From an uncultured Nitrososphaerales archaeon (GTDB lineage Archaea > Thermoproteota > Nitrososphaeria > Nitrososphaerales > Nitrososphaeraceae), in NCBI GenBank assembly GCA_963713605.1, contig CAVQMO010000006.1:1-34698 (forward strand): DNA of 34,698 nt, given 5' to 3'. The translations under genes were made by a program, and so were the position numbers. This document shows, piece by piece, positions 1 to 34,698 of the stretch (position 1 is the first letter of the stretch; each line of letters starts with the position of its first letter). The notes beneath the pieces were generated by a model. The model had not been told where the DNA came from and made no database searches. It worked only from the letters and a program-made list of their open reading frames with translations.

Positions 1-1
1 G

Positions 2-106
2 GTTGAAGGACTGGATTTTCTTGAGGATATGAATGTAATTGCACTGGATGATAATTTCATCGGGCCACATTCATCTGCCCACGTAACTAACGTTCTTCTC
101 CCCTAA
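2..106 (+). CDS. Possible 3' end of a gene entering from the left edge (VEGLDFLEDMNVIALDDNFIGPHSSAHVTNVLLP*)
   Basis: Frame +2 is open from the window edge to TAA at 104-106; no recognisable motif. Confidence 0.25.
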   Translation, partial: VEGLDFLEDMNVIALDDNFIGPHSSAHVTNVLLP

Positions 107-574
107 GCTAGAGACCCGTAGTCCGAATGACAGGCTTCACAGGCGACGAGCCTCTTCAATCGGATTTAGGGTCTTTACATATCCTCAATTAGTGCCATTC
201 TATAGCTCCGATTCGTCTTTACCAACTATAATGAAATCAATATCATACCAATCTAACCTCTTCCTGGACTATACTGTCGATTTCCTACCACAATAACGTC
301 TCGTTCATTCAAATTTTAGAACAATTATCGGAGATTGAAAATTCTAGCATCTTATGGTGTATGCCAATTCCCCTTCCTCTTTGTGATAAATCTCAATTGT
401 TTCGATCTTAGAGGATTTGATTAAAGACTGAAATAATAAATTTGGACTTTAATATACCTAGACAAAACCAGAATTAAACATTAACGTGAATAAATACTTT
501 GCTCTTCTTAGACGCTACCCATACAAGCCTCCGTGCAATTTTTGCATAGTGCTCTTATGGTGTAGCGGGAGAAT

Positions 575-1002
575 TCACTTCCTCAGCTCCCGCTTAATAC
601 GTCCGACAAGATCGTCATTTGAAATTGGTTTTTGAATGAATGATGAAGGGACAAGATCAGGATAAATCTCTTTAAGTGCCTCATAATAAACCTCAAAAGC
701 TGTAATAAATATTACATGTACCCTCTCATCCAATTTGTTGATTTCGTCATAAAGCTCAAATCCCGTCATTCCAGGCATTCTAACGTCAAGTAATAATAAA
801 TCATAGTAATAGGGCTTGAACTTTTCAAGCGCTATGTCAGGGGAACTGTATGAATCTACAATTAAACCACTTGACTCCAGAGCAGTCACCATAGAAAATA
901 GCACGTCGGGATCGTCATCTACCAAAAAAATCCTTGTAACGTCTGATTCGGCTGACTTAGTTTCGATAGGTTTTTTTGCCGTAGACGATCAGAATCTTGC
1001 AT
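575..1002 (-). CDS. Stand-alone response regulator receiver (CheY-like) protein
   Basis: RIFLVDDD acidic pocket, LLLLDVRMPGMTG with phospho-acceptor Asp, FITA Thr, IQKP Lys. The ORF track starts at 925, but the frame is open to ~988 and ATG 1002 joins it if one base is restored in the T7 run at 971-977. Confidence 0.9.
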
Positions 1003-1252
1003 TCTTAATAATTGTTTAATGTTGTCAAGATTTGGTGATGCCCTTCAGTTGTGCATTTTACATTATGAACCCCCAGATGACTTCACTGAAGAGATCTATT
1101 CACATGATAAGCAGCAGGAGAGATGGAGATTTAGGGCTTCAGTAAGATGAGGAGGTATGCATGATACTCCTTGTAAATTTACATATCGTCCACTTTAATC
1201 ATAGTGTTCCATACCATTGAAATATCAAATAAACAAATCGAATGTCAATTAA

Positions 1253-1477
1253 CTATCTATGTCTGCGAAAATCTAGCTTCTTAGCTTTTTCCTCTTGTAG
1301 ATGATGATATCTGTCACTTTCCTTGACAAATTCCTGTCCGCAATTATGGCACCGTAACAAAGGACCATGATGTTTCATCTTCACATGATTGACCAAATCT
1401 TCATATTCATGGAATTTTTCATGGCATTCACTACATTCTTTCTTCTTGGGACTTAAAGAGAAGTGCCCCAGTTTCAT
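1253..1477 (-). CDS. Small C2H2-type zinc-finger protein (two fingers)
   Basis: CSEC-x12-H-x4-H and CHNC-x12-H motifs; TATA-like element at 1505-1511 on the minus strand. Confidence 0.85.
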   Translation of the reverse strand: MKLGHFSLSPKKKECSECHEKFHEYEDLVNHVKMKHHGPLLRCHNCGQEFVKESDRYHHLQEEKAKKLDFRRHR

Positions 1478-1511
1478 CTCTAGTACATATGTAGGGTACT
1501 AGAGTATATAT
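1478..1511 (-). promoter_or_regulatory. TATA box plus perfect 9-bp inverted repeat between the TATA and the start codon of the zinc-finger gene
   Basis: CTCTAGTAC (1478-1486), 9 nt, GTACTAGAG (1496-1504), then TATATAT at 1505-1511. Confidence 0.55.
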
Positions 1512-1698
1512 CTAATGCAAAACGATTTTCGTTATCAATGTCCCCACCAATTGTAAGTGCATATTACAATAGAAATTGATCAAAGAATGCCGTTATCTCA
1601 GCATATTTAGAACTAGAACTCAATTCATAAGGGGGTCCGATTATTGCATAACTTAGATCTGCTTTGTACGTTCATAGGATTGACAGAAATTTCTTACC

Positions 1699-2198
1699 TC
1701 AAATGGAGGAAGGGCTTATCGCAGACGAAGTGGATAGTTGCCTGTAGAGCAAGGGTTCAGGCGAAGCATCTGCATTTCCTGTAAAGTACCCATGGGCGCC
1801 GTCGTCGCAGGTGGTAGGTGGAGTTGAGCCTGAGTTAAGTATCGCGGCGAGTACTTCAGAGGGGATTGCGAAGGATATCCAGTACCATTGAATGTTGAAA
1901 GTATGTTTACTCCAGGTGCTGCGATCTTTACCGCTGGACCAAAATTACTGAAGAATGCAAATGTGTCGTCAGGTACAGTTGCATTATCGCCCCTGAGTGT
2001 AAGGTTGGGTCCAGCGGCGCCACACACACCATCACTGTCATGACGTTCGGATTATTAACTGGGGTGGTAGCAGATGCATCTTTTCCGTGATTCCCAGAGG
2101 AGACAACCTTGGTGATGCCTGCTTTGACCGCCGCATTTATGATATTATTGAGCGAGGGAGAATTCGGGCTCTCGATACTAATGTTAAGAACGTCTATC
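1699..2198 (-). pseudogene. Decayed, internally deleted paralogue of the S8 subtilisin at 3570-5254
   Basis: Pieces align to the intact gene: IDVLNISIESPNSPSLNNIINAAVKAGIT...PNV | DSDGVCGAAGP...FAFFSNFGPAVKIAAPGVNILSTFNGTGY | ...AHGYFTGNADASPEPLLYR...TGA(1699). Catalytic Asp and His region absent; the GTSMAAP (Ser) segment is deleted. Confidence 0.9.
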
Positions 2199-2453
2199 CG
2201 TCAGATGTCAGATTCGTCTGCCTTAATTCCGGGAGGTTTTTTCCGTGGACAATCAGAGTCTGGCATTCCTAATAATTGTTTATTATCTGTATTTGATTAC
2301 ATAACAATTGAGGTTAACAAATATTTGACTTAAGTGCATGAGTGCGGCTGTTATTGTTTTACGAACTCTAATATAGGGATCTACAAGTAGATCTGAGAGG
2401 AACCATTAGCGGTCAAATAAGGCTGTCTTTAAGTCCATCCGATCTCTGTTTTA

Positions 2454-2615
2454 CTATACCTTCGTCGATAGATTTCTGGCACTTGATTCGATCCACAAGT
2501 TAATTGCTTCTTCCATTGCCTTGCTTATGTTTCCCTTCTTTACTCCCATATAATCGGCAATTGCTCGCCTCAATCGCTCATCTGTCTCGTCCTTAATTGC
2601 GCTCATCTTACGCAT
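2454..2615 (-). CDS. Ribbon-helix-helix (CopG/MetJ-like) small DNA-binding protein, ~53 aa
   Basis: MRKMSAIKDETDERLRRAIADYMGVKKGNISKAMEEAINLWIE fits the archaeal RHH pattern (strand, helix, KKGNIS.A.EEAI..W). It is the C-terminal part of track ORF 2454..2888 and overlaps the stop of the upstream gene. Confidence 0.7.
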   Translation of the reverse strand: MRKMSAIKDETDERLRRAIADYMGVKKGNISKAMEEAINLWIESSARNLSTKV

Positions 2616-3023
2616 ATTTTTTCCCCAAACCTTGTTCTCTCCGCATGGCTCCATCATACTCTTCTGAAGGATTATAATTTTGTTCTCTCCGCATGGCTCC
2701 ATCATACTCTTCTGAAGGATTATAATTTTGTTCTTTCCGCATGGCACTATGGAAATCATCTGAAGGATTATAATTTTGTTCTTTCCGCATGGCACTATGG
2801 AAATCATCTGGGGATCAAAGTCTTCAGAAGCATCGTGAGTTTGTTCCACAGGTGATAATCCTAAAGAAGGGAATGAGGACACCGGCAAACCTACTCTCCT
2901 TGAAGTTTTTGAATTACTTCAGCATAATAATACAACCTATCAATTTCATCCTTGTTTTTAGCTATGATGTAACCTCTCCAAGCCTTGCGCAACGCACCCC
3001 ACGTCTGGCTTTCGAAATAACAT
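2608..3023 (-). CDS. Hypothetical protein (WGALRKAWRGY...IQKLQGELGLPVSSFP) with a 16-aa acidic repeat tail, split by frameshifts
   Basis: Adding 1 nt at ~2893 joins ORF 2891..3199 to LGLPVSSFPSLGL; adding 1 nt in the G run at ~2810-2813 leads into ORF 2608..2790 (EQNYNPSDDFHSAMRK / EQNYNPSEEYDGAMRR repeats). Start uncertain. Confidence 0.6.
2632..2810. repeat. 48-bp tandem repeat, ~3.7 copies in two variants (2+2)
   Basis: Units start at 2632, 2680, 2728 and 2776; constant core TCTGAAGGATTATAATTTTGTTCTYTCCGCATGGC. Confidence 0.95.
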
Positions 3024-3352
3024 GAATCCAATAAACGTGACCTACCTGTTCCTATCATATAGGACAGCTTTTTGCGCGAATGCGTAAGTCTACAGAACTT
3101 GGCGACAAATGAGCTATCTCTATTAAATTTATAATATTTCACCCTTAACAACCCCCCCATATACTGCGCCGAATAAACGCTCCGAATTAGGTACCTCATA
3201 GAATTTGTTAGTACTTAAACTTTTTGTTACGTTTCATAGTAGTATTAGTGTATTAGAATTAAACAAGGAAGGACATTACTGGAATCGAAAAACACCACTT
3301 GTACGCTATATTTTGGCCATTCATAATTTTGATGTATGATATGGATGGAGTT

Positions 3353-3492
3353 GGGAAGATATAGAGAAATCAAGGTAGATGGGAAGATATAGAGAAATCA
3401 AGGTAGATGGGAAGATATAGAGAAATCAAGGTAGATGGGAAGATATAGAGAAATCAAGGTAGATGGGAAGATATAGAGAAATCAAGGTAGAT
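3353..3492. repeat. Perfect 28-bp non-coding tandem repeat x5 (GGGAAGATATAGAGAAATCAAGGTAGAT)
   Basis: Identical units start at 3353, 3381, 3409, 3437 and 3465; no spacers. Confidence 0.97.
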
Positions 3493-3569
3493 ATATAGTA
3501 TAGTGTCGCTATTTTCGGTCAATCACAGTTCATTCCCTTAGCTGCTCTTTGCGAATAATTCCTGCTGTA

Positions 3570-5254
3570 TTAGCCTGTTGGCCTAGAAACTGCAGGGCTT
3601 ATAGGAGAAGATGAGGGTGTAATACTGGATGCTGAAATCGGTCCCCTGTAGAGTAGAGGCTCTGGCAAGGTATCTAGATCCCCTGTAAAGTAACCATGTG
3701 CTGCACCATCACAAGGAGTACCTGGTTGTGAGCCAGATCCCAAGATGGCAGAAGCCACTTTAGAAGGCATCGCGTAGGGATGTTGTGCCTTATATAATGC
3801 TGCCGCTCCAGTAACATATGGAGCTGCCATACTCGTTCCACTATCTACAGCATACCCTGTACCGTTGTACGTTGAGAGTATGTTTATGCCGGGGGCTGCT
3901 ATCTTAACAGCCGGACCAAAGTTGCTGAAGAAGGCAAATGTGTCGTCCTGGATAGTTGAATTTTCTCCTGCCAGAGTAAGAGCAGGTCCTGCGGCACCAC
4001 ATACTCCATCACTGTCACCAATTGCTGAGACAGTTATGACATTGGGGTTGTTAGCTGGAGTGGTAGCCGATGCATCCTTACCATAATTTCCAGCGGCAAC
4101 AACCACAGTGATACCTGCTTTGACTGCGGCATTTATGATGTTATTAAGTGCAGGAGAATTCGGGTTCTCGACACTAATGTTAAGGACATCTATTTCATCA
4201 GCATGTTGGATAGCGTATTCTACTCCCTTTATCTGATTCGTTATTTTGCATTCCCCAGCAGCATCACAGACCTTGATAGCCCAAATTCTCGCCCCGGGAG
4301 CAATCCCAACAATCCCAACGTCATTATCTTTGGCTGCGGCTATTCCTGCAACATGTGATCCGTGTCCGTTATCATCATTTCCAGTTGTAGTTCCATTGAT
4401 AAATGTCACATCTCTGTACACATTTAGATCTGGATGGTCCAAGCTCACACCAGTATCCAGAATCGCTATATCCACATTAAAGTCAGAGGCTGACATATTC
4501 GTATCTGTGCTGATTGGAGTTACTCTTTGCATTTCACAGCTTGCAGCTAGAGAACTGGCGTTAGTGAGAGTCGCGTTTGTAGCAGAAACATTTTCTACAG
4601 TATAAATGGAGGTATTACTAGCAATAGCTCGGTCTAGCATGGTTCTCTTTAGTCCGGCTGGAAGTGCTTGACTTCCTGTGAGTATATCTGTGTCACTCTC
4701 AACATCTTCTATCTGCGCATTATGACCTGACGATTGATCTAATTCGGCGTTGCTATCAGCTTGAGTGGCATTATAATCTACAAATCTTAGATCGTTGAGA
4801 AGCTCGGGACCGGGGTTGCCACGAAATGAAACTGCTTGGTAACCGGGTAGGTCGTAGACATGTATCAATGTGACACCTGGAATTGCTTGAATTTCATTTG
4901 CAACATCGTAAATGTTCACATCAAGGCAGAGCTCTGGTCTTAGCCTGCAAAATGTATTCAGGTACTATGGGAAGGAAAGGCTCTCTGGTAGATATCTCTA
5001 ATTACGACTTGACATATCCCAGATCCCAGGCATGCAGCAACATCAGTTAGTAATGATGCAGGTGCAGGACTTAATGAGTCCGAAGAGGTATCATAGCCTC
5101 CATTAGGAGAGGCTGTTGCTGAAGCCTCATATTCTCGATTACCGGAGTTGTGAGTGTCTATTGGCAGAACGTATGCTGACAGTGTTGAAAGAACAATTGT
5201 TATAAGTATTATGTGCTTATAGTTTGCGAGAATTGTTCCTTTAGTGTCGTTCAA
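3570..5254 (-). CDS. Secreted S8 (subtilisin-family) serine protease; N-terminus frameshifted near 4920-4990
   Basis: Catalytic triad motifs ILDTG, NGHGSHVAG, GTSMAAP and oxyanion AAGN. Upstream ORF 4958..5314 supplies a signal/anchor (KHIILITIVLSTLSAYVLP). TTG 5254 is a plausible start. Confidence 0.92.
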
Positions 5255-5389
5255 TCGTCTATACACCGTAAATAAATTATGTATTATATTAATATTCTCA
5301 AAATAGAACCTCAAAGAAGGATATTTTTTATGACTAATCTATTACCTTCGGATGATTCTATCGATACCGAAAGTCTACTTAAACACTAT

Positions 5390-7380
5390 CTAGGGAGTAC
5401 CGAGGTAAAAATTGCTGAGCACGGTCACTGCGGCAGCAGTCAATAACGCACATATCGCTACACCGCAAAGTGCGCCAGTAACAGTTAATGTTGAGTTCTT
5501 GAACGCATTTCTACTGTCCACATATTTGTGAAACAGTATGTAGGTTAATCCCAGAGATGCGGGTAGTTGAAATGGTATAATGTAAAGTGTTCTGCTCTGG
5601 ATGATCCAATCGCCAAGGAACAAAGGTATAATTGCCATGGCTAGGAAGATAAGAAGAAATAGTGTTGATGGTTTTCTGTAATTAGATCTCAAAACCCAGT
5701 ACAATCCCAGTAAAAGTACGACCGAATTCCCCAATATTCCCCCTAAACCGCTATTAACGGCAAATGCTAGGGTCTCCCAGCGTTGAGCATACCCACTGGC
5801 TCCCATATGAACATCTAATAATTCCAAGTCACGTATTGCGCCAGAGGTAGAACTTGTTATCAGAGATTTAGAAATGTCAATCACTACTGAAGACGCAATG
5901 ACTAGAAGAATCAAGATAATGCCCCTTTTCGAATAGTCCGTTGTTCTATGTATAATTAGCAAGATCAGAAATATACTTGCACACAGAGATATTATAGTCC
6001 AAGTATATACATGAGCAAAAAGTGTGGCTATCAGCAATATCGAAAACACTGCCAATGTAGGTTTTCTCGGATCCTTTAGAAATTGGAAAAGATAGCCCAA
6101 GCAAACATAACCTATTATTAACGCAATCCAATTTGCATAAAATCCAGCAAATATTCCAATCAAAACCTGAGATGATATGGTTGTCAGAAAAGCCGCTAAA
6201 AAAGGGGTAATATAATTTGATGTTAATTGACGAGTAAGAAAATAAACAGATAAAACAAGCATTGGAGAAAGCACTACAGGGCTACGATTTATCATGTGAG
6301 AGATATCGTCGGAATTGGTTAGCTTCACTGCAAGAAACATGAAGAATAAAGACAATGGCCTATCACCACCCTCTACAGAAAATAATTGTCTCAGAATATT
6401 CTCTAATCCTTGGTTGGAGCTCTCTGTTAAGTTGCTCATCCATAGGGTATACTCATCTGAATCTACCCCTACAAGTCGATCATCTTTGTTCAAGGCAGGT
6501 TGATAAGGGATTAGAGTGCTAAGCCTGATGATAAAGCCAAGAGAGGTAAAAGACATATTATTGTATTTCGTTTCCTTGACGTATTTTTCCTACTAAGTAA
6601 AACATTCCTGTTACAAGTACTACGTCCATCTGTAGAAGGAGGCTTTTTATCATAATCACTTTTAGGCTTCAGGATTTCTAAATATGCAAAAGGAGAGAAA
6701 AAACTCCTTAATTTCGGGAATAGCACATGAATTTCCCCAATTACTAATTTCAACGGAAAGGAAAAGACCAGGAGAATCATCCACACAGCCGATGCTGGCG
6801 ATAAGATCACAAAAATTTCATAAGCATAATTTCTAATTGAATCATTACTTGAATTAGAGAAAATGAGTGGTTGAAGAGATACCATAATCGATAACGTTGA
6901 CACAACAATAAATATCAATGAAAAATATGGCAAGAATAACGATAAGTTCACAATAACGAGTTCCTTTTTTCGATTTAATGGCATAAGCTTCTCGTAGAGA
7001 ATAAGCGCTGCTACGACGGGAAAAATGATTAGGCTGATAATCTCGATGAGAAGAGGTTCTAGAGTTATTCCGACTATTAACAGTCCTCCATATAATATAC
7101 ATGCAATCTTTCTAATTTTGGTTCTTCGCAAGGATATACATAGCCAAATAAGAAGCGCCACCGAAATTATGATATGATCTACATAATTTCCAATTACGTA
7201 CCGTTCAAATGGGTTATCATAAACAACTCTATCCTTTATAACAAAAACCTCTAATTTTAGAAACGAGCTTACCGTATAGGCGTAGAAGAATGTTACTAGC
7301 GCGAGTATTGCAGAAGTTATAATCTCTACCCTAGCGGAGCCCTTTCCAAAGCCGACAGCTAATTTTTCTATTCTTGACAT
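5390..7380 (-). CDS. Large polytopic membrane protein, possibly GT-C-fold glycosyltransferase (track ORFs 6511..7380 + 5390..6556 joined)
   Basis: Overlapping hydrophobic ORFs on the same strand; acidic loop motifs GVDSDEY and GDRPLS after a TM helix, plus GFYANW and HVYTW; located in a glycan locus. Confidence 0.6.
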
Positions 7381-7440
7381 TGCTTGTGGTCCAGCAAGAT
7401 CAGTTGCTTGCTTGATATAATATAGACTAACTGCACCCTG

Positions 7441-7893
7441 TCACGCGACGCCGCAGGGCTGATTAGGTGTTGTCTTAGTGTCAATTTGCCTTCCCTTCCT
7501 TTTTAGTAGAGGTAGACAAACTGCAGAAGCCTGTGACTTGTAACTCCAGTTAGAAGGGAATTGCGTAACAATACCAAGATAAGTATCTGCGTAAGTTAAA
7601 ATTCTATTACCACCGACTATTTGAGTATTGTTAGTGCTAACCAAACTGCGTACACTACTAATTAGTTTCTTGAACGTATTGGAAGGCTTATCTGAGCTTA
7701 CTGTGATACTGTTGTTTGTGGGACGTAAAGAAGAGGAATTAGAGGTTGAATTTCGTCGGTTCAGTGCCTCAAAATATTGAGGCGGAGTAGTCCATAGCAC
7801 TGGAGATGTACCCACTGAAAGCATTATTATTATCATTATTATTTTTATTATCGTAGCCTGAGAGTTCTTGAGGAACGATCTTGTTCCGGACAT
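7441..7893 (-). CDS. Secreted protein with the start of a PsbP-like domain, apparently truncated
   Basis: Hydrophobic N-terminus, N/S/T-rich linker, then LTYADTYLGIVTQFPSNWS resembling the F.TY.N...GI.IQYP..W start of PsbP-like domains; similarity ends there. Confidence 0.5.
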   Translation of the reverse strand: MSGTRSFLKNSQATIIKIIMIIIMLSVGTSPVLWTTPPQYFEALNRRNSTSNSSSLRPTNNSITVSSDKPSNTFKKLISSVRSLVSTNNTQIVGGNRILTYADTYLGIVTQFPSNWSYKSQASAVCLPLLKRKGRQIDTKTTPNQPCGVA

Positions 7894-8163
7894 ATGTCTA
7901 TTACATCAGATCTTTTGAGATTACACGAATAAAAGCTTGATGGTAGGTACAAAGTAAATAGATAAGATGAAGAAAAATCTAATGCAGAGCATTCTGTTCT
8001 AACACACCTCCTACACCCAGATGCTCACTCGGGAAATCAAATACTCAGTAGATATATAGAATGACCTCTGAGGGATAGGATTATCCGACTATCGAACAAT
8101 AAAGGATATGCTATTTATTAATTCCTGATTTGCATGTCTGAAGGTACATAAAATAATGTCAAT

Positions 8164-8930
8164 TCATACAAACCTTAGTCCTAGAGACCGGAATCTCTTT
8201 CCATCATCTTTTCTCGGAATCGAATAATATGTTGAATTTGAGCTTAGGTTTTTCTTCGTCTGTACCGTTCCATTCTCAATTGAAATTAAAGAAGTTATTA
8301 CAGTTCTAGGGGCAATTTCCAATAGTTTCATATATACCTCATGCAACTTAGTTAGTCCCCCAATGTCAAAAACATCTTGGTGGATAATTTCCCCGTCGTC
8401 TATTAATTCATTCATATAGTGGACAGTAACGGCACTTTCTTTCTCTCTATTGAGTAATGCCCAAAAGGAAGGATTTACTCCCCTGTATTTTGGAAGTTTT
8501 CCCGCATGTACATTGACACATGCTAACCTTGGGATAGATAGGATGTCCTTATCAAATATCCTCGAGGCAGCTATTGAAAGAATTATGTCTGCATTTAGTG
8601 ATTTTAACATTTTTTTTATATTGCCATTTTTTAAAGTATTTGTCCTCAAAAGTGGAATCTTGTACTTTTTGGCGACCTTCGCAAGTGAATAGGTATCAGT
8701 AAAATTGGCGGCAATGAATTTTTTCACCGTGTACATGCCCCCAATTTTCAAGAATTGAGTTAAGCCAAATACCTGCATCTGATTTAAGATAAATTCCCAA
8801 GAAGACATGCTGTTCGGCCTTGTTGGAAGAACAATAATAGCAACAAAATTGATAAATTGAGGCCGAGACCTAATTAGGCTTCCCATCATACGTGGAATAT
8901 AAAATGGTTCATCAATAGTAATAATAGTCT
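8164..8930 (-). CDS. Formyltransferase (Fmt/Formyl_trans_N family), probably a sugar N-formyltransferase
   Basis: NVHAGKLPKYRGVNP motif, VTVHYM..IDDG; no Fmt C-terminal tRNA-binding domain; frame open upstream of 8889 (TIITIDEPFYIP) up to the deacetylase stop. Confidence 0.85.
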
Positions 8931-8933
8931 ACT

Positions 8934-9767
8934 CTAATCTCCCTTCCAACTCCAGCTGGTAACATTTGACTTTACATCATTATATACATCTATCATGTAT
9001 CTAGATTGGTAACCTAAAGCAAGCAAATACTTGACAAAGCGTTCAAATATGCAAGCAGGGTCCTCATACATATTTTGCGCTCGATAGTAACCAAGTTTTG
9101 GGATTAGCGGCAAATAAGAATAAGATCTGACTTTTCCAAGTTCATATGTGTGCAAATCATACACGATAAGTTCAGGTAGTCCACATAGCTTGAATAGAAG
9201 CATGAAAGTATTAAATCCTAACAACTGCATGTAGCTTAGCCCTATAGGGATTCTCATTCTGGGTATCACCGAAATTGGAATTTCCATAAAGCTTGATCCA
9301 CCTACTAGGAACGGACTAACAGGAAAGGCTAATCTATTGAACCTACCTGGAAATAGTGTGGGGAAGATTGACGAATCAAACCTTATATCATTATTCTGTA
9401 GAAAAATTATTTCTTCCTTCGTAACTTTGCCTAATGGTGCTCTATATCCTAGTGGTGACCTTCCTACTAGCTTACTATGTACCTCAATGCCCTTCTCAAT
9501 GTCATTTATTTTTGATCCATTGTCCATGCTATGGCTGTAGGAATGTTGTTCAATTTCAGCTTTCATGGAGTGTAATACATCCAGAACCTGCGCATTGTCT
9601 TCTAACGTCTTGCCAGTCACAAAGGCAGTGGGTCTTATTCCATACTTTCTAGCAATTTCCTGGAACTTCAATAGGTTATCGATTCCCATATATGTGACAG
9701 TGCCCATTGTTGACATACCTCCAAAATCGGGTTCTACATCAATCGTAAAACATACTGTCTTAGGCAC
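8934..9767 (-). CDS. Polysaccharide deacetylase (CE4/NodB fold)
   Basis: FTIDVE, ATAFV-like segment, HSYSH metal motif, GYRAP, FDSS, EIP, LHTYE. Confidence 0.9.
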   Translation of the reverse strand: MPKTVCFTIDVEPDFGGMSTMGTVTYMGIDNLLKFQEIARKYGIRPTAFVTGKTLEDNAQVLDVLHSMKAEIEQHSYSHSMDNGSKINDIEKGIEVHSKLVGRSPLGYRAPLGKVTKEEIIFLQNNDIRFDSSIFPTLFPGRFNRLAFPVSPFLVGGSSFMEIPISVIPRMRIPIGLSYMQLLGFNTFMLLFKLCGLPELIVYDLHTYELGKVRSYSYLPLIPKLGYYRAQNMYEDPACIFERFVKYLLALGYQSRYMIDVYNDVKSNVTSWSWKGD

Positions 9768-10009
9768 AGACCTATTAGCATTGGTAGGGATAAAAAATGT
9801 TACTCAGTCAGTATAGCCAACAATCCGTATCTACATTTGAAGTTTCGCCGTTGGTTTTAGGTTATTATCATGTCCTGCTTATGGCTGGTGTATAATTGCT
9901 TGGTGCATAGTGGACTTTCCATGAGGCATAATAACGATGCTTAGCATAAGCAATACATACCATCAGATATTGTGTGATAAAGATATATGATACATGATTT
10001 TTTTAATAA

Positions 10010-11017
10010 CTACCTTCTAGTAAGACCAAATATTAAACCAACTCCAATTGCAAAATGCTCAATAATAATTATGACAAATATAATTAGGTATTTTATGTTT
10101 TGTTCCCTTAAAACGACCAGAATAGAAGTCCCCAAAACAGCGATTGCATAACCTATGATGATGAAAAGAGCAAGGTACGCTAGATCGGGTCGAACAAGTA
10201 ATAAAGGTATGTATGACAACCAAAGTGCGATCAATATGATTGGTAATGCGAAAACGAATCTTATCGATGTTGGATGAATTCTTACGATTTTTGCCTTCCA
10301 GAAACCATACTTCATCATCCGATCAAATAATCTCGCAAGGGTGTTGTATTTTCTGTAATAGTATACGACTGCATCTGGAGTTACCATTAGCTTGTAGCCA
10401 AATTTTCGCATTCTCCAATGCAGCTCATAATCCTCACCGATAACCAAACTTTCATTATAGAGCCCGCTTTTCTCTAGTACACTCCTCCTATACATACAAA
10501 AGGACAAAGGATCAACAAAATTTGCTTTTTTGTGCCTGTAAGATGATCCAGCTCCTCCGAGAAAACTCTTTTGGGCATGATTTAATGCCTTCCCGAAGAA
10601 GGTCTCGTCATCCGGAGAATCGTGTCTACCTCCTACCCCAGCAATATCGGGAGAAGACCTAAGAATGGAAACCAGCTTTGCGATATACGAAGTGCTCGGT
10701 TGTGAATGACCATCTATATATAAAACAAATTCTGAAGAAGAATTCCTTATTCCAATATTTCTTCCGGCTGCCTGAATCCTGTTTGGATTGTCGTATATTC
10801 TTATAATATCCGGAAATCTATTCACATATTTCTCCGCAATAATCCTCGTCTGATCTTCAGACATACCATCGATCACTACGATCTCAAAACTATCTCTAGG
10901 GAAATCCTGATTCAGTAATGAATCGAGACATCTTCCGATATAGCGCTGCTCATTTCTTACGGCCACTATAATAACTACTTTTTTGATGTGACGCACAGGT
11001 TCTTCATTTGACAACAT
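10010..11017 (-). CDS. GT2 glycosyltransferase (ExoA-like) with C-terminal TM helices
   Basis: IIVAVRNE, VIDGMSED, AGRNIGI, IDGH, GEDYEL..R, hydrophobic C-terminus. Confidence 0.92.
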   Translation of the reverse strand: MLSNEEPVRHIKKVVIIVAVRNEQRYIGRCLDSLLNQDFPRDSFEIVVIDGMSEDQTRIIAEKYVNRFPDIIRIYDNPNRIQAAGRNIGIRNSSSEFVLYIDGHSQPSTSYIAKLVSILRSSPDIAGVGGRHDSPDDETFFGKALNHAQKSFLGGAGSSYRHKKANFVDPLSFCMYRRSVLEKSGLYNESLVIGEDYELHWRMRKFGYKLMVTPDAVVYYYRKYNTLARLFDRMMKYGFWKAKIVRIHPTSIRFVFALPIILIALWLSYIPLLLVRPDLAYLALFIIIGYAIAVLGTSILVVLREQNIKYLIIFVIIIIEHFAIGVGLIFGLTRR

Positions 11018-11362
11018 GTCCGCTGGAATCTACACAAGTAACATAAAATAAATTAGCCAGAATATCACTCTTCCGTATTACGCATATTATCAAACATGCG
11101 CAGAAGACATCATACATAATGTTCGAATAAAGAATCGGCTTATGCCCGCTGTTATACTTTTGTATCCTAGTTCTGAGCAATCCTCCGCAACATTCATATC
11201 ATTTCATCTAATGATGAGAAAGAAACTAATCTATACTGATCTTATCGCGATTTAAATTTGAGTCGGCTCTCAAAGAATACAAAGTGAAATTAGCACTTTT
11301 AATATCTCCATAAAAGGAAATTTTACATTAAGTTAAAATAGTTCTGTCTGAGATTACCCCGT

Positions 11363-12429
11363 GTGGGAGTTCTTGTCACTGGCGGGGCTGGTTTCATAGG
11401 TAGGCATCTTGTAAAAGCCCTCCTAAAAAGCGAAGAATTTAAGGTAACTGTAGTGGATGACCTTTCAAATAGTAATCAACTAGATTTCTATAAATTCATA
11501 TCAGAAGGAGATGCTCATATCCTGTCTCAGTTTTTGACCAGAGATCAACTTTCATTTTATAAAGTCGAATTAGCACAAAAGTGCTCTCAAAAGAATATTT
11601 GAAAAAGAGTGTGTTGATACATGTATACACTTGGCCGCAAGGGTTAGCGAGGTCAACTCGCTAAGGGATCCAAACTCAGTTTTCGCAACTAATGTAGACG
11701 GTACACGAAATCTTCTGTCTCTATCAGCTCTAGCTCATACGCAGAGCTTTGTGTTTGCCTCTTCGGCGGCGGTATACGGTAATTCGAGACGTAGGCCGCT
11801 AGCGGAAGAAGATCTGACGGTTCCTATATCTGCATACGGCAAAAGTAAGCTCTACGGAGAACAGCTAGTAGCTGAGATCTAATTCCAAGATCCCAAATGC
11901 CATATGCTTGAGAGTATTCAATGTTTATGGGGGGAGTCAGTCGGAGTCTTGTGCCGGAGTAATATCGAGATTCAGTGATCGAATTTCTAAAGGTCTTCCA
12001 CCAATTATATATGGTGACGGAAATCAAACGCGTGATTTTGTGAGTATAGATGATGTTGTGGAATCGATCACTTTGGCTGCGGGTCTTGAAAGGAAGCATA
12101 TTACTGAACATGATAAAGAACTTTCATTTGTGAACGGACGGCACAATTATCATGACAAGAAGTCGTTCATAAGACAGAGCGTATTTAATGTGGGAACTGG
12201 CGTCCCTACCACTATATTTGACCTTACGAAGATTATAGCAGAATTGGCTACTAACGATCCCCAGTATCTTGGACCGATTTATGAATATGCGCGAGATGTG
12301 GGTATAATTGACAGTTATGCGAATACGAAGAATTCTAGCATTAATCTTGGATTCAATGCCAGAGTGACTTTAAGGTCGGGGCTTGCGAGAGCTATAGCTA
12401 TACGAAACACTAATTTACTAGTTAGTTGA
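11363..12429 (+). CDS. NAD-dependent nucleotide-sugar epimerase/dehydratase (extended SDR, GalE-like), split by two frameshifts
   Basis: TGGAGFIG, HLAA, SSAAVYG, YGKSK (YxxxK), RVFNVYG, GDGNQTRDFV, FNVGTG spread over three consecutive ORFs. Confidence 0.9.
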
Positions 12430-12765
12430 GCTCTCTTAATTCTGGCTTTTATCATTCGTCCAAGTTAAGGGTGAATATACATTCTGTGAATACGTTTTGG
12501 TAGTCAGAAATGCAATCTCAGCTAGGCATAGTCGAACAATACCTCTCCCAACCTTTATCTTTTAATCATTAAGCCTGCGGCCTGCTCAACCTGATTGCGT
12601 GAGTGACATTTCAAGTTCGATATCATTGATCCACTTTGGTGATTTCGCGAATCATGATCTTCGATAATGGCGCGCGCCTCGCGCTACTATCGGGGTATAG
12701 CTAATTTCAGTGCCGAATCTTGCCTTATTCTTTCATTTGGTAGACATCTATAATCATCTCTTGAA

Positions 12766-13773
12766 TTATTCTACGTCAAGAAAATTTTTAAGATTGCTGA
12801 TTTTTTTCTCATACTCATTTAACCTTTCAGATCTAAGTTCACGCATTTCTTTTTTTAATTCTTCCTTTCTTTCCTGTGCTATTCTAATAGCTCTTTTGAT
12901 ATCATTTTGAGTATTATTAACATGGATTGTTCCTTTGTTAAAGTATCTCTTCAACGGATCCGAGTTGGAAGTTATCAATGGCAGACCTAAGGCAACTGCT
13001 TCGTAAGCACCAGCTACCATTGTCCTACCGCTCGTAGTAAGATCCATTATTGCATCCACCTGTTGAATAAGATGAACATAATCAACATAATGTAGAAAAC
13101 CAGTAAAGAAGATGTTAGGAGATTTTTTACTTCACTGTCGATGGTAAATATTCGCTGAATCGCCAGTTATGAAAAATTTTATGTCAGATAATTCGGCTGC
13201 TGCTTTAAGAACTTCTTCCAGAGGTTCATCCTCCGCAAAAGATGATATGACTGCTATTTTAAACACTTCTTCGGGATTAGAGCTTATTTGATACCCTTTG
13301 CTCATAGAAAGTTCAGCAGCCAAATCAGGAACGGGATCTTCCAAGACAATAGGTTTTATGCTATAATTGGTAATGAGGAGATTCTGTAATTCCAAATTAG
13401 TAACTATATTTGCATTCGCCCTTTGCATCACAAATTTACTTATACGCCTGGACCATGGTCTTTCTATCGCACCTGTATGCAGGTCAATCAAAACTTTGGG
13501 TCTGGATTTCTGACTGCAAAAGTAGCAGTATAACGTCACAACAAATGCACAAGATATAGGCGGACTTTGACAGAATACTATGCCCGGTCTCTCTTTTAAA
13601 AGGATTCGTAGAGTCTTGATGTATAGCACTGGATGCTTCACTCGAGAGGTCGACAGTAGATAGAGCGAAGCACCCAAATGCTTCGATATACTACGGGCCC
13701 TAATACTATGGCTACCCCAAACAAAAAACAGAATTCTCAAACCACTATTTCTCCAAACGCTCGTCAAATACAC
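12766..13773 (-). CDS. GT4 (GT-B) glycosyltransferase, frameshifted near 13135
   Basis: QSPP, IDLHT, SSFAEDEP, then FFTGFL in the next frame and AYEAVALGLPLITS. Confidence 0.85.
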
Positions 13774-13944
13774 CTACATGTAAATATTCAATTTATATGA
13801 TTTGGTCATATTTCACAAAGTGAAATAATCTGACTAAAGGGCTTATTTACATCTAGATTTCAGCCAAAGAAATTGAATCATATAGGACATACTCCAAAAG
13901 TTAATACGTCTGACCTCAACTATAAATAAAATTCTCCATTAGAG

Positions 13945-16900
13945 ATGAAAGCTAAGAACAGCAACAGCATTTTACGTTTTTTACTAATTTCTATTTATCA
14001 CAACAACATTATCTTAATCCTACCGGGGGCATTTATATCAGGTATTCTAATACTTTATATCCTTTCTGTATTGTTTCTAATACCTTTTGAAATCGTAATC
14101 CCATTAGCCGTTATCCTATCTGTTTTAATCATTGCTTTGACCAAGTATTACTCCTTCGGTTACCTAAATAGAATAAAGGGACACAATCCTAATTCGCCTC
14201 GATTTACAAGATTGGGCCCCCCTTCATCTTCTGAGAAGATTAAGAAGAATAGGATAAACCAAAAAAATGGTGAAGATGAAATGCTAAATGCATTATTCGT
14301 TATCATGTATCTTGTTCTGCTAGCAGTATCCAGCTTGGGGTTATTCTATAGCCCTTCTCTTTCTGTGAGTAAATTATTATTCATACCATGGGAGAATCTG
14401 CTTGCCAACCCAGTCAACCTTTTGCTTCTCTCATCAGCGATTGCTCTTTGCTTCTTTCTACCAGGATATGCTATTGTTAAAATTCTCTCAAACATGAAAG
14501 GTGATCATTCTAAATATCTATTACCCATTCTAAAACAACCATTACCTAGGGTTCTAATTGCATACCTCTTCAGTGTCTTTATTACAGGATCAACTGGATA
14601 TATAGTTCCATCCTTATCTGAAGTAAATTTAGGGTACTTGACAGTTTTCGGAAATACTCAGCTCTTCCTGAATATTCCGAATCTGACCAGCATTATACTC
14701 CTTGTTATTTATGGTACAATCCTTGTTTTTTTTGCTAAACATCAAAGGGTAAAGGTAATACCAGTTCTCATGTCACCAGGTAAACAATACAACAATTTCA
14801 AGGTAGTTTTTTTTTCATTTGAAGATAAACTGAGATCTTATTTTACTTGTGACGGAAATAGATCAAAAGTTATTATCTTTGCGAGTTGGTTTGCATTAGT
14901 TATTTTTTACACATATTATCTTAATGATGGCGAAATCATTACGGATCAATGGTTTCATCACGGTAGGGCTCTTCTAATTAATTCTGGCTTTTTTAAAGCA
15001 GTAGGAGCATCTGGAGAAGATGCTTTCTGGAATCCGCCATTCTTTCCTTCTCTTCTGGCAGCATTTTTCAATTTATCTGGTGTTCCTTCTGTTAACGCAT
15101 ACGTAACAATAGACTTTCTAAATATGATCCCGGTCATTGCATTTTATTATTTCTTCACAGGATGGGTTATCGATAAGAGGAAAAGGGCTGGTTTGTTGGC
15201 GACAACACTATTTATGTTAGGATCAGGGTTCGGATGGATTGTAGCAATAGTTATAACGGCTGCTTCTCCTCCGGTGAGCACGATATCATCACTTGAAACT
15301 TTAGACCAAGTTTCTTTCATATCATATGACGTGGGCCTCCCCAACACGTTTGTCAACGTAAATCATCCTGATATCACAACACCTTTAGTTATAGTTGCCA
15401 TTCCCGCGGGGTTTACATTACTCGGTTTAATAGGAAATATAAAAAAAATTCAAGAACAGCAAAGATCGATAACATTGATCAATAGAGAAACCGACATATC
15501 AGGTACGGTCAATCCGTTGAGATCGAAAGCTCGAGCTGTGGGTTTTGTTACCATCATCATGACAATTACTACGCTTCTAGGTATTCTAGCCCATGATGAA
15601 TTTTACTTTTTTGTTATAATTTCGTGTATTGTTATGATATTATTAATTCGAAGGCCAATAATGTTTCCTTTCATCTATTCTTCTATTTTTGCTTCATTCT
15701 TGTGTGCTATGATATTGATTATTTTGTTGGATCTCTTCATTTCACCGACAGAATATTATATGATTAGAGTTATATCGAATTATCCTCTAATCTCTCTTAC
15801 TTTTATATTTGTGTCCGTCTTCCTTATGCTACATATAGTAACGACTTCAAACATAATGAAACAACACTACGTAGACAAATTCGAAGGAAAAATCAGACGA
15901 TTGTCAATTAGGAATCTGAATACAACCATCCAACACGAGATACCAAAAATAGTAGCATTTATAGCCTTTAGTGAGACAACAATGAAGAATCTAGTTCGCA
16001 ACCATCCTAAGGTTCTCAATATATCTAAAATTGCTTTCTCTATAATCATAGTTTCAGTAGTATCTTATCTGTATTTATTTACCTTTATAGTATGGGAACA
16101 GCTTTCGGAATCGGACATTCGTTCCCAAGTCGATCTGCAGTCCGAGTATAATACTCCGTGGTATTTCATTCCTATGAAGCTTGGCTTGCCAGGGTTATTG
16201 GGACTTTCGTTTCTTCTTTCATTCATTTTTAAGAGATTTGAGAGAGAAGTATTCGTTTTTGGGATAATCGGGATCATTGCCTTGCTGGCTGGGCCATATT
16301 ATAATGAACACAGATTTGGAAAATATGTCATGGCGGGTATGGCTTCCTTAGCAGCTCTGCTAATTTATAATTTGATATCATTTAAGGCTTATAATCCGGG
16401 CTGTTCTAATTTTATCTCTATTCTAAGCTATCGGTTGAGGCTGAGGCCGATGGTTAACGGAGTTATTCTTGGACTAATTGTTACTTTTAGTGGTATGTCT
16501 GTATTTATGTACGCCGGGTATTATGACTTTATTAATCAGATCCCGGATTGGGGTGAGGGAGATCGAAGAGACTCCCCTACAATGTTAGAAATGAATATGC
16601 TCAATTTTCTACGAGATCAGATGGCTAATGATCCTCGAATCTATAATATTGCGATGCCTGAAAGCGAAGCAAACCCTACCAGACCTGGATTAATTAATAA
16701 AATCTATGGTTTCACACCTGTGCCCATACCCAAGCTTGTTCAAGGCCCATTAATCTTTAATGCTTCGACTTTGGAAGATTTCTATAGACTACTGGAATCT
16801 ACCGACACAAAATATATTCTACTCCCAAAGAAGTTTATTGTTGATGAGCTTGGAGATATTCAATTTTCACCAACTTCTTTTTTTTCCTATAGGAACGATT

Positions 16901-17908
16901 CTTTTATTCTATTCTCGTTAGAAAATTTCCCAAAGATCTACGAAGACATTAATTACATTGTCTTAGAAGTCCCGCCTCTAATACCTCCAGAATCATCTAC
17001 TCTTTCTTCGCAATCTCAATCAGCGCATCCGGCGATAGTTGGTAGCAATAACAGCGAAATTGCCTTGATATATCAGAATGATACTCAGGAACGGTTAGAG
17101 CCATTACAAGATTACTTGCGAGAAACCAATGATTCTTCAATTTCATACATCAAGGAATTGAAATACAAAAAACATTACTATCCACTTAGTATGCTCGCCT
17201 TATCTAAGGCAAAATACGGTGCTTTTGTGGATGGTGATTTATCTGCTTTTTCTAAGGAATATGTAATATTACCATTCAATCCCCCTATCAATGCGAAGTC
17301 TACTACTAATTATTCCAGAAACTATTTAGAGTACAGTCAGAAATGGAGGTAATCTTATTGTAATTGATTCCGAGGACGATTACAACATTGATAATAATAA
17401 CAATAAAACAAGAGATTCGGGAGGCATATTTCGTAAACTATTGTCAGTTAATGATAAGAATAGCACCGTTGTATATTCAGCCACCTCACCTTTTGTAATT
17501 GAGAGAGAATACGGAAATGGCAAGTTTATCTATGCAAATGCAGCCGGATACTTTCATCGAATCCTGGCTTCACCAAAAGATTCTTTTTTAACTCTTGCAA
17601 GGTTCCCCGAAATTCTCGGTCTAGAATTAGAACATGGATTAACATATCTTGAAAAAGACAGACGGGTTGCTCAAGTCGATGATACTTTGACCTCCAACCA
17701 AAATAATTCAATTGTTGCCCCAGCTATTAAGCTACCTGGCTCGGTGTCAGAACGGGCTATACAAGAGGGAATTGAAATACCTTTAGAAGAAGCATTAACC
17801 TCTACCCATAATATTATTATAGTCGTCTCTCTTGCTATTGCGGCAGCTATAGTTGGCATAAAATATATTGTTTGGCACAACAGTAAAAGACCTCAGAGAA
17901 GAGAATGA
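13945..17908 (+). CDS. Very large polytopic membrane protein (~1300 aa), possibly GT-C/AglB-like architecture with C-terminal anchor
   Basis: Many TM segments; TDQWFHHGR and HDEF motifs; soluble C-terminal region with KYILLP; ORF 17441..17908 continues after a frameshift near 17340 and ends in a TM helix plus basic tail. Confidence 0.6.
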
Positions 17909-18286
17909 TGTCGATCCAGAAGGGGATACTAAATTCTGAATTTTGTCGGATTCTAAGTGCGTGCTACTGTATATATAGATTCTTGATAGCCGCTTCTTGG
18001 TTTATGTTATTTCGACAGCAAACGGGCGAATGAATACTATTTCTAGGCGGATTCTATAACAGAGGCAAGATCAATGGGCGTGAGATTGCTTCGATCCACG
18101 CAGTTTAAGTTGGGCCAGGTTTGATCTCGATGTGCTAGTAGTGAACTTATATCTGAAATATCAACGATTGGCCTGGGCACCACATTGCTGTTGGCATGTG
18201 TCGAATTATCATTATGAATTAATATGGACCTCAAGTTTATAGTAGACACAGAAAATGGTTTCACGGAGCTAAAATGTCGAATTATT

Positions 18287-19679
18287 ATGGCCGACTTGGC
18301 TTTTCCAAATCAATCCTTTATCATCAAGCTAGTAATTCTTTGTTCGTTCGCATATGCTGTACCTGATATGATTTCTGACATTTTTTCAGCCTTTGGTCAG
18401 GAACAGGAGGATGCTCTCAGTACTGTAGCCTTGACTAATGAATCTATTAAAGGCGGGGGAGGTGAATCAGAAGAAGAGCTGGACCTTGAACCGAAGATCA
18501 GGGACGAGAACATAAAGGCAGAGTTAGTATATGAAGCGTCCATGAATCCTACAAGCATGGTTTTCCTGGATGAGAATGATATTTTACTTTTAGAGCTTGT
18601 CAATGGTCACTGTATTTAGAGTATTAAATGGGGTTTTACAACCTGAGCCTGTGCTCGATGTTAATGTATCTAGAGTAACCGGAGAGAGGGGTATGTTAGG
18701 CATAGCACAATCAAAGGGACCTCAGAGGCAAACTTATGTTTTCTTATACTACACCGAGGCTAATGTGGATGATGGTAATCCAATTGGTAACAGATTATAT
18801 AGATACGAATTTGTAGACAATAAATTGGTAAATCCTAAACTTATCCTTGACTTACCCGCATTCCCTGGACCTTATCACAATGGTGGAGCGATAACAATCG
18901 GGCCTGATGGAAACATATATGTTCCGATAGGTGATTTGTTTGATGATAAAACATTTCCCAGCACACAGGTTCAGAATATTGCTGAAGGGGAGAAACCAAA
19001 TGGATCAGGTGGCATTCTAAGGATTACACAGAATGGGAAACCGGTGGGGAATGGCATTCTGGGTCATGAACATACTTTAAACCTGTATTATGCCTACGGA
19101 ATAAGAAACAGCTTCGGAATTGATTTTGATCCTGTAACTGGTAATTTGTGGGATACCGAAAATGGGCCACTCTATGGTGATGAACTAAACCTAGTGGAAC
19201 CTGGTTTTAACAGTGGATGGAGAAGAGTTCAAGGTGTTTGGTACGATAAGGGAGGCCACTTAGGCCAGCAGCTTACTCATGCTCCCCCCCGAAATTTGGT
19301 AAACTTTAATGGAACGGGTATGTATAGCAATCCTGAATTAACGTGGAAAGTAAATGAGACTGGCCTCACCGCAATTAAATTTCTCGCGTCTGACAGACTA
19401 GGCCTGCAATATAAGAATCAGATATTTGTAGGCGATGTTTACAACGGAAATCTGTATCATTTTAAGACTAGATGAAAATAGAACAAAACCTGTTCTGGAT
19501 CCACCTTTAAGTGACAAAATAGTAGATAATAAAGAAGACTTGAAGATGTAATTTTTGGGGAGGGATTCACTGGAGGAATTACTGATATAGAAGTTGGAGA
19601 GGATGGTTATCTTTATACTCTCTCAGGGGTTTGGAGCGGTAAGGCCAAAATACATAGAATTGTTCCTATGAACGAATGA
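18287..19679 (+). CDS. Secreted PQQ-dependent glucose/sorbosone dehydrogenase (GSDH beta-propeller), paralogue 1, frameshifted
   Basis: ERGMLG, HNGG.I.IGPDG.IY..IGD, YAYGIRNSFG, LWDTENGP, DELN, NSGW; C-terminus GITDIEVGEDGYLY...TGA 19679 recovered across frameshifts near 18600, 19467 and 19541. Confidence 0.92.
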
Positions 19680-19811
19680 AGAGAGAAGAATGCTTTATCC
19701 GCTCCCTCAAAATAGAGACAGTTAGGACATAAATCCGATTTATCGCACAACCATACAGAATGAGATCCACTGAAATTATGGCACTGATATGACTGACAAA
19801 ATGAAATACTG

Positions 19812-20932
19812 TCATAAGAGAAGTTGTTCATAGACTTTATACAATTTTTTTTCCATGACTGTCCAATTGTATTTCTGTAAGAACGCATTACGTCCGTTAT
19901 TCCCTAGTTTCTCTCGTCGTTCCAGATTGTCTCTCAGAGCAAGAATTGCTTGACTCAACTGCTTAACATCGTCATATTCTACTACTATACCACATTGGGC
20001 TTCCTTAATTATTTCAGTTGCGACATTAGTAATTATTGGAACGCCGCACATCATTGCTTCAAAAAGTTTGTTGCCAACGACATACTTGTTCTGGGTATGC
20101 GAATTCAGATCATATAGCGCTACCATAGCATCTGAATCCAATTCTATTGCCAGTACTTGTTTATGTTCCAAAAATCCCATGTAAGTGATGTTGGTCGTAT
20201 TACTGATACTGCTCAATAATTTTTCATCTTCAACCCTGCCCGTGACGACTAAATCAACCCCTCTCAAATCCGTTATAGCGGAAGATAGCACTTCAAGCCC
20301 ACGATGTTTCCGTATATGACCTGTAAACGCCAATTTTAAGGTGTTCTCCTTGGGCGTTCTTAGTTTTTTTATATAGTGATCTTCGGAGCAATTCATTATT
20401 GAGACGCATTTTTTTGGCTTCCTATGAAACGTATTGATTAGTTCATCAGAAACACTTATCAAAACGTCTGCCCCTTCGGCTAGTTTTTCTTCCAGAGAAT
20501 TAGTAAATGAATATAGCCGTCTAAAAAAACTATTCTTCAGCGGAATATAGGCCATAGCATGTCGGTCAAAAACATCGAATACAAGCTTCTACTATCTCCA
20601 AATACCTTCTTGTATAAGTAGCATGGTGGCATCGTCTCTAAGTCGCATGCGTGGACAACCTTAGGTCGATGCCAGAACAGCTTGACGGTCACCCAGAACC
20701 AAAAAAGAGGAAGATATGGAAGTAATAATGGGTTTCCCGACGGTGCTTTAAGATTGAAAAATTTAAAGACCGCTCCATCGCTATCGATTTTCTCTTTTGG
20801 CATTTTTGATCCTTCTCTGTTCCAGCAGAGCACTAAAGTTGAGTATCTTTTGCTAAGGGATTTTATGATCTTCTGGTCTCTCATAGACGGCTGGTTTATA
20901 ATTGCGTCGGCTTTGACCAGGGTCACATCCAT
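19812..20932 (-). CDS. GT4 glycosyltransferase, frameshifted near 20590
   Basis: VVHACDLET, VFDVFDRHA, NCSE, FTG...HRGLE, NKLFEAMMCGVPII. Confidence 0.9.
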
Positions 20933-21291
20933 CAAGTTAGTGAATTTACCTAAACAGTTTCGTATGGCCAAACTGGTAATAACCTTTCGGTAAAAATAGT
21001 CAGTTGACAATAGAAAATGGATTGGCATTATTGCAGTATTCATGTGTACGTCTAATACTACTGCGTGTTAGTATGCTTCTAAATAAGACGACGAATTTTA
21101 GTTCAGGCGGGTGGTTGGGGTTTTAGATCGGGCTAGACCTGACTTCGCACTTATGAACAAGAAAGACCTTGGGTTAAAGGTTGAACACGGAGCAACGCAA
21201 CCGCCGATAGAACCAAATGACAGAATAAAGATCAGCCGAATCGTAGACAGTAGATAATCTTAATAAAACATTCAACTGCTCCTTCCATTGA

Positions 21292-22444
21292 TTGATTTCG
21301 CTAACCATACCTACATTTACTAAGGAGATGGAAGAGGTAGCTGTTAACGCTCTTCAAAATGAGATGCTTGTTGGAGGCGAAAGTGTAGATAAGTTTGAAG
21401 ACGAATTCGCGAGATATATAGGAACTGATTATGCCGTGGCAGTTAACTCGGGATCTTCTGCCCTCTTGTTGACTTTTTACTCACTCGACATCAAACCTAG
21501 AGATAAGGTGTTAGCACCGTCGGCCACCTTTGTTGCAACAGTAAATGGGTCATCGATACTTGGAGGCGTACCGATTTTCTGTGAAATTGGCAATGACTAT
21601 TTAATTTCGCCAGAATCATTAGAGCTGACTATGAATACCAATCCTGATGTAAAATACATAATTCCTGTGCATCTTTACGGACATCCGTGTAATATGGATG
21701 GAATTATAGAGTTTGCCCAACGTAAAGATGCCGCGATAGTAGAAGATGCAGCACAAGCTCATGGTGCAAAATATAAAGCAAAAAGAGTGGGTTGTTTTGG
21801 AAAGGCAGCAATATTTAGTTTCTATCCTACAAAAAACATGACGGTTTGTGGCGACGGCGGAATGATTACAACAAATATTAAAAAAATCTACGAGTCTGCG
21901 AAAAAGATGCGAGATGTGGGACGAGTAACAAAGTACACGCATGATAAGATAGCATACGCTTTAAGGTTGAATTCGGTGAACGCCAGCTATAGGCAGAGTA
22001 CAGCTTAGGTATCTTGATGAATGGAACGAAAAAAGACGATCATTGGCAAAGAATTATTACAATAAGCTGAGCGGAGTGGGAGATTTGATCTTACCTCCAA
22101 AGCCGGATGCTAATGCGAACCCTGTTTACCATATGTACGTAATTAGAACTAACCAACGAAACGCACTAGGAGCGTGGCTTTTGATGAATAATGTTTCCAC
22201 TGGAGTACATTATCCGATACCTGTACATAGACAGCCCGCCTATCAAGTGTATCAGAATAAAATTAACTTGAGGTTCACGGATCAATGGAGTAACACAGTT
22301 CTTTCACTACCAATTTACCCAGGACTCGACTATATTAACCAGGAATATGTAATAGAAACGATTAATCAATTTTATGAGAATAGACTTTATGAGTCAAAAA
22401 GTGTAAAAGATGCAGAGCAAGCATGGTCAAAAAAATTAGTTTAG
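21292..22444 (+). CDS. DegT/DnrJ/EryC1/StrS PLP-dependent sugar aminotransferase (WbpE-like), frameshifted near 21985
   Basis: AVNSGSSAL, PVHLYG, EDAAQAHGA, FSFYPTKNM (PLP Lys), HYPIPVH, LSLPIYP. Confidence 0.93.
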
Positions 22445-23413
22445 CTCTTCTAGGAGGCGGCTACTGGGGAAGTAAACTTGCATATGAATATAATCAATTC
22501 CAGAAGGAAATAGGTAATGATCAATTTAGTTTTATTGGCATTGCTGACACAGACAAGAAAAGACTTCTAGAAATTGGAAATTTACTCAACCTTCCAACTT
22601 CTATGCTATTTACTGATGTTGAAAAATGTTTGAAAAACCCGGAAATTGATGCTATTCACATCGCGACACCGAGTGAAACACATTACAATCTTGCCAATCA
22701 AGGCCTCCTAGAAAACAAGCACATTTTGCTAGAAAAGCCCATGGCTTTAGACAGTAGAAGTGCTTTCAGACTAGCAAGACTGGCAGAAAAAAATGGTCGG
22801 ATTCTCCTTGTGGGTCACATCTTTAGGTTTAATGCTGCGTTGACTAGCGCTAAGCTAATATTGGAAAAATCAGGAATAGGAAAGATAAATTATCTACAAT
22901 TGTCATGGCTTGATGAATTAAATCCGATACCTAGCAGGGATATAATTTTTGATTTGCTTCCTCATCCTATAGATATTATCAACTATTTAACTGACGAATG
23001 GCCCTCTTCGATATACACACAATCAATATCATATACTCGACCCCCTGGAAGAGAAATGGAGGACATGGCTTTCATTATTTTGGAAATGCCAGACAAAACA
23101 TCAGTTCAGATAACTCTGAGTTGGATTGCACATGGAATAAAGGAAAGAAGTATTATGATTACAGGATCAGAAGCTACAATGTCTGTCGATGCATTATCTC
23201 AAGATATCAAGATTTGCAATTCCAGCGGGAAAAAAGATGTAACGGTCGTCAAGAACAATACAATAAAATCAATGGTAACTCACTTTGTGGAATGCATCCA
23301 TGGGAAGGATAATCCAAGGAATACGCTCACTTGTCGGAGCCATGACTGTTAATGTTCTGTCTTCTGCAAGACGAAGTTTGGATGAAAAAAGGGGTTTAAA
23401 GATACTTGAATAA
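22423..23413 (+). CDS. Gfo/Idh/MocA oxidoreductase (WbpB-like), C-terminal frameshift near 23325
   Basis: LLGGGYWG, IATPSETH, EKPMA, VGHIFRFN, DLLPHPID; overlaps both neighbours. Confidence 0.9.
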
Positions 23414-23870
23414 AAGAAGGTTTTCTGTAATTAAGGACGTAGCTATTGGCGCTGACAGTCGAATATATGATCAAGTTAATCTACATAAATGTCAGATTGG
23501 AAAAGAATCAAAAATAGATGCCTTTGTGTATATCGAAGAGGGGGTCATTATAGGGAGTCGCGTCAAGATTAGACCATTTACTTTCATTCCAACAGGGGTT
23601 ACAATTGAGGACGATGTATTTATTGGTCCAAGTGTGACTTTTACCAATGACAAATACCCGAAGATCGGTGCTAATTGGAGATTACTTAGAACGACGATTA
23701 AGAAGGGAGCAAGTATTGGTGCAGGATCGGTCATACTTCCCGTAACTGTAGGAGAAAATTCGCTAATAGGGGCAGGCTCAGTGGTGACCAAGGATATTCC
23801 TGAAAATGTAACTGTTGCGGGAAATCCAGCAAGGGTCATTAAGATAAAGCGAGACCCAGACAATATTTAG
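23406..23870 (+). CDS. Hexapeptide-repeat N-acetyltransferase (WbpD-like)
   Basis: GVTIEDDVFIGPSVTFTND.YP, GASIGAGSVILP, GAGSVVTKD, GNPAR. Confidence 0.92.
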   Translation: MNKRRFSVIKDVAIGADSRIYDQVNLHKCQIGKESKIDAFVYIEEGVIIGSRVKIRPFTFIPTGVTIEDDVFIGPSVTFTNDKYPKIGANWRLLRTTIKKGASIGAGSVILPVTVGENSLIGAGSVVTKDIPENVTVAGNPARVIKIKRDPDNI

Positions 23871-24104
23871 ATACAGCATACTAACATGGACTTTGAGGAG
23901 GTCAAGTCTTGCATAGCGACACACCAGGAGAAGACGAAGTTGACTCCATCGCCAACTTCAATATGAATATTATTCCCAATCCGTCGTAATTACTACGGTC
24001 ATAAAGTATCTGAACCGAGGAGAAAGTAAAGAGAGAGGGAAGGAGCATTTTTTATGCGTATATACTAGCCGGAATACTTATAGTTTTATGAAGGTGCTAG
24101 GACG

Positions 24105-25589
24105 TTGAGCAAAATCCAGATTGGTAGAGGTGCTGTATATCTCTATATCGAGAACATTTCTTCCATGATTCTTGGCTACGCCTTCTGGCTCATATTGTCA
24201 AGGATGATAAGTCCTGAGACTGTAGGAATTTCTTCTTCGTATATTTCTTTTGCCATGATCTTCATTTCTATTGCATCCATCGGGGTTCCGCTTGGTGCTC
24301 AGCGCTTTTTAGGGAAAATGTTTGCAGAGAAACGATTTGAGGATGCTATGGTTTTTGTGAAGTCCTCCTTCTTCATTGTATCTTTAGGTCTATCTGCTTC
24401 CACATTGATAATTTTAGGAAGTGGTTACATATTCTTCAATCATTTCAGATTTATTTTAATTGTAGCGTCGATGGTCTTAATTGTGATATCTACAGTTAGT
24501 ATCCTTCTTCGCTCTATATTTATTGCCTCATTGAATACAAAGAAAGTTCTCTTGGCTTCAACTATTTCGTCAGCCATTAAATTAATTGTTGCTGTCATTT
24601 TGGTATCATTAGGAACAGGAGAAGTAGGCGTTCTGATTTCTTTTGCAGTTGCTCCTCTAATTACGTCAACTATCTTGGTGCTTGATCTGAGGGCTCTCCT
24701 AAAACAAGCGAGCAAAATGACCCTGGTTAGGTTCAGTGATTCTTTACGATTACTCCTGAAGTCTAGTGTAGTAAGCTGGATACCTTTATCGATTGAAGCA
24801 CTCGGAACACAGCTGGGAACAATTATAGTACTTGGAATTCAAGGTTCAACTCAAGCAGGATTCTATTTTATCGCCTTTCAAATATCAATGGGAATATCCG
24901 CAGTCATATGGGCAATAGAGGGAACGGCTTATCCTGCATTAAGTTCTATGGAGAATGGTCGGGAGAGGTTTGTGTGGCGAACAATAAAGGTCTCTTTGCT
25001 CATTTTGTTACCGATCTCTTTTGCAATAATTTTCTATTCGACTAGCATTATCCAATTATTTGGCCAAAGTTACAGTGAAGGTTCAACAGCATTGCAGATC
25101 TTGTTACTTTCGGTCGGCCCAAATGCAATTATGAATGGCATTGGAATATTGACGTATGCCTATGGCAATTATAGACATGTTTTAATAATTGGTCTTGCGT
25201 CGACGGTCCCACGACTTTTGCTTTACTTTATTCTTGTTCCAATGTTAGGTGGAACAGGTGCTGGACTTAGCTACACGCTAGGAACGATAGTTGGACTGAT
25301 TGCATCCATTGTCATTTCTAAGAAAATCGGACTGATTATACCTTGGAAAGAAGTCGCGTTGATGACAGCCGTACCATTAGTGATAGCATTTCTTTTTTCA
25401 GGTTTGAATGTGCATCCTCTGCTAGGAATAACGCTATCAATCCTGGGATCATACTTAATTTACTTAAAATTGATGTTAATCGATAGAAAAGATGTCCAGG
25501 ACTACCTGCAAATACTACCTGGAAATATCGCAAACCCTCTGAACCGTATTGTAGACAGAGTGGCTAGAAAAATAAATGGAAGGTACTGA
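24105..25589 (+). CDS. Polysaccharide flippase (Wzx/MOP superfamily)
   Basis: About 14 hydrophobic segments; ILSRMISPETVG, GVPLGAQRF, GFYFIAF, YPALS, LVPMLGGTGA. Confidence 0.9.
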   Translation: MSKIQIGRGAVYLYIENISSMILGYAFWLILSRMISPETVGISSSYISFAMIFISIASIGVPLGAQRFLGKMFAEKRFEDAMVFVKSSFFIVSLGLSASTLIILGSGYIFFNHFRFILIVASMVLIVISTVSILLRSIFIASLNTKKVLLASTISSAIKLIVAVILVSLGTGEVGVLISFAVAPLITSTILVLDLRALLKQASKMTLVRFSDSLRLLLKSSVVSWIPLSIEALGTQLGTIIVLGIQGSTQAGFYFIAFQISMGISAVIWAIEGTAYPALSSMENGRERFVWRTIKVSLLILLPISFAIIFYSTSIIQLFGQSYSEGSTALQILLLSVGPNAIMNGIGILTYAYGNYRHVLIIGLASTVPRLLLYFILVPMLGGTGAGLSYTLGTIVGLIASIVISKKIGLIIPWKEVALMTAVPLVIAFLFSGLNVHPLLGITLSILGSYLIYLKLMLIDRKDVQDYLQILPGNIANPLNRIVDRVARKINGRY

Positions 25590-25721
25590 GAATCTATTGC
25601 TTTAACTCATTTCATTAAAATATTTTAATACTTTAATAGTTTTTAAAGAAAAGAAAAAATTACAACTTCAATTGAATTCCATATAATCAAAATAAAAAAT
25701 CAGGGATTAAATAATTGTTCC
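25590..25721. terminator. Very AT-rich spacer between convergent genes; likely T-tract terminators
   Basis: Multiple T and A runs between the stops at 25589 and 25722. Confidence 0.35.
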
Positions 25722-26713
25722 CTAATTGTTGTCTCCATCATCGTTCCCGTCGTCATTATCATCGCCGTCTCCGTTTCCATCACTTCCACCGTCATCGCCG
25801 TCTTCTTCTCCACCACCATCATTTGGGGCACCAGTCATGTTTGCTCCAGTCATGTTTGCTCCAGTCATGTTTGCTCCAGTCATGTTTGCTCCAGTCATGT
25901 TTGCTCCAGTCATGTTTGCTCCAGTCATGTTTGCTCCAGTCATGTTTGCTCCAGTCATGTTTGCTCCAGTCATGTTTCCTCCAGTCATGTTTCCTCCAGT
26001 CATGTTTCCTCCAGTCATGTTTCCTCCAGTCATGTTTCCTCCAGTCATGTTTCCTCCAGTCATGTTTCCTCCAGTCATGTTTGCTCTCACTTCCACAGCT
26101 GGGAATGTACTTATATCATTTACACATACGGTCTGCAGGTTATCCCCTTCGAAGACAGGGACAAGGTTAAATGATACAGCATTTTGAACGACATTTCCTG
26201 GCCAGATTTCAAATGGGAAAGTGCTAGTAAGCACCTCTGTACCATTAACAATGCCGCGTGGCACTTTTATAAGCTCTGCCTCTGTGTCGTTGATTTCTAC
26301 GTCTCCTCCCTCATCGAAAGTAATTTCTATCATGCCTGTGCTGTTTGCACTAATCCCGAGACATTGCGCTACTGGCCCCAGTTTTACAAAGTGATTGTGC
26401 CAGACGGGATCGATTGCATCTCCGTTCTGGGCAACGCTATCTAAATAACCTGAGTGAGTGGTCGTCACGATAGCTGCGTTAGTCCCTTCGCTGGTTAATA
26501 GTCCATAGCCAAACGCCTTTCCTACTGCTTCAATTCCTTCAGGAATCTCTGCATCTGCTATAAATTCTACGTCCATCCCGGATTCGGTCAATTCGAAGAC
26601 TGTACTGTTTAGTGCAAGTAGTCTGCATCTACTGTTGCTAGAACGGATGATAGTGCGATTGATGCTGCAGTTAAAAAGGCAAGGAGTCCTGTTAGAATGA
26701 GTGCACTATTCAT
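25722..26713 (-). CDS. Secreted protein: His-containing domain, 17x (G[GA]NMT) repeat, acidic Asp/Gly tail
   Basis: ATG 26713 gives signal peptide MNSALILTGLLAFLTAASIALSSVLA, joined to ORF 25722..26591 by a frameshift near 26620; motifs AFGYG, TTHSGYLDS, WHNHFVKL. Confidence 0.85.
25831..26085. repeat. 15-bp coding tandem repeat x17 (CCAGTCATGTTT[G/C]CT)
   Basis: On the + strand: 9 GCT units, 7 CCT units, 1 GCT unit. Confidence 0.98.
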
Positions 26714-26736
26714 CGAACCTCATATACTGGAGGTTA

Positions 26737-26746
26737 GTATATAAGT
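26737..26746 (-). promoter_or_regulatory. TATA box (ACTTATATAC) of the GNMT-repeat gene
   Basis: About 24 nt upstream of ATG 26713; the same 10-mer lies upstream of the peptide gene at 32503-32512. Confidence 0.6.
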
Positions 26747-27164
26747 ATATTCTAGAGTCAAGTGTCATATTAAATGCCATCATTAGAAATTCGGATACTG
26801 CATCTTTCTGGTCTTATCATATATTCATAAAATAGGACTTTGCGAAGATAAGTGGAGTGTCCTGCACTATACCACTGTTTAATGATTTGGTCTAATGTTT
26901 TAGTTCAATAAAGCTTTGTGTATGCCAGATAATATGGGATCGTGAGAACCCCTTCCAAACTGAACCTCAAGTCAAGTCAGATTAATGGTTTAAGACCAAT
27001 TTATGAATAAGACAGGTTTACTTTGACTTAATCTTTTCAGCTTCAATAAATTTAGATAGATAGGTAATCGAGTGAGGGGCCTAACCAGTTGGCCTTGTGT
27101 CAGAGGTAATATATATGAAGGTCTCCAAGCTGACAAAAAGGGTCAGTTGTACTTCCGGACATTA

Positions 27165-28517
27165 ATGATTGTGATAACTTCGATCTGCTTAATCCTATTA
27201 TTATCAGTAGCTGGTTTGCTATCTTACGAAATCTTGTCAGCCTCTGAAAAAGAAGGAGGAAGTAAAAACGACCATAAACAATTAGAGCCATGGGTACGAG
27301 ATCCTAACCTGAAAGTAGAAGGACTGCAGTCCCCTGCTAGCTTCGCATTCTTGGCTTGAATGACATACTGGTTTTAGAAAGATATGATGGAAAAATTCAT
27401 AGAATTATGAATGGAACCCTTGTAAATGAACCATTGTTTGACCTCGCTGTATCAAATAAATTTGAAAGAGGTTTGTTAGGAATTGCAGTAGACGAAAGTG
27501 ATGACGAGAATAAACCAAGATACGTTTTTTTGTACTATACCGAGTCTCCTACTGATGAAGATGGCACAGATATTTGCCCCGTCAGTTATGATTGTGAATC
27601 AGGAAACGATCCATTAGGAAATAGACTATATAGATATGAACTCCAAAATAATAGCCAGCTCGTAAACCCTAAACTACTCTTAGATCTACCCTCCACGCCA
27701 GGTCCTAGTCATAATGGGGGTAAAGTGGTGATAGGTCCAGATAATTATATATATGTGAATATCGGTGACGTTCTTGGTTACAGAAACGATTCAACTAAGA
27801 GTAAAGTTCTGAACTTTGTGAATGGACTAGTGCTGATGGTAGAAGTGGTATTTTAAGGATATCCTATGATGGCAAAGTGGTAGGCGATGGCATTCTTGGC
27901 ACAAGCTATCCTCTAAACCTGTACTATGCTTATGGAATAAGAAATAGCTTATGGGATTGATTTTGATCCCCTAACAGGTAACTTATGGGATACAGAAAAT
28001 GGACCAGATTACGGTGATGAAATAAACCTTGTAGAACCAGGATTTAACAGTGGGTGGAATAAAGTCCAAGGTATTTGGAAACCATTCTATAATGAGACAA
28101 GGGGAGGAGATTTTATCGCGGGCCATGAATTAGGAGCAAATTATGAGGACAGTCTGGAGATTTTCGGAGGAAAAGGCAATTATAGCAGTCCAGAATTCAT
28201 TTGGTACAACACTGTCGCTCCAACTGGACTCACATTTTTCAATTCAAGCAAATTTGGGAAAGAGTATGAAAACGATATGTTTGTGGGAGACTACAAAAAC
28301 GGTAATCTTTATAAATTCGATTTAAATAAAAACAGGACGGGACTGTTGCTTTTTGCGGCTCTTAAAGACGGCATAGTGGATACTTCAAATGAATTCAAAT
28401 CCGTCACTTTTCGGAGAAGGGTTTGGTGGAATTACAGATTTGAAGCTTGGGCCTGATGGATATCTATATGTCCTTTCAATTGGAAACGGAGCTTTGTACA
28501 GAATCGCTCCTAAATAG
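27165..28517 (+). CDS. Secreted PQQ-dependent glucose/sorbosone dehydrogenase, paralogue 2, several frameshifts
   Basis: Signal/anchor helix, DPNLKVE, ERGLLG, HNGGKVVIGPD, YAYGIRNS, LWDTENGP, GITDLKLGPDGYLY...RIAPK TAG 28517. Confidence 0.9.
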
Positions 28518-28791
28518 GCACTCCCTCTGCTGATCAAGTTGCTTCCTACTACCAGGTTCTTCACCTAGACCGTCGCTGATTGACTGGGCAACTGGTACGA
28601 GCGAAAGAATTACTCGCTTGATGATAATGGCTTGATTTGGAGAAACCAACCGGCCATAACAATTCGACATTTTCCTCCGTGAAACCATTTTCCGTGTCTA
28701 CTATAAACATGAGGTCAATATTAATTTATAATACTCTATCTCTGCAACCGCGAATAACAAAAATGATAGATCGATTTTCCTTGTAGAAAAT

Positions 28792-29695
28792 TTACCTCAA
28801 TCTGTCACTAACCATAAGTTTCATGGCATATATGAGGGTAGCTGTTACGAGCATTATTATTCCAATTATTGCAGTTCCTAACGATAAGACAATCAATGGT
28901 GTAGATACGTATCTTGTTTCTCCAAATAGTTCTACTGGATTATTCATTAGTGAAGCAGAAATTATGATTAACGCTAAACCGGGCAAGCCAAAGAAAAGGA
29001 GTGGATGTTTAATGATTACAAACTGTATAACAGTATGGAGTACGCTCACACCATGAGACAACGCATTATGAGTAGATGTACTTTCTATATCATAATTTAC
29101 TTTTATCGGGACTTCAGTCACAGTGAGATTACATCGTTTTGCTTTGATCAGCAGTTCTGAAGAGATAGACATTCCTTTCTCATCCAGTTTAATTTTTCTT
29201 ATGGCATTCTTGCTGTAGGCTCTGAAGCCACTCTGAGCATCGGTGATATCATCATAAGATAACAAACGAGTAACTAAAGTAATAATCCCGATCCCTATCC
29301 TTCTGTACATAGGTACACGTCCTCTGTCTTCAGGGGTCAAAAACCTGGAACCTATTACTATGTCGATACCGTTTGTCAATATTGGGTCTGCAACTGCAGG
29401 GATCTGATCGGGATCGTGTTGTCCGTCGGAGTCGAGAGTCACAATAATGTCTGCATTCATTGTTTTTGCTGCCTTCAAACAATGTCACAATAGCAGCACC
29501 ATAACCCATGTTTTTGTCATGTCTAATTACAATAGCGCCGGCTTCTTCCGCTACCTGGGCAGTACTATCAGATGAACCATCATCACAAACCAATACTTCA
29601 GATGCATATGCTTTTGCTTTGGATACTATAAGTCCAATAGCCTTGCTTTCATTGAAGGCAGGAACACAGACGATAACTTTTTTCCGTATCGACAT
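28792..29695 (-). CDS. GT2 polyprenol-phosphate glycosyltransferase (DPM1-like) with two C-terminal TM helices, frameshifted near 29480
   Basis: VPAFNE, DDGSSD, NMGYGAA, TLDSDGQH, IGSRF, TDAQSGFRA. Confidence 0.9.
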
Positions 29696-29808
29696 ATCTC
29701 TTATCTCACTGCTGAACGTTCGGACACCGTTGAAGGAATTCAATTTTTCACTTAGTTACTCATTGAGATTTGGAATGAGTATAAATTATTTGTGTTACGT
29801 CATAACTT

Positions 29809-29917
29809 GAAGCTTCGGCAGCAGCCGCAGCTTCTGGCGGTAACGCTGGTAGCAGCAGCATCAGGTGGCAGCGGCAGTAACAGGCAGCAGTAGCGACTGT
29901 AGCAGCTGCTTCAGCAA
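29809..29917. other. GC-rich (GCA)n-type low-complexity island, probably a remnant of an Ala/Ser/Gly-rich coding sequence
   Basis: Reads ASAAAAASGGNA..AAASGGSGS..AAVATVAAASA on + across frameshifts; no start or stop context; AT-rich flanks. Confidence 0.4.
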
Positions 29918-30094
29918 CAAGGGGATATTGGTATTATGTGTGTTTGTTACCAGTAATAGTCTAAGGACGAAGTCATATAACGGCAAAACTATTTACAGTC
30001 ACTTTTTAAGTGATATTACTAAATAATCTATTTCTTTAGGTTTCATCCATCCCCTTTCCCGAAATTATTAATGCAAGTTCTGTTCTCCTATCTT

Positions 30095-30849
30095 TAATGT
30101 TTCTCTAGGATTTTCTATCCCTATATTAGTTGAATCCACCCCCCCTTCTTTGATATTCCTTCCTTGATCTTCTTCGCTCCATCAATACTATCTTTCTACA
30201 GCTCTGCAAAGAGTGATGTGAAGTGAGCGATATACAATGGCTTATTGCTAATTAGCAGGCTTTGGACTTTTTTTCCTCCATGCATTTTTTCTATTGTCTG
30301 CGGCAACTTCTTTATCTGATACACCAAAGCTCATTGGGGGCAAGTTCATTACATGTCTAATCTGTATGCCAGCATCAAGTAGTACTTTGTCTAATTTGGC
30401 GTTACCCCTGTTACTTTTTCTTTTGTACCTTCGTGACCTCCCTTCTCCTGTTTTTCAAATAATTTCTTCTCAAAAAAATGGTTGTAGCTATACTGTAATC
30501 CGCTAGAATTTATACATAAGTTTAGTCTATTTTACTCTGCAGTTAGGCGGCTTGGTCTCAGAATCACTTATGTGGAAATTTCCTTAATCCTTCTCCAGAT
30601 GACGTAACTCTGTCATGAGGCCGTTAAACTTTTCATTAGTAATCTCAGTTACATACTAAAGTCGTACTTCGGTCTTCATAGATCCGCACCGCCCGCTCTC
30701 TAGACATGGGATTTTGATGTCCAATAATTGCCTTGACTAATCAAGGCATGCTCCAATTTCTGTCCCTGTACCCTAAGAGAATGCAACACCTTTTCGTTTT
30801 CCTTCTGTCCTACGTTATTTTTCTTTTTTAAATTAATTAAATCTTTCAT
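30095..30849 (-). pseudogene. Decayed N-terminal sensor region of a Nitrososphaera-type histidine kinase (kinase core absent)
   Basis: Successive fragments: IGACLD*SR, *YVTEITNE, ELRHLE..GNFHISD, GLQYSYNHF, LLDAGIQIRHVMNLPPMSFGVSDKEVAA, IEKMHGGKKVQSLLISNKPLYIAHFTSLFAEL*KDSIDG, IKEG.DSTNIGIENPRE. In-frame stops and deletions present. Family assignment is from recall, not a search. Confidence 0.7.
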
Positions 30850-30915
30850 CTCAGTTGATTCGTACAAATTAGTTTGAGGGCCCTTGATCGAATTGCCAAA
30901 GTTACTGAGAATCAA

Positions 30916-32274
30916 TCATACCTCTTCTTCCTCTTTTTCTACTTCCTTTACATAATTCTTGATATCCTCTTCACTAAGAGACGTTTCTATTCCAATGTCT
31001 TTGATAATTGTCTCTTGCTGCTGTTTGGCCTTGTCTATGACCGTATTGATTATTACCTTTTCTCGTTCCCCTGCAGATGTCCCGATACTATGCAAAAACT
31101 TTGACTCCGACAAAGTAGACCTCTTGATCATGTTTCGCAACTGTTCATCCTGCGAAACCGATAAAGCTGACAGGTAAAGTCCCAGAAGTATCAAATATGA
31201 GCCCAGACCGTAGGATGAAATTGTCGCAAATCCGAAAGGAGGATAGACTGTCGTAATCACGCTGCCCTGACTCCCGCTGAAAAAAAGCATAAAGCCAAAG
31301 CCTGCCATGAGTAGATAATCTCGGAATACTTGGTTGCCGCTAAAGTTCTCCGACGTAAATCTAAAGGCAAGATAAAAAAGAATTCCACCAAAAGTTGCAT
31401 TTAAGGATCCTAGCCCATAGAAAATCAGAGATTCCAATTCCTCATGTGGTTCATAGATATGGAAATGATAAATAATTATCAGCGAAAAATATGCTACGGG
31501 AAGACTGAGTAAGAACCAATACTTCACTCTTCCGATCTTGTGAGAATAATGGTACAAAATTAGAGCAGTCCCACCCCACTTTAGGAAGAAAGAGGCAATA
31601 TCACTATATTGATAAATTTTACTAAGAATCTTCCAATTGGATCCCTCTTCAGCCTGAAGATAATAAACATCTGAGGTAGGAAAAATACTAGCAGGCATTT
31701 GTTCACTGAAGACATATATCCATACTGCCAAGAGAGCGATAGATGCAATTACAACTGTCGCAAATGATAAACCGTATAACAATACCAAAATAGAAGACCG
31801 GTTACCTTTATACCAAGACAGAAAGATCACCGTAAATATTCCCATCAATAAGATACTTAGCGAGTAACTTACAAATGTTACCAGCAGAGAGGAGATTGAA
31901 GAATAACTTTCTGTTAGGACTATTTCCATCATGACATAAACGAATAGGATTATTATAAAATACTGAGATACCGTTACTCCAATGTGCATTCGTCTGATGT
32001 GCCTAACTTTTGACCTAACTGTAAGACTTGTTCTGCTAACAAATTGTAGAATAAAGAGCTGGCAAACGATGGTAATAACCCCTAAAACCACAAAAAGGAT
32101 AACGCCACCGGATGAAGATATCGGGATACCAAGTCCGGAACTGAGCTGATTGATAATAGTATCTAAAGAAAGAATTGCGATAAGCAGATAAATTAAAATA
32201 TTAAGCTTCTTGGCGCCAAAGTCGCTGGCTTTATAAAACTTATGATAAAAAAATTTTAAATGCTCTTGTGACAC
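30916..32274 (-). CDS. ~10-TM membrane protein with cytoplasmic helical tail (putative peptide receptor A)
   Basis: About ten hydrophobic helices; YPPFGFAT, SVSQDEQLRNMI, KFLHSIG, SLSEEDIKNYVKEV; paralogue of 32679..34026. Confidence 0.85.
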   Translation of the reverse strand: MSQEHLKFFYHKFYKASDFGAKKLNILIYLLIAILSLDTIINQLSSGLGIPISSSGGVILFVVLGVITIVCQLFILQFVSRTSLTVRSKVRHIRRMHIGVTVSQYFIIILFVYVMMEIVLTESYSSISSLLVTFVSYSLSILLMGIFTVIFLSWYKGNRSSILVLLYGLSFATVVIASIALLAVWIYVFSEQMPASIFPTSDVYYLQAEEGSNWKILSKIYQYSDIASFFLKWGGTALILYHYSHKIGRVKYWFLLSLPVAYFSLIIIYHFHIYEPHEELESLIFYGLGSLNATFGGILFYLAFRFTSENFSGNQVFRDYLLMAGFGFMLFFSGSQGSVITTVYPPFGFATISSYGLGSYLILLGLYLSALSVSQDEQLRNMIKRSTLSESKFLHSIGTSAGEREKVIINTVIDKAKQQQETIIKDIGIETSLSEEDIKNYVKEVEKEEEEV

Positions 32275-32299
32275 AAGCTTAGCTTACTCAAAGGCTAGT

Positions 32300-32481
32300 C
32301 TATGGTGGGTTCAAAACTCCCGAGATATTTCCAGAACCAGTATCTGTCCAATTTCCTGTCTGGTTCCCTGTCGCGTTCCTTGTGCCGAAACCTCCGTGAT
32401 CAGAGGCACTGCTGGTACTGCAAACCCAATCGAGATGAATGCTACCATGACTACTAGTGCCATCATTGTTATCTTCCCCAT
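32300..32481 (-). CDS. Small secreted peptide A, 60 aa (MGKITMMALVVMVAFISIGFAVPAVPLITEVSAQGNATGNQTGNWTDTGSGNISGVLNPP)
   Basis: Not in ORF track. Signal peptide ending VSA|Q. Needs +1 nt at TT 32376-32377; uncorrected it is a 56-aa ORF ending at 32311. TATA at 32504-32510; stop lies 25 nt before receptor A. Confidence 0.75.
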
Positions 32482-32502
32482 GAATCTAAAACTTTGCTTG
32501 AG

Positions 32503-32512
32503 GTATATAAGT
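32503..32512 (-). promoter_or_regulatory. TATA box of the peptide A/receptor A unit
   Basis: ACTTATATAC about 22 nt upstream of ATG 32481, consistent with a leaderless archaeal transcript. Confidence 0.65.
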
Positions 32513-32678
32513 AAATCGCCGGGTATTGTCTACTCTGCAATCGATAATAGATCGCACATCTCCCACAACAAAAGGTTTGGTTTAATGTATAATAATAAGC
32601 ATGCAACGATTTGTTCAATTGCTAGATCCTAGACTTAAACTCGGACTGGAAGAGTGACATAAAAATGCGTCTCCCAGT

Positions 32679-34026
32679 CTACGATGAAGATTTGTGTTTG
32701 TCAACTTCTTGCAAGACCTCAAGAAGATATTGCTTTATGTCCTGTTCCTGAATTGAAAGATTGTACACCGGACTTCTTTTCTAACTCCATTCTTTGTTCT
32801 TTTACCACTTGTTCTAAATCTGATGCCTTTGACTGAACCTGCTTCTCCAGCTGAGCGTGTCCAATGGCGGCTAGAAAACTTGAATCCTTTCTCGTCAAAT
32901 CTTTGATGTATTGTCGCAGTCTAACATCCTGTGATATGGAAGATGCCGCCGCATACAATCCTATTATTATCATGTACGATGAAAGAGTCAGCATAGCATA
33001 AGTGGCAAAGCCAAATGGTGGGTAAGCCGCTACCGAAACTTGGCCGACAGTTGCTATAGAGAGCAGGACAAAACCGTATGAGCAAATCACGAGATAATTG
33101 CTAACAGATTTGTTCGGTCTCATTGTCCTGGATATGCTCCAAAATAGAAATCCAAGTAGAGCTCCTCCGACTATGCCATTTAATGAAGAATATACATAAT
33201 AGTTAAAGAGATCCGTTTCTGATTCTGGGGTATAGATCCCCAAAGTGTCTAACAGAATGCTTACGTAGTATAAAGAGGGTAACAAAACCAGTGTCCAGAA
33301 TTTGGCACGTCCAACTTTACTTGAATAGTGACGTAACATTATGGCCGAACCCACTAGCAGTAATAGAAAACTTGCTGTAGCAGCATACTTGTATATATTG
33401 AACAGCAACATCTCTATACTTCCTGGCTCATATGTGTCTGAAGAGTACACCACTTCTGATTGAGGAGTTATAACTTGATCCTTTTCCATCAGTCCAGACA
33501 TATCTCTTATCATTGAGTACATGAATGCATAGACGTTAATAGAAAAGGCCAAGGCGAAAATCAGCACCACATAGGAGCTCCTATTAAATCGGTACCACAA
33601 AATTAACATGTATGATGAAACTACCATAACACCTGCTGCTACAGTGGGGCTTATAGTTGTCGTCACTACTAGCAGTATCAGATTATATTCTGAGAATAAG
33701 AGAATTTCGGTAAGCAATATTAGGAGTATTACTATAAGCACCACTCCAGTTGCCAACGAAACAATATGTAGAATTCGCAAGTGTATTGAATTGGCACGAA
33801 TGTTAGCAGTCGTATTTGTAATGAAGCGATAAAGTGCGAGAGAACCCAGGATAAAGACGGTCGATATACAAACAAATAATGAGATGCCAAAGGAGGAGGT
33901 ATTCTGTTCTACAAGGAAATCACTGACATAACCAATCACTGAGTCCAGGCTTAAGAAAAATATCGTTGTGGCAAATATAACGAAAAAAATAGGTATCCCT
34001 GACCGATCATGCGGCAGGAGTCGCAT
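32679..34026 (-). CDS. ~10-TM membrane protein with cytoplasmic helical tail (putative peptide receptor B)
   Basis: Same motifs as receptor A (YPPFGFAT, SISQDVRLRQYI, FLAAIG). Removing 1 nt near 32757 restores the C-terminus SSIQEQDIKQYLLEVLQEVDKHKSSS (TAG 32679), matching the paralogue. Confidence 0.85.
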
Positions 34027-34034
34027 TAGTTAGC

Positions 34035-34242
34035 TCAACGTGCGAAACCAGATACACTTCCTGTGTCGTTTGCGTTAGTCTGATTTGACCCCCCAGTATT
34101 GTTCGCGGGCTGAAGTTTGGTTGCTATCAATAGTAGCATTTCCCTGAGCGGATGACTCCGGTACAGGCGACGTCAAAATCGCTAGGCTTAGAGTGAATGT
34201 CAGCACCATTACGACTGCCAGTGTTGAAGTGAATGTTCGCAT
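34035..34242 (-). CDS. Small secreted peptide B, 68 aa (MRTFTSTLAVVMVLTFTLSLAILTSPVPESSAQGNATIDSNQTSAANNTGGSNQTNANDTGSVSGFAR)
   Basis: Not in ORF track. Signal peptide ending SSA|Q. Needs -1 nt (GGG 34107-34109 or C6 34089-34094; same C-terminus either way). TATA at 34264-34271; stop lies 8 nt before the receptor B ATG. Confidence 0.75.
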
Positions 34243-34263
34243 GGCTTTGATTTACGTATCGGC

Positions 34264-34271
34264 TATAAAAA
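34264..34271 (-). promoter_or_regulatory. TATA box of the peptide B/receptor B unit
   Basis: TTTTTATA 21 nt upstream of ATG 34242, nearly the same spacing as in unit A. Confidence 0.65.
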
Positions 34272-34698
34272 CAGTTCTGTGAGCACAAAAATTGTCGAGA
34301 AGTGTCCATGACGAGAACGTATTAGTTCTTACGCATTGCAGTAAATCCATCTTGACTATATTCTGGAACTAGACTAGATAAAGAAATCCGAATATAAGAT
34401 GTGTAGGGGATAAAGGAATAATATTAACTTCAAATAGAATATTCCTAAGGACGAAAAGCAAGTTTATGAATACTTAAGCGCGAAATGAATCAACAGAAAT
34501 AGATCTAAGTTACAGTCGTAACTTTGATTTGTTTAAATAATAACGATATTACAATGAATGCTAATTTTAGAGGAGTGGGGCGCACATGCACAAGCGATTT
34601 GGGATGATCAGAGACCAGTAATTAGTTGTAGAGAGAGGAAGGGGAGTTTCAATTCTCCTATTAGACGCATTTCGAGACCTAGAATAGTTCCTGTACAA

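Follow-up and report, generated by a model that had tools for sequence, protein, structure and literature searches.

The minus strand of the contig analyzed here carries two cassettes, each composed of a small gene for a secreted peptide followed by a gene for a ten-helix membrane protein. This gene pair is conserved in soil ammonia-oxidizing archaea, in which it is previously undescribed, and may represent an archaeal peptide-signaling module. Little is known of cell-cell signaling in archaea; in the sections available of a 2025 study, the Haloferax signal is described as small and non-peptide (PMC12240190), and in those of a 2024 study of marine ammonia oxidizers the signaling candidates are homology-based only (PMC11442133). 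Full-text literature searches found no description of the 10-TM protein family or of an archaeal peptide-plus-sensor module.

Organization and Reading Frames of the Cassettes

The window, that is the whole stretch of 34,698 nucleotides analyzed (contig CAVQMO010000006.1, from an uncultured Nitrososphaerales archaeon), contains the following features:

34264..34272, minus strand: TATA-like box TTTTTATAG, 30 nt 5' of the start codon of pepB, identified by direct reading of the sequence
34035..34242, minus strand: pepB, secreted-peptide gene, 68 aa after removal of an extra base in the CCC run 34107-34109
32679..34026, minus strand: membrane protein B gene, 448 aa after removal of an extra base in the TTT run 32756-32758
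32504..32510, minus strand: TATA box TTATATA, 29 nt 5' of the pepA ATG
32300..32481, minus strand: pepA, secreted-peptide gene, 60 aa provided that one G is inserted into the GG at 32378-32379
30916..32274, minus strand: membrane protein A gene, 452 aa, intact ORF
30160..30516, minus strand: remnant of a broken PLD-like gene in several frames, with tblastn homology to the middle domain of the kinase paralogs

The initial annotation had described the same architecture twice on the minus strand with a TATA box before each peptide gene, and both ORF pairs were found there, the small ORFs starting at 32481 (pepA) and 34242 (pepB) upstream of the membrane protein genes and the boxes lying at the distances listed above. 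The box before pepA is kept as CTTATATAC in all four aligned genes.

As assembled, three of the four cassette genes are frame-broken: pepA is a 56-aa ORF (32311-32481), pepB a 55-aa ORF (34075-34242) and membrane protein B is 435 aa (32719-34026), each break (in pepA, pepB and the 3' end of B) being a single-base indel in a homopolymer. The peptide lengths of 60 and 68 aa given in the initial annotation do not apply to these frames, and are obtained once one base is added to pepA and one removed from pepB. In independent public assemblies, the contigs of 3/3 DNA runs and one RNA run have one base fewer at 34107 in the CCC run of pepB, and the contigs of 3/3 DNA runs have one base fewer at 32756 in the TTT run at the 3' end of B. 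No run covers pepA, and its repair is based on three homologous genes only (L011, L014, and L002), in which a DNA alignment has GGG where the window reads GG at 32378-32379. The frames of pepB and the 3' end of B were in this way restored by independent assemblies, and the break in pepA is explained by ortholog alignment. After correction the gaps between peptide and membrane protein genes are 25 nt (A) and 8 nt (B), the values originally reported, and the dropping of the base at 32756 gives B the cytoplasmic tail ending DIK.Y..EV that it was said to share with A and that is also present in a paralog from the same genome (L040:2106-3461). The motifs SAQGNAT, G[NS][IV]SG, and YPPFGFAT are all present as originally noted.

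One metatranscriptome contig spans 33970-34205, covering pepB and the start of B, and is a hint that these are expressed. A GT2 gene near the cassettes is likewise split (28792-29743). The contigs of close relatives diverge from the window just past the stop codon of B, so the presence of the A cassette at this site is not fixed.

Linkage of the Peptide and Membrane Protein Genes

In relatives' genomes, an upstream peptide was found for 15 of the 15 members of the two clades holding A and B, that is for every row of the A clade (six rows, 100% SH-aLRT support) and of the B clade (nine rows, 99% SH-aLRT support). Among testable A-clade loci in metagenomes, 64 of 65 had the peptide, 63 of them with a G-x-[IV]-[SA] motif, and the peptide genes are intact in 64/65 metagenome loci and in all of the relatives' genomes examined. 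By a criterion free of sequons, upstream peptides were counted in 14/14 members of the peptide clades, 5/67 other stand-alone members, 1/17 kinase forms and 114/2000 random windows, such ORFs being at background in clades other than A and B. Among 3000 random 680-nt windows, 49 gave a loose peptide candidate and 2 gave one bearing the C-terminal motif. When the entire 4.08-Mb genome was scanned strictly, only six such peptide ORFs emerged from 13,874 small ORFs, two of them immediately upstream of the A/B paralog pair of contig C5 and four of them sequon-rich small ORFs located away from family genes; the scan misses pepA and pepB of the window because both are frame-broken.

These observations support the peptide gene and membrane protein gene being an inherited unit. 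As most of the family, including the kinase-fused forms examined, is without an upstream peptide, the 10-TM domain needs no peptide to work, and the association predicted for homologs of the two membrane proteins holds in the A and B clades and not in the wider family. Within these clades, none of the three refuting outcomes named in the initial annotation was observed. The A-type and B-type modules are old paralogs that usually travel together. The initial annotation had also likened the co-duplication and co-divergence of peptide and membrane protein to pheromone/receptor pairs; the tail differences follow the phylogeny of the linked genes and thus alone cannot show co-evolution.

Features of the Peptides

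The pepA product has a signal peptide ending VSA/Q (the slash marking the predicted cut), four sequons, the sequence G-N-I-S-G and a tail of five residues, and the pepB product has a signal peptide ending A/Q, five N-x-T sequons, G-S-V-S-G and a tail of three residues; the B-clade homologs of pepB have intact frames. Across 16 peptides there is little or no variation in the A and Q that close the hydrophobic stretch or in the G and S belonging to the C-terminal motif, and sequence rules predict cleavage of the signal peptide. The residues after the C-terminal motif number 3-14 and are mostly polar and clade-specific, and 54 of 57 peptides have a tail of 6-7 residues past the motif Ser. After cleavage the peptides would be polar (T 17%, G 16%, N 15%), those of the A clade being neutral to acidic, and in one subgroup conservation is 0.84 in the mature part vs. 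0.78 in the signal part.

Of the 335 Asn residues of the peptides, 271 are in N-x-T sequons, as compared to 75.7 ± 7.0 (maximum 103) in 1000 shuffles, an enrichment which indicates that the peptide genes are under selection. A homolog of STT3/AglB was found in the genome (97 bits vs. a curated cut-off of 24.5). The peptides consequently have the features of an archaeal N-glycoprotein (a secretion signal, more sequons than expected by chance, and a genome-encoded oligosaccharyltransferase) and are probably N-glycosylated by the cell's AglB/STT3.

Two other types of signal were considered and rejected. A type IV pilin-like (class III) signal, in which a [KR]-[GAS] cleavage site precedes a hydrophobic stretch retained by the mature protein, did not survive inspection of the N-termini, as about 1 in 16 has K-A before the hydrophobic stretch and all keep A-Q (one S-Q) after it. 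A C-terminal sorting signal (archaeosortase PGF-CTERM and similar), which would have a TM helix and a basic tail behind a short motif, was discarded because there is no hydrophobic segment behind the motif, only the 3-14 mostly polar residues.

The Membrane Protein Family

Membrane proteins A and B share 33% identity across 406 aligned residues (E 3e-57), in agreement with their initial designation as divergent paralogs. They had been estimated at about 450 aa with about ten TM helices; their lengths are 452 and 448 aa (B corrected), and the AlphaFold2 model of A (pLDDT 91.2, pTM 0.89) has ten membrane-length helices followed by three cytoplasmic helices. Membrane protein A carries an extracellular YPPFGF loop and a cytoplasmic coiled-coil tail, and B has a 10-TM sensor-type domain and a cytoplasmic helical tail. 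Both belong to a large, unannotated family of 1272 clusters (at 50% identity) found only in Nitrososphaeraceae.

Neither A nor B matched any Pfam family (E ≤ 0.01), A matched no NCBIfam family, and HisKA_7TM and 7TMR-DISM in Pfam had no match in A, B, or the TM part of the kinase-type ORF L032 at E ≤ 0.01. There was no sequence match of the membrane protein to a transporter, enzyme, protease, sortase, or transferase family, and Foldseek with the A model returned no solved fold at E ≤ 0.001, so that the transporter or enzyme fold against which the initial annotation had set its receptor was found by neither route. No Cys, His, Ser-His, Asp-Asp, or metal-binding set is conserved in the family or in the peptide clades, and aromatic TM residues make up most of the positions that set the peptide clades apart. 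Residues 119-383 of A superpose best on Ste2 (7ad3) by VIA-align (Z 13.4, rmsd 4.1 Å, 235 residues, 6% identity), a score that is to be read against the Z of ~13 that helical bundles reach by chance; on the same scale, other GPCRs and rhodopsins gave Z 8.5-11.7 for residues ~119-383. The nearest named Atlas cluster scores just 0.82, and 10% of its members carry HisKA_7TM, so that we take it as a lead only.

Kinase-Fused Paralogs and Two-Component Neighbors

The same 10-TM domain forms the N-terminal part of histidine kinases of ~1000 aa with HisKA and HATPase_c domains, and kinase-type proteins account for 19 rows of the family tree. For instance, L032 is a 970-aa open-ended ORF (HisKA 3.4e-14, HATPase_c 6e-9) in which positions 4-447 of the family profile are covered, and L041 is a kinase-type ORF of 1015 aa. 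No kinase or other output domain was identified in A or B themselves by Pfam. Sequence comparison supports the membrane protein being of the sensor type, with what would be an input domain common to two-component kinases.

To the 55 flanking ORFs submitted out of 93 listed (low-complexity and antisense-overlapping ORFs being dropped by eye) we added five from relatives' loci, for a total of 60. Among these hand-picked ORFs, Response_reg was found eight times (L118, twice, L165, L166, L167, L177, L011, and L040) and HisKA with HATPase_c twice (L196 and L197), two-component neighbors being present at only a minority of loci. The kinase of L197 is a soluble protein of 534 aa whose gene starts 142 nt downstream on the same strand. 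The remnant at 30160..30516 derives from a gene for a cytoplasmic product and shows homology to the middle domain of the kinase-fused paralogs, a tandem PLD-like domain placed after their 10-TM domain (28.8% identity over 125 aa, E 3e-13, by tblastn with an 844-aa ORF of the same genome); intact-looking genes for PLD-like-domain proteins are downstream of the A-clade genes in L120, L126, and L129, the copy in the window being broken. A subtilase and a subtilase propeptide were observed near two A-clade genes, L153 and L163.

Proposed Function and Alternatives

The reading we favor, tentatively and with a little less than even confidence, is that the peptide is an extracellular, probably glycosylated partner of a stand-alone sensor that feeds two-component signaling. 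Each cassette would be a two-gene module under its own TATA box. The pre-peptide would be exported by Sec and cut by signal peptidase I after the conserved A and before Q, to give a polar mature peptide of roughly 27-45 residues with 3-7 N-x-T sequons, probably N-glycosylated by AglB/STT3, and closing with a brief tail, specific to the clade, that follows the invariant G-x-[I/V]-S-G. The second gene would supply the stand-alone 10-TM sensor-type membrane protein, whose conserved extracellular loop 5-6 and YPPFGF loop 9-10 are predicted to contact the peptide, which would serve as a ligand or be retained as a co-sensor, and whose conserved cytoplasmic helical tail would pass its state to two-component partners encoded nearby or elsewhere, the candidates being soluble histidine kinases, PLD-like-domain proteins, and receiver proteins. 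Modules A and B may act as two parallel channels or form a heteromeric sensor. Cleavage, glycosylation, contact between peptide and membrane protein, signaling output, and any diffusion of the peptide between cells are what we infer. The peptide-ligand/receptor system of the initial annotation is partly supported: it gains from the linkage, the sensor-type domain and the kinase and receiver neighbors, and loses from the lack of an output domain in A and B. A bolder version, which we think somewhat unlikely, would make this the first archaeal peptide pheromone system and its signal the first Sec-secreted N-glycopeptide, with the clade-specific tail, displayed behind the invariant G-x-I-S-G, read by a 10-TM receptor that has a 7TM-like core and gates separate cytoplasmic kinases and receivers, and with A and B as two orthogonal channels by which soil ammonia oxidizers sense kin or cell density.

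Alternatively, rather than signaling between cells, the peptide could act in cis as a glycosylated extracellular subunit or cap that stays permanently bound to the 10-TM protein and might shape or protect its outer face or tether it to the S-layer, with the complex sensing something else. The one-to-one linkage and the short gaps suggest equal production of the two products, the motif is invariant in both clades as expected of a common docking element, and the peptide-less paralogs show that the domain senses without peptide. We nonetheless regard a bound subunit as unlikely: cleavage at the conserved A/Q site would detach the peptide from the membrane, it is hard to see what would then keep a polar peptide of 30-40 residues in place, and the variable tails are left unexplained. 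It is also conceivable, if distinctly unlikely, that the module is antimicrobial, with an archaeocin-like secreted peptide, an immunity or resistance membrane protein, and a tail diversity driven by a toxin-immunity arms race. A secreted peptide adjoining a membrane protein gene, multi-copy paralogy, clade-specific tails on a constant scaffold, and a cassette boundary that varies between close strains would all fit an antimicrobial, but the mature peptides, being polar, T/G/N-rich, and neutral to acidic in the A clade, are not amphipathic or cationic, the whole membrane domain is common to histidine kinases, and the conserved cytoplasmic signaling helix would be unneeded by an immunity protein.

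A processing role, which is modeled on sortase and archaeosortase signals and was also the alternative offered in the initial annotation, appears quite improbable to us. The 10-TM protein would here cleave at G-x-[IV]-S-G, or transfer the peptide onto a surface protein, a lipid, or a glycan, the tail acting as leaving group. The near-fixed distance of the invariant motif from the C-terminus (6-7 residues in 54/57) is typical of processing signals, and the subtilase and propeptide near L153 and L163 could be counted in its favor; against it are the absence of a conserved catalytic-type or metal-binding residue set in the family and peptide clades, the lack of any protease, sortase, or transferase family match or Foldseek fold at the thresholds above, a motif without the following hydrophobic segment of known C-terminal sorting signals, and the kinase fusion of the 10-TM domain, which argues for sensing. 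That the small ORFs are frame-broken leftovers and the window cassettes pseudogenes is scarcely plausible. Although pepA, pepB, and the 3' end of B are out of frame in the window, and the nearby GT2 and PLD-like genes are split too, all breaks are single bases in homopolymers and independent short-read assemblies lack two of the three, nearly all metagenome loci and the relatives' genomes have intact peptide genes, and the sequons are under selection.

Comparison With Known Systems

AgrD/AgrC, ComC/ComD, and PlnA/PlnB are Gram-positive peptide quorum-sensing systems with polytopic sensor kinases. The archaeal modules resemble the Agr and Com systems in that a small peptide gene adjoins, and is inherited with, that of a polytopic membrane sensor whose extracellular loops are all short (15/15; 64/65), in that the peptide end varies between paralogous or allelic groups, and in the tie to two-component signaling. 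They differ in having a sensor of 10 TM helices without a kinase in the same polypeptide (HisKA/HATPase_c being only in the ~1000-aa paralogs), what on inspection is a Sec-type n-h-c signal ending A/Q as opposed to a leader cut by AgrB or a C39 ABC exporter (double-glycine), a sequon-rich peptide that is probably a glycopeptide, and an archaeal host, and there is no sequence relation. The comparison with AgrD/AgrC made in the initial annotation therefore breaks down on processing, as AgrB (PF04647) had no match in the genome (87% complete) and the signal is of the Sec type.

The Phr peptides of Bacillus (RRNPP) are Sec-exported pro-peptides whose last few C-terminal residues are the signal, and their receptors are cytoplasmic TPR proteins, reached after import. 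The peptides here likewise run from a signal peptide through a spacer to a short, variable C-terminus, which could be the active portion, but their partner is a membrane protein and their spacer has sequons and an invariant motif. In yeast prepro-alpha-factor, a signal peptide precedes an N-glycosylated pro-region and the active part is C-terminal, the receptor Ste2 being a 7TM protein. The order of the precursor is similar, and Ste2 is the best structural neighbor of A residues 119-383 (with a Z borderline for helical bundles); however, A has three extra N-terminal helices and shares 6% sequence identity, and we do not claim homology. To our knowledge, archaea have no G-protein system.

7TMR-DISM, HisKA_7TM (PF16927), and 5TM-LYT are membrane-embedded input domains of prokaryotic signaling proteins, and in UhpC/UhpB and BceB/BceS a membrane co-sensor that has no kinase of its own works through a separate one; we know of no dedicated upstream peptide gene for any of these. 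As in 7TMR-DISM, HisKA_7TM, and 5TM-LYT, the all-helical membrane module here occurs both fused to HisKA/HATPase_c and alone, and by analogy the stand-alone forms are plausibly co-sensors. Neither the stand-alone nor the fused forms here match a Pfam family in their membrane part. HisKA_7TM is mentioned in PMC5847659.

Implications

The gene pair provides a concrete and widely conserved signaling candidate in the Nitrososphaeraceae, which are key soil nitrifiers. The peptide is short enough for synthesis, and the kinases and receivers are natural partner genes to assay. Even if the peptide should prove to be a bound subunit, the modules would define both a novel input domain for two-component systems of archaea and a novel class of small secreted glycopeptides.

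Two peptide-membrane protein cassettes in the window

The window spans contig C6 (34,698 bp) from end to end. The initial annotation had described, twice on the minus strand, a small secreted-peptide gene followed by a gene for a 10-TM protein, and this tandem arrangement is confirmed. The membrane proteins are here called A and B and the peptide genes upstream of them pepA and pepB:

30916-32274, minus strand, membrane protein A, ORF of 452 aa
32719-34026, minus strand, membrane protein B, ORF of 435 aa as assembled
32311-32481, minus strand, pepA ORF as assembled, 56 aa, hydrophobic N-terminus, upstream of A
34075-34242, minus strand, pepB ORF as assembled, 55 aa, hydrophobic N-terminus, upstream of B
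29 nt before the pepA ATG, minus strand, TTATATA box, kept in 4/4 aligned genes
30 nt before pepB, minus strand, TTTTTATAG, read from the sequence

A and B are paralogs (33% identity over 406 residues, E 3e-57). The C-terminal halves of both peptides as initially annotated, and the C-terminal motif given for B, lie in a different frame from the assembled ORFs, and the three breaks (in pepA, in pepB and at the 3' end of B) all fall within homopolymers. The frames were checked against Logan contigs from four public runs with near-identical sequence, aligned to 30850-34350. One base of the CCC run at 34107 in pepB is absent from all three DNA runs, which are not fully independent of the window as one may be the window's own sample, and from the sole contig of the metatranscriptome run; one base of the TTT run at 32756, at the 3' end of B, is likewise absent from the three DNA runs. 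With these corrections pepB encodes 68 aa and B encodes 448 aa (stop at 32679-32681), the initially annotated frames are regained, and the tail of B agrees with an intact paralog in the same genome (L040:2106-3461). The contigs of all four runs leave 31552-32604 uncovered, so the repair of pepA is taken from homologs: at 32378-32379 the window has GG where three homologous genes have GGG in a DNA alignment, and one additional G yields a 60-aa peptide. After correction, 25 nt separate pepA from A and 8 nt separate pepB from B.

We read the frame breaks as assembly indels because other window genes are split in the same manner, as in a family-2 glycosyltransferase (GT2) gene (28792-29743, minus strand) that is divided into two overlapping ORFs matching Pfam profile positions 2-75 and 72-167. 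Pieces of a glucose/sorbosone dehydrogenase lie at 27072-27856 (plus strand). The split GT2 gene, the fragmented dehydrogenase and the three cassette breaks together suggest that there are many homopolymer indels in this assembly (4.08 Mb, 15 contigs, 87% complete); strain-specific decay of the cassettes is the alternative. Contigs of three runs with near-identical B depart just beyond the B stop, at 32685-32695, into unrelated sequence, and the A cassette is thus absent from that site in those strains. This boundary of the cassette resembles a site of recombination or insertion.

A family of membrane proteins restricted to the Nitrososphaeraceae

No family in Pfam or NCBIfam was matched by A, B or either peptide ORF, with the sole exception of a meaningless match to PaaY (E 0.03), and the family profile found only chance apelin-receptor matches among PDB sequences (E 0.88 or worse). 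Matches in the ESM Atlas were to unnamed Nitrososphaerota clusters only. The family comprises 1272 clusters at 50% identity with E <= 0.001 (275 with E <= 1e-30), and its members are annotated at source as hypothetical proteins of Nitrososphaeraceae only. In a tally of 40 related genomes, including the unpublished G013, it was present in 23 of the 24 genomes of the window's family and in none of 16 genomes representing as many other families of the order. The window's own genome has about 19 family loci, several of them fragmented.

Ten helices of membrane length and three cytoplasmic ones are seen in the AlphaFold2 model built for A from a 72-row alignment (pLDDT 91.2, pTM 0.89). Judged by helix order and the basic loop 6-7, both termini are predicted to be cytoplasmic, which would place loop 5-6 (192-212) and loop 9-10, with its YPPFG motif (344-348), outside the cell; YPPFG is nearly invariant across the family. 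Foldseek matched the model to no solved structure in the PDB at E <= 0.001. In a Foldseek-independent superposition, residues ~119-383 of A could be laid on 7TM receptors and rhodopsins, the best being the fungal pheromone receptor Ste2 (7ad3_B; Z 13.4, rmsd 4.1 Å over 235 residues) and the others reaching Z 8.5-11.7, which we take as resemblance only because helical bundles attain such values by arrangement alone. A residue set of protease or transferase type is kept neither in the alignment of the whole family nor in that of the peptide-linked clades. Positions conserved in the peptide-linked clades only are mostly aromatic and lie in TM5, 6, 8, and 9.

Kinase-fused relatives

The 10-TM domain, together with a conserved helix (S.S.D..LR ... 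D.K.YL..V), also forms the N-terminus of proteins of ~1000 aa that end in HisKA and HATPase_c domains, for instance at L032, where family profile positions 4-447 are covered, and at L041, an ORF of 1015 aa. That the membrane protein of the cassettes belongs to a sensor family is therefore firmly supported. In the fused proteins a region of ~330 aa, for which Pfam has no match, separates the membrane domain from the kinase core. Its model (pLDDT 68.6) resembles, by Foldseek, phospholipase-D-fold proteins and the TrmB/TrmBL2 effector domain (E 2e-9 to 2e-5), with vaccinia F13 (E 2e-9) and TrmBL2 (E 2e-7) among the matches:

L041:2813-3805, plus strand, tandem phospholipase-D-like/TrmB-effector-like region, with homologs in L032, L010, and L039

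The region keeps an R-H-V-K-N-L-P-P stretch that recalls the HKD motif. A multi-frame remnant homologous to this middle domain occurs in the window at 30160-30516 (E 3e-13), and intact-looking PLD-like genes lie downstream of A-type genes at three loci (L120, L126, and L129), so that A's closest relatives resemble a fused kinase cut after its first third, with the second third encoded by a separate gene.

A kinase-type member of the window's own genome is noteworthy for its loop 5-6:

G000 C5:15939-18470 (L010:748-3279), kinase-type family member, ORF stopping within the H-box

This ORF is probably frame-broken as well. Its presumed extracellular loop 5-6 carries four tandem copies of the eight-residue acidic unit E-Q-E-E-V-G-H-S.

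The peptide gene accompanies two clades

Family genes and their upstream DNA were gathered from the window's genome and 24 related genomes, and the upstream DNA was scanned for ORFs (35-140 aa) that begin with a hydrophobic segment and contain two or more sequons. There were 118 rows with an N-terminus, including second copies of the same two genes of one genome (G021) and six with less than 350 nt of upstream DNA. An upstream peptide was flagged in 17 rows, or 18 with A of the window, which escaped the scan because its peptide frame is broken. All flagged ORFs end in G-x-[IV]-[SA]-[GDSV] followed by a tail of 3 to 13 residues.

The peptide-linked rows group into two clades, that of A (6 rows, 100% SH-aLRT) and that of B (9 rows, 99%), in an IQ-TREE quick tree (LG+G4) built from 105 near-full-length domains, and the upstream peptide is present in all 15 rows of these clades. 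Both clades, along with a peptide-less clade of five rows, fall within a 21-row group (99% support). No upstream peptide accompanies any of the 19 kinase-fused rows, which are placed elsewhere, with 17 in a single clade. One row from the unpublished genome (L029) lies outside both peptide clades and carries no conclusion. By a criterion free of sequons, upstream signal-peptide ORFs were found in 14/14 rows of the peptide clades, 5/67 of other stand-alone members, 1/17 of kinase forms and 114/2000 random windows; outside the peptide clades, upstream peptides are thus at background level.

Metagenome contigs scanned with the A+B alignment yielded 80 loci, all of A type (44-91% identity), of which 15 were untestable owing to insufficient upstream DNA or a missing N-terminus. 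A peptide gene was found at 64 of the remaining 65 loci (the exception being L154) and the motif at 63, compared with 49/3000 random windows for a loose candidate and 2/3000 for a candidate with the motif. The expectation that homologous membrane genes have a peptide gene upstream is thereby borne out within the peptide clades, and conservation of the two-gene module as a unit across at least five genera is firmly supported.

Anatomy of the peptides

Sixteen genome-derived peptides could be aligned end to end. A short N-terminus, frequently with one K or R, is followed by a hydrophobic stretch of ~20 residues and an almost invariant A-Q whose -3 and -1 positions are small residues; by sequence rule we read this as a signal peptidase I site. 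There follow repeated N-x-T units, mainly G-N-M-T or G-N-A-T, then [ST]-G-x-[IV]-S-G and the tail. In 58 distinct mature A-clade peptides (mean length 38 residues; 17% T, 16% G, 15% N), 271 of 335 Asn lie in N-x-S/T, 236 of the 271 as N-x-T, against 75.7 +/- 7.0 (maximum 103) in 1000 shuffles. An STT3/AglB gene is present in the genome (97 bits). The length past the motif Ser is six or seven residues in 54 of 57 peptides. Selection of the peptide for its secretion signals, sequons and C-terminal motif is firmly supported. A class III (pilin-type) signal peptide was rejected on inspection of the aligned N-termini, as was a C-terminal sorting signal, there being no hydrophobic segment after the motif.

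Tails are constant within subclades, e.g., [VA]-E-D-P-(G/D)-F in 16 distinct sequences, and vary between them, some ending in C-x-x-C-F; those of the B clade tend to be basic and those of the A clade neutral or acidic. Such a pattern is expected from shared descent, as the genes sit side by side and are co-inherited, and neither it nor congruence of tails with receptors would by itself show co-evolution.

Four more small ORFs in the window's genome, away from family genes, are built alike, with signal peptide, A-Q, sequons and G-x-I-[SA]:

G000 C3:311513-311707, plus strand, orphan-position peptide ORF
G000 C3:248788-249012, minus strand, orphan-position peptide ORF
G000 C3:228033-228245, plus strand, orphan-position peptide ORF
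G000 C10:1111494-1111715, minus strand, orphan-position peptide ORF

Two of these have Cys-containing tails, and 620 nt downstream of the C10 ORF lies a second, similar ORF. They may be either orphan peptides or members of a wider peptide family.

Genomic neighborhood

A-type and B-type modules generally co-occur: as a tandem with B first in the window, in two relatives (G005:C374 and G009:C116) and at 10 of the 80 metagenome loci; divergently on G000:C5 and G021:C63; and convergently at three metagenome loci. From 93 listed flanking ORFs, low-complexity and antisense-overlapping ones were removed by eye, and the 55 kept were run against Pfam with five from relatives' loci. These 60 included eight receiver domains (two at L118 and one each at L165, L166, L167, L177, L011, and L040) and two histidine kinases (L196 and L197); the remainder had no mutual relation. 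At L197, in G023, a soluble kinase of 534 aa begins 142 nt past the A-type gene on the same strand. Other genes near the cassettes are:

L011:2523-3461, L012:3561-4100, L013:2992-3408, L014:3022-3657, and L040:7129-7461, D/S/G/T/P-rich repeat gene
L153:1998-3044, minus strand, subtilase (Peptidase_S8, E 9e-49) with sequon-rich N-terminus, adjoining an A-type gene
L163:2-658, minus strand, subtilase propeptide (Inhibitor_I9), adjoining an A-type gene
Window 25722-26591, minus strand, pentapeptide-repeat protein, a few kb from the cassettes
Window 24105-25589, plus strand, Polysacc_synt-type flippase, a few kb from the cassettes

The repeat gene, whose product has a hydrophobic start and long acidic repeats, lies downstream of A-type genes in several relatives and is absent from that position in the window. 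The subtilase and the subtilase propeptide, which make up just 2 of the 60 flanking ORFs, might be extracellular proteases that process the peptide. The pentapeptide-repeat protein, the flippase and the GT2 gene form a loose glycan-related context that the related loci examined do not share.

Possible roles of the module

The peptide-ligand/receptor reading of the initial annotation stands in part. It is favored by the inherited two-gene unit, the selected peptide and the sensor kinship of the membrane protein. The likeness to Gram-positive pairs of peptide and polytopic sensor is incomplete: these would be closest in working to the present module, but their sensors contain the kinase that A and B do not have, no AgrB was found in the 87% complete genome, and the peptide is not of the leader type. 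We consider it a little short of evenly balanced that the peptide is a ligand or co-sensor partner of the membrane sensor, with about half of that likelihood going to a diffusible signal between cells. The peptide would be exported, cleaved at A|Q and N-glycosylated, and would contact the outer face of the neighboring membrane protein; the latter, having no output domain, may use its conserved cytoplasmic helices to relay its state to a separate partner (a kinase, a PLD-like protein or a receiver). A complex prediction for a B-type pair from the window's genome (L040 membrane protein 1-380 with mature peptide 34-70, both with alignments) scored 0.02 and is neutral on binding.

The sequons and the paired inheritance could also belong to a glycosylated subunit that stays bound to the membrane protein, an unlikely reading that nevertheless retains some weight; the tails differ from subclade to subclade. 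A secreted peptide encoded beside a polytopic protein might equally be an antimicrobial with its immunity protein, which we hold to be rather improbable; the membrane protein shares its domain with histidine kinases. Still somewhat less probable is that the peptide is the substrate of a processing or attachment enzyme: an adjoining subtilase would fit, and the reading of the membrane protein itself as the enzyme was rejected, as it has no conserved catalytic set. The broken frames of the assembly recall decayed ORFs, a reading to which, beside the conserved module and the selected peptide, we give hardly any credence.

The present peptides resemble in layout Phr pro-peptides and yeast prepro-alpha-factor, where a signal precedes a spacer (which in yeast is glycosylated) and the C-terminal end is the active part. 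The 10-TM domain is comparable in behavior to the membrane-embedded input modules known from bacterial signaling proteins but matches none of their models. No description of the membrane family, the peptides or any archaeal peptide-sensor pair surfaced in the full-text literature searched. Archaeal kinase sensor domains are described in PMC5847659, the 10-TM domain not being among them in the portion within our search; kinase-fused members may be among the archaeal kinases of its supplementary tables. The module, built of parts that had no annotation, belongs to an archaeal family of ecological importance.
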